From Candidatus Dadabacteria bacterium (GTDB lineage: Bacteria; Desulfobacterota_D; UBA1144; Nemesobacterales; CSP1-2), in assembly GCA_963805855.1 (NCBI GenBank), contig CAWDVW010000005.1, positions 384,001 through 448,000 on the forward strand: a stretch of DNA of 64,000 nt, in the 5' to 3' direction. The notes beneath the pieces were generated by a model, which ran no database searches, had not been told where the DNA came from, and saw nothing but the letters and a program-made list of their open reading frames with translations. Each line of letters starts with the position of its first letter. Positions within the stretch are counted from its first letter, which is position 1. The position numbers and the translations under genes are program-made. This document shows positions 1 to 64,000 of the stretch, piece by piece.

Positions 1-314
1 GCTCATATTGCAAAACTCGTAACGAATTCAACATGTTAAATCACACAGACGCTGTGAAGTTTCATCTTTCTTCGGCTAAATGTGTAAAAAATTGACAAAA
101 GGAATTGTTCATTTTCGAACAACATGGTGGGAGTGAGAAATGACTTTCGGGTTTTCAGAAATAACCTAAATGTGCTTCAGTACGAAATACGAATAATTTT
201 TTCGATATGACTTTAATTATCGGAGGGATCTCTTTTTCAATTCGTCATTCTTTTATAAAAGCTATCTGGGATCAATCTCGTCGCTCTGGTTTAGGAGCGA
301 CTTTCTTTTTAGCC

Positions 315-860
315 TTACTCGTTTAAGATTTTTAAATTAATCTTTGCAATTTTAGCCTCACCGGATTCTGGATATTTATCAATTATTGTCTGAAGAAAAT
401 ATCTGGCTTCCTTTTTTCTACCCAATTTAATTAATGAAATTCCTTGTTTCAAATATGAGTCTGGCGCCCTGTTATCTTTAGGATTAGCATCAATGAATTT
501 CTGGTAGGCGATTATTGCTTCCTCGTATTTTCTTTTATGGTAAAACGATTCAGCGGATGAATAAAGATCATCGGGTGACTTAGCCGTGGCGGGATCAGAA
601 GTTGAACTTTGTTTCTCTAACCTATCTAATTTTTTCTTGAGTGATGAATAATCTTTTGCGATGCTTGCGATATCTTGCTGCATCAGAGAAATCCGCTCGT
701 CTTTTTCAATCTTAATTTCCGCTAATTCGCTGGATAATTTCTCAACTTCAGCTTCTAGCCTATCTTGGCGTTTATTGATATTATTTATCAACAATGGATT
801 GGAAGCGCAGGCGGCAACTAAGGTAAGTATCAACAATACGGAAATGTCCTTTGTGCTCAT
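315..860 (-). CDS. cpoB: Tol-Pal-associated CpoB/YbgF-like lipoprotein (coiled coil + TPR)
   Basis: Lipobox LVAAC, N-terminal coiled coil, C-terminal TPRs (YEEAIIAYQKFIDANP...APDSYLKQG...IIDKYPES) typical of YbgF. Confidence 0.7.
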   Translation of the reverse strand: MSTKDISVLLILTLVAACASNPLLINNINKRQDRLEAEVEKLSSELAEIKIEKDERISLMQQDIASIAKDYSSLKKKLDRLEKQSSTSDPATAKSPDDLYSSAESFYHKRKYEEAIIAYQKFIDANPKDNRAPDSYLKQGISLIKLGRKKEARYFLQTIIDKYPESGEAKIAKINLKILNE

Positions 861-1029
861 TCTTTGATTTTAGTAGCAGTATTAATATAAACTTAAGTAA
901 ACAAGATTCACCTGATTGACTTCCAATTTAATCTTAAGCAAAACCTGAATCAGACGACTTAGTTTTTAATAATCATAATAAATGAAACTCTCTGCAGCAA
1001 GCTGCAGGGCATCGTGAATGAAATTGAAA

Positions 1030-1172
1030 GTCATTGCGAGAGAATTGAAAAGTCTCGAAGCAATCTCCGTCGAAATTGGCAGAGCATTTCGTAATACATC
1101 ACATAATAGGATTAATTAAGTAAATTGCTTCACCGAGCCTGCGCTGAGGAAAGTGAATGTGTTCGCAATGAC
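1030..1172. repeat. REP-like palindromic element
   Basis: GTCATTGCGA (1030) / TCGCAATGAC (1163) perfect inverted pair with inner GAAGCAAT / ATTGCTTC pair. Confidence 0.7.
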
Positions 1173-1557
1173 AGGCAGCGGGAAACCCTGTAGCACACTA
1201 CAGTGAATTCACTAGTTAAAATGAAATTAAAATGGAAATTTTGAAATCCGTTACAATTTCAACCCGTATCTTATCATTCAGACTTGCTTTAATCTAAGGA
1301 ATCTCCTCTCATTACACAAGATTTATGCTCGCCGAAACTATACCCACATAAATTATATTTGGTGAGAGTATTCCTCGTATTAAAAGCTTTGGATATTAGC
1401 TCCATCATTTAGATTATTAGAAGTAACTGGATGTAAATAAAATATGTGTTGTAGGGTCTGTTTCCTTGAATCGTGGTTCGACCAAGGAAGTTAACTTAAG
1501 TCTCCCGTGGGCTCAACTTACCCCGATTATATAAATAGACTTTATAACTTTTCAGCT

Positions 1558-2160
1558 TCACGAATAAATTTTATCTAGTTCTTTTGTAATTAGTAACTCA
1601 GAGTCTTTCCCCGCGCGGTCAATTATTAATAGCAAAGCCGATGCAATGTCTTCAGATTTGGTTTTGCCATGATTTATTGATTCGCTGATCTCATTAATCA
1701 TTTCAAACTTGGCCGATTGGATAATTCCTGAATCAAGCGGGGTCACTCTTCTCAGGAATTCTTCGAATGTTTCACCACCCAAAATTTTAAAATTTATCAA
1801 ACTTGCTCTTGTATCTTGAATAACTTCCTCTGAGATATTCTCTAATGTTAGACTAATTGAATTAATATCTTTGTTTTTAAGATGTTCATTGAAATCTGAA
1901 TTCAAGTACGACTGGATTCTTAAAATCATTTCCAATTTGATATTTTTCAAATACATCGTGGCAAGGGCTTTTGCTTGATCTTTTTGAATCGTGTTTCCAT
2001 TATCCAACAGAATGTTATCAAATTTGTTGCTGATTACTTCTAGATTTTTATTTATATCGGCATTGTAAAGCCATAAAGAGAACAATATAGCCAAAATTGT
2101 AGTAAAAAGATTGGTAAATATACCAGTATAAATTTGTGCATTATTAGATTCCTTGTTCAT
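1558..2160 (-). CDS. Hypothetical protein with N-terminal transmembrane helix
   Basis: 200-aa AT-rich ORF, one hydrophobic segment then helical soluble region; no family recognised. Confidence 0.6.
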   Translation of the reverse strand: MNKESNNAQIYTGIFTNLFTTILAILFSLWLYNADINKNLEVISNKFDNILLDNGNTIQKDQAKALATMYLKNIKLEMILRIQSYLNSDFNEHLKNKDINSISLTLENISEEVIQDTRASLINFKILGGETFEEFLRRVTPLDSGIIQSAKFEMINEISESINHGKTKSEDIASALLLIIDRAGKDSELLITKELDKIYS

Positions 2161-2259
2161 TTTTTCAGAACAGCATATTTAAATTTAGATTCTTAAACAA
2201 AGTTTAGAACGGAATACAAAACCAATCTTCACATGAAAAAAACATCTTTCAGTCACAGC

Positions 2260-2913
2260 TTATACATTTGGTATAGATAAAACCTCGATTTTTACGTCTT
2301 GAATGCCCCCATCAATTATCCCCAGCGACTTGGCAGCTGAATATGACAGGTCTATAATTCGATTTTTGATATATGGTCCTCTGTCATTTATCTTGACTAC
2401 GATATCTTTTCCATTTTGTAAATTTATAACCCTTACCTCAGATCCTAACGGCAAGCTTCTGTGCGCAGCTGTGTAACCATACATATCGTAAATATTACCG
2501 CTTGCTGTTTCTTTGCCATGAAATAATTTGCCATACCATGATGCGATCCCCTTCTGAAAGTAGCCTTTGCTAGACCTGAAAGGAATAAGCAGAAGCTCGT
2601 CAGTTTGAATCTCATCAGGGGAGTCGATGTTGTTAGCTTCCGCTATAACCTCCCATTCAACTCCAGAACCGAAAAATTTCTTTGAAATACCCGATAAGCT
2701 ATCGCCGTCTTTCACAATATAATCTCTCATTATTCCTTTTTTTGAATTTGATTTGGTAGCCTTGAGCACTTTTTGAGACCCATCTTCTCCATGCCTTGCG
2801 GATACTTTATTCTTGACATGCATTATTTGTAAAAATTCAATGGCAACAACTACACTGACACTGCAAAAAATAACGATTAAGGTCGAAAGTATTGTTAGAT
2901 CCAACTTCCTCAT
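2260..2913 (-). CDS. rlpA: RlpA-family lytic transglycosylase with LysM domain
   Basis: LysM (YIVKDGDSLSGIS...IAEANNI) plus RlpA DPBB motifs GIASWYG, TAAHRSLP, INDRGP, RIIDLS. Confidence 0.9.
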   Translation of the reverse strand: MRKLDLTILSTLIVIFCSVSVVVAIEFLQIMHVKNKVSARHGEDGSQKVLKATKSNSKKGIMRDYIVKDGDSLSGISKKFFGSGVEWEVIAEANNIDSPDEIQTDELLLIPFRSSKGYFQKGIASWYGKLFHGKETASGNIYDMYGYTAAHRSLPLGSEVRVINLQNGKDIVVKINDRGPYIKNRIIDLSYSAAKSLGIIDGGIQDVKIEVLSIPNV

Positions 2914-3109
2914 TTAAATCGATCTCCTCTCGGTTCAATCATTCACACTTTTGATAATTTATCCGTTGTGGGTCACCTCGAGGGTAATACCCACAACGGT
3001 ATCCGAGGAAGGATGGGTAGTCATTTCAAGAATCAAATGTGAATAGTGCGCAAAGAATTAAACCTCTCATGATTTGTCGCCTCTTATTTTGGGTTTTACC
3101 CTGTGCATC

Positions 3110-3125
3110 GCAAGATTCATGCCAA
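3110..3125 (-). promoter_or_regulatory. Sigma-54 (-24/-12) promoter for rlpA
   Basis: Minus strand TTGGCATGAATCTTGC = GG-N10-GC consensus. Confidence 0.7.
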
Positions 3126-3234
3126 CTAAGTCATTTATCAAAAATCCTTTGCAATTCAGGCTAGTTAGTATGAAAAGGAAATAGTCTTGGGGTCATGCTG
3201 AATTGTTGATTAGTAAGGTTTTGCACAATGACCA

Positions 3235-3252
3235 CTGTGTAATATGTAACAG
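3235..3252. promoter_or_regulatory. Putative enhancer-binding-protein site (UAS)
   Basis: CTGT-N10-ACAG about 110 bp upstream of the sigma-54 site; same pattern at 6931. Confidence 0.55.
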
Positions 3253-3290
3253 CCTCGTGAGTACTAACAACGCCATCGAAACCGCTCCTG

Positions 3291-3450
3291 TCATTCTTTT
3301 TTAACGGGAGACTGTACCTCATAACCCTTGTCCCTTAAGATATATCCGCCCGCCCCCCCCTGCCGCTGCACCTACTAGGAACCCACATCCGTAGCATAGT
3401 AAAATCGACAAGCATACCAAAAACGCTAAAAGTCTTTTTTTTAATGTCAT
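3291..3450 (-). CDS. Small glycine-zipper lipoprotein, apparently frameshifted in a G8 run
   Basis: GGAG RBS, MTLKKRLLAFLVCLSILLCYGC lipoprotein signal, GAAAGG; removing one G at 3353-3360 gives AGGAGGYILRDKGYEVQSPVKKE-stop. Confidence 0.55.
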
Positions 3451-3976
3451 TTTTTTCTCCATTTCCCGATATTTAATCGAATCCGGAGGCCAAGACCTCA
3501 AATCTGATACCCAGTTCATTAACCGGAGAGAAAATATGCAAAATTTGTTCCACATAAGTCTGGCGCCCCCTAACTTACTCTCTCAAGTTCAAAGTTCATT
3601 CCATATAACCTCCAGGTGCAAAAACCATTCCTAAACTTCCAATTACTACAATAATGTTGTATTTTCAGTGGGTTACAGGCGGAAAGATCGGAGACGAAGA
3701 AAGAATGATCTTCAATTGTTCAAAAATTATACATTAGATACTGTTAAATAATTAGGCCAATTATCTTTAATTAAATAGACTGAAGTTTCTGGGATGCACA
3801 GATTAAGGGCAGTAAATTTTAACCATCAAAAACCTTACTACGTTAGCACAGCTTAATATAATAGTCACAATTCCTAACCCTTCGTTAATATTTTAAAATT
3901 ATTACGTAAATATATTCGTTAAAACAGTTAAAATACTAAAAAGCCTTCGATTCTATTTAAAGGGGTCCCTAAACCT

Positions 3977-5251
3977 TTGAAGCTCAGCAAGCAGATTACT
4001 TTAGGATATGCATTGATGTTTTTTGTGATTATCCTAATAAGTGGTTTTTCCATCCACAGTATCTACAGGCTTGATAAAGCTGCTTCGAATTTAGAAGGAC
4101 GATATACAACTCTATATAAACTGATTTCGAAATCCAGCAATAAGGAATTAACCTCCGAAAATGAAAAGTTTGGAAGCGAAATGATCGATCAAGCCCTAAC
4201 CCTTATCGATCAGCAAGTCAAGCGTTCCTATACAAACATTTTCTTGGTAGTAGGAATCGCACTGTTGTTCAGCGGAGCAATAGCTGTGCTGTTTCCAATA
4301 AAAATCACAAGACCAATGTTAAGATTAGTAAATGCTACTAAATCCGTCGGTTCAGGAGATTATTCATATAGAGTAGAGAATCTTGGAGGCTCAAACGAAA
4401 TAGCTGAGCTGATTAGTTCATTTAATAAGATGCTTAAGAATATACAGGTTACTCACGAGTCCAACGTGAAACTCCTTGAACGAACAAAGCAATTCAACGA
4501 CGTTCTCGAAGAAAAAATTGAGGAAGCGACTAAAGATATAAAAGAAATGCAGAATGAACTCATAAAATCGGAGAGGTTAGCCACTATTGGAGAAGTTGCG
4601 GCAAAAATCGCCCACGAAATTAAAAATCCTCTATCCGGTATATCGATCGCACTTGAACTGATGAAAAACAAAACGCCAGACGATGATCAAAGACAAAAGG
4701 TTTCTGAGATTTTATCAGAGGTAGCACGATTGGACCGTATTATTAAAGACATGCTACAAATAGCGAAGCCTCCGGAATTATATCTTCGAACAATTTCACC
4801 AAACGAAATCGTGGAAAAGGCCATAGCCCTGGTTATCCCTAAGGCAGATGAAAGAAGGATTAAAATTGACAAAAATCTAAATTGTGGAGATTCTTTTTGC
4901 CTGGACCCTGAAAAGATAGAGCAAGTCCTCATAAATCTTTTATTAAATGGAATTGACGCAATCAACCCTAGTGGGGGAAAAATTACGGTTGAAACTGAAA
5001 CCCTGAAGAATGAACTATTCATAAAAGTCTCAGATTCTGGTTGTGGATTTCCCGAAGTAGAGATAGAAAAATTATTCCAACCCTTCTATTCAACTAAACG
5101 GACCGGGACCGGATTAGGACTTGCAATCTCTAAAAGAATTGTTGAGTCACATAGGGGCAGGATAATCGCCTCGAGTGAAGTAGGGAAGGGATCAATATTT
5201 ACAATTGTTATACCTAATAACTTAGAAGATGAATATGAAGCTACAAGCTAA
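3977..5251 (+). CDS. Sensor histidine kinase (2 TM, HAMP, HisKA, HATPase)
   Basis: H-box AHEIKNPL, N-box NLLLNGIDA, DSGCG, FYSTK, GTGLGL. Confidence 0.95.
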   Translation: MKLSKQITLGYALMFFVIILISGFSIHSIYRLDKAASNLEGRYTTLYKLISKSSNKELTSENEKFGSEMIDQALTLIDQQVKRSYTNIFLVVGIALLFSGAIAVLFPIKITRPMLRLVNATKSVGSGDYSYRVENLGGSNEIAELISSFNKMLKNIQVTHESNVKLLERTKQFNDVLEEKIEEATKDIKEMQNELIKSERLATIGEVAAKIAHEIKNPLSGISIALELMKNKTPDDDQRQKVSEILSEVARLDRIIKDMLQIAKPPELYLRTISPNEIVEKAIALVIPKADERRIKIDKNLNCGDSFCLDPEKIEQVLINLLLNGIDAINPSGGKITVETETLKNELFIKVSDSGCGFPEVEIEKLFQPFYSTKRTGTGLGLAISKRIVESHRGRIIASSEVGKGSIFTIVIPNNLEDEYEATS

Positions 5252-5333
5252 AACCCGGTGTAATAGAGACCGGAGGCAGCGTTTGAGAATCGATTATACA
5301 ACAAGTCTTTGATAGAGTATAGGCACTAAACAT

Positions 5334-6716
5334 ATGACGCGCAGGATATTAATAATTGATGACGAAGAATACTTATGCAAAAACTTAGAGGAAACCCTTG
5401 CCGAAGACGGTTACGAAGTATTTACCGCGCACACCGGGAATGATGGAATCGAAAAGGTTAAGCAGGAAATTCCTGATTTGATTTTGCTCGATCTAAAACT
5501 CCCTGATAAGGAAGGAATAGATGTCCTCAAAACTATTGATAGTCTCGATTATCTTCCCATAACTATAATGATGACCGCCCATGGAAATGTTGAAGCAGCC
5601 GTTCAGGCCATTAAAGTAGGTGCTTACGACTTTCTAGAAAAGCCATTTCCTATAGACAAGCTAAAGGTGATAGTAAGAAACGCGTTGAATGCAAAAGATC
5701 TCAGAAACAATCTCAATACCTCTTTAAAGGTAGAAAAGAGGAAATTCGGTTTCCAAAACCTTATTGGCAAGAGTCAAGCAATAAAAGAAATAATAAACCT
5801 GATAGAAAAATTAGTTGTTACCGATCCTAAAACTATACTTATTACCGGCGAAACCGGAACCGGCAAAGGACTTGTGGCAAAGTTACTACATTACAATGGA
5901 GTAAGGGCTGACAAACCATTTTTGGAATTAAACTGCGCATCAATACCCGAAACACTTCTGGAAAGTGAGCTATTTGGCCATGAAGCAGGCTCATTTACGG
6001 ATGCAAAGAAAATGAAAAAGGGTATTTTTGAAGAGGCGCACAGAGGGACAATATTCTTAGATGAAATTGGTGATATGAGTCAAACATTGCAGGCAAAACT
6101 CGTAAAAGTAGTCGAAGAAAGAACTTTTAGAAGGATCGGCGGCACCAGAGACATTACAGTTGACGTTAGAGTAATTGCAGCAACTAACAGGGATCTCAGA
6201 GAGCTTGTAAGACAGAATCTTTTCCGAGATGATTTATTTCATCGCTTAAACGTTATTAATTTTGAGATGCCGAGCCTTAGAAGGAGAAAAGAAGATATTC
6301 CTTTAATTGTCGAGTTCTTTCTTAATCATTTTAATTCCGAACTAAACAAAAACATCAAAATAATTTCTGATGAAACAATGCGGGCTTTAACCCATTACGG
6401 CTGGCCAGGCAATGTTCGTGAACTCAGGAGCACGATTGAAAGGGCGGTGATACTGAGTGAAGGGGACGAATTAAGCCCAAACTATACACAGCTTGAGGAG
6501 AATGACGGAGATAACGTCGTAAAAATTGAAAACGACGATCGAAAGATGTTTCTTGAAATTGATTTAGACAATGCGTCACTAACAGGAGTAGAGGATAAAA
6601 TAATTAAACGCGCCTTGGAAGTGAATCAGTGGAACCAAACTAAGACATCGGAAATGCTGGGAATTACACGGCATACACTGAGGAATAAAATGAAAAGGAT
6701 GGGTATGTTGGAATAA
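5334..6716 (+). CDS. Sigma-54-dependent response regulator (REC-AAA+-Fis HTH)
   Basis: REC LLDLKLP, Walker A GETGTGKG, ESELFGHEAGSFTDA, FLDEIG, WPGNVREL, C-terminal HTH. Confidence 0.95.
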   Translation: MTRRILIIDDEEYLCKNLEETLAEDGYEVFTAHTGNDGIEKVKQEIPDLILLDLKLPDKEGIDVLKTIDSLDYLPITIMMTAHGNVEAAVQAIKVGAYDFLEKPFPIDKLKVIVRNALNAKDLRNNLNTSLKVEKRKFGFQNLIGKSQAIKEIINLIEKLVVTDPKTILITGETGTGKGLVAKLLHYNGVRADKPFLELNCASIPETLLESELFGHEAGSFTDAKKMKKGIFEEAHRGTIFLDEIGDMSQTLQAKLVKVVEERTFRRIGGTRDITVDVRVIAATNRDLRELVRQNLFRDDLFHRLNVINFEMPSLRRRKEDIPLIVEFFLNHFNSELNKNIKIISDETMRALTHYGWPGNVRELRSTIERAVILSEGDELSPNYTQLEENDGDNVVKIENDDRKMFLEIDLDNASLTGVEDKIIKRALEVNQWNQTKTSEMLGITRHTLRNKMKRMGMLE

Positions 6717-6930
6717 CTAAATAGATCAAATTCTAACATAGTGGGGTACCATTACATCCAGTAAATTGAAGCCGACTAAAACTGCATTGATGATCTGACA
6801 AACTTCAAGTTACGAATGTTAAGCGAAAAATATTTTGAGCTTCCGCATTTCCCTGACATATCTCGCTTTACATAAACACTCTCAATAAATCTCTCAATCT
6901 ATTTCAGGCTTATTAAAATGGAAAACATAA

Positions 6931-6948
6931 CTGTGCAATTTTACACAG
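6931..6948. promoter_or_regulatory. Putative enhancer-binding-protein site (UAS)
   Basis: CTGTGCAATTTTACACAG (TGT-N10-ACA) about 105 bp upstream of the sigma-54 site. Confidence 0.55.
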
Positions 6949-7052
6949 AGCTGCAGTGAAATATTTAACAGTCAGAATACTTTTGACGTCGACATTAAGC
7001 TAACAGATTTATAACTCCCTTTGAATACTATTAATTTCCAAAGTTACTCTGC

Positions 7053-7067
7053 TGGCATGCATTTTGC
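7053..7067 (+). promoter_or_regulatory. Sigma-54 (-24/-12) promoter for the 7152-11886 cluster
   Basis: TGGCATGCATTTTGC = GG-N10-GC consensus. Confidence 0.75.
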
Positions 7068-7151
7068 CCGTACTACTCACTACTCATAAAAAAAAATTCA
7101 AAAAACGCAGGATCAGATAGATAACAAAAAACTGCAAGGGAGACAAAAACG

Positions 7152-7646
7152 GTGAAAAAATTAATTGCTATTTTCATATTTTTGATTTCTTTCATTTTGC
7201 TACCAATAAAATCAAAAGCAGATACTGATCTATTCCTGAACTTGGGTGTGGGACTAGGAGTTCCTGCCCCTGTTTTTGTTGCCCCTTCTCCATTTTACTA
7301 TGCTGTGCCTTCTGTTGCCCAGGCTTCGCTGGTATCTGAAATAAGCCCAAGTACATTTTTGAGTTTCAGCATAGGTGTGCCAGCACCGGTGTTTGTTGCT
7401 CCTGCTCCTGTTATAGTGAGCCCACTATACTATTCATATCCATCGACTGTGATAATAGAGCCAGCGCCCATCGTCATACATCCCCGTTATTACCATTCTC
7501 ACCCGCACGGAGGCCCCCCCGGACAACTAAAACGCCATTTTTTCTACGACTATCCCAGATATCAAGGATCCCGTATACATAATGGAAATAAGAATTACAA
7601 AGCGAGGAATAAACATAGGCACAAACATAAACGTAAGCATAAGTAA
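7152..7646 (+). CDS. Secreted Pro/Val-rich (PXPV-like) protein with His/Lys-rich tail
   Basis: Signal peptide, duplicated GVPAPVFVAP, GPPGQLK, C-terminal KHRHKHKRKHK. Confidence 0.7.
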   Translation: MKKLIAIFIFLISFILLPIKSKADTDLFLNLGVGLGVPAPVFVAPSPFYYAVPSVAQASLVSEISPSTFLSFSIGVPAPVFVAPAPVIVSPLYYSYPSTVIIEPAPIVIHPRYYHSHPHGGPPGQLKRHFFYDYPRYQGSRIHNGNKNYKARNKHRHKHKRKHK

Positions 7647-7694
7647 AATTTGCCGTATTGAATTAAATCAGGATTTCAAAGGAGGTATATCACT

Positions 7695-8762
7695 ATGACG
7701 ATCAAATTCAAATACTTTACTAAAATGAAACGATACGGAAAGTCACGCTTATTGTCTTGCATTACTATTTTGTCTTTCCTGATTATTATTATCTTAAATT
7801 CCGCTGGATGTTCCTCACCTGAAAAGAAAATGGAAGAGGCAAGGGAACATTACACAAAAGGTAGGAATTCCTACCTGCTTTTTACACCAAAGGGGCTGGA
7901 TGAAGCAATAGAACATTATGACAAGGCTATTGAGTTGGATGATAGAAACGCCCTCGCATATGCTGGACTTGGAGAGGCATATTCATTCCTGGGCTTGTGG
8001 AATGAACAGAACATTGCTGAAAAGGATAACCGGCTCTTCGAAAAGTCTTTAAGTTATAGCCAAAAGGCTTTGGAGCTTGATCAAGACTCTTCCGTATCTC
8101 ATCGCGCGCTTGCAGCAAGCTACAGGGGTTTGGGCAGGTTTGAAAATGCGAAAGAAGAGGCCCAAAAAGCCATAGCACTTAACCCGAATGATGCGGAGAC
8201 TTATTATATCCTCTGGACCGTATCCGGTGCGGATGCTGATTCCAAATATATAAGAAAGGCCCTTGAATTAAACCCGAATTTGAGCATCGCCTATAATGAC
8301 CTGGGATACATCCATTACACTAAGGGGAATTATGACAAAGCGATTGACAATCTCAATCGCGCCATTGAGCTGAACCCAGAATTAATACAATCGCATGTTA
8401 ATCTCGGCTTGACCTTGGCAGCTACGAAAAGATTTAAAGAGTCTGAGGAACAATTTAGAACCGCGATTAGGCTAAATCCAGATTATCTGCTAGGTCATTA
8501 TAATCTTGGAATTGTATTAGCCAGCCAGGGTGGCTATGACGAAGCCATAAGCGAATTTGAGAAGGCCATCGAGATCAATCCCGATTTTCCTGAGCCACAT
8601 ATAGCACTAGCATTCGCCTACGAAAGCAAAGGAGATAATAATGAAGCTGTCAAACAATACGATAAGTTCATTGGCCTGGCATCTACGGATAAAACTAAAT
8701 ATGAAAAAATCGTTGTTGAGGCCAAAAATAGGATCAAAAACATTAATAAGGATGATGGTTAA
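7695..8762 (+). CDS. TPR-repeat lipoprotein
   Basis: Lipobox SAGC, many TPRs (AIELNP, AIEINP); GGAGG RBS. Confidence 0.85.
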   Translation: MTIKFKYFTKMKRYGKSRLLSCITILSFLIIIILNSAGCSSPEKKMEEAREHYTKGRNSYLLFTPKGLDEAIEHYDKAIELDDRNALAYAGLGEAYSFLGLWNEQNIAEKDNRLFEKSLSYSQKALELDQDSSVSHRALAASYRGLGRFENAKEEAQKAIALNPNDAETYYILWTVSGADADSKYIRKALELNPNLSIAYNDLGYIHYTKGNYDKAIDNLNRAIELNPELIQSHVNLGLTLAATKRFKESEEQFRTAIRLNPDYLLGHYNLGIVLASQGGYDEAISEFEKAIEINPDFPEPHIALAFAYESKGDNNEAVKQYDKFIGLASTDKTKYEKIVVEAKNRIKNINKDDG

Positions 8763-8802
8763 ATTACGTGAAACTTAAATTAAATTATTTTGAAGGATTA
8801 AA

Positions 8803-9720
8803 ATGAAAAAATTGCGAAGCAGCATTTACTTTATAACATTCTTAATGCTCACTCTATCAATAGGTCTGTTAAGCTGTGATGGTGGTGATGGCGGTGGTGA
8901 TGGCAGTGGCGGTGGTGGCGGTCAACCGAGTGGACAAACCACAACGATAAGAGGAAACGTCGAAAGCGTAGTCGCTATGGCACCACAGAATAATAAGTCA
9001 TCCATGCTAGCAAAGATTAAAGACTTTTTCACGTTATCAAAAACAGCCAATGCCCAAGATAATCAAATAATTGTTACATTTGTAGTCGACGGGGAGGTTG
9101 TAGATGTGGTCACAGTTGAGCCTGATGGCGACTTCGAGGGTGTAGTACCTGTTTCGTTTTCCGGAAATAATGTAACCCTGGTTTTCGAGTCAGACGGAGA
9201 TGAGGAATCCGTGGTAATTTTTGTTCCTCCAGTCGACGCGGTTATAATACTGGTACTAGTCAATTTTCAAGAAGATGACATCGAAGTTGCGGATACGGAA
9301 TTTGAAGGCCCTCTACGCTGCGAAAATGCCACAATCTCTTTAGCCGCGGAGCAGGATGATGATATAGTAATTGATGGAAATGGGGGGCCTTGTGTCTTAG
9401 CCGGAAATTGCCACCTGTCGTTCGATGCAGAAAACGTCATATTTCAAGACTGCGGCGGTTGTTTTGATGCGCGTGGCAATTCGGTTCTGGAAGTGTCCGC
9501 AGTCGAGGATATAAGCTGTGATGCACCTAGTGAGTGCTTGATTGCTAGAGGTACTTCAAGCATAAACCTTTCGGCTGGCGATGAAATTGATCTTAGCTGC
9601 ATTGACGCGCGAGGCACCTCTGAGGTTATCCTTGATGCATTTTCATGTAACATAGGAGATATTGCTGCAGTTGGTAACGCCACTGTGGATACCAGCGCTT
9701 GCGACAATATTGCGTTTTAA
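8803..9720 (+). CDS. Acidic Cys-rich lipoprotein of unknown function
   Basis: Lipobox LLSC, Gly linker, beta-rich middle, repeated C-x-DARG(N/T)S-like motifs. Confidence 0.75.
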   Translation: MKKLRSSIYFITFLMLTLSIGLLSCDGGDGGGDGSGGGGGQPSGQTTTIRGNVESVVAMAPQNNKSSMLAKIKDFFTLSKTANAQDNQIIVTFVVDGEVVDVVTVEPDGDFEGVVPVSFSGNNVTLVFESDGDEESVVIFVPPVDAVIILVLVNFQEDDIEVADTEFEGPLRCENATISLAAEQDDDIVIDGNGGPCVLAGNCHLSFDAENVIFQDCGGCFDARGNSVLEVSAVEDISCDAPSECLIARGTSSINLSAGDEIDLSCIDARGTSEVILDAFSCNIGDIAAVGNATVDTSACDNIAF

Positions 9721-9810
9721 TGTTTTCGATAACTCAGAATCAGTTAAAGAAGACAGGATATTCCGATAAAGATACCAAGTCTTAACGTAACTCAAAAGGA
9801 GGCATGGATC

Positions 9811-10212
9811 ATGTCAATCAGAAATAGAGTCTATAAAACTTCTATAATTATTATCATTCTGTCGAGTTTCATTCCTGCTACCCTGATTTCAAAGAGTGCA
9901 GAGGGAGCAATTGTTAATTCAAAGATATTGTCGTCAGGTAACGGTAACACAGAATCAAGAGAAGTTAATCTGACTAAAATTCGAAAAATGCTTGAGAATA
10001 AGCTGGTTGCCGAAAAATTGAGAAGTCACGGGCTTTCAACTGAAGAAGTAAATAAAAAATTAGACAAAATGGGCGATGCACAGATTCATCAGCTGGCCGC
10101 ACTATCAGATAAAATAACCGCGGGAGGGGATGGCGGTGTAGCTATAGCTATTGTAGCATTAGTGATAGTCGTCATTTTTATCTTAGTACTTATAGTAATG
10201 AAGAGAATTTGA
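9811..10212 (+). CDS. PA2779-like protein (paralog 1)
   Basis: Signal peptide, KLRSHGLSTEEV..KL..M.D.QIHQLA core, TAGGDGG then TM helix and KRI. Confidence 0.75.
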   Translation: MSIRNRVYKTSIIIIILSSFIPATLISKSAEGAIVNSKILSSGNGNTESREVNLTKIRKMLENKLVAEKLRSHGLSTEEVNKKLDKMGDAQIHQLAALSDKITAGGDGGVAIAIVALVIVVIFILVLIVMKRI

Positions 10213-10309
10213 TCGCATCGCTAGGAGTCTTGTGAATCCTAAAAGTACTAAATGCCGGATCGGTTAATCTGCCAAATTAAGGTTAACATCGGAGAGGAAA
10301 TAAGCGACG

Positions 10310-10717
10310 ATGCACGCCGGTAATACGGTTAATAGAGTCCTAATCATGATGGTGCTAGTCAGTTTTACCCAATTCTATTTGATTTCAAATACGGGGTATG
10401 CATCAATCGCTGATTCAAGGATGATCATGCAAAAATCTAACCAGGCAGGCAGCAGAGAGATCGACCAAAAAAAGATCAGGAGAATGCTTGAGAACAAAAT
10501 CTTAGCCAAAAGACTGAAAAGCTTTGGAATATCAGACGACGAGATATACCTAAAGATAAAGGCTATGAGCGATGAGCAGGTTCATCAGTTGGCCTCCCTT
10601 TCTGATCGTATACCCGCAGGAGGCGACGGTGGAGCAGCAGCTCTGATAGTCATTGTGACTATTGCGGTCGCCATTATTATTTTACTAGTGCTTGTAGTGT
10701 TAAATAGAAAGGGGTAA
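10310..10717 (+). CDS. PA2779-like protein (paralog 2)
   Basis: Clear paralog of 9811 gene (KIRRMLENK, MSDEQVHQLA, PAGGDGG, TM helix, RKG). Confidence 0.75.
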   Translation: MHAGNTVNRVLIMMVLVSFTQFYLISNTGYASIADSRMIMQKSNQAGSREIDQKKIRRMLENKILAKRLKSFGISDDEIYLKIKAMSDEQVHQLASLSDRIPAGGDGGAAALIVIVTIAVAIIILLVLVVLNRKG

Positions 10718-10741
10718 ATAAAATTTGGATTTGGAAATATC

Positions 10742-11296
10742 ATGCTGTTTAAAGACTGCATTTTGCTATTAGCATTAACCTGCGTGATGCTCCTCTTCTC
10801 CTGTTCAAAAGAAACTGTTAATTCTGAACATTTATCCTCTATAAAAAGTGCTAAGATCATAAGAAACGTTCCATTTGTAAGACAGAGGGATAAGTTCTGC
10901 GGACCAGCGGCAATGGCTTCTGTCATGAACTTCTACGGGCAAAATATAAGCCAGGATCAAATAGCCAAGGAAGTTTATTCCCCGGAGCTTAAAGGGGCAT
11001 TGATTTCCGATATGGAAGATTTCGCAAGGGAAATGGGCTATAACGCTTCCACTATAAACGGCGATGAAAATACCCTTATCTCCCTCATCGACGAAAATGT
11101 CCCATCAATCATTCTGGTTGACCTGGGAATTTGGGTAGTAAGCGTTCCACATTACTATGTGGTATATGGCTACAACGAGAGTAAAGAAACTTTTATAATC
11201 AACACCGGATTCACAAGCAGCAAGGAAATCAATTTTAAAGACCTGGACAAAGAGTGGGAAAAGATGAACAGGCTCATGCTTATTGTCAGAAAGTGA
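10742..11296 (+). CDS. C39-like cysteine peptidase lipoprotein (PA2778-like)
   Basis: Lipobox LFSC, VPFVRQRDKFCGPAAMA (Q...C), PHYYVVYGY (His). Confidence 0.85.
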   Translation: MLFKDCILLLALTCVMLLFSCSKETVNSEHLSSIKSAKIIRNVPFVRQRDKFCGPAAMASVMNFYGQNISQDQIAKEVYSPELKGALISDMEDFAREMGYNASTINGDENTLISLIDENVPSIILVDLGIWVVSVPHYYVVYGYNESKETFIINTGFTSSKEINFKDLDKEWEKMNRLMLIVRK

Positions 11297-11886
11297 AATC
11301 GCATTTAAATAAACCGGCCTATTTGACTCTTATTATTTCTTTCATAATATCGGGGTGTGCTTACCTTCCGATAAATGTTCTATTGATGAAGGACCCTTTG
11401 ACCGCCGAAGAACACAACGACCTGGGTGTTGCGTATGAAAATGAAGGAAAGTACGAACTTGCTATCAGAGAATATAAAACCGCTCTGAAGAAAAATAATC
11501 AATTAATCGTACCATTGGTCAATATCGGTAATGTATTTCTCAAGCAGGGGAATTACTCCGAGGCTGAAAAGTACTATAAAAAGGCTCTCAGTATGGATCC
11601 ATACAATTTAGAGGCGGCCAATAACCTTGCATCACTATGTTTAATCGTTGGAAAGGGATATCAAAAAGCACTCATGCGCCTAACAAGCGCAGTGGCCTTT
11701 AATAAGGGCTTTCCGGCTTATGCGATGGATACAATGGGCGTTTTGTATTATAGATTGGATAATGTGGAGAAGGCGTTGTTTTTTCTGACCAAAGCCTGTG
11801 AGAACGCAAAAGGAAACAGTGAGCTGATTAAGGAAATCGATAATCACCTTAAGGAGATGGGTGAAAGCGGTTGTAAGAAAGAATGA
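11293..11886 (+). CDS. TPR lipoprotein coupled to the peptidase gene
   Basis: GTG overlaps upstream TGA; lipobox ISGC; DPLTAEEHNDLGVAYE TPRs. Confidence 0.8.
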   Translation: MKSHLNKPAYLTLIISFIISGCAYLPINVLLMKDPLTAEEHNDLGVAYENEGKYELAIREYKTALKKNNQLIVPLVNIGNVFLKQGNYSEAEKYYKKALSMDPYNLEAANNLASLCLIVGKGYQKALMRLTSAVAFNKGFPAYAMDTMGVLYYRLDNVEKALFFLTKACENAKGNSELIKEIDNHLKEMGESGCKKE

Positions 11887-11949
11887 AATTCACTACAGCA
11901 AGCTGCAGGGTACCACAACAGAAACTGAAATACTCACGTGTCATTGCTG

Positions 11950-12540
11950 TAGATGTTGGATAATCCGTGGATAAAATCCAAAATAATAAATTTTCTCGAA
12001 ATTTACTCTTCCGTCATCCTCGAACGTTCCCCGCCAGGTACATGTGAGGACAAGCTTTACCGAGGATCCACTGTTTAATGTTTTATTTTCTTTGTCTTGA
12101 TACAAAGAAACAAAAATCAAGGGCTGACAAAAAACGCCTGCGTATCGAGCGAATGCGAGATATCTATTGCTATAATTAATTAGTTCTCTCAGTCACGGAG
12201 CCTGTACTGAGCTTAGGCGAAGTATTCGACCTGACAACTTATATCCGTCGTCGTGATACCACAGTCTGTCATCTCGAACAAATGTGAGAGATCTTGTAGT
12301 TAATTCGGTAAATATAAAAACTAAGGAAAGATTTCTCTCTTCGTTCGAAATGACAATAGGCGGTCAGAAGATGGATTTCTCACGGAGCCTGTACTGAGCT
12401 ACGCCGAAGTGTTCCTTCGAGATGACAGTAATGATTGTCACTTTTCTTAACGCTTCCGGAATTGATTTTGGCAATTTTTTGAATGCCCGTTTAAGATCTA
12501 AGATATTGTCCCCGAATTATGTAACATCACAGCAATGACG
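11950..12540. mobile_element. MITE-like composite repeat, copy A (with nested REP doublets)
   Basis: Blocks 12086-12126 and 12447-12488 identical to 22153-22193 and 22268-22309; internal CACGGAGCCTGTACTGAGC twice; GTCATCTCGAAC/TTCGAAATGAC palindrome. Confidence 0.65.
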
Positions 12541-12575
12541 GGCGAGGGGAAACGCTGTAGAACGCTGCAGGGAAT

Positions 12576-14411
12576 TCACTTGTTAAATCTTTTTTTGTCG
12601 ATTTTTCCAGCGAGGTCGATTGCTTCCTTTACCATACCCCTAAGGATAGATAACCCACCCTGCCAGAATTCCGGATCTGTAATATCTACACCTACGCGCG
12701 ATAAAAGATTTTCGGGCGATTCACTACCGCCCGACGACAGAAGCTCAATGTATCTGGGGACAAAACTATCACTTTCCTTCAGATATTTATTGTATAAAGA
12801 CAATACCAGAAGCTCACCGAAGGAGTATGCATAACAGTAAAAGGGAGAGTGAATAAAATGAGGTATATAAGTCCACCACCATGAGTAATCGTCTGTTAGC
12901 ACTACAGAGTTTCCAAACATCTGTTTATTGGCCTCGATCCAGATTTCACTTATGCTCTCAGCTGTCAGTTCACCCTTATCTCTTCTCGCATGGTGGAGTT
13001 TTTCCTCGAATCTGGTCAGTACAACCTGTCTGAATATAGTCGCAAAAATGTCCTCAAGCTTACCGCAAAGGAGTGAAAGTCGAACCCCGGAATTCTCTTC
13101 CGATTCCATAAGCTTATGAAATACCAATATCTCACCAAAGACGCTAGCCGTCTCGGCTGTTGTGAGAGGTGTGTTACATTGAAAATATCCTCGATTTCTT
13201 GAAAGATATTGATGAATCCCGTGACCCAGCTCATGTGCCAGTGTCATGACGTCGCGGAGCTTGCCGGAGTAATTAGTAAATACATAGGGATGAACGCTTG
13301 GCACTGTGCTGTGACTAAAGGCGCCCCCCCTCTTCCCCTGTCTTATCTCAGCATCAATCCAATTTTTGTCAAAAAACTCTCGCGCGATATCGGACAGGCG
13401 AGACGAGAAATCGGCAAACGAGTCGAGGATTATCTCTTTACCTGCTTTATAATTTATTGTTATCTTTTCAGCATCGATCGGTGCATATCGGTCATAATCG
13501 TAAAACTTTTTTACGCCAAGAAGTCCTTTCTTCAGATTATAATATTCCTCTACCATATCAAAATTATTTTCACAGGACGTCATAAGGGTATCAACAGTTT
13601 CTTTATCTATCTCATTATCCAGGTGACGGGAATCCATTGGATCTCGGTAAGAACGGAGCCGGTCATCTATGGAATGGTCCTCGACCAGAGTATTGAAAAT
13701 ATAGGTAAGTACATGGATGTTCTCCCTAAGCCCTCTTGTAAGGCCTTTAGCTGCGGCCCGACGTATATCTCTTCGAGTGTCATAAAGGAGCGCGAGTGCC
13801 TCTGTTTCGGTTAGGCGCTTGATCTTCCCATCAAGTCTCACTTTAAATCGGATATTATTAATTACCTCGTCAAATAGTCTAATAAATGCCCGCGAGCCAG
13901 TGTTTGCCTTTTCATCTAAGATCTTCTCCTCGGGTTCACTCAACTTGTGTGGTTTATAACGCCTTTCCTGTTTAAGAAAGTGTCGGTAACGAGAAAGAAC
14001 CTCATCTCCTATCAGCCTATCCGCGATTTCGTCGGACAACGCTATCCATTCAAGCTCAAAAAAGATGAGGTGTTTTCTGATTTCAGTGGACCTTTCTTCG
14101 ACATATTTTAAAAACGCGCCGCGCGTGGGATTGCTCGTGTCTGCTGCGAACTCGAGATATGCATAAGAGAGTAATTTCCCTATCGTCTCAGTTACAGACT
14201 CCAGCTCCTCAAGCGCCCTCAGCAGCATAGAAGATGAAATTCCATCAGAATTTACCTTGCCTCGATACTCTATTTCAAATTCTCTTGCCGTCGATAGAGC
14301 AGTTTCCAGATCCCTTTTAATCTGGGGATCGTCCAAACCCAAATACAAGTCGGAAAGATCCCACCTAATTCCCTCAGAACCTATCAATATCCTTTCGGCA
14401 ACTTCTGTCAT
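12576..14411 (-). CDS. pepF: Oligoendopeptidase F (peptidase M3B)
   Basis: WDLSDLY, GKRGGAF, TLAHELGHGIH, AETASVFGE, PFYCYAYSFG. Confidence 0.9.
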   Translation of the reverse strand: MTEVAERILIGSEGIRWDLSDLYLGLDDPQIKRDLETALSTAREFEIEYRGKVNSDGISSSMLLRALEELESVTETIGKLLSYAYLEFAADTSNPTRGAFLKYVEERSTEIRKHLIFFELEWIALSDEIADRLIGDEVLSRYRHFLKQERRYKPHKLSEPEEKILDEKANTGSRAFIRLFDEVINNIRFKVRLDGKIKRLTETEALALLYDTRRDIRRAAAKGLTRGLRENIHVLTYIFNTLVEDHSIDDRLRSYRDPMDSRHLDNEIDKETVDTLMTSCENNFDMVEEYYNLKKGLLGVKKFYDYDRYAPIDAEKITINYKAGKEIILDSFADFSSRLSDIAREFFDKNWIDAEIRQGKRGGAFSHSTVPSVHPYVFTNYSGKLRDVMTLAHELGHGIHQYLSRNRGYFQCNTPLTTAETASVFGEILVFHKLMESEENSGVRLSLLCGKLEDIFATIFRQVVLTRFEEKLHHARRDKGELTAESISEIWIEANKQMFGNSVVLTDDYSWWWTYIPHFIHSPFYCYAYSFGELLVLSLYNKYLKESDSFVPRYIELLSSGGSESPENLLSRVGVDITDPEFWQGGLSILRGMVKEAIDLAGKIDKKRFNK

Positions 14412-14481
14412 AGACTATACTCCTCTTTCTTTTTGTGACTGTGCTTCTTCCGGCTGAAAAATTATCTGAAATAAAATGGAC

Positions 14482-15012
14482 TTATTCGGAAGCTTCCTTA
14501 ATAAAATCCAAAACATCTTGTGGGTGGCCCGAAGGTCTAACCGTTCTATACACGTTGGCAATGTTACCGGAAGGGTCAATAACTATCGTGTCTCTTGAGG
14601 CAAAACCATCTGAGACCTCAACATCAAATAACGACATTATTCTTCCGTCCACATCGGGTATTAGCGGAACCTTAAGCTTATATTTGTCTCTGAAATCACA
14701 GTGACTTTCCCTTGTATCAGTGCTGATACCATATACCGAGACGTTATTTTTTAAGAAGTCCTCATATAAATCGGTAAACTGTTTCGCCTCAATCGTACAA
14801 CCTGGTGTATCATCTTTGGGATAGAAATATAATACCACCCATTTTCCTCTTAAATTATTCGTGTCAACCAAGTTACCCTCTTCATCATTCGCACTGAATA
14901 TGGGTGCCTTATCACCCACGCGGGGCTCAGCATTCGCTAATTTAAGCGGGTAAAATGATATGACATTTAATACCAAAAGGATCTTAACTAATAATCGCAT
15001 GAAACCGTCCAA
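14482..15012 (-). CDS. bcp: BCP/PrxQ peroxiredoxin with N-terminal signal
   Basis: VVLYFYPKDDTPGCTIEA; second Cys in ESHCDF. Confidence 0.9.
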   Translation of the reverse strand: MDGFMRLLVKILLVLNVISFYPLKLANAEPRVGDKAPIFSANDEEGNLVDTNNLRGKWVVLYFYPKDDTPGCTIEAKQFTDLYEDFLKNNVSVYGISTDTRESHCDFRDKYKLKVPLIPDVDGRIMSLFDVEVSDGFASRDTIVIDPSGNIANVYRTVRPSGHPQDVLDFIKEASE

Positions 15013-15013
15013 A

Positions 15014-15481
15014 TTATGAAGTTTCCTTTTTCTCCAGCTCTTCCCTTACAATTCTACTGACTAACGAACCCTCTGCTCTTCCCTTAAGCCGAGGCATAAT
15101 ACTTTTCATCACTTTCCCCATATCTTTAACCGAAAGCGCGTTAACCTCATCAATTGCATTTCTAGTCTCAAGCCTTATTTCTTCCTCTTCCATCTGCTTC
15201 GGCATATACCTCATGAGTATATCCACCTCGGCTGTTTCTTTATCTGCTAGCTCTTGCCTATTTGCTTTCGTATATTCACTCACAGCCTCTTTACGCCTTT
15301 TGACTTCTCCAGATACGACCTCTATAACCTCTTCGTCGGTTAAGAACTCTTTGCCCTTTTTGATTTCAATCTCCTTGTTTCTTATTGCGGCTTGGAGCAT
15401 TCGCAGTACAGAAAGCTCAAGTTCACTCCTATTCCTGAGGGCGTTTTTTAAATCCTCTGGTATCTTTTCTCTGAGAGTCAT
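15014..15481 (-). CDS. GatB/YqeY domain protein
   Basis: LRMLQAAIRNKEI, YMPKQM, KDMGKVM. Confidence 0.9.
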   Translation of the reverse strand: MTLREKIPEDLKNALRNRSELELSVLRMLQAAIRNKEIEIKKGKEFLTDEEVIEVVSGEVKRRKEAVSEYTKANRQELADKETAEVDILMRYMPKQMEEEEIRLETRNAIDEVNALSVKDMGKVMKSIMPRLKGRAEGSLVSRIVREELEKKETS

Positions 15482-15609
15482 ATTTAATTACCCAGTAACA
15501 ATCTACCATATACTTCAATTCAAATAAATTTAACGATACTCCAGAATGATTCAATGATGCTTGAATGGAACTCGTAGATTGAGTAATCTGATTTCCTAAT
15601 TTAAAAAGG

Positions 15610-16494
15610 ATGCTTATACCTCAATTTTATAAAGACAATTTAAAGCCAATAATCTCATTCGAGATTTTCCCCCCCAAGACAGATAAAGGAATGGAAAACC
15701 TTCAGATCATCATTCCCGAACTAATCTCGCTCAAACCCGATTTCATGACTGTAACATATGGTGCACTCGGTTCTACACAGGAAAGAACACTTGAGATCGC
15801 ATCAAAAATCAAGAACAACTATAATATGGAAACAGCATGTCATCTAACCTGCGTAGGAGCATCCAGAACCGAACTCGATTACATTATTAAACGAATCTAT
15901 GACGCGAATATCAGAAATATCGTTGCCCTCCGGGGAGACCCCCCCCACGGAGAGGAAACATTCATCACACCGCCTGATGGACTCTCCCACGCACATGAGT
16001 TAGTAAAACACATAAGACAATTCGAAGAAACGGAAGGGATCGAGCGATTTGGCATTGCTGTTGCAGGTTATCCCGAAAAGCACCTCGAGGCAGAGAGCAT
16101 GGAAAAGGATATCGCCAACCTTAAGTCGAAGATAGAAGCTGGAGCCGACGTAATTATTACTCAGCTATTCTTTGAGAATAAGTTTTTCTTAAACTTTGTA
16201 AAGAAAGTCAGGGAAGCGGGTATCAAGGTGCCCGTCATTCCTGGTCTCATGCCGATACTTTCTGTCAGGCAGATTCAGCATATCACATCGATGTGCGGTT
16301 CTAGCATACCACAAAAGCTTCAATCTGAGTTAAAATTAGCAGTAGATGACGATGATAAAGCTCAAGAAATTGGTGTTCGCCAATGTATCAGCCAGGCGAA
16401 GGAGCTGATAGCAAATGGAGCAAAAGGAATACACTTCTATGTGCTAAACAAAACAACGCATATAAGACAGATAATGGAGGCTATAAGAAGCTGA
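15610..16494 (+). CDS. metF: 5,10-methylenetetrahydrofolate reductase
   Basis: SFEIFPPKT, VTYGA, HLTC, ALRGDPP, AGYPEKH, TQLFF, GIHFYVLN. Confidence 0.95.
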   Translation: MLIPQFYKDNLKPIISFEIFPPKTDKGMENLQIIIPELISLKPDFMTVTYGALGSTQERTLEIASKIKNNYNMETACHLTCVGASRTELDYIIKRIYDANIRNIVALRGDPPHGEETFITPPDGLSHAHELVKHIRQFEETEGIERFGIAVAGYPEKHLEAESMEKDIANLKSKIEAGADVIITQLFFENKFFLNFVKKVREAGIKVPVIPGLMPILSVRQIQHITSMCGSSIPQKLQSELKLAVDDDDKAQEIGVRQCISQAKELIANGAKGIHFYVLNKTTHIRQIMEAIRS

Positions 16495-16621
16495 TTAGGC
16501 TTGATCTTTATATTAAAGCCTGGATTTCGATAAAATTTATATCCATTATGATCAGCTAATTTGAGTCAAAGATCAGTATGAATTATCTTAAAGAATCTAA
16601 TCTCATTCAAACGAAGGCAAA

Positions 16622-17536
16622 ATGAAATTTGGAATCGTAATTCCGTTACACAGAGATGTCGATGCGCTTGTTAACCTTGAGCTGGCTGAGAACGCCGAAA
16701 TGCTTGGTTTTGACTCAATATGGATAAGCGATCATGTCGTTCTTCCTACAAAATACGAAGGACGATTTAGCAACGTCCTCTATGATCCCTTTGTTCTCCT
16801 CGCATCAATAGCGGCGAAGACCAAAAAGATTTCACTCGGAACCAGCATAATTATCGTTCCTTATAGAAACCCTATAGTGGTGGCAAAAATGATCTCTACG
16901 ATCGATTTGCTTTCGGAAGGAAGAATTGTTCTCGGCGTTGGTCCGGGTTGGATGGAAGAAGAATTCAATATACTGGGTATTCCATTTAATGAAAGGGGAC
17001 AACGAACCGATGAATACATAAACATCTTTAAAGAAGTTTGGGAAAAAGACGAGCCTCAATTCGAGGGAGAATTTTACAGCTTTTCCAAAATAAAGTTCTA
17101 TCCCAAACCTATTCAAAAGCCACATCCTCCCATCTGGATCGGAGGAATCAGTAAAAAGGCTATTGAACGGGCTGTCGATCAAGGAAATGGGTGGCATCCC
17201 GTATGGCTCAGTCCTGATCAGATGGAAAAGAAGATCGGTTATTTAAAAAGAATTGCTAAGGAGCAGGGAAGGAATTTAGACAATTTCGTTTTCTCTATTA
17301 GAAACAGGCTTAGAATCTTAGAAACTACCGAAGTGAAAAAACCTGATTTCAGTGAATCGAGGGGAAAGTATACCTTTTCATTTCACGGAACGACAGAAGA
17401 AATCATCCATAAGATACGGCAATTCGAATCTATAGGCGTTTCCCACATAATGTTCGATTTAGATGTAGAAAATAATAAGGAAATGTTTAATACGATTGAG
17501 CGATTTGCAAACGATATAATGCCTGTTTTTAAGTAA
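16622..17536 (+). CDS. LLM-class flavin/F420-dependent oxidoreductase
   Basis: GFDSIWISDH, YRNP, GRIVLGVGPGW..EEF, PHPPIWIGG. Confidence 0.9.
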   Translation: MKFGIVIPLHRDVDALVNLELAENAEMLGFDSIWISDHVVLPTKYEGRFSNVLYDPFVLLASIAAKTKKISLGTSIIIVPYRNPIVVAKMISTIDLLSEGRIVLGVGPGWMEEEFNILGIPFNERGQRTDEYINIFKEVWEKDEPQFEGEFYSFSKIKFYPKPIQKPHPPIWIGGISKKAIERAVDQGNGWHPVWLSPDQMEKKIGYLKRIAKEQGRNLDNFVFSIRNRLRILETTEVKKPDFSESRGKYTFSFHGTTEEIIHKIRQFESIGVSHIMFDLDVENNKEMFNTIERFANDIMPVFK

Positions 17537-17783
17537 TTTTCTCGCAAAGCCGTTGGTTTTCGGCAGTCGGAGAATCAATCCGGAATCCACTCCGATTGTC
17601 ATCCCCGAATGTTGCCCAATCAACACATTTGGGTACAGGCCTAATCGGAGATCGATAAAATAGGTAACTGCGAGTACTTCCACTCGCTCAGCACTGGTTT
17701 CGAAGCAATCTCCTCGCTTATTGTCATAGCAAGGCGTAAAGCCCTTTCGCGGATGTCGCTATTTGTTCATTCTATTTCTGAAA

Positions 17784-17816
17784 CTGTGATCCCTAGTAGT
17801 ATTGTTCTGAATCATG
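17784..17816. repeat. Left inverted repeat of AIPR-Fic island
   Basis: Reverse complement CATGATTCAGAACAATACTACTAGGGATCACAG matches 21808-21840 at 31/33. Confidence 0.8.
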
Positions 17817-17995
17817 CATCCTGATTTAAAGGGTCGCGTCCCCTTTGATTACTTTGATTATTATAAAACGCCACCTTCCAGTGCAATAAATAGATCCCGT
17901 TACCGTAAAACATTGGGGCAATCTTTTGTTCGGGCATGTTCTATGTTAGCATATAAGGGGTTATAAGAGGTGCTGACTAACTAATATTAACCAAG

Positions 17996-20135
17996 TTGGT
18001 TAATCCTTTAATGGTGAAATTCCAATCGATTAATAATAATCAAAAAGATTTCGAAGACGGTATCGAAAAAATATTACAATACGCTCAAGAAGTAGCAGAA
18101 AATATATCTTTGAGAAGAAGGATTCAAGAAGAAAAATCTATAGTTTTAAAGCACTTGACGAGAGTATGTGCAAATTGGGAAAAATTTATTGAAAGTGAAA
18201 TTACATTAGCAGCTAAGCTTGATACCACAAAAATAATCAAAGAAATGAACCTACCAAGGAATACCAGACTCAATTTACATTTAATTAGAGCTATTTTATA
18301 TTCAGATATTTTTAGGGATTTTCACGAGGTCGATAGAGCTAAAAACTTTTTTAATAAATTCATCATCGATAAATACAACCCCTATAAGAGAATTACAAAC
18401 AAACAAAAACAAGACATTAATTTGTTTATAAGCTCAGAAACTATTTATCACATTATTCAGAATTTTCAAAAAGAATGTTACGCCAGGGTTATAAGAAAAA
18501 ATATGGCTTAAGTCGCTTTACTGAACCGGGGCAGTTCTTATTGTCAAATAATTGCAAAAGATTTCAGGAGCTTATTTCGAGTTTCAAGTATGCTTCAGTA
18601 AACATGAAAAATATTTATAAGTAAGTCAATAAAATCAAGATGAATAATTTATTTGCTGATTTAAAAAGCCTGACCTTCCCTGGAAAGTATTTTGTTTCAG
18701 AAGATAAAAAGACCATACTTGGTGAAACAAGATTTAGAGACATATTGTTTTTAGATTATAGAGACACGGAAGCCGGAAGCAATCCAAGAGAATATGCAGG
18801 ACTAAAAAAGACAAATGAAGAAATATTAAAAAGCCTTCTTAGGGACTATAAAAATATGTTTCGCTTTCTCCATTCGGGAATAATTGCATCTTTAACTGGT
18901 CTAAAACTAATAAATGATTCACATACAATATGATAGTTGTTGTTTAACAAACGGGAATCAGACACGGTTCATTATCCTAATTCTCGCTTTGCTGAGGATG
19001 TACTCTATCGAGAATGACATTAGCAACATAAATGAAAAATCATTCAAAAGCTTAATAAAAGAGAAATTTAAGAATAAAAATAATATCTTAAACTTCTCAT
19101 CTTTCGTCAAATATACAAAAATTGCGGAGATACGCAGATTCCTATTAGGAAATGGAAAATATTTAATTTCTTTTAAAGATATGAATTTCGACGTATTCTT
19201 GAAATTCAAAAATCAGAATTCAAGTAAATGTCTTAGAAAGAATAATAGAGCCTATAGATGATTTAGATGAATATGATGCAGGCACATTAATTGCTCAAGC
19301 CAATAACAACACGCAAAACGTAAAAGTTGACGATATATTTGGTAGTCGCCATAAAAAGGAATTACCTAAATTCATTTTTGATAATTTTATTTCTCGTTAT
19401 GGTGACTCTGTAAAAATAGAATACCGATTAGGAGAAGTTATTCGAGAAAGGGTCCAAAGTTCATATCCTAACTTTACTAAGACCGGTTGTTGCTACGGGA
19501 ATATTAACTAAAGAAAAGGATGTATTTAGGTTATCTAATCAAAGAACCCCTATATATAATCTTTTTACAAAACTTTTGAGAAATTTAACAAAGGAGATGA
19601 AAAAGCCAAGAAAACAGTGGAATCGGTCTCGAAAATGATTCCGCTCCTTTATGACATAAGAGAAAATTTTATCATTCCTCAATTAAGACTACACAAGAGT
19701 ATATTTTATAGAGAATACCGAGAGAAAGCTATAAATAAAGAATTAGATACAACAACAATCCGCGATAGAATAAAATTCAAAGATGGGGAATTACTAGAGG
19801 ATTCAATAGACGCTTTAAAAAAAATCACAAATTTTAATATAGACCATATAATTCCTGTGGTTGTTTTTAGAATTAGAAAAATTATAAAATTGAATCTACT
19901 GGCGAAGTGGCAATTACAGTTTCAAACGGATAAAGAAAAGTTTTTCAAAACGATAATACAGGCGATATATAAAAGTTATATTGAACTTAAGTTGATTGGT
20001 ACTGCTGGTTCAATAACAGACGAAATTAGGAAGACAGCATTTTTTAAAAACGGTGAGGAAGGTTATGAAGCTTTAAAGAATTTGTTAAATTTCGAAGAAA
20101 CAAAATTTATAGAAGAAAATAAGTACATTGCATAA
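17996..20135 (+). pseudogene. AIPR-family (abortive infection, ParB-like) protein broken by several frameshifts
   Basis: Consecutive AT-rich fragments carry SNPREYAG..N..I.KSL..FRFLHSGI, LTNGNQT and IAQANNNTQNVKVDDI, matching AIPR motifs NVRxxLG/NNGI/NGGQT/NxQN. Confidence 0.6.
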
Positions 20136-20181
20136 ACAGGAAATCAATCAAAACAAGTCAGGCTCAAACATTTAGACAGAG

Positions 20182-20210
20182 AAACTCGGGGCCAGGCATG
20201 CAATTTGACA
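20182..20210 (+). repeat. 29-bp direct repeat, copy 1
   Basis: AAACTCGGGGCCAGGCATGCAATTTGACA; 28/29 identical to 21743-21771. Confidence 0.85.
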
Positions 20211-20522
20211 CATATAAGCTGTCTTCATTCTAGCCCCTTTGTTTCTTAATTTATCTTTGTAAAGCTCGTAATTAACTCGTTACAGGCACGAATTAATTAA
20301 TCAGACGTTAATAAGAATTAGTCAACAAAAGACCCCAAACTTTAAACTCTGTAATCCCGAAGGTCGTGGGTTCTCCAGTTCTATGCCGCTCGGTCGTGAT
20401 CCTGATTGGCGTTGGTTTTCCGGCTGCCAGCGCGCGCCACCATCCAGAATTGCGGAGATTGGATGGCATATTCACCGCATAACCTACGGAGAATGATCTA
20501 GCTTTTGCGGCGAATAACAGGC

Positions 20523-20551
20523 ATAATCTCCGCATGAGGTGCGGAGATTAT
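20523..20551. promoter_or_regulatory. Palindromic operator overlapping Fic start
   Basis: ATAATCTCCGCA-TGAGG-TGCGGAGATTAT perfect 12-bp inverted repeat; related half-sites at about 20451 and 20470-20494. Confidence 0.6.
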
Positions 20552-21663
20552 GCCAAAATATATCCATGAATTGGCGAACTGGCCGCAGTTTCGCTGGGAT
20601 CGACAAGGTCCTGGCGGAACCCCTGGCTGCCGTGCGCCACCGGCAGGGACGGCTAATCGGGCGAATGGAAGGGCTTGGCTTTGCCTTGCGCGGTGAAGCC
20701 TTGCTCCAGACCCTGACCGAGGACGTCCTCAAGTCCAGCGAGATCGAAGGCGAAATCCTCGACCGCGACCAGGTGCGCTCTTCGATTGCCCGGCGGCTTG
20801 GGGATTGATATCGGCGCGCTGACTCCCGCCGACCGCGATGTCGAAGGCGTCGTCGAGATGATGCTCGACGCGACGCAGAAATTTGATGAACCGTTGACGG
20901 ACGAGCGGCTGTTCGGCTGGCATGCGGCGCTGTTCCCGACCGGGCGCAGCGGCATGCAGCGGATCATCGTCGGCGACTGGCGCGATGACAAGAGCGGGCC
21001 GATGCAGGTGGTCTCAGGCGCCTACGGGCATGAACGTGTTCACTATGAAGCGCCGGCAGCCGCTCGCGTGTCCGTCAGAAATGAAAGCGTTCCTGACCTG
21101 GTTCAATGCGCGAGCAGAGACTCGATCCGGTGCTGAAGGCGGGAATTGCGCATCTGTGGTTTGTCACCATCCACCCGTTCGATGACGGCAACGGGCGCAT
21201 CGCGCGCGCGATCGCCGACATGCAGCTCGCGCGGTCGGAAGGGAGTCCGCAGCGCTTTTACAGCATGTCGGCGCAAATCCGGCAGGAGCGTGGGACGTAC
21301 TACAAGATCCTTGAGACGACGCAGAAAGGCGATCTCGACATCACGGCCTGGCTCGATTGGTTCCTTGCCTGCCTGGGTCGCGCGATCGACGGCGCAGAAA
21401 ACGCACTAGCCGGTGTGCTGGCGAAGGCGCGGTTCTGGAACCACTACAAGGACGAAGTTCTCAACGAGCGCCAGCGCGACATGCTGAACCGGCTTCTGGA
21501 CGGTTTCGAGGGAAAGCTGACGTCGTCGAAATGGGCGAAGATCGAGAAGTGTTCGCAGGATACCGCCTTGCGCGACATTACCGATCTGCTTGAACGCGGC
21601 ATCCTGACCAAGGATCCCGGCGGTGGTCGTAGCACCAGCTATTCTCTGGCAGAATGGAGTTGA
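20550..21663 (+). pseudogene. Fic family protein (DUF4172 N-terminus, Fic, C-terminal HTH), four frameshifts
   Basis: MPKYIHELANWPQFRWD, SSEIEGE, HPFDDGNGRIAR, DTALRDI, GGRSTSY; frame breaks near 20600, 20801, 21071, 21120; markedly GC-rich. Confidence 0.85.
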
Positions 21664-21742
21664 TCAGGAAGCGCAGTGCAGATTGCCATTGGGGTGGGGT
21701 GGCTCTAGGAATGAAGAGAGTCGATATGATCGATTTCGAAAA

Positions 21743-21771
21743 AAACTCGGGGCCAGGCATGCATTTTGACA
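21743..21771 (+). repeat. 29-bp direct repeat, copy 2
   Basis: AAACTCGGGGCCAGGCATGCATTTTGACA. Confidence 0.85.
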
Positions 21772-21807
21772 CTTGCTGACACGATGCAGGATACAGGATG
21801 CACGATT

Positions 21808-21840
21808 CATGATTCAGAACAATACAACCAGGGATCACAG
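21808..21840. repeat. Right inverted repeat of AIPR-Fic island
   Basis: CATGATTCAGAACAATACAACCAGGGATCACAG, preceded by GATNCAN heptamer repeats. Confidence 0.8.
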
Positions 21841-22044
21841 ATTGACAAATAAATGGGTACATCATTATTACGATAGAGACGAGTTTACCCCTATATCTAT
21901 TCTTCCCCGCTCTCTCTTAAACCCTCCTTGCTACTTCCCCATCAAGAACTTCCTCTTTCTTGTCCTTTTCTTGCTTACCGTCGAAGCTGCCTAATTCTTC
22001 TATAAATCACGAGATCGCCGCTGGGCCCCGCCCTTCGCGATTTT

Positions 22045-22365
22045 GGATGTTAGATAATTCGTCGACAAAATCCAAAGACTGATAAATTTCGCTATAATTT
22101 ACTATTCGTCATCCTCAAATGTTTTTATCGTGGATCCATTCTCTAATTTCTTTTTTCTTTGTCTTGATACAAAGAAACAAAAATCAAGGGCTGCAAAAAA
22201 TTAGGAATTATTAAATCAATTCCTTCAGCTAAAAATTTTTAATCCAACCACAGCCCCAAATCTTTTTTTAACGCTTCCGGAATTGATTTTGGCAATTTTT
22301 TGAATGCCCATTTAAAATCCAAAAAACTCTCCCCGAATTACTTGACATCTACTGCGGTGACAATC
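22045..22365. mobile_element. MITE-like composite repeat, copy B
   Basis: Colinear similarity with 11950-12540 including 41-bp and 42-bp identical blocks. Confidence 0.65.
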
Positions 22366-22526
22366 ACAGTGGATTCCCGATAACAGTCCTCTGGAATGAC
22401 CCCGGTGTAGAATTGCGGCTAGAAGTTTTGGTTCATTCACAGTTGGTCATTAAGGTAAAGATAAGTGGGGGACTAGAGTCCTCCGCTACAGAAGAATTCG
22501 CTGAAAAGTGCTTCTATTTCCTTCCC

Positions 22527-22955
22527 TCACTTCAACGGGTTTTTTGCAGTCCTTTCTTTCTCCACCTGTTCCCTCAGATGGTCATCAACGGCCTGCCAGT
22601 AACGCCACCAATACGAATTTTCTTCGTAATTCTTTTTCTGCAATTCAGCCCAATTTATGACCTGAAATACATCGCCCTGATAAAGCATCAGTTTCTTCGC
22701 GGCGTCTTTAGCCTGATCAATGTCAACCGGTAATTTGTTTAGTTCTTCATCAATGTAAGACTTCATAGTCTTAATGCTTTTCTCAATATCGGGAGCAACG
22801 TCTTTTATCTTTTCTCCTGAAATCCTTACTTCATCCGGAAAGTCTTCGAAGTGATTCTTCATTAAATCTACAAAATCCAAAACCCTCTCAAGGTTTTGCT
22901 TTGCCCTGATAGTCTCGGTAACTAAATCGGTAAGCTGCTTAGCAGTCAATGGCAT
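22527..22955 (-). CDS. Hypothetical helical protein
   Basis: ATG (MPLTAKQL) after AGGGAG RBS; distinctive SYWWRYW motif; family not recognised. Confidence 0.7.
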   Translation of the reverse strand: MPLTAKQLTDLVTETIRAKQNLERVLDFVDLMKNHFEDFPDEVRISGEKIKDVAPDIEKSIKTMKSYIDEELNKLPVDIDQAKDAAKKLMLYQGDVFQVINWAELQKKNYEENSYWWRYWQAVDDHLREQVEKERTAKNPLK

Positions 22956-23088
22956 ATGTCTACTCCCTATATTATTTTTTTCACACTCCTTTGATTTTTG
23001 AACTAAGTCGCATGTACATATTAACATATATTAATGCGTTAGTTACTACGGAATATTCAGGCAATTTCCCAATTCGAAAGAAAACCTA

Positions 23089-23117
23089 TTGACAGAAGTT
23101 CAGAGAACTCATATAAT
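23089..23117 (+). promoter_or_regulatory. Consensus sigma-70 promoter
   Basis: TTGACA-17 bp-TATAAT exact. Confidence 0.8.
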
Positions 23118-23320
23118 CCGCGTGAGGAATCCTGATTCATTAACCGATGGGGCAATTAGGGGGGTCAGGCTCAGCCCTGAGTCTGATTGTTAGTGGGCGA
23201 TCGAGAAAACAGTAGGAAGAAACTATTAACGCAAGGGAGTTGGTGCACTTAGACGGCCCCCCCCAACAGGGTAGGTACGCCCTAGGCTGCTCAACGCAAA
23301 ACTCTTATAAGGAGGATATC

Positions 23321-25603
23321 ATGAAAAGCACTCTATCAAAACTTACCATTTTTTTCTCTATTATCGTACTCTTAGGTTTGATTTGGCAATTTATTCCAAG
23401 CACCGATCACTCTTCGGATAAGAGGCTTTACCCAGTTATAGGTAATGCGAAAAAACTGAAGAATACTTATGAGACCTGGAAGGCAAGGGCTACGAAAAAC
23501 GGCGCAGAGAAGAAGATGTTGATTCAGCTTGGATATATGAAAGGTTTATCTTCTGATTTCACAGAGGCCCATGGTCGGGCTTCAATCGACCTTACGGACG
23601 GGACATTAGACGTCGAGGTCACTGGTCTAGACGCCGAAAAAGATTTCGACTTTTGGTTTGTCGATAATATTAGCGGACCTGGAAAAAGTGTTAAGCCGGA
23701 AGATGGCGATAAAATTGTTAATCTCGGTAAATTAAAAAACAACAACGGTCGTCTTGTACTGAATAAGAGATTGGCGACAGGACAAGTCAAGGACTTCAAG
23801 CTCGATCTTGCCGTTGTCGCCAGAAGTGGTGAGAACCCGGCCGATAGGGGTTTATTATTTGGATCGCCCAGCCTCTTTCAAAGGCTTTACTATAGTGAAT
23901 TACGGGGGGAATTTGGAAACCTTGGAGACAGACACACATACAAAAACACCGAAAACATGATGTTGACCACACCATTCAGCGTTATAATACCAACTCCTGC
24001 ATACGCTGATGACGGCGGGGTGGACGAATTAGTGGCTGAAGGTGAGGAACTCTTTTTTGAAGAAACATTTGACGGAAACGGCAGGACCTGCGGAACATGT
24101 CACCCAATGGAAAACAACCTAACTATTGACCCGGAGTTCATTGATACGCTGCCCCCCGACGATCCACTCTTCGTGGCTGAATTTAATAAAAAACTATCAA
24201 AGGATTTCGAGAGGCCGGATTTGATGCGGGAGTTCGGTCTCATCCGGGAAAATGTAGATGGTTTCGACGACTTGGCGAATAAATTTGTGATGCGCGGGGT
24301 TCCCCACACACTCGCGTTGCAAACATCTATCTTGCAGCCTATAATTGGTGCTGACCTTCCGCTTAATGAAGTCGGCCATGCCATAAAAGAGGGGATGGAG
24401 ATGACAGGATGGTCAGGTGACGGAGCACCTGGAGGTAGCACTTTAAGGGAGTTCGCTACAGGTGCTGTCACTCAGCACTTCACAAAAACCTTGACTCGTA
24501 AAGCCGGCAAAGACTTCCGCCTGCCGAATGATGATGAGCTCGACGCATTGGAGGCGTTCCAGCTTTCATTAGGGCGCCAAGCTGATCCAGTCTTGATGGC
24601 AGACAATAGTTTAGGTCTCATGCTAAAAAATGATCCTGCAGTGGATGATACCCACTTCGCTGGCTTCGATGTCATTAAAGGAAAGGCCGTTTTCATAAAC
24701 GGCTCGGGTTTGGACGAATTTTTTGCGCCAGCTTCTAAGCTTGGCAAGTGCATCACATGTCATTTCAACGCTGGTGCGACTTCCGGCCGCCACCTTCAGG
24801 TCCCCCCTCGCCCCGAGATAGGTATGAATCGAAACGTTGCTACAGGTGCAGAGTTTTTTCTTCTACCCGATGGTAGCGATAGGCATGTTGCCCTAAATAT
24901 CCCGGTTGATGGAGGCTTTGGAAGGTTTAACAGAAGTGTTAATGTTTTAGGCCCTACTCTATCCGTTAATGCCTCCTGCCCACCACCCCCAACTGGCGAT
25001 GGCGGTACCTCTCCCTCACCTACGTGCTGTACCGCTCCCTCACCTACGTGCGGAATCGGAGATGGCAGGTTTAATTCTCCCCCTCTCATTGAGGCAGCAG
25101 ACACCCCTCCCTTCTTCCACAACAATGCATTCAGCACGATCGAAGAGGCTGTTGCGTTCTATAACAGCCCTCTATTTAATCAGGGACGTGGGGTAAATGA
25201 GATACATCTCTTACCTAATCAAATCACTCAAATCGGCACCCTCCTTCGGGTATTAAACGCACTCGAGAACATTCGGTCAGCGATTCAACTCAGTGACACC
25301 GCCTCATCGGCAAAAAACTTTGGCAGGGCAAAGAAATCCCTCGGAGTTGCCCTGGCTGAACTTGATGACGCAATACAGGTTCTTCATGATGGAGGAGATC
25401 ATGATCTACCTGGTGGTCTACCTGGTGGCCTATATCCCCTTGCTGTCGCTGACTTGATGGATGCTGAGGGATCCATAGAGAACGCAATTAAAACTAGTGA
25501 TATGGAGAACAGAAATGAGCTGATAGATATGGCTATCGAAGATGCGATATCGGCTAGAGAGGATATGTGTTTTCTCGGCTCAGATGACGTTCTTTGTCCT
25601 TGA
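23321..25603 (+). CDS. Large di-haem cytochrome c peroxidase/MauG-superfamily protein
   Basis: AGGAGG RBS before MKSTLSK; CGTCH and CITCH haem motifs; RFNSPPL..AADTPPFFHNN. Confidence 0.8.
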   Translation: MKSTLSKLTIFFSIIVLLGLIWQFIPSTDHSSDKRLYPVIGNAKKLKNTYETWKARATKNGAEKKMLIQLGYMKGLSSDFTEAHGRASIDLTDGTLDVEVTGLDAEKDFDFWFVDNISGPGKSVKPEDGDKIVNLGKLKNNNGRLVLNKRLATGQVKDFKLDLAVVARSGENPADRGLLFGSPSLFQRLYYSELRGEFGNLGDRHTYKNTENMMLTTPFSVIIPTPAYADDGGVDELVAEGEELFFEETFDGNGRTCGTCHPMENNLTIDPEFIDTLPPDDPLFVAEFNKKLSKDFERPDLMREFGLIRENVDGFDDLANKFVMRGVPHTLALQTSILQPIIGADLPLNEVGHAIKEGMEMTGWSGDGAPGGSTLREFATGAVTQHFTKTLTRKAGKDFRLPNDDELDALEAFQLSLGRQADPVLMADNSLGLMLKNDPAVDDTHFAGFDVIKGKAVFINGSGLDEFFAPASKLGKCITCHFNAGATSGRHLQVPPRPEIGMNRNVATGAEFFLLPDGSDRHVALNIPVDGGFGRFNRSVNVLGPTLSVNASCPPPPTGDGGTSPSPTCCTAPSPTCGIGDGRFNSPPLIEAADTPPFFHNNAFSTIEEAVAFYNSPLFNQGRGVNEIHLLPNQITQIGTLLRVLNALENIRSAIQLSDTASSAKNFGRAKKSLGVALAELDDAIQVLHDGGDHDLPGGLPGGLYPLAVADLMDAEGSIENAIKTSDMENRNELIDMAIEDAISAREDMCFLGSDDVLCP

Positions 25604-25648
25604 TTGTCTGGGCGGACCAGATTTAGAAGCAAGGTTCGGTTAATCTTT

Positions 25649-25690
25649 CCTCCCCCACTACTGTGGGGGAGGACTAAGTTGGGGGGAGGT
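25649..25690. repeat. CCTCCCCC/GGGGGAGG palindrome between convergent genes
   Basis: CCTCCCCCAC-TACT-GTGGGGGAGG hairpin; same family as repeats flanking the DUF559 gene. Confidence 0.6.
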
Positions 25691-26394
25691 TACCCGAGTT
25701 TTTTAAATTCCTCGTCGTCGTAAAGCTTCTCAAAAACCTTATCCTTGTTCGCTTCTTCAATAAATGATTTATTAATTTCAATAGCCTTTCTTAAATCAGA
25801 GAGCGCCTTCTTATTTATCCCTTTTTTGGCATAAACCCTGGCTCGGTTGTACCAACCTTCGGCATAATCGGGTTTAAGTTTTAGCGCCTTGTCCAATGCC
25901 TTGATGGCTTCGTTTAGATCATCAAGGTTGAAGTGTGAGATACCCTTGTTATTCCACGCCTCAACATAATCAGGCTCAATGTCTAATGCCTTTTCATAAG
26001 AGTCAATTGCTTCCCTATCCCGACCAAGCCAGCCAAGGGCTGCCCCCTTATTACACCACGCCACCGCGAACCACGGCTTCAGTTCGAGCGCCTTATCTGA
26101 AGCATTAAGAGCCTCATCGAAGCGCCCTAGCCTACCCAGTGCGGCAGATTTGTTATTCCACGCCTCGGCATAATCCGGCTTCAATTCAATCGCTTTATTG
26201 TAAACCTCAATCTCCTCTTCATTACGACCAATCACAGATAACACTATTCCTTTATTATACCAAGCCTCAGCAAAATCAGACCTCAATTCTATAGCCCTAT
26301 CGAGATTTCTTATTGCCTCCTCATACTCGCCCTTATAGTAGTGATCAGTAGCGCGAAGAACATACTCTTCCGGTTTCAATAGACTCTCCTCCAA
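25690..26394 (-). CDS. TPR-repeat protein
   Basis: Repeated AEAWYNKG/AWNNKG..LELKP motifs. Confidence 0.9.
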   Translation of the reverse strand: MEESLLKPEEYVLRATDHYYKGEYEEAIRNLDRAIELRSDFAEAWYNKGIVLSVIGRNEEEIEVYNKAIELKPDYAEAWNNKSAALGRLGRFDEALNASDKALELKPWFAVAWCNKGAALGWLGRDREAIDSYEKALDIEPDYVEAWNNKGISHFNLDDLNEAIKALDKALKLKPDYAEGWYNRARVYAKKGINKKALSDLRKAIEINKSFIEEANKDKVFEKLYDDEEFKKLG

Positions 26395-26477
26395 AAGTAC
26401 TCACGACGGTTTTTCAAAGTTATATAATTTTAAGATTATGACAGAATTCAAAAATCGTCTGAGTATTGATCAAAGAA

Positions 26478-27329
26478 TCAATTATTCTTTGGTCTCAGAA
26501 CTACCAATCCAGGCTTGTCAAGCATATAGGCAAGCAATTCCTCATCAACAACCCTTCTATTATCTTTTCTCGAAGACGCATGCCTTAGATACACTTTATC
26601 ACCCTTTCTGACCAGAATCCCGGTATGTGAAACATCTAGGCCATCCGTATGAGTATAGATACCTATATAATCTCCCGTTTTCAGACGTCCTATAACCGTA
26701 TCATCAATAGATTGAGACGGTATGTAGTGTACAGTACGCTCCTTAACCGGAATACCCGGGAGATCAGGTGTGCCGTCTTTTTTCTTATTCAGAAATTTCT
26801 TGACGGTTCTCGTCCGTTGTCCACCCACCTCTTTTGTGACATCAACGATATTGTCACTATTATATACAGCCCAATCAGTAAAGAAATGATTTCTATTTCT
26901 AAAATCTACCTCGCCAGACTGATACCTTATACGCTGAATATTATCTACAAACATCGGATAAGAACTAGAGAGCTGCATCGCTTCCACATAATCTATATAG
27001 GTAAAGCAATCCATGCCCTCCAAGTTTATCACCCGTTCTTCAGGATGGTTTATATCTCCTACCAGTGTTGATTCCTCGTATTCGGTATTCAGGAATTTCC
27101 CCGATAAAAAGTCTATTCGTCCACCGACATCTTGTATTTTAGACGACTGCTCCATGATACTGTTTAAGTCTTTCTCAGTCCAACTTCCTAATATGAAAAT
27201 CCCGTCTTTGACTTCTGAAGCTGACCCAAAATCATTTATGACAATACTAAGAAAAATCGAAACAGGAAATAAAAAAATGATCAACCTCATCCCGAAAACC
27301 GGTCCATTCCTTTTTGGCTTGAGTATCAT
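26478..27329 (-). CDS. DUF1460 / NlpC-P60-like peptidoglycan amidase
   Basis: INLEGMDCFTYIDYV (Cys), RNHFFTDW, GLDVSHTG (His), HASS. Confidence 0.8.
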   Translation of the reverse strand: MILKPKRNGPVFGMRLIIFLFPVSIFLSIVINDFGSASEVKDGIFILGSWTEKDLNSIMEQSSKIQDVGGRIDFLSGKFLNTEYEESTLVGDINHPEERVINLEGMDCFTYIDYVEAMQLSSSYPMFVDNIQRIRYQSGEVDFRNRNHFFTDWAVYNSDNIVDVTKEVGGQRTRTVKKFLNKKKDGTPDLPGIPVKERTVHYIPSQSIDDTVIGRLKTGDYIGIYTHTDGLDVSHTGILVRKGDKVYLRHASSRKDNRRVVDEELLAYMLDKPGLVVLRPKNN

Positions 27330-27521
27330 AATATTTTTATATTTTACCTAATGCTTCGACTTAGAGGGTATAGACTAATCCCCGACGAAGCAAGAAACTC
27401 AAAGAACGGGTTCGAGTGATTTATAGTAAGAAAAGCACCTCGAGTCAATTTGCAGAAGACATAGGGGGAAGCGATCCCTGCGTACGAGTTACTTAGCAAA
27501 TGATCCGCTCCTCTCCGATGG

Positions 27522-29375
27522 CTAGTTCACGGAAACGCGTTCAAGAATCCTGTAAACCCGATTAACCATGGTTCTTGGGTCATCGAGGAAACCAGCGGCA
27601 ATCAGCGCATTGTCGAGTAACTGCTCCGCCACCAGTTTAGCTAGATCAGGGTCTCTATCCTTTAGATCCGAGAGGTTTTTAATCAAATTATGTCTTGAGT
27701 TTACTTCGAGATTTACTTTGTAGCCCTCCTTTACTTCCTGCCGCATTGCCTTCATAATCCGTTTCATGGCCGGGGTCATAAATTTATCCGCGTTGAGTGC
27801 AATCACAGGGCTCTCAACAAGTCTTTTACTCATAGTCACTTCATTCACACTATCTCCCAAGGTCTCCTTAAGCCATTCGCAGAGCTTTTTCTCTGCGCCT
27901 TTATCAAGCGGTTCTTCCTTTGAGTCCTTCGTAATGTCGCCAATTTTTACCTCAGCGCTGTCGGCAGAGATAAGCTTTTTGCCGTCAAATTCTCTTAAAT
28001 TGTTCATCACAAAGTCATCAATCGGATCGTAAAGGAATAAGACTTCAAAATCCCGCGCCCTGAAGTACTCTAAGTGCGGTCCGAGTTCTAAGCTCTCGCG
28101 CGTTGGAGCATTAAGGTAATATATTTCCTTCTGGTCCTCTTTCATTCGTGAGACATAATCGGATAATGAACTTAATTTGCCTTTCTCGACTTGCGACGAT
28201 TCAAAGCGAAGCAATTTTGAAAGCTGCTCCCTGTAAGTCATATCAGTTGCGATCCCCTCCTTAAGGAAGAGACCGAACTTATCATAAAACTGTTGGTATT
28301 TTTCCTTGCTCTCTTTCGCCTCTTCCTCAAGAAACTTTAGGAACCTCTTTGTGATTACATCATTAATCTTCTGGACGAGACCGCTGTCCTGCATCGTCTC
28401 GCGTGAAATATTAAGCGGCAAATCTGCACTATCAATGACTCCCCTGACGAAACGCAACCACTCTGGAAGAAGTCCCTTTGGGTTTGAATCAATCAGAATT
28501 TTTCGGCAGTAAAGACTTACCCCCGGGTCTAAACGGATAAACCCCCATCGCTCCTGGTTTTCAGTAGGCACAAAGAGAAGGGAATTGACGGTGAGTGGGG
28601 CGTCGGAACTAAAATGGAGCTTGTAGAAAGGCTCGTCAAAAGCCTTTGCCTGGAATTTATAGAACTCTGCGTATTCCTCATCCTTAATTTCGTTTTTATT
28701 TCTCATCCAGATCGCCTGGACAATGTTGATGCGCTCACCGTTCAAGTTAATTGGAAATTGTACAAAATTTGAATAATGTGAAAGTATCTGCTTGACGTGC
28801 TCTGCTTTAGAGAACTCCTTTGCTTCATCCTTTAATCGAATTTCAATTTTACATCCGCGCCTTTGGCCGGAGGTTGCCTCAATCTCGTAAGCGCCAGAAC
28901 CGTCGCTGCTCCAAACAAGGTGCTCACCATCCTTTTTCCAATGATGTGTGTAGACCCTGACCGATTTTGCGACCATAAAAACACTATAAAATCCAACTCC
29001 AAACTGACCAATCAGATTATCTCCCACGTCCGCGCCCTTCTTAACAGCTTCCAAAAAAGCCTTTGAACCTGAGTGTGCGATCGTCCCAAGGTTTTCGATG
29101 AGTTCCTGCCGCGTCATGCCCACCCCGAAGTCCTTTATAGTGATTGTATTCGCAACATCGTCTGTGGAAATGCTTATTTCGAGAGGAAGATTATCATCGA
29201 AAATATCCTTGTCGGTGAGCTGAATATACCGAAGTTTTTCAAGTGCATCTGAGGCATTAGAGACGAGCTCTCTAATGAATATCTCCTTATCTTTATAAAG
29301 TGAATTTATAACTATATCTAAAACTTGCTTAACTTCAGCCTGGAATTCGTGTCTTTCAGGAGTCGTCTCTGTCAT
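27522..29375 (-). CDS. htpG: Chaperone HtpG (Hsp90)
   Basis: FQAEVKQ, IFIRELVSNASDA, NLGTIAHSGS, IGQFGVGFYS, DLPLNISRE. Confidence 0.97.
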   Translation of the reverse strand: MTETTPERHEFQAEVKQVLDIVINSLYKDKEIFIRELVSNASDALEKLRYIQLTDKDIFDDNLPLEISISTDDVANTITIKDFGVGMTRQELIENLGTIAHSGSKAFLEAVKKGADVGDNLIGQFGVGFYSVFMVAKSVRVYTHHWKKDGEHLVWSSDGSGAYEIEATSGQRRGCKIEIRLKDEAKEFSKAEHVKQILSHYSNFVQFPINLNGERINIVQAIWMRNKNEIKDEEYAEFYKFQAKAFDEPFYKLHFSSDAPLTVNSLLFVPTENQERWGFIRLDPGVSLYCRKILIDSNPKGLLPEWLRFVRGVIDSADLPLNISRETMQDSGLVQKINDVITKRFLKFLEEEAKESKEKYQQFYDKFGLFLKEGIATDMTYREQLSKLLRFESSQVEKGKLSSLSDYVSRMKEDQKEIYYLNAPTRESLELGPHLEYFRARDFEVLFLYDPIDDFVMNNLREFDGKKLISADSAEVKIGDITKDSKEEPLDKGAEKKLCEWLKETLGDSVNEVTMSKRLVESPVIALNADKFMTPAMKRIMKAMRQEVKEGYKVNLEVNSRHNLIKNLSDLKDRDPDLAKLVAEQLLDNALIAAGFLDDPRTMVNRVYRILERVSVN

Positions 29376-29610
29376 TTTGTTATTGATCGCTATTAACTCT
29401 AAGGGTGATTACAAAAGAAAATCTACAACAAAAAAATAATATTCATTGCTTGAAAAAATTCAAGGATTGAATTTTTATGGAATAACAAAAATAGAGGTTT
29501 AATCTTAAAACAACCTGAATACCCGCTTAAACCAGAATAATCAAAATCTAGGATGAACCAGCATAGCACTCTTAATGATTTCATTCTTATTAATGTCGAA
29601 GATCCAACTT

Positions 29611-30069
29611 TCATTCATCATCCGGCGATTTTTTCCCCGCTTTGGCCGCCAGAATTCTCTTATCAAAATAATCAAAACCGATAAGTATTATAACAGTCAC
29701 TATTGATAACATAATTGCGGTTAAATAATGCCCAACACCGATTACTACACCGATTGCTGCTAATACCCATATTGTCGCAGCGGTGGTTACACCAATAACC
29801 ATCCCACGGCGTGCTAAGATAACACCCCCACCAATAAACCCAATCCCGGTAACAACTTGCCCGACCACTCGGGTAGGATCCGCACTCGGAGTAGTAAAAG
29901 AGGTTCCTATACTTACAAAAATTTGTGTACCAAGGCAAATCAGGATGCTCGTGCGCGCCCCGACAGGCTTATCCTTCAATTGCCGCTCGTAACCCACGAT
30001 CGCACCGCAGACAATAGCTACAAGAACCCCATACCAAAAACCGGGATGAATCAGGCTAAGATTTTCCAT
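29611..30069 (-). CDS. MgtC/SapB family membrane protein
   Basis: GAIVGYER, PVGART, DPTRVVGQVVTGIGFIGGG, GVTTAATIW. Confidence 0.9.
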   Translation of the reverse strand: MENLSLIHPGFWYGVLVAIVCGAIVGYERQLKDKPVGARTSILICLGTQIFVSIGTSFTTPSADPTRVVGQVVTGIGFIGGGVILARRGMVIGVTTAATIWVLAAIGVVIGVGHYLTAIMLSIVTVIILIGFDYFDKRILAAKAGKKSPDDE

Positions 30070-30377
30070 TTATTCACATATATTCTATCATCATTATTCA
30101 TAAATTATACGATTCGGCTAGGTTTCGTCTCAATTTTTGATTAAATCGGTAAAGGAATGTGAAACTGCCCTGAAGCTAAAATCATCAATTTTACAGATTG
30201 TTCACTAACATAATAGATAGCCCAAAAATACCAGAGGAGACGATGCCGCGCAAAAAGCAAAGCGCGTTAAGCTAAATGTTGTGAATGAGCGCTTGCGACA
30301 TTAATGGTAATGGTAACCCTTTTTGTTACTCCATCCGGGGAACAATCAATAGTGCTCCTGCAAAAATCAAAGGGTCC

Positions 30378-31169
30378 TTATTCACCGCATAGCTCACTCG
30401 CTGCCACATTTTTAAAAGCAGATAGGAACCGAGTAACATTCAGGTTACGGCAAAGAAATGATTTCTGATTCCCCGTAACTTTGTTACGAACGATACCTCT
30501 ATTATAACCCGTTACATTACAAGCTTCCCTCAACGCAGCATCTTCGTTGACTGCCAAAAACTGTGAGACATTGGAATTTCGACAGATGTAAGCCTTTTGA
30601 TTCTCAGACGCAACCGACTTGGTATCCGTTAGCCAATCGACATAAAAATCGACATACTCACGAAATATTTGATCATTAGCATCGGTGAAGAATAGTGACT
30701 CGGACATTTCATCCGCAGGCTCGGGTTTGTCAGCCAACAGGTCTTCCTCGCCTGCATCGTCGTCGGTAATAGCTTTGAGGCCCTCTTCCAACTCATCGTT
30801 TTCGACCCCCGATTTCGCTTCGAGAATAATATATTCCAGGTCTTCAATTTCTGATTGAAGAACGCCTATTTCATCCTGTAAGTCACTGACTTTTATGTTT
30901 AACTCTCTCCTGGATTTTTCAAGTCCTATCAGCTCAGATACTAGTTGGTCTATACCACTTCTCTGGACATTATTTTGGTTTTCAAATGGCTCTATCCCCT
31001 TCTTATCTGCCATCTTGGGTGCTTGCTTTAGACCGACAGCTATCCTGACATGATCTAAAGCCGCCGCCAGCGGAGGAATCAGATCGCCCCTAAATGCCCA
31101 TGCAAGACTGACAGTAAATACAAAGGCCAAAACCGCCAACGATATCAAGAAATTATTTGTAACTCTCAT
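30378..31169 (-). CDS. Secreted coiled-coil protein with two C-terminal Cys repeats
   Basis: Signal peptide (AWA), heptad region, NQKAYICRN..V..FL...C and NQKSFLCRN..V..FL...C. Confidence 0.7.
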   Translation of the reverse strand: MRVTNNFLISLAVLAFVFTVSLAWAFRGDLIPPLAAALDHVRIAVGLKQAPKMADKKGIEPFENQNNVQRSGIDQLVSELIGLEKSRRELNIKVSDLQDEIGVLQSEIEDLEYIILEAKSGVENDELEEGLKAITDDDAGEEDLLADKPEPADEMSESLFFTDANDQIFREYVDFYVDWLTDTKSVASENQKAYICRNSNVSQFLAVNEDAALREACNVTGYNRGIVRNKVTGNQKSFLCRNLNVTRFLSAFKNVAASELCGE

Positions 31170-31344
31170 TTTCTTGGATTCCCATCCATAGCCCTTAAAT
31201 ATACTATGGTGAAACTATTGTTACCCCATCAGCCCGTAGCTGTCTCCTGCGGTCAGCTGACATGTTACAAAACATATTCCAAATATCTCATAAAAGTATA
31301 ATTTATCAAAAGCGAAGATTCTACACCTAACTATAATTTCTATA

Positions 31345-31863
31345 TTAATTCAAGCTTTCCAGTATATCTTCCTGAAAATCCAGCATATCGTCACTCGGCT
31401 CGGGTGGGGAGCTATTGGCATTTTTATTTTCCGATCCTGATGATACCGCATTCTTTAGCTTTCCGGTGAAATCGAGGGTAGTTCCAGCATAAAAAACCCC
31501 TTCCAATTTGAAAACACTGCCGTCTTCCTCAATACTACATTTGCCATTCGCCCGGTAAAACCCCGCGTTCGGATCTTTAGTAAACATCTCGATTTCACAT
31601 TCTGTGCCTGATATTGGCAATCCCACCAGTCCCAACAGGCTTCCATCACTATTCTCCATCACAATGATCACTTCATCCCCATTTGAAGTAATTCCAGCGA
31701 TATTCGATTTTCCATCGGCAACAACCACCACAGTCCCCCCATTGAAATCGGAGTTTAATGGCGGAGCGGGATTGCTGACGACAATCACGGCTCCCCCACA
31801 TCCACCAACACTTGCAAACGCAATAAAAATTAATAAGCAACACCTGATAATTGAGTGCTTCAT
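31345..31863 (-). CDS. Hypothetical lipoprotein
   Basis: Signal with VGGC, beta-rich body, two further Cys. Confidence 0.65.
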   Translation of the reverse strand: MKHSIIRCCLLIFIAFASVGGCGGAVIVVSNPAPPLNSDFNGGTVVVVADGKSNIAGITSNGDEVIIVMENSDGSLLGLVGLPISGTECEIEMFTKDPNAGFYRANGKCSIEEDGSVFKLEGVFYAGTTLDFTGKLKNAVSSGSENKNANSSPPEPSDDMLDFQEDILESLN

Positions 31864-32392
31864 ATAAAAAACATAATCAAATATATTAAGAATAAATTTG
31901 ATAAATTAGGCGTAAACCTCTCAATCAATATTCTCTTTGAAATCAATATCGTAATTTTGAACAGAACGTCCGTCAGGATTGCGGCATTGGCGGCTTTGAT
32001 AGTTTCGAAAGGGCAATTACAAAGGGCATAAGAACTACCTTTGGATGAGGCCGCCTCAGGAAGCGCGAAAAAATGAAGTTTCACCTTTGTGTTCGTTACC
32101 CCATAATACAAGCAATATACCATCTTACAGGGACAAAAAAAGCATAAAAATAATTCTTTGACAAAATTAACATGTTAACCCTTGACATATATATCAAGAA
32201 TATATTAGTATCGTAAAACTATGATCGAGCGCGTATACATGGGTCCGGATGGGGTGACCCATTTATCGATTGCACGAAAATAGCCGTGGTTAACTCACCG
32301 GATACGGGTAAAAAATTTCCACAGAGTTTAGAGCAGTATCCTATTAACAACAATACTTAAAAGTAAAATATTTCATTAAAGGAGGATTTAGT

Positions 32393-33043
32393 ATGAATAA
32401 GGGAATGGTTGGATCATTATTTTTAATTTTGGTTTTTTCATTCGCAGCGTATTTGTCGACTTCAAGCATCGCTAAAGAAGCGGCCACCGAGAAAGCAGGC
32501 GAGATGAAGTCAATTGAAGGGAATGTGTACTGTGTTGAGTTGGATGACAAAGGACAAATCATTATGAAAGAGGAATGGACTGAATGCAAAGGATCTCTCG
32601 TCGAGGCAGGAGCGGACGGTAGATCGTATGTTATCCAGGGAACCGTCGAGGATGAGAAAATGATCATGAAGCAAACAGATGAAAAGAAGACGGTCAACGG
32701 AATAGTTTCAGGAAATAATCGCGGCTGGATTCTGGCGGCAACCTCCGCAGAGCATCCCGAGCCAGCGGTAACATCCGCCGAGGATATAACGGTTAAAGGT
32801 ACGATAGTTTGCCTGCTCCCAAACTACCAAGCAGGGAATTTCAAGCAGGTTGTAGCAGCTGGCCCGTGTACTGAGTTGGATCAGCATCTACATGTAATTC
32901 AAACGAGCGATGGTCAAGTTTATGCAATTCACGGGTCCGAAGAAGCAATTCACAGCATTGAATCCATGTCCAATAGAAATAACGTAGAATTAAAGGGGAA
33001 AATCCAAGGCGATCAGGGAGCCTGGGTGTTATTTGTTCAGTAG
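32393..33043 (+). CDS. Secreted protein with two tandem beta-rich domains
   Basis: AGGAGG RBS, signal peptide, duplicated G.(V/I).C...C...DG..Y.I.G...G...G....W.L pattern. Confidence 0.75.
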   Translation: MNKGMVGSLFLILVFSFAAYLSTSSIAKEAATEKAGEMKSIEGNVYCVELDDKGQIIMKEEWTECKGSLVEAGADGRSYVIQGTVEDEKMIMKQTDEKKTVNGIVSGNNRGWILAATSAEHPEPAVTSAEDITVKGTIVCLLPNYQAGNFKQVVAAGPCTELDQHLHVIQTSDGQVYAIHGSEEAIHSIESMSNRNNVELKGKIQGDQGAWVLFVQ

Positions 33044-33075
33044 AACTCCTTCTTAAAATATTGTACATCAGGATG

Positions 33076-33120
33076 GAGGGGAATCTGTCAGGGATAGATT
33101 GCCCCTCTGGTTTTATTTTT
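33076..33120 (+). terminator. Intrinsic terminator
   Basis: GAGGGGAATCT / AGATTGCCCCTC stem followed by T-rich run. Confidence 0.6.
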
Positions 33121-33580
33121 ATCTTGAACAAGAAAGCATAGTCGAAACCTTATAATCGACGTATCCGTGATTAGATTTGAACCTAGACCACGCAATCGGG
33201 AATCGCTTTTCGAAGCTGAGTATCAAAGGTCGAAATTCGAAACGGAGCACTCTTACCGTTTTCCACAGCGGCCATGCGACAGTGCCTGGCCCAAAAGGAC
33301 CGAATATGGCGATATCAGTGGAGGAATGAAAGGTTTCCTTGATTGGGAAAGGGGAGAGAACTTTGCAAACCCCACTCTATTAATATCGGTTTGAAAGCCA
33401 GCACAACTCGTAACTTTAAACAAATTACAAACATCTTGACATCGTACCAATTAAGAAGTTTTGATGAAAAATAATTGACTCAGATACATAACTTGCTTTA
33501 AATTGTAATATAAAGATATAATCTTCGGTACTTCATCGAATCACAATAACTTTACGCCATTATGAAATTGGAATCATGGT

Positions 33581-34348
33581 ATGAATCAAACCGACCACCT
33601 AAAATTGATTCTTGGGATTGATATCGGAGGAACCCATATAAAGGCATCGCTCGCTGACATTGATTCTGGAAGACTGACCGGAAAGCATCTATTTGTAACA
33701 ACTCCACAGCCGTCGACACCAGATGCTATGTTCTCGATAATTAATAATATGATTTCTGATCTAAATTGGAGAGGCCAAATCGGGAGTGGATTTCCAGGTG
33801 TCATAAAAAAGGGTACGGTATTTACTGCCGCAAATCTGTCTAAAGAATGGATCGGAGTGAACCTAGAGAACGAAATTCATAAATTTACCGAGGGTAATGT
33901 CACCGTAATAAATGACGCCGATGCCGCTGGCCTCGCGGAAATGAAGTTTGGAGCCGGGGTTGAATATAATAGGCAAGATGGTGGTATCGTACTAATGGTA
34001 ACATTGGGTACCGGCATTGGTACTGCCTTGTTTGCGAATGGAGCCCTAGTTCGAAATACGGAATTCGGTCACATTGAAATTGATGGCGTTGATGCCGAAA
34101 CACGCGCGGCGACAGTGCATAGAGAAAGGGAGGGTCTCAGCTGGCAGGATTGGGGAGCTCGCGTGAATAAGTATCTTCAAACTATGGAGAAGCTACTATC
34201 CCCAGATGTGTTTATAATAGGCGGCGGAGTTAGCGAAAGCAGCGAGAAATTCTTTCCATTTATAGAAGTTAAAGCAAAGATGATCCCCGCACAAATGGGT
34301 AATGATGCGGGAATCGTGGGAGCGGCGATCGCGACAAATATCCAGTAA
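33581..34348 (+). CDS. ppgK: Polyphosphate glucokinase (ROK family)
   Basis: GIDIGGTHIK, TPQPSTP, NDADAAGLAE, TLGTGIG, NTEFGH, FIIGGGVS. Confidence 0.85.
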   Translation: MNQTDHLKLILGIDIGGTHIKASLADIDSGRLTGKHLFVTTPQPSTPDAMFSIINNMISDLNWRGQIGSGFPGVIKKGTVFTAANLSKEWIGVNLENEIHKFTEGNVTVINDADAAGLAEMKFGAGVEYNRQDGGIVLMVTLGTGIGTALFANGALVRNTEFGHIEIDGVDAETRAATVHREREGLSWQDWGARVNKYLQTMEKLLSPDVFIIGGGVSESSEKFFPFIEVKAKMIPAQMGNDAGIVGAAIATNIQ

Positions 34349-34387
34349 ATTAAGAAATAGAGGATAGAAAAGATAAGGAGATCAGCA

Positions 34388-36442
34388 ATGCCCCGAAAAC
34401 AAAGCCTGGAACAACTTATTATCAACACAATAAGAACACTATCAATGGACGCTGTTCAAAAAGCAAATTCAGGCCACCCCGGGACGCCGATGGCAATGGC
34501 CCCAGTGGCGTATACGGTCTGGGATAAATTCATCCATCATAATCCCAGGAACCCAGACTGGCCCAATCGAGACCGTTTCGTGCTCTCCGCTGGACATGCT
34601 TGCATGCTATTATATAGTATCTTCCATATATCCGGATATGACGTCTCACTAAACGACATCAAGACTTTTCGTCAACTAGGAAGTAAATGCGCCGGGCATC
34701 CTGAATACGGACTGATACGCGGAATTGAAACAACAACCGGACCGCTCGGTCAGGGCGTAGCCACCAGTGTGGGAATGGCTATAGCTGAAAAATGGCTTGG
34801 CACCTATTTTAACCGTCCAGGACATGAAATCATAAACTATAATATTTTCGCCCTTGCCGGAGATGGATGTATGATGGAGGGAATTTCTAGTGAGGCCGCT
34901 TCTCTTGCCGGGCACCTGGGTCTCAACAACCTGATTTGGATTTACGATAATAACCATATAACCATCGAGGGGCATACGGCATTGGCGTTTACGGAGGACG
35001 TGGCCGCCAGATTCATGGGTTATAACTGGCATGTTCAAAGAGTCGGCGATGCCAATAATCTTGAACTGCTTGAGGAATCGTTTCAGAGAGCGGTTGACGA
35101 AGCAGACCGACCGTCCTTAATCATTGTAGACAGCCATATTGGTTATGGTAGCCCGAACAAACAGGATACATCCGCGGCTCATGGTGAGCCGCTGGGCGAA
35201 GAAGAAATACGTAAGACGAAAATCAATTATGGTTGGGATCCCAATAAGAAGTTTTACGTTCCTGAAGAAGTAAAGGCTTATCGTACTACAGTCATCGAGA
35301 AAGGTGAAAGGGTTGAGGAAGAGTGGAAACTGAAGTTTTCGAGGTATGAATTTGAATACCCTGACCTGGCAGAGCAATTCAAACTGATCCAAAGTCGTGA
35401 GATGCCACCCGGTTGGGACTCATGCCTTCCAAAATTTTCCCCTGACCCTAAAGGTCCAGCTACCCGGGTATCAAATGGCAAAATTTTAAACACAATCGCG
35501 ACGAATATACCATGGTTCATGGGTGGAGCCGCCGACGTGGGACCATCAACAAAGACTTACATAGATAATGCGAGTAGTTTCGAAAGGAATGTCTACAGTG
35601 GAAGGAACTTTCATTTTGGAGTTCGGGAGAACGCGATGGCCGCAGTAGCAAATGGCATGGTTCTCAGTAAACTTCGAACCTATGTCGCTTGCTACTTTGT
35701 TTTCTCAGACTACATGCGAGCCCCACTCAGACTCTCCTGCTTGATGCAACAGCCGGTCATTTTTGTCTTTACACATGATAGCATAGCGTTAGGTGAAGAC
35801 GGTCCAACTCATCAGCCAATTGAACACTTGGCTTCCCTAAGGGCTATTCCAAATATGGAAGTAATCAGGCCAGCTGATGCAAATGAACTAAGTGCCCTCT
35901 GGAAGTATATAATGGCGGTAAAAAATCATCCAGTTGCTTTAATACTAACGCGGCAGGGTGTGCCGACATTTGACCGATCTAAGTACGCCCCGGCGGAAGG
36001 TGCCTTACGCGGTGCTTATATTATTGCACACACTAGAGGAAAACCCGACATAATAATGATAAGCACTGGGTCAGAGGTTCAGTTATGTCTTGAAGCCCAT
36101 CAGAGATTAAAAAGTCAGGGAATCAAATCGCGAGTTGTCAGCATGCCTTCTATGAATCTATTCGAGACACAAGACGCTGAATACAGGGAGGAGGTTTTGC
36201 CTAGTTCAATACGAGCTCGTCTGGCAGTTGAAGCGGGATCCACATTCGGCTGGGGTAGGTATACAGGGATCAGGAACCTTGACGGTGGTGTAATAGGTAT
36301 GAGGGATTTCGGCGACTCTGCCCCTGTACATGATTTGTTGAAAGAATTTGGACTGACGTCAGATCACGTTGTTGCTGAAGCCAAGAGGATATTAAATAAA
36401 CATAGGAAGAAAGCCCATAGGCAGATTAAAAAACGAGCATGA
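34388..36442 (+). CDS. tkt: Transketolase
   Basis: SGHPGTPM, RDRFVLSAGH, TTGPLGQG, GDGCMMEG, GEDGPTHQP. Confidence 0.97.
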   Translation: MPRKQSLEQLIINTIRTLSMDAVQKANSGHPGTPMAMAPVAYTVWDKFIHHNPRNPDWPNRDRFVLSAGHACMLLYSIFHISGYDVSLNDIKTFRQLGSKCAGHPEYGLIRGIETTTGPLGQGVATSVGMAIAEKWLGTYFNRPGHEIINYNIFALAGDGCMMEGISSEAASLAGHLGLNNLIWIYDNNHITIEGHTALAFTEDVAARFMGYNWHVQRVGDANNLELLEESFQRAVDEADRPSLIIVDSHIGYGSPNKQDTSAAHGEPLGEEEIRKTKINYGWDPNKKFYVPEEVKAYRTTVIEKGERVEEEWKLKFSRYEFEYPDLAEQFKLIQSREMPPGWDSCLPKFSPDPKGPATRVSNGKILNTIATNIPWFMGGAADVGPSTKTYIDNASSFERNVYSGRNFHFGVRENAMAAVANGMVLSKLRTYVACYFVFSDYMRAPLRLSCLMQQPVIFVFTHDSIALGEDGPTHQPIEHLASLRAIPNMEVIRPADANELSALWKYIMAVKNHPVALILTRQGVPTFDRSKYAPAEGALRGAYIIAHTRGKPDIIMISTGSEVQLCLEAHQRLKSQGIKSRVVSMPSMNLFETQDAEYREEVLPSSIRARLAVEAGSTFGWGRYTGIRNLDGGVIGMRDFGDSAPVHDLLKEFGLTSDHVVAEAKRILNKHRKKAHRQIKKRA

Positions 36443-36510
36443 ACTATCGCTGAACCACGACTGGTTAGACCGACCCGCAGGCAGGTAAATTATCAGGAAA
36501 GGAGAACACA

Positions 36511-39339
36511 ATGTCGAAAATAAAGGAGTTAACCGACTTAGGTCAATCCATATGGTACGACTACATCCGTCGCTCGTTCATCACCTCGGGAGAGCTAAAA
36601 GCATTAATCGATGAGGGCCTCCTAGGAGAAACCTCAAATCCCTCGATTCTGGAAAAAGCAATCGCAGGCAGTTCCGACTATGACGGCGATATAAAAAGGC
36701 TTGTAAAAGAAAACAGGTCTGTCGAAGAGATTTATGAAGCGCTCGCGCTGGAAGATATTACGCTGGCTGCTGATCTATTTAGACCATCGTATGATTCTAC
36801 AAATGGCGCGGATGGGTTTATAAGCCTGGAAGTCAGTCCGACATTGGCCCATGATACTCAAAGCACGATCGCCGAGGCAAAAAGGTATCACAGATTGATA
36901 AATCGTCCAAATTTACTGATAAAGGTTCCGGCCACTCCGGAGGGTATACCAGCGATAACAGAATTAATAGGCTCGGGGATTAGCGTGAACGTTACCCTAA
37001 TGTTCAGTCTCGACCACTATAAGGCGGTTTCGGAGGCTTATATTAAAGGGCTAGAAAAATTAGCTTCGGACGGACCATCAGTTCCAGGCGGTCATAAGGT
37101 TGATAAGGTCGCGTCGGTGGCGTCATTTTTTGTAAGTCGCGTGGACACAGCCGTTGATCACGAATTGGAAAAGATCGGAAATACCCAGCTACAAGGTAAA
37201 ATAGCGATTGCTAATTCGAAAGCGACATACTTAGAATTTCAAAACACCTTCAGGGGTCCTCGATGGGAGAATCTAGCGTCAAAAGGAGCCAGAGTCCAAA
37301 GGGTATTGTGGGCGAGTACCAGCACCAAAAATCCTCTTTATCCCGATACCATGTATGTAGACGAGCTGATCGGGCCAAACACAGTTAATACAGTTCCACC
37401 TGTAACATACAAAAGCTTTCGAGACCATGGAACACCAAAAGTCACGATTACAGAGGGCGTCGATCACGCGATGTCCCAACTCTCCGAATTAAATAAGCTA
37501 GGTATAGATCTTAGCGCGGTAACGGCAAAATTGCAGGATGACGGCGTAGTAGCCTTTGCTAAATCATTTGAAACTCTCATGGCCAGCATCGAGGAGAAGA
37601 AAGATAGGCTGATTGCAAAGAAAAAAGGGTTTTCCGCAAGTCTAGGAAAACACCGGAAGGTCGTTACTGACGAGCTTAAAAGGATGGAGGACAATCATAT
37701 CAGCCAGCGAATCTGGAATTTTGACTTCTTCGTTTGGAAGGATGATCCCACCGAGATCAGTAATAGACTAGGTTGGCTGCACATTCCCGAGGTTATGATG
37801 GACGCCATACCTGGGATAAATTTCGTCGTGGATTCGGCCAGAGCGGATGGATACCGGTATGCCGTACTCCTTGGAATGGGCGGGTCAAGCTTGGCTCCGT
37901 ATGTTTTTCGGGAAACCTTTGGTGCAAAGAAAGACTATCTGGATCTATCAGTCCTCGACAGCACCGATCCTGGCGCCGTACTCGACAACAGAAACAGGGT
38001 TGAGCTCGATAAGACCCTCTTCATCGTCTCCACAAAGTCCGGAAGTACCAACGAAACCCTCTCATTCATGAGATATTTCTATAATGAGGTGTTGGACGTT
38101 GTTGGAGCAGAAAATGCCGGAAAACACTTCATAGCCATTACTGATCCCGGAAGTCCATTGGCGAAGACAGCAACTGAACTGAAATTTCGAAAGACATTTC
38201 TCAACGACCCCAATATTGGCGGCCGTTACTCTGTTCTATCTTATTTTGGCTTGGTCCCTGCAGCCTTAATCGGTATCGATTTAAATCTTCTGTTGGAAAG
38301 GTCAATCGCCATGCTCCACAACAATGAGAGCTGTAATTCACCGATCGCGGGAAATAATTCGGGTGCATGGTTAGGGACGAGCATGGGAATTCTTGCCAAC
38401 CTGGGTCGAGATAAAACGACACTGGTTGCTTCTCCACCCATTTCGCACATTGGAACATGGGTAGAGCAGCTGATTGCGGAGAGCACTGGTAAAGAGGGAA
38501 AGGGAATTTTACCGGTGGACGGGGAGGAATTACTACCCCCTGAATTTTACGGAAATGATCGCTTATTTGTCTACATGAGATTGGAAGATGATGCTACTTA
38601 CGATGATAAGGTGAAAGCACTTGAAGATGCGGGACAGCCAGTCGTCCAATTAAATCTCAGAGATCTTTACGACCTAGGGGGAGAATTTTTCAGGTGGGAA
38701 ATGGCGATTGCCGTCGCCGGCATGCACCTTGGAATTAATCCGTTTAATCAACCAAATGTTGAGGCGGCAAAGGTTCTTGCCAGAAATATGGTCGCGGCCT
38801 ATCAAAAGGAAGGACGACTGCCGGAGATTGATGCGTCCTTAGTAGCAAATGGCTTGAAAGTGTATTCAGATTTTTCAACCGACAGTATAGAAGACGCTCT
38901 TCATAAATTTTTAGCGCTTGGAAATCCTGGTCAGAACGAGGGTAAAGGAAGGAGTTATGTTACGCTACAGGCTTATATAAAACCTTCGCCTGAACACGAT
39001 AAAGCGCTTCATACTTTACGTACCACAATTCAGAAAAAATACCGACTCGCAACAACTCAAGGCTACGGCCCTCGATTTTTGCATTCCACCGGTCAACTCC
39101 ACAAGGGAGATGCCGGCCATGGATTATTTATTCAGTTCTTGTCAGAAATGCCGCAAGACATTCCCGTACCTGATAAGCCTGGCGAGCCTGCCTCTTCAAT
39201 AACCTTTGGTATAATAAAGAACGCCGCTGCCCTTGGCGACCGTCAGGCGCTCAAGGACGTTGGCAGAAAGGTTATAACGTTTGATTTGGGTAGAGACATC
39301 GTCGGTGGTTTAACAAAGCTAAATGACAGCATAAAGTGA
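36511..39339 (+). CDS. Bifunctional transaldolase / phosphoglucose isomerase
   Basis: TAL motifs (SNPSI, IKVPAT, NVTLMF, ASFFVSRVD, WASTSTKNP) fused to PGI motifs (GMGGSSL, STKSGST, GGRYS, AESTGK, NQPNVEAAK). Confidence 0.92.
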   Translation: MSKIKELTDLGQSIWYDYIRRSFITSGELKALIDEGLLGETSNPSILEKAIAGSSDYDGDIKRLVKENRSVEEIYEALALEDITLAADLFRPSYDSTNGADGFISLEVSPTLAHDTQSTIAEAKRYHRLINRPNLLIKVPATPEGIPAITELIGSGISVNVTLMFSLDHYKAVSEAYIKGLEKLASDGPSVPGGHKVDKVASVASFFVSRVDTAVDHELEKIGNTQLQGKIAIANSKATYLEFQNTFRGPRWENLASKGARVQRVLWASTSTKNPLYPDTMYVDELIGPNTVNTVPPVTYKSFRDHGTPKVTITEGVDHAMSQLSELNKLGIDLSAVTAKLQDDGVVAFAKSFETLMASIEEKKDRLIAKKKGFSASLGKHRKVVTDELKRMEDNHISQRIWNFDFFVWKDDPTEISNRLGWLHIPEVMMDAIPGINFVVDSARADGYRYAVLLGMGGSSLAPYVFRETFGAKKDYLDLSVLDSTDPGAVLDNRNRVELDKTLFIVSTKSGSTNETLSFMRYFYNEVLDVVGAENAGKHFIAITDPGSPLAKTATELKFRKTFLNDPNIGGRYSVLSYFGLVPAALIGIDLNLLLERSIAMLHNNESCNSPIAGNNSGAWLGTSMGILANLGRDKTTLVASPPISHIGTWVEQLIAESTGKEGKGILPVDGEELLPPEFYGNDRLFVYMRLEDDATYDDKVKALEDAGQPVVQLNLRDLYDLGGEFFRWEMAIAVAGMHLGINPFNQPNVEAAKVLARNMVAAYQKEGRLPEIDASLVANGLKVYSDFSTDSIEDALHKFLALGNPGQNEGKGRSYVTLQAYIKPSPEHDKALHTLRTTIQKKYRLATTQGYGPRFLHSTGQLHKGDAGHGLFIQFLSEMPQDIPVPDKPGEPASSITFGIIKNAAALGDRQALKDVGRKVITFDLGRDIVGGLTKLNDSIK

Positions 39340-40091
39340 TTAAAGTTTTCATATTCGATCTCGATGGTACATTGGTGCAGACCGAAACTCTAAAGGCCAG
39401 GTCATACGCTAAAGCTGCGGTGGAACTGAAACCCACACTTAAAGAAGAGCAAATTATAGAGGCATTCAAAGATGTTGTGGGGCTTTCCCGAAAAGAGGTT
39501 TCCGAAGCCATAATGGAACGCTTTGGTTTACGAGAGATGGCTAGCGCCAAGATGACGGAATTTAACGTGCACAAACCTTGGCAGGCATTTGCGCAGATTA
39601 GAATGGGTATCTACGACTCTTTGATTTCAAACCCTGAGATTTTAAGCCAACACCTGTGCCCATATAATGTTGGTCTCTTAAAATGGGCAAGACAAAATGG
39701 ATACCCAACCGGCCTAGGCACGCAGTCTCATCGACCACAGACTCTACGCATCCTGGAAATCCTGAACATTCGGGACGAGTTCGACTTCATTGCTACCCGT
39801 GAAGATGTTGAAAATCCGAAGCCCGATCCGGAGATTTATCTACTGTTGGCGAATGAGTTACAGATCTCTCCTCCGGAAAGTCTTGTTATTGAAGACTCCG
39901 CCACTGGAGTTCAAGCCGCTCTTAGCGCGGGAATGAGGTGCATCGCAGTTACAACTGAGTTTACGAAAGAAGGTGTGCATAAGATGAACAACTTTGATGA
40001 GCGCTGGATTGTGGACTCCCCGCCAGAATTACTGGAAGTAGCAAAACGTTTTATTGCTGAAAACGCTGGGGGAGGGGAGAGGATCAGTTGA
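39336..40091 (+). CDS. HAD-family phosphatase (beta-PGM-like)
   Basis: FDLDGTL, KPDPEIY, IEDS. Confidence 0.9.
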   Translation: MIKVFIFDLDGTLVQTETLKARSYAKAAVELKPTLKEEQIIEAFKDVVGLSRKEVSEAIMERFGLREMASAKMTEFNVHKPWQAFAQIRMGIYDSLISNPEILSQHLCPYNVGLLKWARQNGYPTGLGTQSHRPQTLRILEILNIRDEFDFIATREDVENPKPDPEIYLLLANELQISPPESLVIEDSATGVQAALSAGMRCIAVTTEFTKEGVHKMNNFDERWIVDSPPELLEVAKRFIAENAGGGERIS

Positions 40092-40810
40092 GCGAAAACG
40101 CGAAGTCCGAACAACTAAAACTGCAGGATCGCCTTAAAAAGGAAGCGGGGCGGGCTGCCGTGGATTTTATCGAATCGAGTATGGTTTTGGGTCTTGGGAC
40201 AGGTTCTACAACCAGGTATGCATTAGAGGAGATTGGAAGAAGGATAAAGTCGGGAAAGTTAAAAGACATCGTTGGAATACCAAGTTCAATACAAACGGAG
40301 AAGATCGCGGGAGAATTAGGAATCAGCCTAACTACCTTCGATGAGTTCCAAGAATTAGATCTTACGATCGATGGGGCCGATGAGGTGGATCCTGAACTCA
40401 ACTTGATCAAGGGAGGAGGAGGTGCTTTGCTCAGGGAAAAGATTTTGGCTCAGGCAAGCAGACGCAATATTATGATTGTGGACGAGAGCAAGCTCTCCCC
40501 GCGGTTGGGAACCCACTGGCCCGTGCCAATTGAGGTGATCCCTTTTGCCTGGAAACTGGTAGAGAAGTTCCTCTTGTCATTAGGTGGAAAGGCTAGACTA
40601 CGAATGAAAGATGATGGCAATCCATATACTACGGATCAGAGCAACTTTATACTCGACACTAAATTTGGACCAATTGCTGATCTTGAGCGCCTCGCATCAA
40701 ATCTAAGCAAAAAGGCAGGTATAGTGGAATTTGGATTATTTCTGGGAACCGCATCCGAGGTAATCGTTGCTGGCGAGAACGGAATTCGCTTTTTAAGACG
40801 TAATGATTAA
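40088..40810 (+). CDS. rpiA: Ribose-5-phosphate isomerase A
   Basis: GLGTGST, DGADEVD, IKGGGGALLREK. Confidence 0.97.
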   Translation: MSENAKSEQLKLQDRLKKEAGRAAVDFIESSMVLGLGTGSTTRYALEEIGRRIKSGKLKDIVGIPSSIQTEKIAGELGISLTTFDEFQELDLTIDGADEVDPELNLIKGGGGALLREKILAQASRRNIMIVDESKLSPRLGTHWPVPIEVIPFAWKLVEKFLLSLGGKARLRMKDDGNPYTTDQSNFILDTKFGPIADLERLASNLSKKAGIVEFGLFLGTASEVIVAGENGIRFLRRND

Positions 40811-40839
40811 TAATTTGTTAATGACCATTTCAGACCTTT

Positions 40840-41517
40840 ATGCAGAATCTCAAAGTTGAAATAGAACCATCAATACTATCAGCAGATTTTTCCAGGATTG
40901 GGCAGGCTGCAAAAGAGGCGGAAGAAGCGGGCGTCTCGGCAATTCAGATCGACGTTATGGACGGGAGGTTCGTACCTAATATAAATTTTGGACCAGGCGT
41001 TGTATCAGCCTTAAGACCGCTGGTTAAACTAAAGCTTGACGTACATTTAATGATTATGGAACCCGAACGATACATAGAGACATTTGCCGAAGCTGGTGCA
41101 GATCGTATAATCGTTCATCAGGAGGCGTGTATTCATCTCCACAGGGCGCTTGAATCTATACGAGAGCTAGGAATTGAGGCAGGGGTTACTCTAAATCCCG
41201 GCACACCCGCGTCTACTATAGGAGAAGTCCTTGAATTAGCTGATCTCGTCCAGGTAATGGGTGTGAATCCAGGTTTTGGCGGTCAAAAGTTTATCCATAA
41301 TCAGTTGGACAAGATAAAGCGTATCCGAGGGATGCTCGACGAATTGAACATTGACACCCCGATAGCCTTAGACGGAGGAATCGATACGCAAACAGCTCCC
41401 CTAGTCGTCGGAGCAGGAGCAACGGTCTTAGTTGCCGGTTCAAGCGTTTATAACTCCAGAGACTCTGTCGTTAATAATATAAATGCACTGCTGAAAAGCG
41501 TGCAATGTCATATGTGA
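40840..41517 (+). CDS. rpe: Ribulose-phosphate 3-epimerase
   Basis: PSILSADF, DVMDGRFVPN, DVHLM, NPGFGGQ, DGGI. Confidence 0.95.
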   Translation: MQNLKVEIEPSILSADFSRIGQAAKEAEEAGVSAIQIDVMDGRFVPNINFGPGVVSALRPLVKLKLDVHLMIMEPERYIETFAEAGADRIIVHQEACIHLHRALESIRELGIEAGVTLNPGTPASTIGEVLELADLVQVMGVNPGFGGQKFIHNQLDKIKRIRGMLDELNIDTPIALDGGIDTQTAPLVVGAGATVLVAGSSVYNSRDSVVNNINALLKSVQCHM

Positions 41518-41691
41518 ACTGATATTCATATTCGGTATCGTAAATACCGGATTTTATAAAGACATGATCTCAGGGAGGCAATAATCAAAATCTGGACTAT
41601 CGGTCTAGGGTGATATTATTATCGACGGCGTAAGCCAAATGACGCTGGGAATAATGTTTAATCTACTATAAGAAAAGCGAGGTGTTAAAAT

Positions 41692-43227
41692 ATGGCTAAG
41701 CCTGACAATTGTGTCGTTGTAATTTTTGGTGCGTCCGGCGATCTGACAAAGAGAAAACTGGTACCGGCGCTCTACGCCCTTTATATTCAATATGAACTAC
41801 CAAAACAGTTTGCGGTCTTGGGGACAAGCAGGAGCCCCATCTCCGACATAGATTTCCAGAAAAGGATTGTAGAAGATATCAAAGCGTTCGGCCCGAAAAA
41901 GCCAATCGATCGAAAAAAGCTAAGTGAATTTTCGAAAAACTTCTATTATCAACCCCTTGACGCCACTAATGCAGACGAGTTTGAATTACTGAAGAACAGA
42001 CTCTCTGACTTATCCAAAAAAACGAAAAGCAACGAGAATTATCTCTATTATCTCTCCACGTCGCCTGCCCTATTCCCGACGATTGCGGAGAATCTAGGGA
42101 AAAAGGGGCTTCAGAAGGAACAGAACGGGACAGGCTGGAAGAGAATCATAATCGAAAAACCCTTCGGGCGCGACCTTAACTCCGCCCGGGGTTTAAATGC
42201 CAGATTGCAAAGCCATTTCAAGGAAGACCAGATTTACCGAATCGATCATTACTTAGGTAAAGAAACGGTCCAAAATATCATGGCTTTTCGTTTTGCTAAT
42301 GGGCTTATCGAGCCAATATGGAATAGAAATTTCATTTCTCGCGTGGAGGTAACCGCGGCCGAATCGATCGGAGTTGAAGAAAGGGGTGGATACTATGACC
42401 ACTATGGTGTTATAAGGGATATGGTTCAAAACCACCTGCTCCAGGTGGTAGGAACAATAGCAATGGAACCTCCACCCATTTTTGATGCAACTGCAGTGCG
42501 TAACGAAACAGTTAAGGTATTTCAGTCTCTAAAGCCAATCAAAACAAATGAAGTCAGAAAATACGTCGTTGCGGGTCAATACGTGGCATCAAAGATTCGG
42601 GGTGAAAGTGTTCCTGGATATCGTGATGAAAAGGACGTCGTGAAAGATTCCAGAACACCAACATTTGTCGCTCTAAAAATATTCATCGAGAATTGGCGCT
42701 GGGGGGATGTACCGTTTTTTGTAAGAACAGGAAAACGACTACCTACAAGGGTTACAGAGGTTGTCATATATTTTAAGAAAACGCCCCACCATCTGTTTGC
42801 TGCAAACGATAATCGTAACATCAGTTGTAACCAGCTGATCATCAGGATACAACCCGATGAAGGCACATTGCTTAAATTTGGAATTAAAACGCCCGGTTCA
42901 GGTTTCAATATCGAAGACGTAAGCATGGACTTCCATTATTCCGAGCTTGCTAATACACATGTTCCAGAAGCATATGAGCGCTTGATTCTTGATTGCATGG
43001 TCGGAGATGCGACACTGTACGCCCGTATAGATGCAGTTGAGTCGTGCTGGAGATTTGTAGATCCTATTCTCAATGTATTGGAAAAAAATTCAAGGACGAA
43101 AATGTACGGCTATCCTGCAGGCACGTGGGGCCCGATTGAGTCTCATAAACTTTTTGACAGCCCCAGCGAGGATTGGCGCTATCCCTGTAAGAACCTAGCA
43201 ACCGAAGGGGAGTATTGCGAACTGTAG
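41692..43227 (+). CDS. zwf: Glucose-6-phosphate 1-dehydrogenase
   Basis: GASGDL, EKPFG, RIDHYLGKE, RDMVQNH, RTGKRL. Confidence 0.97.
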   Translation: MAKPDNCVVVIFGASGDLTKRKLVPALYALYIQYELPKQFAVLGTSRSPISDIDFQKRIVEDIKAFGPKKPIDRKKLSEFSKNFYYQPLDATNADEFELLKNRLSDLSKKTKSNENYLYYLSTSPALFPTIAENLGKKGLQKEQNGTGWKRIIIEKPFGRDLNSARGLNARLQSHFKEDQIYRIDHYLGKETVQNIMAFRFANGLIEPIWNRNFISRVEVTAAESIGVEERGGYYDHYGVIRDMVQNHLLQVVGTIAMEPPPIFDATAVRNETVKVFQSLKPIKTNEVRKYVVAGQYVASKIRGESVPGYRDEKDVVKDSRTPTFVALKIFIENWRWGDVPFFVRTGKRLPTRVTEVVIYFKKTPHHLFAANDNRNISCNQLIIRIQPDEGTLLKFGIKTPGSGFNIEDVSMDFHYSELANTHVPEAYERLILDCMVGDATLYARIDAVESCWRFVDPILNVLEKNSRTKMYGYPAGTWGPIESHKLFDSPSEDWRYPCKNLATEGEYCEL

Positions 43228-43280
43228 TATCTATATTTAATGCCTAATCGACATTTTAGCTTTAGCAGTAAGGTAAATTT

Positions 43281-44012
43281 ATGAATAGAGAAATCTATAT
43301 TTTCAATGATAAACAGGAACTTGCAGATAGATTAGCATCAGATTTTCAAAGGGCGGTGGAACATAGTAGAAACCGAGGAAAGGGAATTTCTATTGCGCTT
43401 TCCGGAGGTAGCACCCCCCGCATCTTTTTCGAAAGGCTGGCACTACCGCCATATCTCGAACGAGTTCCCTGGAGCAATGTAAACCTATTCTGGGGAGATG
43501 AACGCTGTGTCCCACCTGACGACGGACAAAGCAACTTTAAAATGGCAAACGATACTTTCATATCCAAAGTAAATATCCCTGATCAGAATGTCCACCGAAT
43601 AATTGGAGAAAATCCGCCTGAAGCAGAGGTACTAAGATATGCAGATGAAATCCAAAAAAATCTTCCTTCCAACAATGGCTTTCCCGAGTTTGACTGGATT
43701 TTCCTGGGAATGGGAACAGACGGACATACCGCATCACTTTTTCCAGACGCCCCGACTCTAAAGGAAATGAACTCAATATGTGTAGTAGCGGAACATCCAG
43801 AAACTGGGCAAAAAAGAATCAGCCTTACCCTACCGGTAATCAATAACGCCAGGCGTGTTTCTTTCCTGGCAGCTGGCAAAGACAAAGCCAAGGTTCTCAA
43901 AGAAATCCTGGAAAAAGGGGATTCGCCTCTAAGCTATCCTGCTTCAAAAGTTAATCCCAAAAATGGAGTTCTCGAGTGGTACATAGATAAGGCGGCGGCT
44001 TCTGAGAATTAA
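43281..44012 (+). CDS. pgl: 6-phosphogluconolactonase
   Basis: LSGGSTP, FWGDERCVP, LGMGTDGHTASLFP, RISLT. Confidence 0.95.
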   Translation: MNREIYIFNDKQELADRLASDFQRAVEHSRNRGKGISIALSGGSTPRIFFERLALPPYLERVPWSNVNLFWGDERCVPPDDGQSNFKMANDTFISKVNIPDQNVHRIIGENPPEAEVLRYADEIQKNLPSNNGFPEFDWIFLGMGTDGHTASLFPDAPTLKEMNSICVVAEHPETGQKRISLTLPVINNARRVSFLAAGKDKAKVLKEILEKGDSPLSYPASKVNPKNGVLEWYIDKAAASEN

Positions 44013-44414
44013 AGACAAGATTACAAAAAGCAGTTTTTGTCATTTTAATCTACAATTTAGAATATACTTGAACTTGAATTTGATAGAGTCGATTAAAAAA
44101 ATCTTTGGTAAGCTCGGTACTGTAAGAGAAATAATTCTTATACTTAGAGCTTTTCTTTTCGTCTCACTCCTTGCTCTTCTGGTAGCGCTCATAATTTATT
44201 ACTTGCTTCAACCCATATATTTCTAGACTAGGATTCTCAGACACGAACCCGAGATTTTCTAATCTCTGGCTAAAGCACAGTATTCCTATTATGGGTAGGT
44301 CATGAGTCTTGCTCGTGACATTTGATTTTTCCACCAGCAAGACTGGTGGGCTACCCACGTTAAGACTACCAATATAGCCGGATCGGCTATGAGCGTTACC
44401 AAAAAAGAAAAAAA

Positions 44415-45743
44415 TCACTCCGTCAACCATATGTATCGGGCGATAAATAAGATAGCAAAAAAATAAATCAACCAGTGGACTTCTTTCCTTTTCCCGGTAA
44501 AAAGCTTTAGAAGCGAGTAAGAAATAACTCCTATCGATATGCCCTCGGTTATACTAAAGGCAAGAGGCATAATGATTAGTGTCAGAAACGCAGGAATAGA
44601 TTCCGTAAAATCATCCCACTCAACGTTAACAATATTCTTAAACATCAGGCCACCGACAATTATTAATGCAGGCGCTATCACAGGATAAAGAGTAACGCCA
44701 TCCTGAATCTTGTATCCAGCGCCTATCATCTGTATGATAGGATGGAAAAAGATTGCACCAATCATTAATAGGGCTGTAACTACGTTTGTGAGGCCAGTAC
44801 GACCCCCAGCGGAAATACCGGATGCGCTTTCGATATAGGCGGTAATAGTTGATGTCCCGAGCAGTGCCCCTGCACTCGTCGATATCGCATCAGTGAGAAG
44901 AGCCTGCCTAGCCCTCGGCAGCTTCCCGTCGACCATCAGGCCGGATTGCTGGCCGACTCCGATTAAAGTCCCAATTGTATCAAACATATCGAGAAAAAGA
45001 AAAATAAATATCACGGTGAGTAGATTAGGATCCTTGAAGACATTGGGGAACTGAAGCTTCAACATGGTGGGTAAAATTGAGGGGGGAGCAGACACGATTC
45101 CCTTAAATTCGATAACCCCAACAATCAGCCCAAGTATACTGGTTGCAACGATTCCAATTAATATAGCTCCTCTTATCCTTAGAGCTAGGAGCAGGGCGAT
45201 TAAAAGTAAACCAAACACGGAAACTAGGGTAGGAGCAGATTTTAGATTACCGAGGGTGACATATGTTACTTGATGACCTACTACGATGCCACTCCATTCC
45301 AGCCCTACTAAGGCTATTAAGAGACCAATGCCAACTGGGATCCCGTTCTTTAAACAGTCGGGAAGCACAATCATTAACTTCTCGCGCAAACCGACTGTAG
45401 AAAGAAGGATAAAAATTAAACCGGCTATGAAAACCGAACCGAGCGCAACCTGCCATGAATAGCCAAGGGTCAATACAACAATATAGGCAAAGAAGAAATT
45501 ATGACCCATGGCTGGCGCAAGAGCGATTGGATAATTGGTCAATACCGCCATTAAAACCATGGCAATAGCGCTAGACAAGCAGGTTGCGACCATAACAGCA
45601 CCCGGATTCATGCCCGCTGCTCCAAGGACAGCCGGCTGTACAAAGATTATGTAGGACATCGTCATAAACGTTGTCACGCCGGCAACGATTTCAGTCCTTA
45701 CATTAGTGCCTGCTTCCTCTAGGTCGAATAGTCCGTCAATCAT
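44415..45743 (-). CDS. NCS2/AzgA-family purine permease
   Basis: GVTTFMTMSYI, APAMG.N.FF, YIESASG...GGRTGLT, PLAFSITEG. Confidence 0.9.
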   Translation of the reverse strand: MIDGLFDLEEAGTNVRTEIVAGVTTFMTMSYIIFVQPAVLGAAGMNPGAVMVATCLSSAIAMVLMAVLTNYPIALAPAMGHNFFFAYIVVLTLGYSWQVALGSVFIAGLIFILLSTVGLREKLMIVLPDCLKNGIPVGIGLLIALVGLEWSGIVVGHQVTYVTLGNLKSAPTLVSVFGLLLIALLLALRIRGAILIGIVATSILGLIVGVIEFKGIVSAPPSILPTMLKLQFPNVFKDPNLLTVIFIFLFLDMFDTIGTLIGVGQQSGLMVDGKLPRARQALLTDAISTSAGALLGTSTITAYIESASGISAGGRTGLTNVVTALLMIGAIFFHPIIQMIGAGYKIQDGVTLYPVIAPALIIVGGLMFKNIVNVEWDDFTESIPAFLTLIIMPLAFSITEGISIGVISYSLLKLFTGKRKEVHWLIYFFAILFIARYIWLTE

Positions 45744-46072
45744 TTCTTAAACAGGAATTAGCATAAGCATAAGATTTAGATATCTATCATTAACCACGGC
45801 ATTATTACACGAACTATGTTTCAATGTCAATTAAATACTGTCAGTTTTCTGTACCCTTTATTAGCTCCAAGAGAGGCTCAGGGGAAATTACCCTTAAAAC
45901 GGGAAGAGAGAGTCTCCGCCCGGCGAGTGCGGGAATTAAAGGTTGGAGTCGAAAATGATACGAATGCTTATCCGTATCAGAACATGATTAATTCATAATC
46001 CAATATTTTATCGACCGAACTGGGAAGCTCAGTCTATCTGGATTATTGCTTATGCCACTACTTAGTGAAAAT

Positions 46073-46660
46073 TTAACCACCTATGTCAATCGGAAGTTCA
46101 CACTCTGGGGCATCTTTACAGGGCTCAAAGTCCCTCCGATTGCCGTGATCTGCCTCCATTCCGTACCTATGGGCAAGCTCGTGTTTGAAGAAAGAAAAAT
46201 CCTTGCACTGGCCGATAGTCCTTTTTGATATGATTGTCAAATCCGCGCCGGGACCAGCAAAGTAGACCCCTGCACACACATCCGTAGTCGGTCCTACACA
46301 TTTAAATGTCAACGGTACTACAAATACCCTTTGCTCTGAAAGCGGAGGGATTATTTGTCCGTTTTCAATCTCAACATCCTGAAATCCGACATTAGGGTCT
46401 CCAAATTGACAGTCTAAGAAGCTTGCCGCTCTGTTATCTAGCTTATTCAAGATGTCGTCAACATTACCACTCACATCGCCTCTAATTGCCACCTTCATAC
46501 CATAAAGCGGGGTCCTCAAATTGTAACTCTGGGCATCGGCGTCCTCAAACGTAATCAGCGGATCTGGTGAACCTGTTTCCGGAACAACATCACCCAGACT
46601 ATCACAAGATATAAGGACAAGAACAGTAATTAGCAGATTTAAAATAAACAATAATCTCAA
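46073..46660 (-). CDS. Cys-rich lipoprotein with zinc-metallopeptidase motif
   Basis: AGGAGG RBS, lipobox LISC, HELAHRYGMEADH. Confidence 0.7.
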   Translation of the reverse strand: MRLLFILNLLITVLVLISCDSLGDVVPETGSPDPLITFEDADAQSYNLRTPLYGMKVAIRGDVSGNVDDILNKLDNRAASFLDCQFGDPNVGFQDVEIENGQIIPPLSEQRVFVVPLTFKCVGPTTDVCAGVYFAGPGADLTIISKRTIGQCKDFSFFKHELAHRYGMEADHGNRRDFEPCKDAPECELPIDIGG

Positions 46661-46939
46661 TTTTTATTTCCTCCTTTACAATTTTTTTCCGGATCTAATG
46701 CCTTATATTTTTCATTACGAAGTTAAAACAATACACTCATAATAATCTTTTGACCAATATTACATGATGCTTTCATGAAAAATTCGAACTCGAGTAAAAT
46801 ATCAGACACCGGTGGTCAATGAATGGAAGGAGGAGATGAGCTTTGAGCATTTGCTCGTTTGTTGGTCTGCACCGTAAGGTTCCGACGATCCAGAACTTTT
46901 TATATCATAAGGTGAAACGTCTACTCAGAGCACATGACC

Positions 46940-47716
46940 TCATATTTCCCGGGGTAAAATCAACGGCTCATTAGTAAGAATCTTCTCGGCGGCCTCGTAT
47001 GATTCGATTGTTCCAACATCCAATCTCTTGCCGTTCATCTTAATTGCGTATACAGGTTCCCGTTCAACTAGATAGGATATGAAATGTCCCGGAGCATCCC
47101 CAGCATCCGGTCGTGCCGCATATTCCTCTATGCAACCAAGAGCGGAGGTTTGTATAAAATATATAGGCGGACAGGCCCAGCCTGACCTAGCTTCTATAGG
47201 TTTTTCGCAAAAGCTTAACACGCGATTATCCGGTCCAACTTCAAGAACACCCTTTAGGTTTTTTCTACCGTGATTTATTTCATCTAAAGCTACCACAATA
47301 TTTTTCCCAGTCTTTATAAACGTCTGAGCAACAGGCTTTAATGAGAAGCGAAATATATTATCCCCTGCAGAAACTATAGCAGGCGCTATGGTTTTTAATG
47401 ATTTCACCGCAAGCGCCAAATCTTTAGTAGCTCCAAGACGATTCTCATTACTAGTAGCTCCATCATTATAGAGATGTATATCGATATCATATTCTCTCGA
47501 AATCTTTTTCCACCTGGCTTGCCACTCAAGAAAATTCTTATAAAAGAGTCCATTAGTCACTACATGTATCGACTCCATTTCGGGTAATACCAGCAATTGG
47601 TCCATTAAGTAGTCGAGAACAGGCCTGCCGCCAACCTTTAGCAACGGCTTAGGAAAATTCTTCGTGAGAGGATACATTCGTGTGGCAAATCCAGCGCAGA
47701 GCAGTATAGCTATCAT
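46940..47716 (-). CDS. Sugar-1-phosphate nucleotidyltransferase
   Basis: LCAGFATRMYPLT..PKPLL, AGDN, FCEKP, DVGT. Confidence 0.9.
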   Translation of the reverse strand: MIAILLCAGFATRMYPLTKNFPKPLLKVGGRPVLDYLMDQLLVLPEMESIHVVTNGLFYKNFLEWQARWKKISREYDIDIHLYNDGATSNENRLGATKDLALAVKSLKTIAPAIVSAGDNIFRFSLKPVAQTFIKTGKNIVVALDEINHGRKNLKGVLEVGPDNRVLSFCEKPIEARSGWACPPIYFIQTSALGCIEEYAARPDAGDAPGHFISYLVEREPVYAIKMNGKRLDVGTIESYEAAEKILTNEPLILPREI

Positions 47717-48936
47717 AAGAATCTAATCTCTTCATCGGATTTCACTCTATAAACCGCTGCTTTCCCCTTTGCTTCAGGGAGGCTACTCAGATAGTTCTCT
47801 AATAATTTGGATGAATCTTCATCCGAAAATTCAGGTGTCACGAAACCCATAACACACCCACCATAACCACCACCGCAGAACCTGCTGCCGTAAACTCCAT
47901 TAGTCTCGCTAAATATTCTTTGTAATTTAATGAGCGCAGGACTACCGCTCTCGTAATTCTCAATTGAACTATTACAGGACTCATTCATCAAACGGCCAAA
48001 ATTTACCCAATTCCCGTGGCGCCAACACATAAAACCATCTTCCACAGATCTAACCTCAGAAAAATAGTGGTCAGCCCTCTTCGTTAAATTTTCGGGCAAT
48101 GCGGCTCGATATCGTCTATATACCTCTTCCGGTATGTCAGATAGCGTATTTGCCGGTTCGATTCCCGCCAACTCGCCCAACAACGTCGAAGCTTTCTTGC
48201 ACTCCTCGACACGGGTATTGAAACCACTTGATGTTAGTTCCCTGCTAAATCCAGAATTAACAATTATGATCCTAAAGTCATCACTGTTATTTGGTCTTTC
48301 TACTGATTTTACCTCCGCATTAAGCGTGTTTATATAGAGTAAATGATCTTTCCTTCCATTAAGAATCGTTGCCTGGTCAAGTATCCCGTTTTGCAAGCCT
48401 AGGTATTCGTTTTCAAGCCTCCGATCCAACTGAATAAAGTCATGGTTCGAGAAGTCCAGTTCGTTTACCCTTGCAAGGGCATAAAGATATGACAAACCAA
48501 CCGAAGCAGAAGAACTCAAGCCACTCGAGGGCAGGGTCCCGTTTACAGCGCCCACAAATCCGCGGGAAAGAGTGTTTACGTCCCCGAGTACTTTCGTCGC
48601 TCCTCGAGCATATCTTCCCCAATCACCAATATCAGCCGGAAAGACCTTCTGAAGATCAAATTCCACTACACCCGGATAATTCATGCTGTGCAACCGCACT
48701 TTTGGAGCGACAACCGGTATGAAAGCAAGAACCGTATAGGCTTCTATCGTCATTCCTAATACCGGCCCGCCCTGATGGTCAATATGTGCTCCCAGAGGAC
48801 AAACTCGGTAAGGAGAAACTATAAAGTTGAGATTTCTTTCAGAAATCCTCTCGCGTCGCTGAAGAAATGATATCAGTTCCTCTTTAAGTTTATAAATAGG
48901 CTTAAATTCTTTAATCACCTTTAATATGATCTGCAA
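47713..48936 (-). CDS. GHMP sugar kinase (galactokinase/galacturonokinase-like)
   Basis: SPYRVCPLGAHIDHQGG, PSSGLSSSAS, GILDQ, GSRFCGGGYGG; ATGA-coupled to the nucleotidyltransferase. Confidence 0.85.
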   Translation of the reverse strand: MQIILKVIKEFKPIYKLKEELISFLQRRERISERNLNFIVSPYRVCPLGAHIDHQGGPVLGMTIEAYTVLAFIPVVAPKVRLHSMNYPGVVEFDLQKVFPADIGDWGRYARGATKVLGDVNTLSRGFVGAVNGTLPSSGLSSSASVGLSYLYALARVNELDFSNHDFIQLDRRLENEYLGLQNGILDQATILNGRKDHLLYINTLNAEVKSVERPNNSDDFRIIIVNSGFSRELTSSGFNTRVEECKKASTLLGELAGIEPANTLSDIPEEVYRRYRAALPENLTKRADHYFSEVRSVEDGFMCWRHGNWVNFGRLMNESCNSSIENYESGSPALIKLQRIFSETNGVYGSRFCGGGYGGCVMGFVTPEFSDEDSSKLLENYLSSLPEAKGKAAVYRVKSDEEIRFL

Positions 48937-49022
48937 AAATAGAACGGGATCTTTAGCGTTTATTAATAATTCATAGACCTACGATCAAATCTTTTACATG
49001 ATTTTTATATCCTTCACTATTG

Positions 49023-49050
49023 TAGGGAACGCATATATGCGTTCCCTACT
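49023..49050. repeat. GTAG-type REP palindrome
   Basis: GTAGGGAACGCATATATGCGTTCCCTAC perfect palindrome. Confidence 0.75.
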
Positions 49051-49134
49051 TTGTAACCACAAGCCACTACGGCAAAAGAATTTCCCCTACAATCACTCCT
49101 CTTATTAGGAGGATGAAGGTCTGGCGAATGAATT

Positions 49135-51216
49135 TTATTCCGCGACAGCAGAAATTCTTTGAATCTCATTTTGAAGCTGGTATAGATTAAAATAAATTCC
49201 TTCCCTTTTTAATAATTCATCGTGAGTACCAACCTCATAGATCTCACCTTTATGGATGACGATAATCTTGTCTGCATCTCTGACATTAGAGAGCCTATGA
49301 GCAATAATTAAAGTTGTTCGCTTTTTCGACCCTTTTTTAATTTCATCTCGCACCCTCGATTCTATTTGAGCATCTATATGAGAAGTAGCTTCATCGAGTA
49401 TCAAGAAATTGACATCTTTATTAAAAGCGTGGCCAATTGAAACGAGCTGTCTCTCTCCGGAAGAAATAAAACTACCGTCACTCTCTACAAGATCATCAAC
49501 CCCTGTAGCCCTTGCAAAATCATCTCCATTTCCAGAATGACCATCGGTCATAGTCCTCCCGAACAGAAATAGATCCTGAAAGACCGCAGATATATTTGCC
49601 CTCAAAAACTCCCGACTATACTCTCTTATATCCAACCCATCAAAAATGATCTGGCCTTTCTGTATGTCGTAAAACCGTAGGATTAAATTAACTATAGTGG
49701 TTTTTCCAGAGCCTGTCAGGCCAACAAGGGCGACAGTCTGCCCGGCACCCACTGTAAAAGAAACGTCTTTTAAAACCCACTCGCCTTCATCATATGCAAA
49801 CCAGACATTCCTAAATTCAAGCTCTCCGTTAACATTTTCCTCCCTTCTTCCTCTATCCCTTCCCTCAGGCTCAACTTTTGAAAGATCGTAAAGATTTTCC
49901 GATGCGGCAATTGCGGATTGAAAAATATTGTACCTCTCCGTGAGCTCCACGATTGGCCTAAAGAGCATTCTTACATAGTAAAGGTATGCGATAAGTGCCC
50001 CGAGAGTGAGGTCCAGGCTCAAAACGCTAAGACCCCCATACCAGAGTATTAAGGCTACGGAGAAAACACTAATAAATTCAATGACCGGCCTGAACGTAGC
50101 GAATGCCCATAACTGATCCATATTTGCTTCATAGTTCTTTCGATTCACATCCTTAAATCTTTCAAAGTTTTCCCCCTCTCTCCCATATAGTTTAATCAGC
50201 ACGATTCCTCTGACGCTTTCCTGAACAAACGCATTTAGCTGAGCGACCGTCTTTCTAACGTTTCTATAAACCATCTTGAGCCTCATTCTAAACAGGGCCC
50301 CGACAACTCCGACTACGATGGTAAGGCAAAGTATAAAGATGGTTAGATTCCTGTTCATATAAAACATCAAAATCAGCACCCCAAAAATTACCAAAACATC
50401 TTTAAGAAATTGAACCAGCACAGAGGTATACATCTCGTTTATCGCGTCTACATCATTCGTAACACGGGTTGACAACCTGCCTACAGGGTTATTGTCAAAG
50501 AATGTCTGAGGAAGGGATAGGATATGCGAAAACACCCCTACCCTGATGTTATGCATGATTTTTTGCCCTGAGTAATTGAGAAAGTATGTATATAATGAAC
50601 TGAAAAGGAAAACGCCAAAAAGACTCATTAAAAGAATTGTTGCAAGCCTTTTTACTCCGCTAATTTCCTCGCTTCTTAATATACCAACCTCAGATCTGCT
50701 CAATTTGTTAAGGGACGAATAGCCGACGATAAAAGATTTACCAAGAGGGCTAATCACATCGGGGTGATCTTCGATAATTTCGTGTATTTTCCTCATCCTG
50801 TCTGTACTAACCTTTGCCGGGTCAATAACCAAGTATCTTTCTTCCGAGACCATCCCAAGCTTCTCTAGATTATTCTTTTCTGCCGTATTGACTGCGGAGA
50901 GATCGATTAAATATCTATCTTCATCCAGTTTGATTATCGAAGTAGGGTATTTCTCTTTTAGCTGTTTTTCGAATTTGCTATCTTGCTCCTGATCCGAAAA
51001 GGTTGCCTCCCTCCAGGATGGGAAAATGAATGCATCCACTGCGATCTTGGTTAAATATGGTATGAGAAGCTCAAGTCCGGCGGTGATGATCATAAAAACC
51101 AATGAGAAAAGAAATAACCGCTTAAAAGGCTTAGCAAAGCCAAATAGCCACCGGATCAACTTTAGGTCATAGGTAACCTTTGCTCGCTTTTCCTCTTCCT
51201 GTTTCATTAACGCCAA
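49135..51216 (-). CDS. ABC exporter subunit (TMD-NBD) with large extracytoplasmic loop, BmrD/YheH-like
   Basis: Long TM1-TM2 insertion, Walker A GLTGSGKT, LDEATS, IAHR. Confidence 0.88.
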   Translation of the reverse strand: MALMKQEEEKRAKVTYDLKLIRWLFGFAKPFKRLFLFSLVFMIITAGLELLIPYLTKIAVDAFIFPSWREATFSDQEQDSKFEKQLKEKYPTSIIKLDEDRYLIDLSAVNTAEKNNLEKLGMVSEERYLVIDPAKVSTDRMRKIHEIIEDHPDVISPLGKSFIVGYSSLNKLSRSEVGILRSEEISGVKRLATILLMSLFGVFLFSSLYTYFLNYSGQKIMHNIRVGVFSHILSLPQTFFDNNPVGRLSTRVTNDVDAINEMYTSVLVQFLKDVLVIFGVLILMFYMNRNLTIFILCLTIVVGVVGALFRMRLKMVYRNVRKTVAQLNAFVQESVRGIVLIKLYGREGENFERFKDVNRKNYEANMDQLWAFATFRPVIEFISVFSVALILWYGGLSVLSLDLTLGALIAYLYYVRMLFRPIVELTERYNIFQSAIAASENLYDLSKVEPEGRDRGRREENVNGELEFRNVWFAYDEGEWVLKDVSFTVGAGQTVALVGLTGSGKTTIVNLILRFYDIQKGQIIFDGLDIREYSREFLRANISAVFQDLFLFGRTMTDGHSGNGDDFARATGVDDLVESDGSFISSGERQLVSIGHAFNKDVNFLILDEATSHIDAQIESRVRDEIKKGSKKRTTLIIAHRLSNVRDADKIIVIHKGEIYEVGTHDELLKREGIYFNLYQLQNEIQRISAVAE

Positions 51217-51271
51217 TTTAAACGCTCCATTTTATATGAAATCTTTTTGTGCTCACTTCCCAACCTATCTC

Positions 51272-51766
51272 TCCCTCCCCCCTTGAGGGGGAGGAATTAA
51301 AAGTGGGGGGTATCATCCTCAAGACCCAACGCCTCTGCAATAACCTCTTGTACTACTTCAATCTCCGTCAAAACTTGGTTATTCCAAAATCTAATCACTC
51401 TAAAACCGCGAGACTCTAACCAGTGACTACGCCTAGCATCGTGAGCAATCTGTTCATCATGATGTCCTCCGTCTACCTCTATTATCAACCTTTTTTCTAA
51501 ACATATAAAATCAACTATATAAGGTCCTAATATGTGCTGTCTTCGAAACTTATGGCCACCAATCTGTCTTCTCTGTAAATGAATCCACAATTTCCTTTCA
51601 GCATCGGTTGGGTTTTTTCTTAACTCTCTAGCTCTACTCCTGCTCATGTGTTAATCACCCCCATCTTTAATCTTCCCCCGTCAAGGGGGAAGAGAATATG
51701 AAATGCCACCTTCGCCGAACGAAACCTCCTCCCCCCTTGAGGGGGAGGAACTAAAGGTGGGGGGGC
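51272..51766. repeat. Three REP-like hairpins flanking DUF559 gene
   Basis: TCCCCCCTTGAGGGGGAGG...GTGGGGGG at about 51276 and 51730, inverted relative at about 51656-51693. Confidence 0.75.
51297..51647 (-). CDS. DUF559 (Vsr-like) endonuclease
   Basis: ARELRKNPTDAERKLW, KFRRQH, YIVDF, IEVDGGHH, GFRVIRFWN. Confidence 0.92.
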   Translation of the reverse strand: MSRSRARELRKNPTDAERKLWIHLQRRQIGGHKFRRQHILGPYIVDFICLEKRLIIEVDGGHHDEQIAHDARRSHWLESRGFRVIRFWNNQVLTEIEVVQEVIAEALGLEDDTPHF

Positions 51767-51798
51767 AAGAATTATAACCTTCCTCATCATCGTAATTA

Positions 51799-53517
51799 TC
51801 ATGTTATCGTCTGCACGTTATATAGACTCTCATAGATTCCTTCTTTTGCCATGAGCTCATCATGGCTTCCTATCTCCACAACCCTTCCCTTCTCGAGTAC
51901 GGCAATCCTGTCAAAACTGCTTATCGAAGGCACCCTGCTCGAGATGACAATCAGTGTCTTCTCTTTCATTATCGCCCTTAGATTTTGTAGCACTAAATGT
52001 TCAGTCTTTAAATCAAGGGAAGAAAGAACATCGTCGAGGATTAATACCCTGGGGTCTAAGAGAATCGCCCTCGCTAAAGCTACTCTCTGCCGCTGCCCTC
52101 CTGAAAGAGTGAGACCCCTTTCTCCAACCCTGGCACCGAAGCCGCCTGGGAATTCCATTATCTCCTCATAAATCCCGGCGAGCATGGAGGCTTCTATGAT
52201 TTCAGGATCAGACAAATTAGGGTTCATAAAGGAAATGTTATCTTTGATTGTCCCACTGAATACCGTGGTCTCCTGCGGTATATAAACCACGCCCTTCCTC
52301 AAGCTGTCTCGTTTCAGCTTTTTTACATCTACTCCATCAACAAATATTTGATTTTCGTCAGATTCGATCACCCTCATTAAGAGCTCAACGAGCGTAGTTT
52401 TTCCGGACGCCGTGCCCCCTGTTATTCCAAAGGCGCTTCCCTTCGGTATAGACAAATTAACACCCTTTAAGACCCTGTTTCCATTATAAGAGAATTTCAC
52501 GTTGCGAAACTCGATATCACCCTCTATGTCAACTTCGATCTCTTCGCTGCTATCAGTTTTCATAGGCTCGGCGCCAAGCACCTCATTTATTCTGTTAATA
52601 GAAGCGTTACCCCGCTTGATAAGGTCCACAGCCCAGCCCATTGCCATCATCGGCCAGGTAAGCATCGTAAGGTATATTAGGATCGCAGCAAAATCACCCA
52701 GTGTTATACCCATCTTGATTGCACTTGTTCCGCCAAGCCAGAGGAATATGGCAATAGATATTCCCGCAATAAATGTGATCAATGGTTCATATACGCCCCA
52801 AATCTTAATAAGGTGCAGATTCTTATTTAAATACGTGGCGCTGGACGATCCGAAATCATTGACCTCATCATCTTCTCTGACGTACGCTTTTACCACTTTT
52901 ATCCCCGAAATAACCTCTCTCGCCTTCTCAGTGACGTCAGAAAAAGATGCCTGAACCTTCTCAAAACGCTCCTCTATCATGCTTCCAAATTTGAAAATAA
53001 CGATTGCCAGTATCGGAAAAGGAATAAAGGCATATAGAGTCAAGACAGGAGACACATACAGCATGGCGCCAAGTATAAAAATAAGAAGGAACACACCGTC
53101 ATAAGCTATTAGCACACCTAAACCGGAAGCCATTCTGATAGCCTCTATATCGTTTACGGTATGCGCCATTAGGTCGCCGGTCTTTCTCTTGGAGAAGAAA
53201 TCGAATTTAAGGCTCTGGAGGTGGGCAAAAAACTCGTTTCTAAGACTGAACTCAATTATCCTAGCCGCTCCCATCAGGAAATATCTCCAAACAAATCTGA
53301 AAATAGACATGATCAATGCCAGACCCAGCAAATAAAAAGCGTATCGATTTAAATCTCTGATCGAAGACCCCTTAAGTGTTAGGACATCCACGACCCGCTC
53401 AATAATCAATGGAATAGAAAGCGTCGCCAAATCCACGACTGAAAGCGCGAGGAGACCGGCTATGAATGAATACTTGTGCTCCAAAAGTAAAGAGGTTATT
53501 GACTTCTTCTTAGTCAA
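51799..53517 (-). CDS. ABC exporter subunit with degenerate NBD, BmrC/YheI-like
   Basis: TGDLMAH, LSGGQRQR, Walker B LDDVLS (Asp for catalytic Glu), ISSR lacking switch His. Confidence 0.9.
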   Translation of the reverse strand: MTKKKSITSLLLEHKYSFIAGLLALSVVDLATLSIPLIIERVVDVLTLKGSSIRDLNRYAFYLLGLALIMSIFRFVWRYFLMGAARIIEFSLRNEFFAHLQSLKFDFFSKRKTGDLMAHTVNDIEAIRMASGLGVLIAYDGVFLLIFILGAMLYVSPVLTLYAFIPFPILAIVIFKFGSMIEERFEKVQASFSDVTEKAREVISGIKVVKAYVREDDEVNDFGSSSATYLNKNLHLIKIWGVYEPLITFIAGISIAIFLWLGGTSAIKMGITLGDFAAILIYLTMLTWPMMAMGWAVDLIKRGNASINRINEVLGAEPMKTDSSEEIEVDIEGDIEFRNVKFSYNGNRVLKGVNLSIPKGSAFGITGGTASGKTTLVELLMRVIESDENQIFVDGVDVKKLKRDSLRKGVVYIPQETTVFSGTIKDNISFMNPNLSDPEIIEASMLAGIYEEIMEFPGGFGARVGERGLTLSGGQRQRVALARAILLDPRVLILDDVLSSLDLKTEHLVLQNLRAIMKEKTLIVISSRVPSISSFDRIAVLEKGRVVEIGSHDELMAKEGIYESLYNVQTIT

Positions 53518-53771
53518 GAAATAGACTCCGCATAGTTAAATTAACTAACTGAATACGCAAAATCCCAACCAATATTAACTAAACTGAAAGTATACCATGA
53601 CAGGCCGCTCTGTTATCTTCTCCACCAATGCAACTTACTCATTGTGCTCGAAATATTTTTACGAATTTAGATACATTCACAACATAGTTAGACTTGTTGT
53701 AAGACATGTAGAGTCGCAAGTGATGTTTGAAAATAATTAAGAGGCTTGCTGTTTAGCGGGCTATCACGCCT

Positions 53772-54938
53772 TTATAGACGATCGAAATCTTCGAGACACT
53801 TATTTCCGAACGTGAACGAGTAAATACGAATGCCACCGTTTTTAGGAAAGAACCTTAATTCGTGCGGCTTATCATCCTCTTTTGTGACAACATAATACAT
53901 TCTAGGCTCGTCAATCTTGATTAGAGTTCGCCCCTGGTTATCTGCCATAATATCCTGTCCTCTCATTGATTTTGGGATCGGCAGGCCATCTCTCATTACC
54001 ACCAGCGTAGCAGGCCCTTCCGTCCCTCGACCGAGAACGGAATAAACATCCCTACCCCTATATGTTATCCCAAGATAAGAAACGTCATCAGGCTCGGAGG
54101 GAGTGACAGATTCAAAAAAGTCTTTTGTGTTGGTCCAGCCACCCTTCACGAAGAATCCCCTTTTAACTCTTTTTTCAGTTGGAGCATAATGAACAGTCTT
54201 TTCTGGCTTAAATCCCTCGCTGTTTGCCATTTCACCACCCCACTTCGAGCCGCGCTGGTACCCCACGTAAACCTCTTCGCTTTCCTCTCCACATCCAGGA
54301 CCAAACAGAGGCTGATCCGCTGGCATATCATATTTGGAAAAGTCAAGCTCAGGATGATCTTGCTTGAGTAAAGTTTGAATTTCCTTCTCGAATTTCCCAT
54401 AATCCCCTTCGCCGTTATGGACCTCTCGTATGATCCCATTTCGGTCTATCAAAAAAGAGTTGGGCCAGAAGTTGCTATCATAAAGATCCCAAATCTTGTC
54501 ATCGACATCGGCTATGGCAGGATAAGGGAGTTTGAATCGTTTATATGCGCGTTTAACATTTTTGGGATCAGAGGCAAAATCAAATTCACCCTTATGCACC
54601 CCAATGATCTCGAGGCCATCCTTATGATATCGGTTATACCACTCCTTCAAATGGGAAAATGTCCGGACACAGTTGATGCAGGTGTACTCCCAAAAGTCGA
54701 TCAGCACAACCTTACCCTTCAATTCTTCCATCGATAATCTCTCTCCGTTTGTACCGATCCAGATCGCATCCGTTGGAAATGCCGGCGCCGGCGTACCAGG
54801 TGTCAACTCGGCAAAGACGCTTCCCGAATAAGTTAATACGAATAACATCAGGGCAAGGCTTTTTAATTTCAACTTTCCGGCATTACGGATAATCATTGAT
54901 AATTTCCTCCAAAATAACGAAGATATTATGGATTTCAA
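53772..54938 (-). CDS. Secreted thioredoxin-like protein with DipZ-type C-terminal domain
   Basis: IDFWEYTCINCVRT, IIGVH, WPNSFLID, IDEPRMY, YSFTFG. Confidence 0.85.
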   Translation of the reverse strand: MKSIISSLFWRKLSMIIRNAGKLKLKSLALMLFVLTYSGSVFAELTPGTPAPAFPTDAIWIGTNGERLSMEELKGKVVLIDFWEYTCINCVRTFSHLKEWYNRYHKDGLEIIGVHKGEFDFASDPKNVKRAYKRFKLPYPAIADVDDKIWDLYDSNFWPNSFLIDRNGIIREVHNGEGDYGKFEKEIQTLLKQDHPELDFSKYDMPADQPLFGPGCGEESEEVYVGYQRGSKWGGEMANSEGFKPEKTVHYAPTEKRVKRGFFVKGGWTNTKDFFESVTPSEPDDVSYLGITYRGRDVYSVLGRGTEGPATLVVMRDGLPIPKSMRGQDIMADNQGRTLIKIDEPRMYYVVTKEDDKPHELRFFPKNGGIRIYSFTFGNKCLEDFDRL

Positions 54939-55184
54939 CTTGCATCAGTGGGCTTGGTTCTCCAATCTAAGCCATTTAGTTCTCCATATAAATTTCTTAA
55001 GATCACTGGTTTAATTAATCCAATTATGTTATTACGATGAGAAAAGCTGAAAGATGATTCAGACCCTCGTTAAAATATTCATTAAAATAATACACAAGAA
55101 CAATAGTAAATATAACTAATCGACATATTATACGTCAGGAATTTAAGAACAGGTTTATCCCAGGAATAAGGAGACTTTAGAAGG

Positions 55185-55961
55185 TTGGTAGCTCAAAGCG
55201 CTCTCTCTCTGTTAATTTTAGTCCTCATTTATCAACTCTCCTGTGCCGGCGTGAAACCGACTCAAATCGATGTACTAAAAATGCCACATGACTTTGTCGA
55301 TGTAAAAGAAGTAATTCCATCAATCATTTTAGACATAAGATATTACACGCCTTACAACTTTGTCGGAGAAAGAATCGATGGTTATAATGCCCCAAAATGC
55401 TTTTTGACCAAACGCGCGGCATTTGCACTAAACAACGTTCAGGAAGAGCTAAAAAAATATTCTCTTTCTTTAAAGTTATATGACTGTTACAGACCGCAAC
55501 GTGCCGTAAATCAATTTAGCAGATGGGCGGAAGATCCAGACGATACCAAAATGAAAAGTGAATTCTATCCGGATATTGATAAAAAGAACCTTTTTAATCA
55601 GGACTATATTGCTAAAAAGTCAGGGCACAGCAGGGGGAGCACCGTTGATGTAACAATCGTGCCGGTCCCAACTCCACCCGAGGTGAAATACATTCCAGGA
55701 CAAGGTCTACGCCCATGTTACTGGCCAAGGGGAAAAAGGTTTAACGATAACAGTATAGATATGGGAACCGGGTTTGATTGCTTTAGCAAATTCTCCCACA
55801 CAGACAACAAGCAAATAAATGTTCAACATCGAGTTAACCGACTAGCCCTCAAATCCATTATGGAAAAATATGGTTTTATTAATCTTGAGACTGAATGGTG
55901 GCATTACACTCTTAAAGACGAACCGTACCTCAATACATATTTTGATTTTGTGATTGAATAG
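55185..55961 (+). CDS. ddpX: D-Ala-D-Ala dipeptidase (peptidase M15D, VanX/DdpX)
   Basis: YDCYRPQRAV, SGHSRGSTVD, DMGTGFD, EWWHY. Confidence 0.88.
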   Translation: MVAQSALSLLILVLIYQLSCAGVKPTQIDVLKMPHDFVDVKEVIPSIILDIRYYTPYNFVGERIDGYNAPKCFLTKRAAFALNNVQEELKKYSLSLKLYDCYRPQRAVNQFSRWAEDPDDTKMKSEFYPDIDKKNLFNQDYIAKKSGHSRGSTVDVTIVPVPTPPEVKYIPGQGLRPCYWPRGKRFNDNSIDMGTGFDCFSKFSHTDNKQINVQHRVNRLALKSIMEKYGFINLETEWWHYTLKDEPYLNTYFDFVIE

Positions 55962-56133
55962 AACATAACTGCTTTAATGGAAACGAAATCGGGGTAACAT
56001 TTAGATTCAAAACGCCTATGTTTTATATTGGTGAATAACTCTGCAGCAATCCTATCAAGTTTGCAGAGGGACTGAAGGCACTAAAATATAGATATTATTT
56101 ATCTCTTCACATTGAGGAGGTCTCGCAATTATC

Positions 56134-56670
56134 ATGAGACTACTACTGATTTCATCATTGCTGATTATAACTCAATCTTTGTATGCCTGTCACGAGGGAG
56201 GGCCGGACCAAACGGTGAACAAATTATATAGCATCTATCTCAAATTGCACTCATTCGGCATCCCGAATGAGCAGGAACAGGCCCAGTACTCTCCATATTT
56301 GTCGCCTGAGTTGGCAGAGCTGTTAAAGAGAGCCGATGAGTCAGAGCGGAAGCATCAAATCGCTACTAAGGGAGAAGAACCCCCTATGGTTGAGGGTGAC
56401 CTCTTTACGTCACTATTTGAAGGGGCAAGCTCCTACACTATCGCTTCGTGTGAGAGCAGTGACGAGCACGGGTTCTGTATCGTTGAGTTTAAATATTTAA
56501 ACCCTGGAGACAAGTCGGAAGTTAAGTGGAAAGATAAAGTGTATTTGGTCAAGAGCAATCGCGGCTGGGCTGTTGATGACATCGAGTATCTTGGAGAATG
56601 GCAGTTCATGCATAAAGGGAGGCTCAAGAACCTACTTAAAGAAGTGATTGAGGAAGGTAACAGTAATTAG
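56134..56670 (+). CDS. YbjP/DUF3828-like lipoprotein
   Basis: Lipobox LYAC, EGDLFTSLFEGA, WKDKVYL, WAVDDIEY. Confidence 0.7.
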   Translation: MRLLLISSLLIITQSLYACHEGGPDQTVNKLYSIYLKLHSFGIPNEQEQAQYSPYLSPELAELLKRADESERKHQIATKGEEPPMVEGDLFTSLFEGASSYTIASCESSDEHGFCIVEFKYLNPGDKSEVKWKDKVYLVKSNRGWAVDDIEYLGEWQFMHKGRLKNLLKEVIEEGNSN

Positions 56671-56733
56671 AACCAATTTCATTTACGTGCCTCTTTACCT
56701 TGTTTATTGCCACTGTATAATATGATGCTACTT

Positions 56734-57477
56734 ATGGAGAAAAACAGCAATACATGGATTGGTCTGACACTTTTAGGCATCTGCCTGGCTATAGGTATTA
56801 TCGCCTCGTCACTGCTTGTAGCCAAAACAGTAGAGAAAGTAAAGATACAAAACCAGCGCATCCAGATAAAGGGCTTCGCAGAGCAAAAGATAACCTCGGA
56901 TCTAGCAGTGTGGCAGAGCAGGATTACAACGCGCTCCCAAAATCTTGTTACGGCATACAATAAGCTAAAGCAAGACCTGCAAAAGGTTCTCAGCTACCTC
57001 GAGCAAAAGGGAATCGACAGGAATGATATAGAGGTTTCTTCTGTATCGACAATTATTCAATACCAGTTAACGGCCGAAGGTGTCGCAACCAATATTATTG
57101 ATGGTTACGTTTTGGACCAAAATATAAGTATCACTTCTCCCAATGTTCCAGAAATATCAGAAATAGCGAATGAATCAACCTCTTTGATAGAGGAGGGAAT
57201 CGAGTTCGCATCTTATAATCCTCAGTATTACTACACGAAGCTGGATGACTTGAAGATCCAACTGCTTGGCGAGGCTACCAAAAATGCCAGAATGCGCGCC
57301 GAGGAACTTGCTAAGAATAGCGGCAGTGAAGTAGGTACTTTGAAGTATGCCAGCCAAGGTGTCTTTCAAATCACCCCTGTGAACTCAACTGATGTCTCAG
57401 ACTACGGGATATACGACACCTCCACGGTCGATAAGAGCATCAAAGCAGTCGTAACGATCGAATACTCAATAAAATAG
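56734..57477 (+). CDS. SIMPL (DUF541) domain protein
   Basis: N-terminal TM, KGFAE, YYYTKLDDLK, NARMRAE, ASQGVFQIT; start codon uncertain. Confidence 0.85.
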   Translation: MEKNSNTWIGLTLLGICLAIGIIASSLLVAKTVEKVKIQNQRIQIKGFAEQKITSDLAVWQSRITTRSQNLVTAYNKLKQDLQKVLSYLEQKGIDRNDIEVSSVSTIIQYQLTAEGVATNIIDGYVLDQNISITSPNVPEISEIANESTSLIEEGIEFASYNPQYYYTKLDDLKIQLLGEATKNARMRAEELAKNSGSEVGTLKYASQGVFQITPVNSTDVSDYGIYDTSTVDKSIKAVVTIEYSIK

Positions 57478-57685
57478 GGGATCGTTCCCGCGCGGTTTTT
57501 CATCGCAATCACTTCGTTACAATCCCTTGTTAACCGACAATGGTAAGCGTGACCTGTAGGAGCGGCTTCCAGCCGCGAGGATAAACGCAAGTCATCCATA
57601 ATCCGCGCAGCACACCAGTCCCTGCCCTGAGCAGGGTCGAAGGGTTGCTTGTGTGACTTCGGAATAGATTCGGACCACGCCCTGT

Positions 57686-58000
57686 CTAACGGCCGTATTT
57701 CTTGACCGCTCGATCGATCGCAGGCCCCGCCTTAGCGAGATCCTTTGGTACCATTACCGGCTGAATCTCGATGCTTGCGTTGAACGCGAGGAACCACGGT
57801 TCTGCAATCGCAGGAATCTGTGAAGCGTCCTTCATCTCCAGGAATATGAAGGCCGTTCGTCGCCCGTTGTCGGCCGCGAAGTAGACAGCCTCGGGCTTCA
57901 AATCATCCAGAATGGACTGGATGGTCTTACCAAGTTTTCCTTCCTTCGCAGCCGCGTTGCCGGCCTCAACCGGCATGTTCACCTTTAATAAGAAGCGCAT
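57686..58000 (-). CDS. Small conserved hypothetical protein (DUF3303-like)
   Basis: LKPEAVYF...GRRT, IPAIAEPWFLAFNASIE; GGAGG RBS. Confidence 0.75.
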   Translation of the reverse strand: MRFLLKVNMPVEAGNAAAKEGKLGKTIQSILDDLKPEAVYFAADNGRRTAFIFLEMKDASQIPAIAEPWFLAFNASIEIQPVMVPKDLAKAGPAIDRAVKKYGR

Positions 58001-58162
58001 AGCTTACCTCCTGAGGTTTTAGGTTCTCGGATTCATGAGTGCCGAATAGCAATCAATTATACCTCAAATCCCTCAATACTCATCTTGTAAAAAGCCCAAT
58101 TTCAACTAAATAGACAAAATGAAGGAATTGGCTAAATCGACCCAGACTTGCTAGGTTTATTG

Positions 58163-58190
58163 AAAAGGTACAATGTTAAGCAATGATCCC
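58163..58190 (+). repeat. TGACCC-ended repeat, copy 1
   Basis: AAAAGGTACAATGTTAAGCAATGATCCC, 17 bp from oxalate decarboxylase stop. Confidence 0.75.
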
Positions 58191-58207
58191 GTGATCTTCG
58201 TCAAAAC

Positions 58208-59386
58208 CTATTTGGGCTGCCCACTCTTTTCCGCTATGAACACGTCACGCTTGGGGAAACTTTCGAACAACTCTGGTGGTTGAGCAAAGTTAGTGGCGAG
58301 AACGTCGGCGGGATTGCCCGCAATCCATTGCGACAAATCGATCGTCGCATAGATGCCAGTGTTGAAGCCGATGAGAATGCGCGCGTTGTTTTCCCCAACG
58401 TTCTCAATCGAGTGCCCATATCCCTGCGGGATGTACCCGACGTCTCCCTTCTCCAGTTGCTCGATCCGATACCGGCCGTGGGAACCGAACAGGGTCACGC
58501 TTATCTGACCCTCGATGACATACTGCCACTCGTCAGCAGTCGGATGCCAGTGTAACTCGCGTAAGGCTCCGGGATCGAGATCGAGGACAACTCCAGTGAT
58601 CGTCCTGGAGATGGGGAATTGCGTCGAATCGACACGCCAATCGCGGCCGCCCTTGAACACGCCACGCGGTGGCTGGGCGAGGAGCCGGTACTTGTGCGTC
58701 TGCGGTGGTTTCTTCCGGCCCTGGAGCGGCGGCGCGGGTGCCTCGGGAGGAACAGGCCCACGGGCAAAGTAGACCTCTTCTTTGGGGATTGTGTCGAACG
58801 CCGCCTCGGGCAGGCCGAAGTTTTTCGCCAAGAGTGCCTTGGGTGTGTGGCCAATCCAGTCGGTGATGCTAAAAGTCCCGAATTCGGAGAAATAGCCGTT
58901 GTCGAAGATCAGGATGAAATGGCACGGCTGCTTGCCGAGGCACTGCAACATGTGGCCGTGACCGCGTGGAAAGTACCAAACGTCACCCGGATCGAAGTCG
59001 TCCGTCTCCGCGTAACCCTCCGGATCGATGACAGTTGTCCGCACACGCCCCGCGATGACGAAGGCCCATTCGGCTGCCGTGGCGTGCCAGTGAAGCTCGC
59101 GCATTACCCCAGGCTCGAGCCGCATGGAGACTCCTGCGATCCCCTTGGAAATCGGCAATTGTGTGACGGTTGCCTCCTTCCCATAGCTCTTACCGATGAC
59201 CTTGCCTTCGGACTTCTCGAGGGCAAATTTAAACGTCGGGAGTTCCTTACCGGACAGGATGGGATCTGGGACATTGTTCATGAAACTCGGATCTCCAGCT
59301 ACTGCCGGCAATGACCCTCTCCCCACAGTCTGAGCCGCGAGGCCCGTGCTCCCTGCTGGAAACTCTTGATGTTGCGAATCCGCCAT
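58208..59386 (-). CDS. Oxalate decarboxylase family bicupin
   Basis: Two RELHWH cupin motifs, FSEFGTF lid, YFPRGHGH / YIPQGYGH; ATG after AGGAGG. Confidence 0.9.
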   Translation of the reverse strand: MADSQHQEFPAGSTGLAAQTVGRGSLPAVAGDPSFMNNVPDPILSGKELPTFKFALEKSEGKVIGKSYGKEATVTQLPISKGIAGVSMRLEPGVMRELHWHATAAEWAFVIAGRVRTTVIDPEGYAETDDFDPGDVWYFPRGHGHMLQCLGKQPCHFILIFDNGYFSEFGTFSITDWIGHTPKALLAKNFGLPEAAFDTIPKEEVYFARGPVPPEAPAPPLQGRKKPPQTHKYRLLAQPPRGVFKGGRDWRVDSTQFPISRTITGVVLDLDPGALRELHWHPTADEWQYVIEGQISVTLFGSHGRYRIEQLEKGDVGYIPQGYGHSIENVGENNARILIGFNTGIYATIDLSQWIAGNPADVLATNFAQPPELFESFPKRDVFIAEKSGQPK

Positions 59387-59564
59387 GTTGCCTCCTAGAT
59401 ATGTGCCATCGATAGTCGCCCCCAATTCTCTTCGGCCGAACTATAAATTAGACGGCACAGATTTACACTGAAATTCTTGCTGTTTAATCACCTCAACTGG
59501 GTATCCTAGACAGCAGAAACTTAGATGATTAACAGGGAAACCAATTTAAGCTAAACAGAGTAAT

Positions 59565-59834
59565 ATGTCAAGAATCACCGTGAATCCCTCGAACACGGAA
59601 AATAAGCCCAAGAAGCTCCTTGACCAAGCCCGGGGTGCAATACAGCTCAACCACTATTCCGGCCGCACCGGCGAGAGTTACGGTCAGTGGAGTAGGCGAT
59701 ATATCTTCGTTCATAATAAACGTCACCGAAAGAATATGGGTAACGCGGAGACCGAGCCATTTCCGACACACCTTACCATCAAAAAGCAGGTGTCTGCCTC
59801 TACTCAAAATCCAGAGAGAAATTTAAGGAATTGA
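59565..59834 (+). pseudogene. intI: Truncated, degenerate integron integrase N-terminal fragment
   Basis: KPKKLLDQ.R.AI.L.HYS.RT...Y..W..RYI..HNKRH...MG..E...F.THL.....VSASTQN then abrupt loss of similarity. Confidence 0.8.
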
Positions 59835-59866
59835 CCAAACGCTTGCAAAATTACTAAAATTGTTGA

Positions 59867-59894
59867 AAAAGGTACAAAGTCAAGCAATGACCCC
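59867..59894 (+). repeat. TGACCC-ended repeat, copy 2
   Basis: AAAAGGTACAAAGTCAAGCAATGACCCC, 16 bp from LLM stop. Confidence 0.8.
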
Positions 59895-59910
59895 TTTATT
59901 TTGTCACGCA

Positions 59911-60936
59911 CTAGCGAAACGCCGGAATTACTTTTCTCGCGAACAGCTCCAGGTGCGGCTGCACCCAGCTCGCCGGGAGACCCGGCGGGACCGTAAAGGA
60001 GTAATAGTGAGTCAGCGGCACTTCTTTTACATACGCGCGAATCATCTCTATACAGGTATCGACATCCACCACGTTAAACAAGCCCAGCTCCCGGAGGTGC
60101 TCCGCATCACGGATATGGGGTAGTAACGGCATCCCCGCCTTTTCAAACCACGCCGCATAACCGTTCAGCTGATAGAGTATGTGCTCCACGGCTTCGTGCC
60201 ATGTCTTCTCGGGATCGTGTGAAGCGATCAGCCAAAAGTACCCCCCGCCAATCGTGAGATTGCTCGTCGGCTTGCCCAGGTTCTCTAATTCAGCTATGTA
60301 GTGGTCGTAGAGTTCTTTAATAGGTCCGGTCCCCACAAACCCGTCCCCGTATTTCGCGGCGCGCCGAACCGCGGCTGGGCTGAACCCTCCGACCAGCAGG
60401 GGCGGCCGGGGTTTCTGGACGGGCTCCGGGGCGAGTTTGGCGTTATTGACCTCGTAATATTTCCCTTTGTAGGTGAGCGTCTCGCCTTCCCAAAGACGAC
60501 GGATGATTTCCAGCCCTTCATCGCTGCGCCCGCCCCGCTCTTTTCTGGGAATTCCGAAGCTCTCGAACTCCTCCACCTTGTAGCCGTTCCCTACTCCGAG
60601 CTGGAAGCGGCCTTCAGAGAGTATGTCGATTGTTGCGCCGTCCTCCGCCACCCGGATAGGATTATGAAGGGGTAAAAGCATGACGGCCGTACCGATGCGG
60701 ATTGTCCTGGTTCGCGCTGCGATAGCCGCCGCGATCGGTAACACCGACGATGAGAAACCGTCCTCGTGGAAGTGGTGTTCCTGGAGCCAGACATCCTCGA
60801 AGCCGTTACGCTCTGCCCAGACGATCTGGTCCAGTGTTTCACCATATATATCCGTATAGGGACGTCTCCACTGAGGAGGATTGCGAAAGTCATACCACAA
60901 ACCGAACCGCAGACGAGCGTTTGTATCCATGTTCAT
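59911..60936 (-). CDS. LLM-class flavin-dependent oxidoreductase
   Basis: VWLQEHHF, LPLHNPIRVAED, GRFQLGVG.GY..EEF, PRPPLLVGG. Confidence 0.9.
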   Translation of the reverse strand: MNMDTNARLRFGLWYDFRNPPQWRRPYTDIYGETLDQIVWAERNGFEDVWLQEHHFHEDGFSSSVLPIAAAIAARTRTIRIGTAVMLLPLHNPIRVAEDGATIDILSEGRFQLGVGNGYKVEEFESFGIPRKERGGRSDEGLEIIRRLWEGETLTYKGKYYEVNNAKLAPEPVQKPRPPLLVGGFSPAAVRRAAKYGDGFVGTGPIKELYDHYIAELENLGKPTSNLTIGGGYFWLIASHDPEKTWHEAVEHILYQLNGYAAWFEKAGMPLLPHIRDAEHLRELGLFNVVDVDTCIEMIRAYVKEVPLTHYYSFTVPPGLPASWVQPHLELFARKVIPAFR

Positions 60937-61196
60937 ACCCCCAAATAGTTTTGGCCCTCGATGTTTAACCCAGTTCGGGCGTGAATGTTTCCTATCCCCA
61001 TTATTTCACAGGGGATAAACTTTTTCAAACATAATCTGTTTTGCTGCTACGCGCAGGCATGACAAGCATAATGAATAATTCGCAATTCCATACCGAAACT
61101 AATCTTTTATAATCGGTGACACATCCCGACCCTCAGGATAAAGGGAGAAATTGAAATAACTGATCAAATCGATCCAACCTTGTTTTAATTGTATTC

Positions 61197-61223
61197 AAAA
61201 AGTACAAAGCCAAGCAATGACCC
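61197..61223 (+). repeat. TGACCC-ended repeat, copy 3
   Basis: AAAAAGTACAAAGCCAAGCAATGACCC, 14 bp from SnoaL stop. Confidence 0.75.
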
Positions 61224-61237
61224 GATAATCATTCAAT

Positions 61238-61663
61238 TTAGGTCAGCTGGGCCTTGAGGCCGTCGAAGTCAAACCAGAGGTTCTCCTTTGCGATAAGCCC
61301 ATCCCGCAGCTCGAAGACGTGCAGAAGCCGTAGGCGCACCCTGCCGCTCTTACCGTCGAGTTTGAAGGGACGGCCATCCACCACGTCCCCGATCCAAATC
61401 GTCTCGTCGATGATGAAGTTGTCTCCGCCGAAGCGCATCACCGGCTCCACGCGCTCACCATTGACATCCGCGAACAGGCGCTCGTAAAAGCGACGAATCG
61501 CAGCTTTTCCGCGCAGCGGACCATCCGGCCCACCGACCACCTCGTGCTCGGCGTCGTCGGTGAAAGTTCGAAGCACGCCCTCAATGTCGTCGGTCGCCTC
61601 GTACATAAAGTGGTCATTTATGACCTTGTCCATCATTTCCCTGCTCATGGTTCCCACGTTCAT
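61238..61663 (-). CDS. SnoaL/NTF2-like (ester cyclase) protein
   Basis: DIEGVLRTFTDDA, GKAAIRRFY, LHVFELRDGLIAKE; GGAGG RBS. Confidence 0.85.
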   Translation of the reverse strand: MNVGTMSREMMDKVINDHFMYEATDDIEGVLRTFTDDAEHEVVGGPDGPLRGKAAIRRFYERLFADVNGERVEPVMRFGGDNFIIDETIWIGDVVDGRPFKLDGKSGRVRLRLLHVFELRDGLIAKENLWFDFDGLKAQLT

Positions 61664-62027
61664 GACCTCCGCTCTTCTTTGATTGTTGAGAATTACCCGC
61701 GTTGGCACCCAAGTCGGCCCACCAGCCGGTATCCCGGCTTCGATTCCTTCCAGCGACTACTAACTACACTCCGAGAATGCAGTAAAATTCTCAGTTGGAG
61801 TTATGATAACACGAATCGCTGTTTTGCCCCAACATGCAACAAGTCTAATTACACATCAAGAGACGGAAAATGGAAGCCCCCAAAATACAAGATTCTTGTT
61901 CTGTTTCGCCAAGCTATGCGGCGAAAGCGTTGCTCTATTCGTACGGAACGGGCCATACCTTATGAATCAGGCTTACCTCTTTTTGGATAGGATCACCCTG
62001 TTGTCCCACTCGTTTGGGATCTGTGCT

Positions 62028-63129
62028 CTACTTCCTCACCACATACCAGTTGTTCTGGATGTCGTGATCAAGACGGTGCGTTTCGATAGAGCGAAAACCC
62101 GCCCGCTCCAGATACTCCCGCGTTCTTTCTTCTCCCCACATCGCCCCCAACCCTTCACCGCCTTGCGCGAGGGAAACTGTCATGCAGTGCATGCAGGAGA
62201 CCGTATAAAGGAGTGTCCCGATTGGGTGCTCGATGTCCTTATGAATATGGCTCGTACCGCTGATGTCCTGCATCAGATACACACCGTCCGGTTTCAGAGC
62301 CCGGTAAATGCCCCGGAGAACGTTGAGTGGCTTGGCTTGGTCATGGATCGCATCAAAGGTCGCAACGAAATCGAAGGATTCGGCCTCGGCGGTCTCGTCG
62401 AAGTTGCTCAAATCCCTTGCGACGAACTCAATGTTGTTTAGCCCACGCCGTGCTGCCTCCGCTCTTGCGAATGCGATCGCCTCCTCCGAGAGATCCATTC
62501 CCACAAGTCGGCTCCTTGGATAAAGCTCGGCCACTCGCATCATGATCAGACCCCGACCACAACCAACATCAAGAACCCGCATGCCTTTCTGCAAGGACTC
62601 AGTCAAGCCCGGCACGAGCGGGAGGATGTGCGATTCCAGGGACGAAAGCACGGACTGGCCGCTATCCTCCGCCATCACTTCGTGAAACCGTGGGAATCTG
62701 GAATATGGGAACTCCTCCCCCCTTCCTGAAACATTCCACGATGTCATCCTCTACGCCGCCAAGCCCTGAAATATACTGCGTAAATACCGCAATGTTGTCC
62801 GCACCCGCCGACCGGGTGAGAAACGCCGCGTGTTCCGCTGGCAACAGGAACCTGCCGGTGTTCGGATCGATCTCCACCACTCGCCCGGTGACCATGGCTC
62901 CAAGCCACTCACGCACGTAGCGCTCGTTAAGGCCTGAAGCACGTGCGATTTCCTCGGAGGTGCTCGGCGGCAATGTGCTCATGACATCGAAAAGCCCGGT
63001 GCGATGGCCTAAAGAAACCATTAGACAAAGGGCACCATTGTTGAGCACAGTTAGTAATTTGTCGGCGAATCCCTCTGCCTTCGCCTGATCGAATTTGGAA
63101 TCTGCGTCTGTCTTTGACACGGTTCTCAT
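62028..63129 (-). pseudogene. Class I SAM methyltransferase with N-terminal wHTH (Rv2258c-like), one frameshift
   Basis: GLNERYVREWL, FRKGGGVP joined to YSRFPRFH by removing one base near 62708; VLDVGCGRG, FDAIHD, GLGAMWG. Confidence 0.85.
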
Positions 63130-63158
63130 ACCTCCATAGTTGCTGTATTGCTTTTCCC

Positions 63159-63180
63159 GCCTAACGCCGGATTTCAGCCG
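63159..63180 (-). other. Possible 3' half of an integron attC site
   Basis: Minus strand CGGCTGAAATCCGGCGTTAGGC (GTTRRRY) about 30 bp before RBS/ATG of the methyltransferase; no matching RYYYAAC found. Confidence 0.35.
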
Positions 63181-63253
63181 TCGCTTCGACGAGCTGTCGA
63201 TTTCAAACTAACAATGAGCCGACCACCACTTAATATTACAAAATCACCACAGC

Positions 63254-63616
63254 TCATTCATTGATCCATCGCAATGCGTCCTCGCGTTTGCTTGAAGAGA
63301 AACTCCTTATCTCGCCGCTAATCGCCAATGTAGCGATTTTCAATCCCCACTCGACCCATTTTGGCCCGCCAATTACACCCATCTTTTCAAAATCGTTTCT
63401 GTGTGTGAGTCCAAAACGAGAGTCATCCCATAATGCTGCAGCCTCCCAACCATGGAATTCATCACCCATATCCAGCAGAAGCCGCGCCTTGCCGTGTTCG
63501 CGGATAATCGATTCCAAGCGTGGAATAAGTACATCCTTATAGTCCCCGTCTGTCAATTTGCCCACAGCGCCAAGTATAAGAATATTCCCCTTGCTTTCCG
63601 GTGACACCTTAATCAT
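63254..63616 (-). CDS. SpoIIAA-like (STAS/SEC14) protein
   Basis: GKLTDGDY, ARLLL, AALWDD.RFGL.H, IRSFS...EDALRWI. Confidence 0.85.
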   Translation of the reverse strand: MIKVSPESKGNILILGAVGKLTDGDYKDVLIPRLESIIREHGKARLLLDMGDEFHGWEAAALWDDSRFGLTHRNDFEKMGVIGGPKWVEWGLKIATLAISGEIRSFSSSKREDALRWINE

Positions 63617-64000
63617 GGGATTCTCGGTTCAGGTCGCGCGTTGAATTACGCGAATGTTCGCAACCACTTTAAATTATACCGTGTGAAATCGGAAACAGTT
63701 AAACAATAATCACTCGAATGAAACTTCGCATAAACACCCCAATATCTGGTGTTATGAGAACAATTGTCACCCTTATGTTTGTAAGGGAGTATACTTAAAA
63801 ATGTTCCGTTGAGGCAAAATCTACGAGACGAAATGCAATGACAGACCGGGTGTGGGCTCCCGCTAAAGCCCGTACTCCAGTGTCACCCGATCAACGCATT
63901 CGAGTGCAGGATTGATCGGGTAATTAGGTGGAATGACACACCCAAAACGGAATAGCGCAGGGAAATTGTTGCCTGACAGCTTTTTCCTAATTCTGCATCG

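Follow-up and report, generated by a model that had tools for sequence, protein, structure and literature searches.

How did two unrelated genes come to be enclosed by a pair of inverted repeats, with no transposase between them, in the space separating two core genes? We examined this question in a Candidatus Dadabacteria genome (GCA_963805855.1, CAWDVW010000005.1:384001-448000; genome G000), where the window is the whole stretch of 64,000 nucleotides that was analysed and all positions are counted from its first letter. The first-pass annotation had read positions 17784-21840, about 4.06 kb, as a non-autonomous, cassette-like platform that accumulates defence and toxin genes and is mobilised in trans. 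The features behind that reading were all found in place, namely the 33-bp inverted repeats (17784-17816 and 21808-21840, matching at 31 of 33 positions), a direct repeat, here termed H (20182-20211 and 21743-21772, 29 of 30), and an AT-rich AIPR-family gene followed by a GC-rich Fic gene. The genes of the locus are:

16622-17536, plus strand: luciferase-like monooxygenase (LLM) gene, 304 aa (PF00296, E 2.3e-59), left core boundary of the insert
17996-18511, plus strand: ORF of 171 aa upstream of the AIPR-family gene, with no Pfam or PADLOC match
18640-20135, plus strand: AT-rich gene of the AIPR family (abortive-infection type), its frame broken about four times, near 18925, 19205, 19455 and 19595
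20550-21663, plus strand: SoFic-type Fic gene (DUF4172 and Fic), GC 0.57-0.65, with the motif HPFDDGNGR, in at least four frame pieces
22527-23027, minus strand: conserved 166-aa gene, right core boundary of the insert

The accessory insert occupies the 4,990-nt gap between the LLM gene and the 166-aa gene. A homologue of the latter was found in all 21 genomes searched, with 88-89% identity in the sister species (G001) and in a further relative (G002). Of the 20 relatives to which both searches extended, eight have it next to an LLM orthologue, in convergent orientation and 15-232 nt away; in genome G010 the spacer between the two is a plain hairpin. Synteny between G000 and G001 stops at the stop codon of the LLM gene, beyond which G001 carries a type IIG restriction-modification gene, a MauJ-like gene and a DUF5677 gene, with an intact Fic gene and a HicAB pair ahead of the 166-aa gene. 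Empty sites of the kind proposed as a check on the first reading thus exist in relatives, but their extent is that of the whole gap between the two core genes and not of the repeat-bounded part: none coinciding with the arms was found in the relatives, and in G002 and G001 the right arm persists beside different content. The GC content is 0.27-0.33 over 17850-20100 and 0.57-0.65 over 20400-21600, compared with 0.35-0.46 in the flanks and 0.40-0.45 for the contigs, in keeping with the claim that the two cargo genes are strongly unlike in composition. The absence of transposase and recombinase families from the island, also claimed, was borne out for eight ORFs or frame pieces, seven of which were searched against Pfam and five against PADLOC. 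The island is probably mainly a repeat-rich hot spot of gene gain and not a single inverted-repeat transposon.

Both cargo genes appear to be foreign, broken phage-defence genes. By tblastn, the AIPR-family gene aligns to residues 1-496 of P0001, a 505-aa protein assigned to PF10592 by precomputed annotation, in four frame pieces that pass through frames 1, 2, 3, 1 and 3. The last fragment of the gene is 56% identical to this protein, and a single fragment scores 21.8 bits against PF10592, for which the cut-off is 25. Its DNA was not found in 20 relatives, and tblastn detected no similarity to the genome's own AIPR gene (C7:725040-725957). G001 has an intact copy of the Fic gene (369 aa), relative to which the G000 gene carries four single-base insertions, at 20601, 20797, 21070 and 21108. 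The G001 protein is a predicted defence protein (PADLOC SoFic, E 1.1e-42), and HPFDDGNGRIAR, which fits the Fic motif HxFx(D/E)GNGRxxR, is present in both copies, the G000 frame not being open. Judged from their reading frames, the AIPR-family and SoFic-type genes are inactive as assembled, with four breaks each. The Fic cassette lies at the same locus in G000 and G001 and is 96.5% identical between them, with a leader (20255-20345) identical at 91 of 91 positions, whereas the flanking core DNA is 85-92% identical, which suggests an exchange more recent than vertical descent; this closeness sits awkwardly with the explanation favoured below.

The direct repeat that precedes and follows the Fic gene belongs to larger units, which are arranged as follows:

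20182-20260, plus strand: H unit 1, a 30-nt terminal repeat (20182-20211) and the start of a conserved body
21743-21772, plus strand: second H copy, 30 nt, heading a long H unit
21852-22041, plus strand: tail of the long H unit, comprising a pyrimidine-rich body, an antisense small-ORF remnant (compare locus L043) and a REP-type hairpin

With up to two mismatches, H occurs 37 times in G001, five times in G000, twice each in G002 and G006 and once each in G010 and G012, and it is absent from 35 of the 41 genomes; a reversed control gave no match. In G006 and G010, which represent two other genera, inverted H copies bracket a gene with Y1_Tnp and Bac_DnaA_C domains (two of the 14 Y1 loci examined). 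The copies lie at 911 (plus) and 1890 (minus) around a gene at 931-1872 in G006 (locus L076), and at 1416 (plus) and 2398 (minus) around a gene at 1432-2394 in G010 (locus L083). The bracketed transposase matches PF01797 (E 9.7e-16) and PF08299 (E 1.1e-07), and its HUH and Tyr motifs can be read in the translation as HIH and RYLHLNP. A 69% orthologue in G001 (contig C84) ends at 908, 6 nt from a minus-strand H copy that starts at 914, and G001 also contains four miniature elements of about 245 bp with H at both ends. The cognate transposase was not found in G000, where the best Y1 match is 41% identical (39% in G002), and the five to seven H copies of G000 are orphans. H forms no hairpin of its own, and its units fold weakly (-5 to -9 kcal/mol). 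The head reads GGGGTCAG in the G006, G010 and G012 copies and GGGGCCAG or GGTGCCAG in those of G000, G001 and G002, the latter being one position off the consensus GGGGWSAS. This head and the TIRtron class (TIRYT, TIR-associated tyrosine transposases) to which it belongs are described in parts of Di Nocera, De Gregorio & Rocco (2013; PMC3733652) and, approximately as TnpAREP subclass 2.1.2, of Quentin et al. (2018; PMC6006769). By sequence, H is a TIRtron's terminal inverted repeat of the GGGGWSAS type, orphaned in G000. The proposal that short GGGG-headed repeats are ends of a mobile-element family served in trans is thereby upheld as a prediction, since H brackets the transposase gene in G006 and G010, adjoins its orthologue in G001 and forms the 245-bp miniatures.

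The 33-bp arms have a different origin, and with the smaller repeats around them they fill much of the space outside the two genes:

17537-17783, no strand assigned: left spacer of dispersed repeats, including an outer arm at 17578-17601
17773-17823, minus strand: left arm, a truncated heptamer+T repeat pointing left, with T module (17784-17809) and heptamer-array remnant (17808-17823)
17828-17846, minus strand: REP-type hairpin repeat of the AAAGGGGACGCGACCCTTT family, containing the GTCCCC of 17838
20316-20336, minus strand: 21-mer with a GGGGTC head, in inverted orientation, degenerate counterpart of H unit 1, its head being the GACCCC of 20331
21773-21851, plus strand: right-arm composite of heptamer array (from 21783) and T module (21815-21840), carrying the right arm 21801-21851
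22035-22365, no strand assigned: dispersed MITE-like repeat, about 330 bp long, found dozens of times across the genome at 70-92% identity
22358-22381, no strand assigned: outer inverted-repeat arm of the GGATTCCCGATAAC type, pairing with 17578-17601

None of 100 dinucleotide-preserving shuffles of the window gave two matches, and the complementarity of the arms reaches 51 nt at 86% (17773-17823 and 21801-21851). The right-arm module is nested in an H unit, following the TTTGACA of H and itself followed by a second ATTGACA, and the same composite is present in G001 (contig C51) and G002 (contig C186). All ten T-module copies in G000, G001 and G002 are preceded by heptamers, and eight of the ten continue into a tail, read by eye, that resembles TTCACAAATA. 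Homology to other repeat copies runs outward past both arms into the tail of a larger modular repeat, and a T-module copy in G001 (C31, locus L099) has a tail homologous to the spacer sequence beside the left arm. No target-site duplication was found at the arms, whose flanks read CTGAAA and ATTGAC at 17784 and 21840, and CATTC and AATGG at 17773 and 21851. The right arm stands at the same locus in G002, with an identical core, and in G001, diverged and with other cargo. From their sequence, the arms are parts of two opposed copies of a modular repeat, a heptamer array joined to a 26-nt T module, and the claim that they are the ends of a 4.06-kb element is not supported, given the missing duplication, the outward homology and the resident right arm. 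The 26-nt core has only these two copies in the 3.11-Mb G000 genome, which lie exactly on either side of the cargo. Another inverted T-like pair, diverged (46 nt, 89%), bounds a further accessory segment, of 5.4 kb, with the same geometry. Both arrangements are more regular than a passive pile-up predicts.

The remaining repeats belong to several families. The G(T/A)CCCC motifs noted ahead of each gene are both present, and prove to be parts of different repeats: that at 17838 lies within the REP-type hairpin and that at 20331 is the head of the 21-mer. The AAAGGGGACGCGACCCTTT family has 19 genome copies with up to three mismatches, against none for the reversed control, and inverted pairs of it flank Y1 transposase genes at C8:3400-3822 and C7:293439-293732 of G000. 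The 21-mer has a single full copy in G000 and is 100% conserved in the G001 Fic cassette. The tail of the long H unit is homologous to tails at C7:1823-1961, C7:723833-723939, C4:78165-78270 and C6:101722-101831, while the MITE-like repeat, a family with contig depths of 55-524, is missing here in G002, which lacks 22020-22354. The outer inverted repeat (I2; 17578-17601 with 22358-22381, 88% over 24 nt) belongs to the GGATTCCCGATAAC-type family, with 71 genome copies against none for the control.

Had the repeats been scattered at random, no particular cargo would be expected beside them; instead, H copies lie preferentially beside toxin-antitoxin and defence genes, in line with the cargo association of the first-pass annotation. 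Among 99 ORFs within 1 kb of H at the 21 loci scanned, toxin-antitoxin families are the commonest (HicA, HicB-like and UPF0150 with four each, DUF5615 with three and DUF433 with two), and PemK, Gp49, Abi_alpha and Fic also occur. None of these families is among the 25 most frequent of 75 from 60 ORFs at 20 arbitrary G001 loci, a comparison that is qualitative because it covers those 25 families and because the two sets of ORFs are unequal in number and in length. Other unit-rich loci in G000 hold ParE, Gp49/HTH, BrnT and AIPR genes. Relatives also vary at the repeat boundaries, with differences that begin at repeat heads: Fic-cassette homology between G000 and G001 begins at 20181, metagenome contigs of runs X1-X3 join other DNA to 20182, the presence or absence of a PIN-toxin cassette begins inside an H copy, and at a second hot spot the break falls at a GGGGTC head. 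Repeats accumulate without cargo as well, since a 1.8-kb insertion in G001 (contig C68), opposite an empty site in G000 (C7:438260-438279), consists of repeats only. Mobility of the cassettes was not borne out. When 23 H-bearing loci and the G000 genome were all compared with one another, no cassette occurred at two different loci, shared cargo always being at the same locus, and no circle or excision joint at the repeats was seen in metagenome contigs.

These results bear on several alternatives. The GGGG-headed TIRYT ends might be recombination sites at which a TIRYT enzyme acting in trans moves single genes, giving integron-like arrays without an integrase. Same-orientation H copies 0.4-1.6 kb apart do enclose single genes or toxin-antitoxin pairs, for example in the island, at C7:3 and C7:816 in G000 and on C140 (960, 1332, 2889) and C51 (364, 980, 1906) in G001; IS200/IS605-type Y1 enzymes work on a single strand, with directly oriented ends; and the onset of homology exactly at the H head, the enrichment beside toxin-antitoxin and defence genes, the cognate enzyme in a species with many H copies and the greater likeness of the Fic cassette than of its flanks all fit. 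We nevertheless consider it unlikely, given that no cassette is found at two loci and that Fic occupies the same locus in both species, that host genes (folD and an AlbA_2-like ORF) survive as fragments ending at H, the pattern expected of an insertion or of a deletion next to one, that H lacks its own hairpin, and that cargo-free clusters exist while circle joints were not seen. The stronger form, in which TIRYT Y1/HUH transposases and GGGG-headed ends constitute a gene-cassette system that excises single defence and toxin-antitoxin genes and inserts them at repeat heads, so that arrays grow in the spacers of convergent genes, and in which the island is an array decayed after loss of the enzyme, strikes us as quite improbable. 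A true integron remnant, with H units as attC sites in a cluster lacking its integrase, is barely credible. One-orientation arrays after short ORFs, many of them toxin-antitoxin genes, recall such clusters, and most type-A units can pair AAAC..GGGG with CCCC..GTTT; but the central 45 nt or so of the unit are unpaired, agreement with the R''/R' consensus ends at AAC/GTT, the best TIGR02249 score in G000, G001 and G002 (94-96% complete) is 88 bits against a cut-off of 265, and H is the terminal repeat of a Y1 transposase gene. A search of Rfam gave no match.

It is very unlikely that the 33-bp arms are functional ends, whether of a non-autonomous composite transposon of 4.06 kb or of a segment inverted by a site-specific recombinase. 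The arms do end in CTGTG...CACAG, are the sole T-module copies in the genome and have a counterpart in the second T-like pair; set against this are the evidence from duplications, outward homology and relatives given above, the X1 and X3 metagenome contigs, in which the left arm is present but the match ends at 17851, and the lack of any matching transposase or invertase among those searched for. Nor do we give much credence to a chimeric or poorly polished assembly as the source of both the juxtaposition and the frame breaks, although eight breaks in two genes between intact core neighbours invite the thought. Each of the four Fic breaks is an additional base that G001 lacks, as do the X1-X4 contigs wherever they cover these positions, and X2 and X4 contigs of near-identical sequence have gaps of one base within the intervals containing three of the AIPR breaks. 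Independent contigs, however, match the junctions exactly (17634-17851, 20239-20532, 21631-21854 and 21734-21939), G001 has the Fic cassette at the same locus and G002 the same right side. The layout is thus real, whereas the frame breaks alone could still be artefacts.

The explanation that we regard as probable is an accessory insert, with orphan TIRtron ends and heptamer+T modules, in a hot spot between convergent core genes. The ancestral state would have been a short spacer with a terminator hairpin between the LLM and 166-aa genes, which in this genus may have become a site of gain and loss for horizontally acquired defence and toxin-antitoxin genes and for several families of small selfish repeats. 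The sister species would have retained the TIRtron enzyme, with its 37 H copies and 245-bp miniatures, and G000 would have lost it and kept five to seven copies. The arms would be the ends of two opposed copies of a module that elsewhere always appears embedded in the same larger unit. Repeats presumably pile up where insertions are tolerated, cargo may be gained, lost and shuffled at them by homologous recombination between units or through transposase-made breaks, and the 4.06-kb segment would not have moved as one inverted-repeat-bounded transposon. The products of such recombination were not seen directly.

The coincidence found in this genus, of ends lying by toxin-antitoxin and defence genes, of differences at heads and of copy number that tracks the cognate enzyme, offers a testable lead that the repeats shape the turnover of defence genes, whether as passive substrates of recombination or by playing an active part. 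Were the link only passive, this would be an ordinary hot spot whose cargo is decaying, and its main lesson would be a caution against taking every pair of inverted repeats for transposon ends.

To our knowledge, TIRtrons are a described but almost unstudied class whose enzyme action has never been shown. Like them, the elements found here have a Y1/HUH gene with a DnaA_C-like helix-turn-helix tail within terminal inverted repeats with GGGGWSAS heads, repeats that occur as singles, dimers and groups, and several paralogous genes in one genome, each with its own repeat. They differ in the head of this genus, GGGGCCAG, which has C where the consensus has W, in single-ended copies with a long conserved body, some of which nest a heptamer+T module, and in their position beside toxin-antitoxin and defence genes with strain differences at the heads, a setting absent from the TIRtron descriptions as far as the consulted parts of them extend. 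REP/BIME and REPIN-RAYT systems likewise consist of short extragenic repeats that depend on a domesticated Y1 transposase and whose mobile form is a miniature doublet. BIME mosaics form clusters between convergent genes, as the island repeats do; however, H is non-palindromic and lacks a GTAG foot, its doublet is about 245 bp and its clusters enclose protein-coding cargo. Integron arrays and CALINs share a one-orientation repeat after short cassettes, toxin-antitoxin cargo and strain-variable content, but here no IntI was found, an attC-like fold is doubtful, and the repeat belongs to a transposase element. Finally, as in defence islands, AIPR-family, SoFic-type, type IIG restriction-modification and HicAB genes occur at one core-gene spot across relatives, although this spot has no integrase or tRNA anchor and lies instead in the spacer between two convergent genes, which transposase-end repeats have filled.

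The 4-kb island that carries an AIPR-family gene and a Fic gene lies in the gap between two convergent genes, and in our preferred reading this spacer has probably turned into a hot spot of gain and loss, in which repeats and foreign defence genes pile up and cargo turns over at the repeats. The boundaries in the window are:

16622..17536, plus strand, luciferase-like monooxygenase (LLM) gene, left boundary
17784-21840, island
22527..23027, minus strand, gene encoding 166 aa, right boundary

Among the 20 relatives covered by searches for both the LLM orthologue and the 166-aa homologue, the two are convergent neighbours 15-232 nt apart in eight; the distance is 1.9 kb in G011, the gap in the source genome (G000) is 4,990 nt and the spacer in G010 is a plain hairpin. 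The two genes lie on different contigs in G003 and in the sister species (G001), and for the remaining nine relatives the LLM search gave at best a likely paralogue (at most 51% identity), sited elsewhere. In G001, synteny ends at the LLM stop codon and is followed by an inverted copy of H, a 29/30-nt repeat that is also present in the island, and then, to the contig end, by type IIG restriction-modification, MauJ-like and DUF5677 genes. A second G001 contig carries, in order, an unknown ORF, an H unit (H with its conserved body and tail), H with an intact Fic gene of 369 aa, and the right part, which comprises H, heptamers and a diverged T (the core of the inverted-repeat arms), a HicB/HicA-like pair and the 166-aa gene. 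The Fic cassette (20181-21827) is 96.5% identical between G000 and G001, its leader matching at 91/91 positions, and the core DNA flanking it is 85-92% identical. Directly past the 166-aa gene, the window holds a 787-aa ORF (23240-25603) that has no Pfam or PADLOC match and that neither G001 nor G002 has at the corresponding place.

The contrasting composition of the two cargo genes described in the first-pass annotation was borne out, with a GC content of 0.27-0.33 across the first gene region, 0.57-0.65 across the second and 0.35-0.46 in the flanks and, as it had also claimed, scans of eight inside ORFs or frame pieces (seven against Pfam, five against PADLOC) found no transposase or recombinase. 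The first gene (18640-20135) aligns by tblastn with residues 1-496 of a 505-aa PF10592 (AIPR) protein, in pieces with about four frame changes, and a single fragment alone scored 21.8 bits against the Pfam cut-off of 25. The second gene (20550-21663) encodes DUF4172+Fic, likewise in several frames, and PADLOC gave no match on the island fragments. Over 1,650 columns aligned with G001, the window Fic gene differs by 53 substitutions and by four inserted single bases (20601, 20797, 21070 and 21108); the intact G001 copy matches PADLOC SoFic (E 1.1e-42). Contigs from four metagenome runs (X1-X4) are without the four extra bases wherever they cover them, these contigs being the G001-like allele and not a test of G000's own sequence. 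Near-identical X2 and X4 contigs have single-base gaps in the intervals holding three of the AIPR breaks, a sign either that the assembly has faults in this stretch or that intact alleles are in circulation. DNA of the AIPR-family cassette was not found in the 20 relatives. G000 has a clear AIPR gene elsewhere (G000:C7:725040-725957; PF10592, E 5.6e-39; 305 aa, possibly shortened), in the terminal part of contig C7 next to H-unit tails and a BrnT toxin gene, and tblastn detected no similarity between this protein and the island gene.

The island layout itself is real, because exact-match metagenome contigs cross four intervals (17634-17851, 20239-20532, 21631-21854 and 21734-21939); contig cover over 17922-19300 is nearly nil, which argues neither for nor against it. 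A joint from 20260 to 21940 in X2 and X3 is most plausibly a regular full-length H unit lying elsewhere (compare extracted locus L030, 954-1138) and not an excision product. The two sides of the joint from 17524 to 20273, in one X3 contig, are separated by unknown letters, and the joints 21799 to 22153, 21986 to 22461, 22180 to 22262 and 22200 to 22262, in high-copy repeats with short sides, were not used.

The 33-nt inverted repeats reported at the island bounds are present (17784-17816 and 21808-21840, matching at 31/33 positions); two matches for the arms occurred in 0/100 shuffles of the window, and arm complementarity extends to 51 nt at 86%. BLAST finds T, the 26-nt core of the arms, twice in G000, three times in G001 and five times in G002, but nowhere in 18 further relatives. 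A GATGCAG-like heptamer run precedes T in 10/10 copies and, read by eye, a TTCACAAATA-like sequence joins T to a larger unit's conserved tail in 8/10. The heptamer arrays form a genome-wide hairpin repeat. A pattern scan of G000 found 101 arrays of 3-11 units, many of them inverted pairs around a 20-30-nt spacer and often directly after genes or apparent tRNA 3' ends, for example:

G000 C2:185195-185273, heptamer array
G000 C7:318351-318421, heptamer array
window 21783-21817, heptamer array

On the island's right, heptamers and T are nested within an H unit, with TTTGACA, where H ends, before them and ATTGACA after them, and the same composite recurs at G001:C51 and at G002:C186, where it adjoins the 166-aa gene. 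T is modular and nested, the flanks of the arms show no target duplication, and contigs from X1 and X3 with the left arm lose their match to the window at 17851; the arms therefore belong to two opposed units rather than being demonstrated ends of a 4-kb element. That they nevertheless delimit such an element we consider very improbable; one observation in favour of it is a diverged T-like pair (46 nt, 89% complementary) that flanks other accessory DNA in G000, in the same tails-outward geometry as in the island:

G000:C5:334684-340230 (L118 3684-9206), second accessory segment of 5.4 kb, inverted T-like pair at both bounds

This segment holds an unknown 568-aa ORF, a beta-helix protein and a cohesin-domain protein. 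G001 has quite different DNA there, with 1.3 kb of GC-rich sequence in place of the whole 8-kb interval, and at this second hot spot the two genomes part at a GGGGTC-headed repeat.

The direct repeat proposed within the island was also recovered, 20182-20211 and 21743-21772 matching at 29/30 positions (30 nt). At up to two mismatches, its motif H, GGGGCCAGGCATGCAWWTTGACA, has five copies in G000, 37 in G001, two each in G002 and G006, one each in G010 and G012 and none in the remaining 35 of the 41 genomes; a reversed control gave 0 everywhere. Our family scan took in ORFs of 60 aa or more lying up to 1 kb from H, at 21 of about 30 H-bearing loci, leaving out overlapping duplicates and four loci of G006, G010 and G012. 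Most frequent in the 99 ORFs were HicA (4), HicB-like (4), UPF0150 (4), DUF5615 (3), DUF433 (2) and DUF2283 (2), with PemK, Gp49, Abi_alpha, Fic and others once each; in a control of 20 arbitrary G001 loci (60 ORFs, same procedure), none of these families appeared among the 25 most frequent of 75. Other unit-rich loci in G000 are:

C7:1-2.3 kb, Gp49/HTH and PIN-type pairs
C2:245-251 kb, two ParE genes and a Gp49/HTH pair
C7:722-726 kb, BrnT gene and the true AIPR gene

For Fic, the difference between genomes begins at the repeat head (20181/20182); for a 1.2-kb PIN-toxin cassette, which G000:C7 has and G001:C124 lacks, it begins within H. An active system moving cassettes at the repeats seems unlikely, since host gene fragments are truncated at H, as at G001:C51, where an AlbA_2-like ORF and a folD fragment are both cut off exactly at an H head, and since a 1.8-kb insertion (G001:C68:18716-20505) consists of mosaic repeats alone (H in both orientations, unit tails, REP-type hairpins and heptamers), with no gene, against an empty site of about 18 nt in G000 (C7:438260-438279). 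Also against such a system, no cassette was seen at two loci, no integron integrase scored above the cut-off in G000, G001 or G002, and the unit does not appear to take an attC-like fold, the folded units being weak and open in the centre. G001:C51 (L068, 2,744 nt), which holds three H copies and a HicA/HicB pair, repeats its first 140 nt at its end, which makes it circular or else a tandem copy. A short open frame at window 59616-59810 matches the first 65 positions of a tyrosine-recombinase (integron-integrase) profile at 49.6 bits; this frame, 38 kb away from the island, is probably the N-terminal fragment of an integrase.

Antisense to the conserved H-unit tail runs a small ORF (about 50 aa), M(C/R)DPVLIAAILEELGYFDEKKEKDKK..., with no Pfam match; several copies have a REP-type hairpin inserted, each time between LIAAIL and EELGYFD:

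G000:C2:245657-245806, intact
G000:C2:250676-250840, intact
G000:C7:723779-723940, intact
window ~21900-22000, minus strand, remnant

A dispersed repeat of about 330 bp (22035-22365), with dozens of G000 copies at 68-92% identity, is missing from the same place in G002, and its summed contig depth in the four metagenome runs is 55-524. The sole match in an Rfam scan of 17400-22600 (E up to 1) was at chance level, to a fly lncRNA family.

The phrase 'GGGGYCA-type ends', used of the island in the first-pass annotation, describes a known class well, as H and other GGGG-headed repeats bracket Y1 transposase genes. In G000, GGGGTCAGGCTTTG... brackets a Y1 gene at C7:80090-80734, and AAAGGGGACGC.ACCCTTT brackets Y1 genes at C8:3400-3822 and C7:293439-293732. 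The 'GTCCCC' at 17838 is a copy of the latter repeat, and the 'GACCCC' at 20331 is the head of an inverted, shortened GGGGTC...TTGACT 21-mer (20316-20336), whose 17-nt core also occurs at a few other loci. G001 has miniature elements some 245 bp long, each made by an inverted H pair with a spacing of about 220 nt; no empty sites for four of these were found in G000, which leaves no target duplication to be read. For the H unit at G000:C4:78279, no clean empty site was found in G001 or G002, the orthologous region itself being repeat-filled.

In G006 and G010 (2/14 Y1 transposase loci examined), a gene of 314-321 aa is enclosed by H copies in inverted orientation, each no more than about 20 nt from the gene end. 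Its product has a Y1_Tnp core with HIH and RYLHLNP motifs and a Bac_DnaA_C tail; the G001 orthologue (69%) stops 6 nt before an H copy, and the best matches in G000 (41%) and G002 (39%) are paralogues. Judged by sequence, H and its bracketed gene form a TIRtron/TIRYT arrangement. Under the hot-spot reading, orphan TIRtron ends and other modular repeats would accumulate in the spacer alongside foreign defence genes, and turnover of cargo would take place at the repeats. PMC3733652 gives this arrangement its name, with the GGGGWSAS head, and its rough counterpart is TnpAREP subclass 2.1.2, with a DnaA_C-like tail (PMC6006769).

Follow-up and report, generated by a model that had tools for sequence, protein, structure and literature searches.

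The window, i.e., the whole stretch of 64,000 nucleotides that was analysed, contains a GC-rich island that is variable at the genus level and lies beside a dead fragment of an integron integrase. Three genes of the island are each followed by a copy of the same repeat, and another repeat occurs in two copies at 20/21 kb. The features are as follows (RE, right end; w1 to w3 are aligned to the 993-bp element described below).

20188..20210, + strand: end repeat from another TIRYT-type family, the second and paralogous one; a Fic-family gene, GC-rich and frameshifted, lies to its right
21749..21771, + strand: second copy of the same repeat, 85 bases past the stop of the Fic-family gene
57686..58000, - strand: DUF3303 gene, the first island gene past the SIMPL gene; its start is 100 bp from w1, which lies upstream
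58100..58189, + strand: RE unit w1, aligned to element positions 902-993; profile match 58106-58198, E 5e-12
58165-58189, + strand: core match in w1, 0 mismatches
58208..59425, - strand: bicupin (oxalate-decarboxylase-like) gene; Cupin_1, 3e-48; GC 0.58
59565..59834, + strand: dead integron-type integrase fragment, reduced to the N-terminal SAM-like domain; PF13495, 1.4e-12
59804..59893, + strand: RE unit w2, aligned to element positions 904-993; profile match 59806-59902, E 8e-15
59869-59893, + strand: core match in w2, 0 mismatches
59911..60936, - strand: luciferase-like monooxygenase (LLM) gene; Bac_luciferase, 1.6e-62; GC 0.57
61137..61223, + strand: RE unit w3, aligned to element positions 909-993; profile match 61134-61227, E 2e-14
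61199-61223, + strand: core match in w3, 1 mismatch
61238..61708, - strand: SnoaL-like gene; SnoaL_2, 1.3e-12; GC 0.58
62028..63616, - strand: methyltransferase gene, broken in the window into two frames that overlap, and SpoIIAA-like gene

The likely start of the bicupin gene, read from the sequence by eye, is the ATG at 59386, with AGGAGG ahead of it. The integrase fragment (89 aa) is divergent from this gene and ends where w2 begins; it covers only positions 1-65 of the TIGR02249 model (49.6 bits vs. the cut-off of 265). The methyltransferase/SpoIIAA-like module is common to a sister genome, where the repeat core is found 29 bases before its stop. The earlier note called the repeat-linked genes “foreign”; their GC content of 0.57-0.58 against a genome mean of 0.441 (sd 0.059, 2577 ORFs) agrees with this word and is its sole basis. 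A GC content of at least 0.52 is found in 6.6% of these 2577 ORFs.

Close by, at 57554-57579, there is a true REP palindrome that belongs to a different family. Two candidate features were rejected. A second integrase fragment, proposed by eye at 61544-61990, had no Pfam match at E<=1 and an E of 1.6 in BLASTP against the first fragment; all that is left is a translated similarity to the stretch beside the integrase fragment of the sister genome G001. At 61040-61090, a candidate end repeat from a different family gave low alignment scores (19-23).

The three repeats and their source element

A pattern search with the 25-bp core gave exactly three matches in the window, all on the + strand, and none in 100 dinucleotide shuffles of the window; repeat finding recovered the same family. 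This confirms the earlier observation of three copies in the same orientation behind three gene stops. The whole genome contains six copies if up to 3 mismatches are allowed. The distances from the last C of the motif to the stop codon, previously given as 17, 16 and 14 bases, are 18 (bicupin), 17 (LLM) and 14 (SnoaL-like) on recounting, so that the first two had been off by one. The weaker similarity beyond the core is real, and it extends for about 60 bp rather than 40. The outer ends of all three units point to the stops at these distances, and the inner end of w2 abuts the truncated integrase fragment. The core is 87% alike among the window units (65/75) and the interior 58% (117/200; Fisher p 7e-6).

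Each unit is about 88 bp long and keeps the final ~27 codons of the gene for a TIRYT tyrosine transposase, together with the terminal inverted repeat of 22-25 bp. The frames end with KRYNVKQ-stop in w1, KRYKVKQ-stop in w2 (the reading reported before) and KKYKAKQ-stop in w3. The proposal that the repeat represents the 3' end of a transposase gene of the Y1 type (HUH, REP-associated) is borne out by the sister genome G002, which contains a full element of 993 bp with identical 22-mers inverted at both ends. Its ORF (L011:1507-2448, - strand, 314 aa) ends with RKYKVKQ-stop inside the terminal repeat, matches PF01797 (Y1_Tnp) with 47 bits (cut-off 23) and NF047646 (REP_Tyr_transpos) with 87.2 bits (cut-off 80), and has the HYH and RY..K motifs visible in its sequence. 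The matches of its tail to Bac_DnaA_C (E 0.027, 14.9 bits, cut-off 31.5) and Sigma70_r4 (16.8 bits, cut-off 24.1) are weak. Judged by sequence, the window repeats are orphan right ends of a TIRYT/TIRtron element, a known, barely studied kind of element. The repeat at 20/21 kb also exists, in two copies, both on the + strand.

In relatives, the 22-mer forms inverted pairs (16 copies in G001, 4 in G002 and 5 in G007); it is absent from 46 genomes of other families of the order. Four miniature derivatives of 377-487 bp retain the inverted 22-mers at both ends. The terminal repeat starts with GGGGTCAT, which agrees at 7/8 positions with GGGGWSAS, given as the majority-type motif of TIRYT repeats in the accessible parts of PMC3733652 and PMC6006769; the paralogous elements of this genome start with GGGGTCAG and GGGGTCAA. 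The element ends have no hairpin or palindrome, and their folding is no better than that of shuffles (z 0.20-0.62).

When the whole genome is scanned with a profile made solely of right ends from relatives (13 sequences), the three window copies come out on top (E 8e-15 to 5e-12), and three of the four best matches in the 3.1-Mb genome fall within 3.1 kb. No transposase of their family was found in this genome; it has five transposase paralogs (33-39%) with other end repeats, as well as dead pieces on C2 and C6. For this reason the copies are considered orphans. The inner ends of the three window units, and those of solo copies found in G001, in G002 and in a Dadabacteria MAG, all fall within element positions 885-909. 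Nitrospira MAGs carry the same core with an unrelated GC-rich interior, and a tblastx comparison (1e-10) of the island with these core-bearing Nitrospira loci revealed no homology. A conserved core with a diverged interior, as also seen in Nitrospira, is what one would expect if diverged members of the family had inserted separately.

Placement of the copies and variation of the island

Within the bacterial family, 14/34 copies have the stop of a convergent ORF within -25..40 bp, for which 9.1% of non-coding positions qualify. Eight of the 14 stop-proximal copies lie behind genes of ordinary GC content and six behind GC-rich genes; native AT-rich genes are among those with such placement, and the element is found 16 (G001) and 12 (G002) bases past the stop of one native gene. 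Because 14/34 copies show it, including those behind native genes, the stop-proximal position belongs to the element itself.

Synteny between the three sister genomes, and with metagenome contigs, is interrupted at the edges of the units. In G001, the order is DUF3303-RE-LLM with a single hybrid unit, and the window adds a unit, the integrase fragment and the bicupin gene. The bicupin module of G001 is at another locus, with both breakpoints at the core hexamer GTCAAG. A contig from a mangrove metagenome diverges from the window exactly at 61136, and the LLM gene with its RE is kept together in G000, G001 and a metagenome contig. In addition, a 6.9-kb GC-rich island of G001 begins 4 bases from a repeat end. 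The expectation that the copies coincide with composition shifts and synteny breaks between sister genomes is supported. The locus is present in salt-marsh and mangrove samples (X1-X12); where the runs X3, X7 and X8 leave parts of the stretch without contig cover, these parts are uninformative on absence.

Explanations considered

We believe that the orphaned TIRYT/TIRtron right ends are probably a fossil array in this genome and do not constitute a working capture system. The identity of the element, the missing cognate transposase, the stop-proximal tendency and the overlap with rearrangement breakpoints are observed. We presume that elements, or right-end miniatures of about 90 bp, would have inserted behind gene stops in a flexible island, which may have collected foreign genes beside an integron integrase that is now dead. 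The inserted elements would then have decayed, and their conserved cores may later have acted passively, as landmarks or as stretches of short homology at which segments disappeared, were acquired or passed from one species to another. The uniform inner end (885-909) is not predicted by random decay and counts against the fossil reading. Together with the clustering of three copies, the bias towards GC-rich genes (6/14 vs. 6.6%), the breaks at unit edges, the GTCAAG hexamer and the breakpoint at 61136, it fits an active role better than pure debris.

Such a role is what the earlier note proposed, namely, an integron-like array of gene capture where Y1 ends replace attC sites. It would be a HUH-driven single-strand counterpart of the integron. 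A gene with the ~88-bp right end downstream of it would be a mobile module, and TIRYT acting in trans would recombine at the repeat core: it would nick and rejoin single strands, two direct ends would free a circle, and the circle would enter at a resident end. Reshuffling might be possible even across phyla with the same core (Nitrospira, Acidobacteria and Dadabacteria). In favour of this are the link between gene and end, which persists while the neighbours change (LLM with its RE; SnoaL-like with its RE and the break next to it), the discrete unit length, and the conservation of the core above the interior. The insertion or deletion, between two units, of an RE together with the integrase fragment and the bicupin gene (G001 has a hybrid unit there), the relocation of the bicupin module and the 6.9-kb island so close to a repeat end point in the same direction; however, the GTCAAG match at both breaks may be a 6-bp microhomology, and the events, known from only three related genomes, are few and non-independent. 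Some island genes have no end behind them (two genes in G002 and the methyltransferase module of the window). Degenerate right ends noticed by eye at 59519-59580 and 63815-63850 could have closed such modules, but the profile of the relatives has no match there at E up to 10, and the idea of every module being closed by a unit was dropped. A literature search found no report of such activity. The Y1 ends, the GC shifts and the synteny breaks of the proposal stand; its central point, the ends as recombination sites for capture, is unsupported as stated considering the missing cognate transposase, the 58% interior, the copies behind native genes, the two-ended elements and the lack of an attC fold. 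We consider gene capture unlikely.

It is quite improbable that the array is a decayed classical integron, where TIRYT miniatures hit and destroyed the attC hairpins of GC-rich cassettes. There are precedents for such targeting: IS1111-attC elements and group IIC-attC introns use attC hairpins as targets. The N-terminal integrase fragment is inside the array, the units stand in one orientation where attC would stand, and true integron integrases above the curated cut-off are found in 4/15 genomes of the bacterial family, although this genome has no match above the TIGR02249 cut-off that would indicate a functional IntI. The sequence GCTTAAC in w1 matches the inverse core site; it is the only perfect RYYYAAC among the three units, and the partner site is present in none of them. 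Folding revealed no significant attC-like structure: the units with flanks, folded on both strands and compared with shuffles, gave z from -1.24 to +0.62 (-1.24 to +0.28 in the comparison with attC hairpins) and no hairpin, and the flanks joined in silico without the unit gave z from -2.66 to +0.43 and no attC-like stem. Furthermore, the same end position is found behind a native gene outside any integron, and the intergenic spacers in the array (130-480 bp) are long for cassettes.

The least probable explanation in our opinion is an exapted regulatory site, where a host protein or RNA polymerase would use the core as an insulator, terminator, promoter or operator. The core is better conserved than the interior, contains TTGAC and stands between tandem genes; however, its conservation is equally explained by recognition by the transposase (cf. 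the Nitrospira copies). Promoter-like sites are not enriched (8 vs. 5.0 +/- 2.2 expected), and none of the eight has its -35 box in the TTGAC of the three cores. The units contain neither terminator-like sites nor a stable fold. We also considered a terminator divided by w1, with arms of 7 bp (AGCCCAA/TTGGGCT) and a T run behind them; we do not rely on it, since the arm on the side of the gene is different in G001 (copy G001:C46).

The locus defines a right-end unit of about 88 bp with a core conserved across phyla, gives a measurable preference for sites just past stop codons, and offers several natural before/after comparisons, where foreign-gene modules have different neighbours on either side of a unit edge. 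Should the ends prove to be sites of recombination, there would be a second system of gene cassettes, with another mechanism; if not, the locus is a caution that one-orientation arrays of repeats beside foreign genes can be transposon debris.

Comparison with known systems

IS200/IS605 elements have subterminal hairpins, no inverted repeats and a small TnpA; unlike them, the element reported here lacks hairpins, has inverted repeats and contains a 314-aa ORF that is extended at the C-terminus. In IS91/ISCR and Helitron elements, which also use HUH enzymes, a single end of about 80 bp can suffice, and neighbouring genes are mobilised. Their enzymes are of the Y2 or Rep-helicase type, whereas the enzyme here is Y1, and the end has its linked gene on the outer side.

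CALINs are attC clusters without an integrase. Integron arrays and CALINs resemble the locus in that unrelated, compositionally foreign genes in one orientation are each followed by a repeat of about 90 bp, a dead integrase fragment lies within, and the content varies between sister species. The differences are that the repeats here are transposon ends without an attC fold or paired core sites, and the spacers are long.

REP/RAYT systems (REPtrons, REPINs) have a related transposase and short derived repeats scattered downstream of genes; here, both the palindromic hairpin and the GTAG head are lacking, and the two-ended miniatures resemble an insertion sequence.

The closest agreement is with TIRYT/TIRtron: a REP-associated Y1 HUH transposase is flanked by long inverted repeats without REP hairpins. 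Its C-terminal tail may be helix-turn-helix-like; the DnaA_C-like match is weak here. According to the accessible part of PMC6006769 (Quentin et al. 2018), TIRYT corresponds to TnpAREP subclass 2.1, and subclass 2.1.2 has a C-terminal Bac_DnaA_C or HTH domain. The end repeats are described there and in the accessible part of PMC3733652 (2013) as moderately abundant families, single, paired or grouped. The solo right ends of about 88 bp that keep the last codons, the strong bias to stop codons and the overlap with breakpoints of foreign islands go beyond what these parts of the published description contain.

Identity of the repeats

The window spans G000:C5:384001-448000. The motif has three matches in it, all on the plus strand, against none in 100 shuffled sequences, and a repeat search of the window recovered the same three-copy family.

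Repeats and associated features (window coordinates, strand, description)
58165-58189, plus: repeat core copy 1 (pattern search of the window)
58208-59425, minus: bicupin gene, right of core copy 1
59565-59834, plus: integron-type integrase stub, 89 aa, N-terminal SAM-like domain only (PF13495, TIGR02249)
59869-59893, plus: repeat core copy 2 (pattern search of the window)
59911-60936, minus: luciferase-like monooxygenase (LLM) gene, right of core copy 2
61199-61223, plus: repeat core copy 3 (pattern search of the window)
61238-61708, minus: SnoaL-like protein gene, right of core copy 3
62028-63129, minus: methyltransferase with Rv2258c-like HTH, in two overlapping frames

The earlier note described three copies in one orientation behind three gene stops, which the search bears out. 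Its distance of 14 bp for the SnoaL-like gene is correct, but the 17 and 16 bp given for the bicupin and LLM genes should read 18 and 17.

The 22-mer of the core, searched with up to 2 mismatches in 61 related genomes, is present in six, all from the window's bacterial family. Many copies form inverted pairs 200-990 bp apart in the related genomes G001, G002 and G007; the pairs of 377-487 bp are miniatures formed by internal deletion. A pair in G002, the longest of all, delimits an element of 993 bp that contains a single long ORF. Its 314-aa product scores 47 bits with Pfam Y1_Tnp (cut-off 23) and 87.2 bits with the NCBIfam model for REP-associated tyrosine transposases (cut-off 80), with a weak match for its helix-turn-helix-like tail, and its C-terminus (RKYKVKQ and stop) lies within the right repeat. 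The three window units align to the final 85-92 bp of this element and preserve the reading frame, ending in KRYNVKQ, KRYKVKQ and KKYKAKQ, each before a stop. A right-end profile built from 13 right ends of relatives only puts them at ranks 1-3 in the whole genome (E 8e-15, 2e-14 and 5e-12). The resemblance to 3' ends of Y1 transposase genes proposed in the earlier note therefore proves right; we are nearly certain that the repeats are TIRYT right ends.

By tblastn, no close full copy of the G002 transposase was found in the window's genome (G000, 93.8% complete); apart from paralogs, the only hits were pieces of 35 aa from the N-terminus (C2) and 69 aa from the C-terminus (C6). The only two-ended copy of the element there is a decayed miniature at G000:C2:309396-309630, whose left end spans ~137 bp and whose right end spans ~103 bp. 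A weak core copy (4 mismatches, profile E 0.39) was also seen at G000:C5:82097-82126, ~30 bp past an apparent tRNA 3' end, recognized by eye from its T-arm motif.

The core occurs at 23 loci of the species collection, by title 13 from Nitrospira or relatives, 8 from one Thermodesulfobacteriota MAG, and one each from Vicinamibacteria and Dadabacteria; the end repeat has crossed phyla. The Nitrospira copies have the core attached to an unrelated GC-rich interior. In the Nitrospira-titled MAGs (L093, L102, L103, L105, L106, L110) the 22-bp core follows AGAGATG and stands at the head of a conserved, GC-rich stretch common to several of these MAGs, which is probably the Nitrospira form of the element.

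Capture array or insertion behind stops

The earlier note proposed an integron-like gene-capture array using Y1 ends in place of attC sites. The integrase stub matches PF13495 at 1.4e-12 and positions 1-65 of TIGR02249 at 49.6 bits, the cut-off of the latter model being 265; it stops at the start of the second repeat unit. No integrase above the curated cut-off was found in G000, and no true integron integrase in the genomes searched from the window's genus; within the bacterial family, such an integrase is present in 4 of 15 genomes. Folding of the units with their flanks, on both strands, was no better than for shuffled sequences (z -1.24 to +0.28), in silico removal of the units rebuilt no hairpin, and promoter-like and terminator-like sites were not enriched. 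The array is not an integron in the strict sense. Further degenerate units, a second integrase stub and a repeat of another family in the third spacer, all noticed by eye, failed the profile test or their own tests.

Stop proximity was counted for 34 copies (up to 3 mismatches) in G000, G001, G002, G007, G006 and G012, a copy counting as proximal if a convergent ORF, 80 aa or longer, has its stop between -25 and 40 bp from the outer end. This holds for 14 copies, where the expected rate is 5.6% if all positions are counted and 9.1% for non-coding ones; the binomial value of 7e-7 ignores kinship and is too small, because some copies are orthologous. Genes of ordinary GC precede eight of the 14. 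Behind one native AT-rich gene the element lies 16 bases (G001:C6) and 12 bases (G002:C125) past the stop, and G000 keeps a decayed remnant at the same site. GC-rich genes precede six, against a 6.6% baseline, and the window locus alone supplies three of these. Placement behind stops is thus a trait of the element.

Inner limits fall at element positions 885-909 in the three window units and in solo ends of G001:C72, G002:C107 and a Dadabacteria MAG, which plain debris does not explain. The limit could mark a ~90-bp miniature using an internal pseudo-end, the element sequence there being ACAGGGAGAG, close to that of the repeat head; it could also be a functional minimum. Identity among the window units is 87% (65/75) in the core and 58% (117/200) in the interior (Fisher 7e-6). 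Since the Nitrospira cores carry an unrelated interior, such conservation can reflect transposase recognition across diverged family members, a reading that fits three separate insertions.

We lean, with some reserve, towards a working model in which the elements would have inserted downstream of stops, in a flexible island next to a dead integron integrase, and then decayed, leaving right-end stubs which today mark points of rearrangement. The capture array we regard as unlikely; it can nonetheless be tested, the unit being defined and a full-length transposase available.

The island and its reshuffling

The three genes (GC 0.57-0.58) lie in a GC-rich stretch from ~57.5 to 63.2 kb, directly preceded by a SIMPL (DUF541) gene; across the genome's 2577 ORFs the mean is 0.441, and just 6.6% have 0.52 or more. 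The other island genes, all on the minus strand, are DUF3303, the methyltransferase and a SpoIIAA-like gene. The methyltransferase counterpart in G001 is one 363-aa ORF, and contigs of three public runs miss one base near 62706-62710 and near 63128-63130, so the split frame may stem from faulty assembly or from a frameshift specific to the strain. A REP-type palindrome (57554-57579) in the GC-rich tail behind DUF3303 recurs in the genome, with at least 10 near-identical copies spread over six contigs. Outside the window, the ORFs of the last ~45 kb of the contig (G000:C5:1040734-1086245) have 64-78% GC in a 44% genome; either a very foreign island or a chimeric assembly join may account for this.

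Comparison covers few events in related genomes. The order in G001 is SIMPL-DUF3303-right end-LLM, with a single unit whose outer flank resembles that of the second window unit and whose interior resembles the first; relative to this hybrid, G000 has one unit more, and between its two units lie the integrase stub and the bicupin gene. In G001 the bicupin module (58175-59572; 89% identity) is found on a different contig, within a variable region linked to a tRNA. Its left break is inside the repeat core, before GTCAAG, and its right break directly past another GTCAAG, which could be microhomology. In both genomes the methyltransferase-SpoIIAA module (62022-63810, 88% identity) begins 6 bases beyond its stop, with a repeat core ahead of it in G001 and none in G000. 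At G001:C32 a 6.9-kb GC-rich block starts 4 bases from a repeat end, where G000 has 444 bp. G002 differs in its GC-rich genes, has a right end of 183 bp, and carries 77 bp of the SIMPL gene end twice; the duplicates (last 77-80 bp, at 2567-2646 and 4180-4256 of L060, G002:C15) bracket a GC-rich gene and that right end, and look like the footprint of a single-crossover circle integration. Among metagenome contigs compared at 90% likeness, one diverges from the window exactly at 61136, the inner edge of the third unit, and one from run X8 has a core like that of the third unit, then 12 other letters, then the monooxygenase stop. The island has been reshuffled at unit edges.

Related families and known systems

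Five paralogous transposase genes in the genome share 33-39% identity with the G002 protein, and their own end repeats begin GGGGTCAG, GGGGTCAA and the like. The repeat at 20/21 kb begins GGGGCCAGGC, resembling these, and from its sequence is taken for the end of another TIRYT-type family; no adjacent transposase gene was found. The two direct copies of this repeat (20188-21771), headed GGGGCC, enclose a GC-rich (0.60-0.64), frameshifted Fic-family gene, and the interiors after them are unlike, one similar to a copy on C4 and the other to a copy on C7.

The words TIRYT and TIRtron occur in only two works of the literature searched. The head of the window repeat is GGGGTCAT. Elements of this kind are known from Quentin et al. 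2018 (PMC6006769) and from Di Nocera et al. 2013 (PMC3733652), whose passages on them name the transposase TIRYT and the element TIRtron. According to these passages, TIRYTs are relatives of REP-associated transposases with long inverted repeats on both sides, many of the proteins (subclass 2.1) have a DnaA_C or HTH tail, and the end repeats, many of which carry GGGGWSAS, occur singly, in pairs or in groups.
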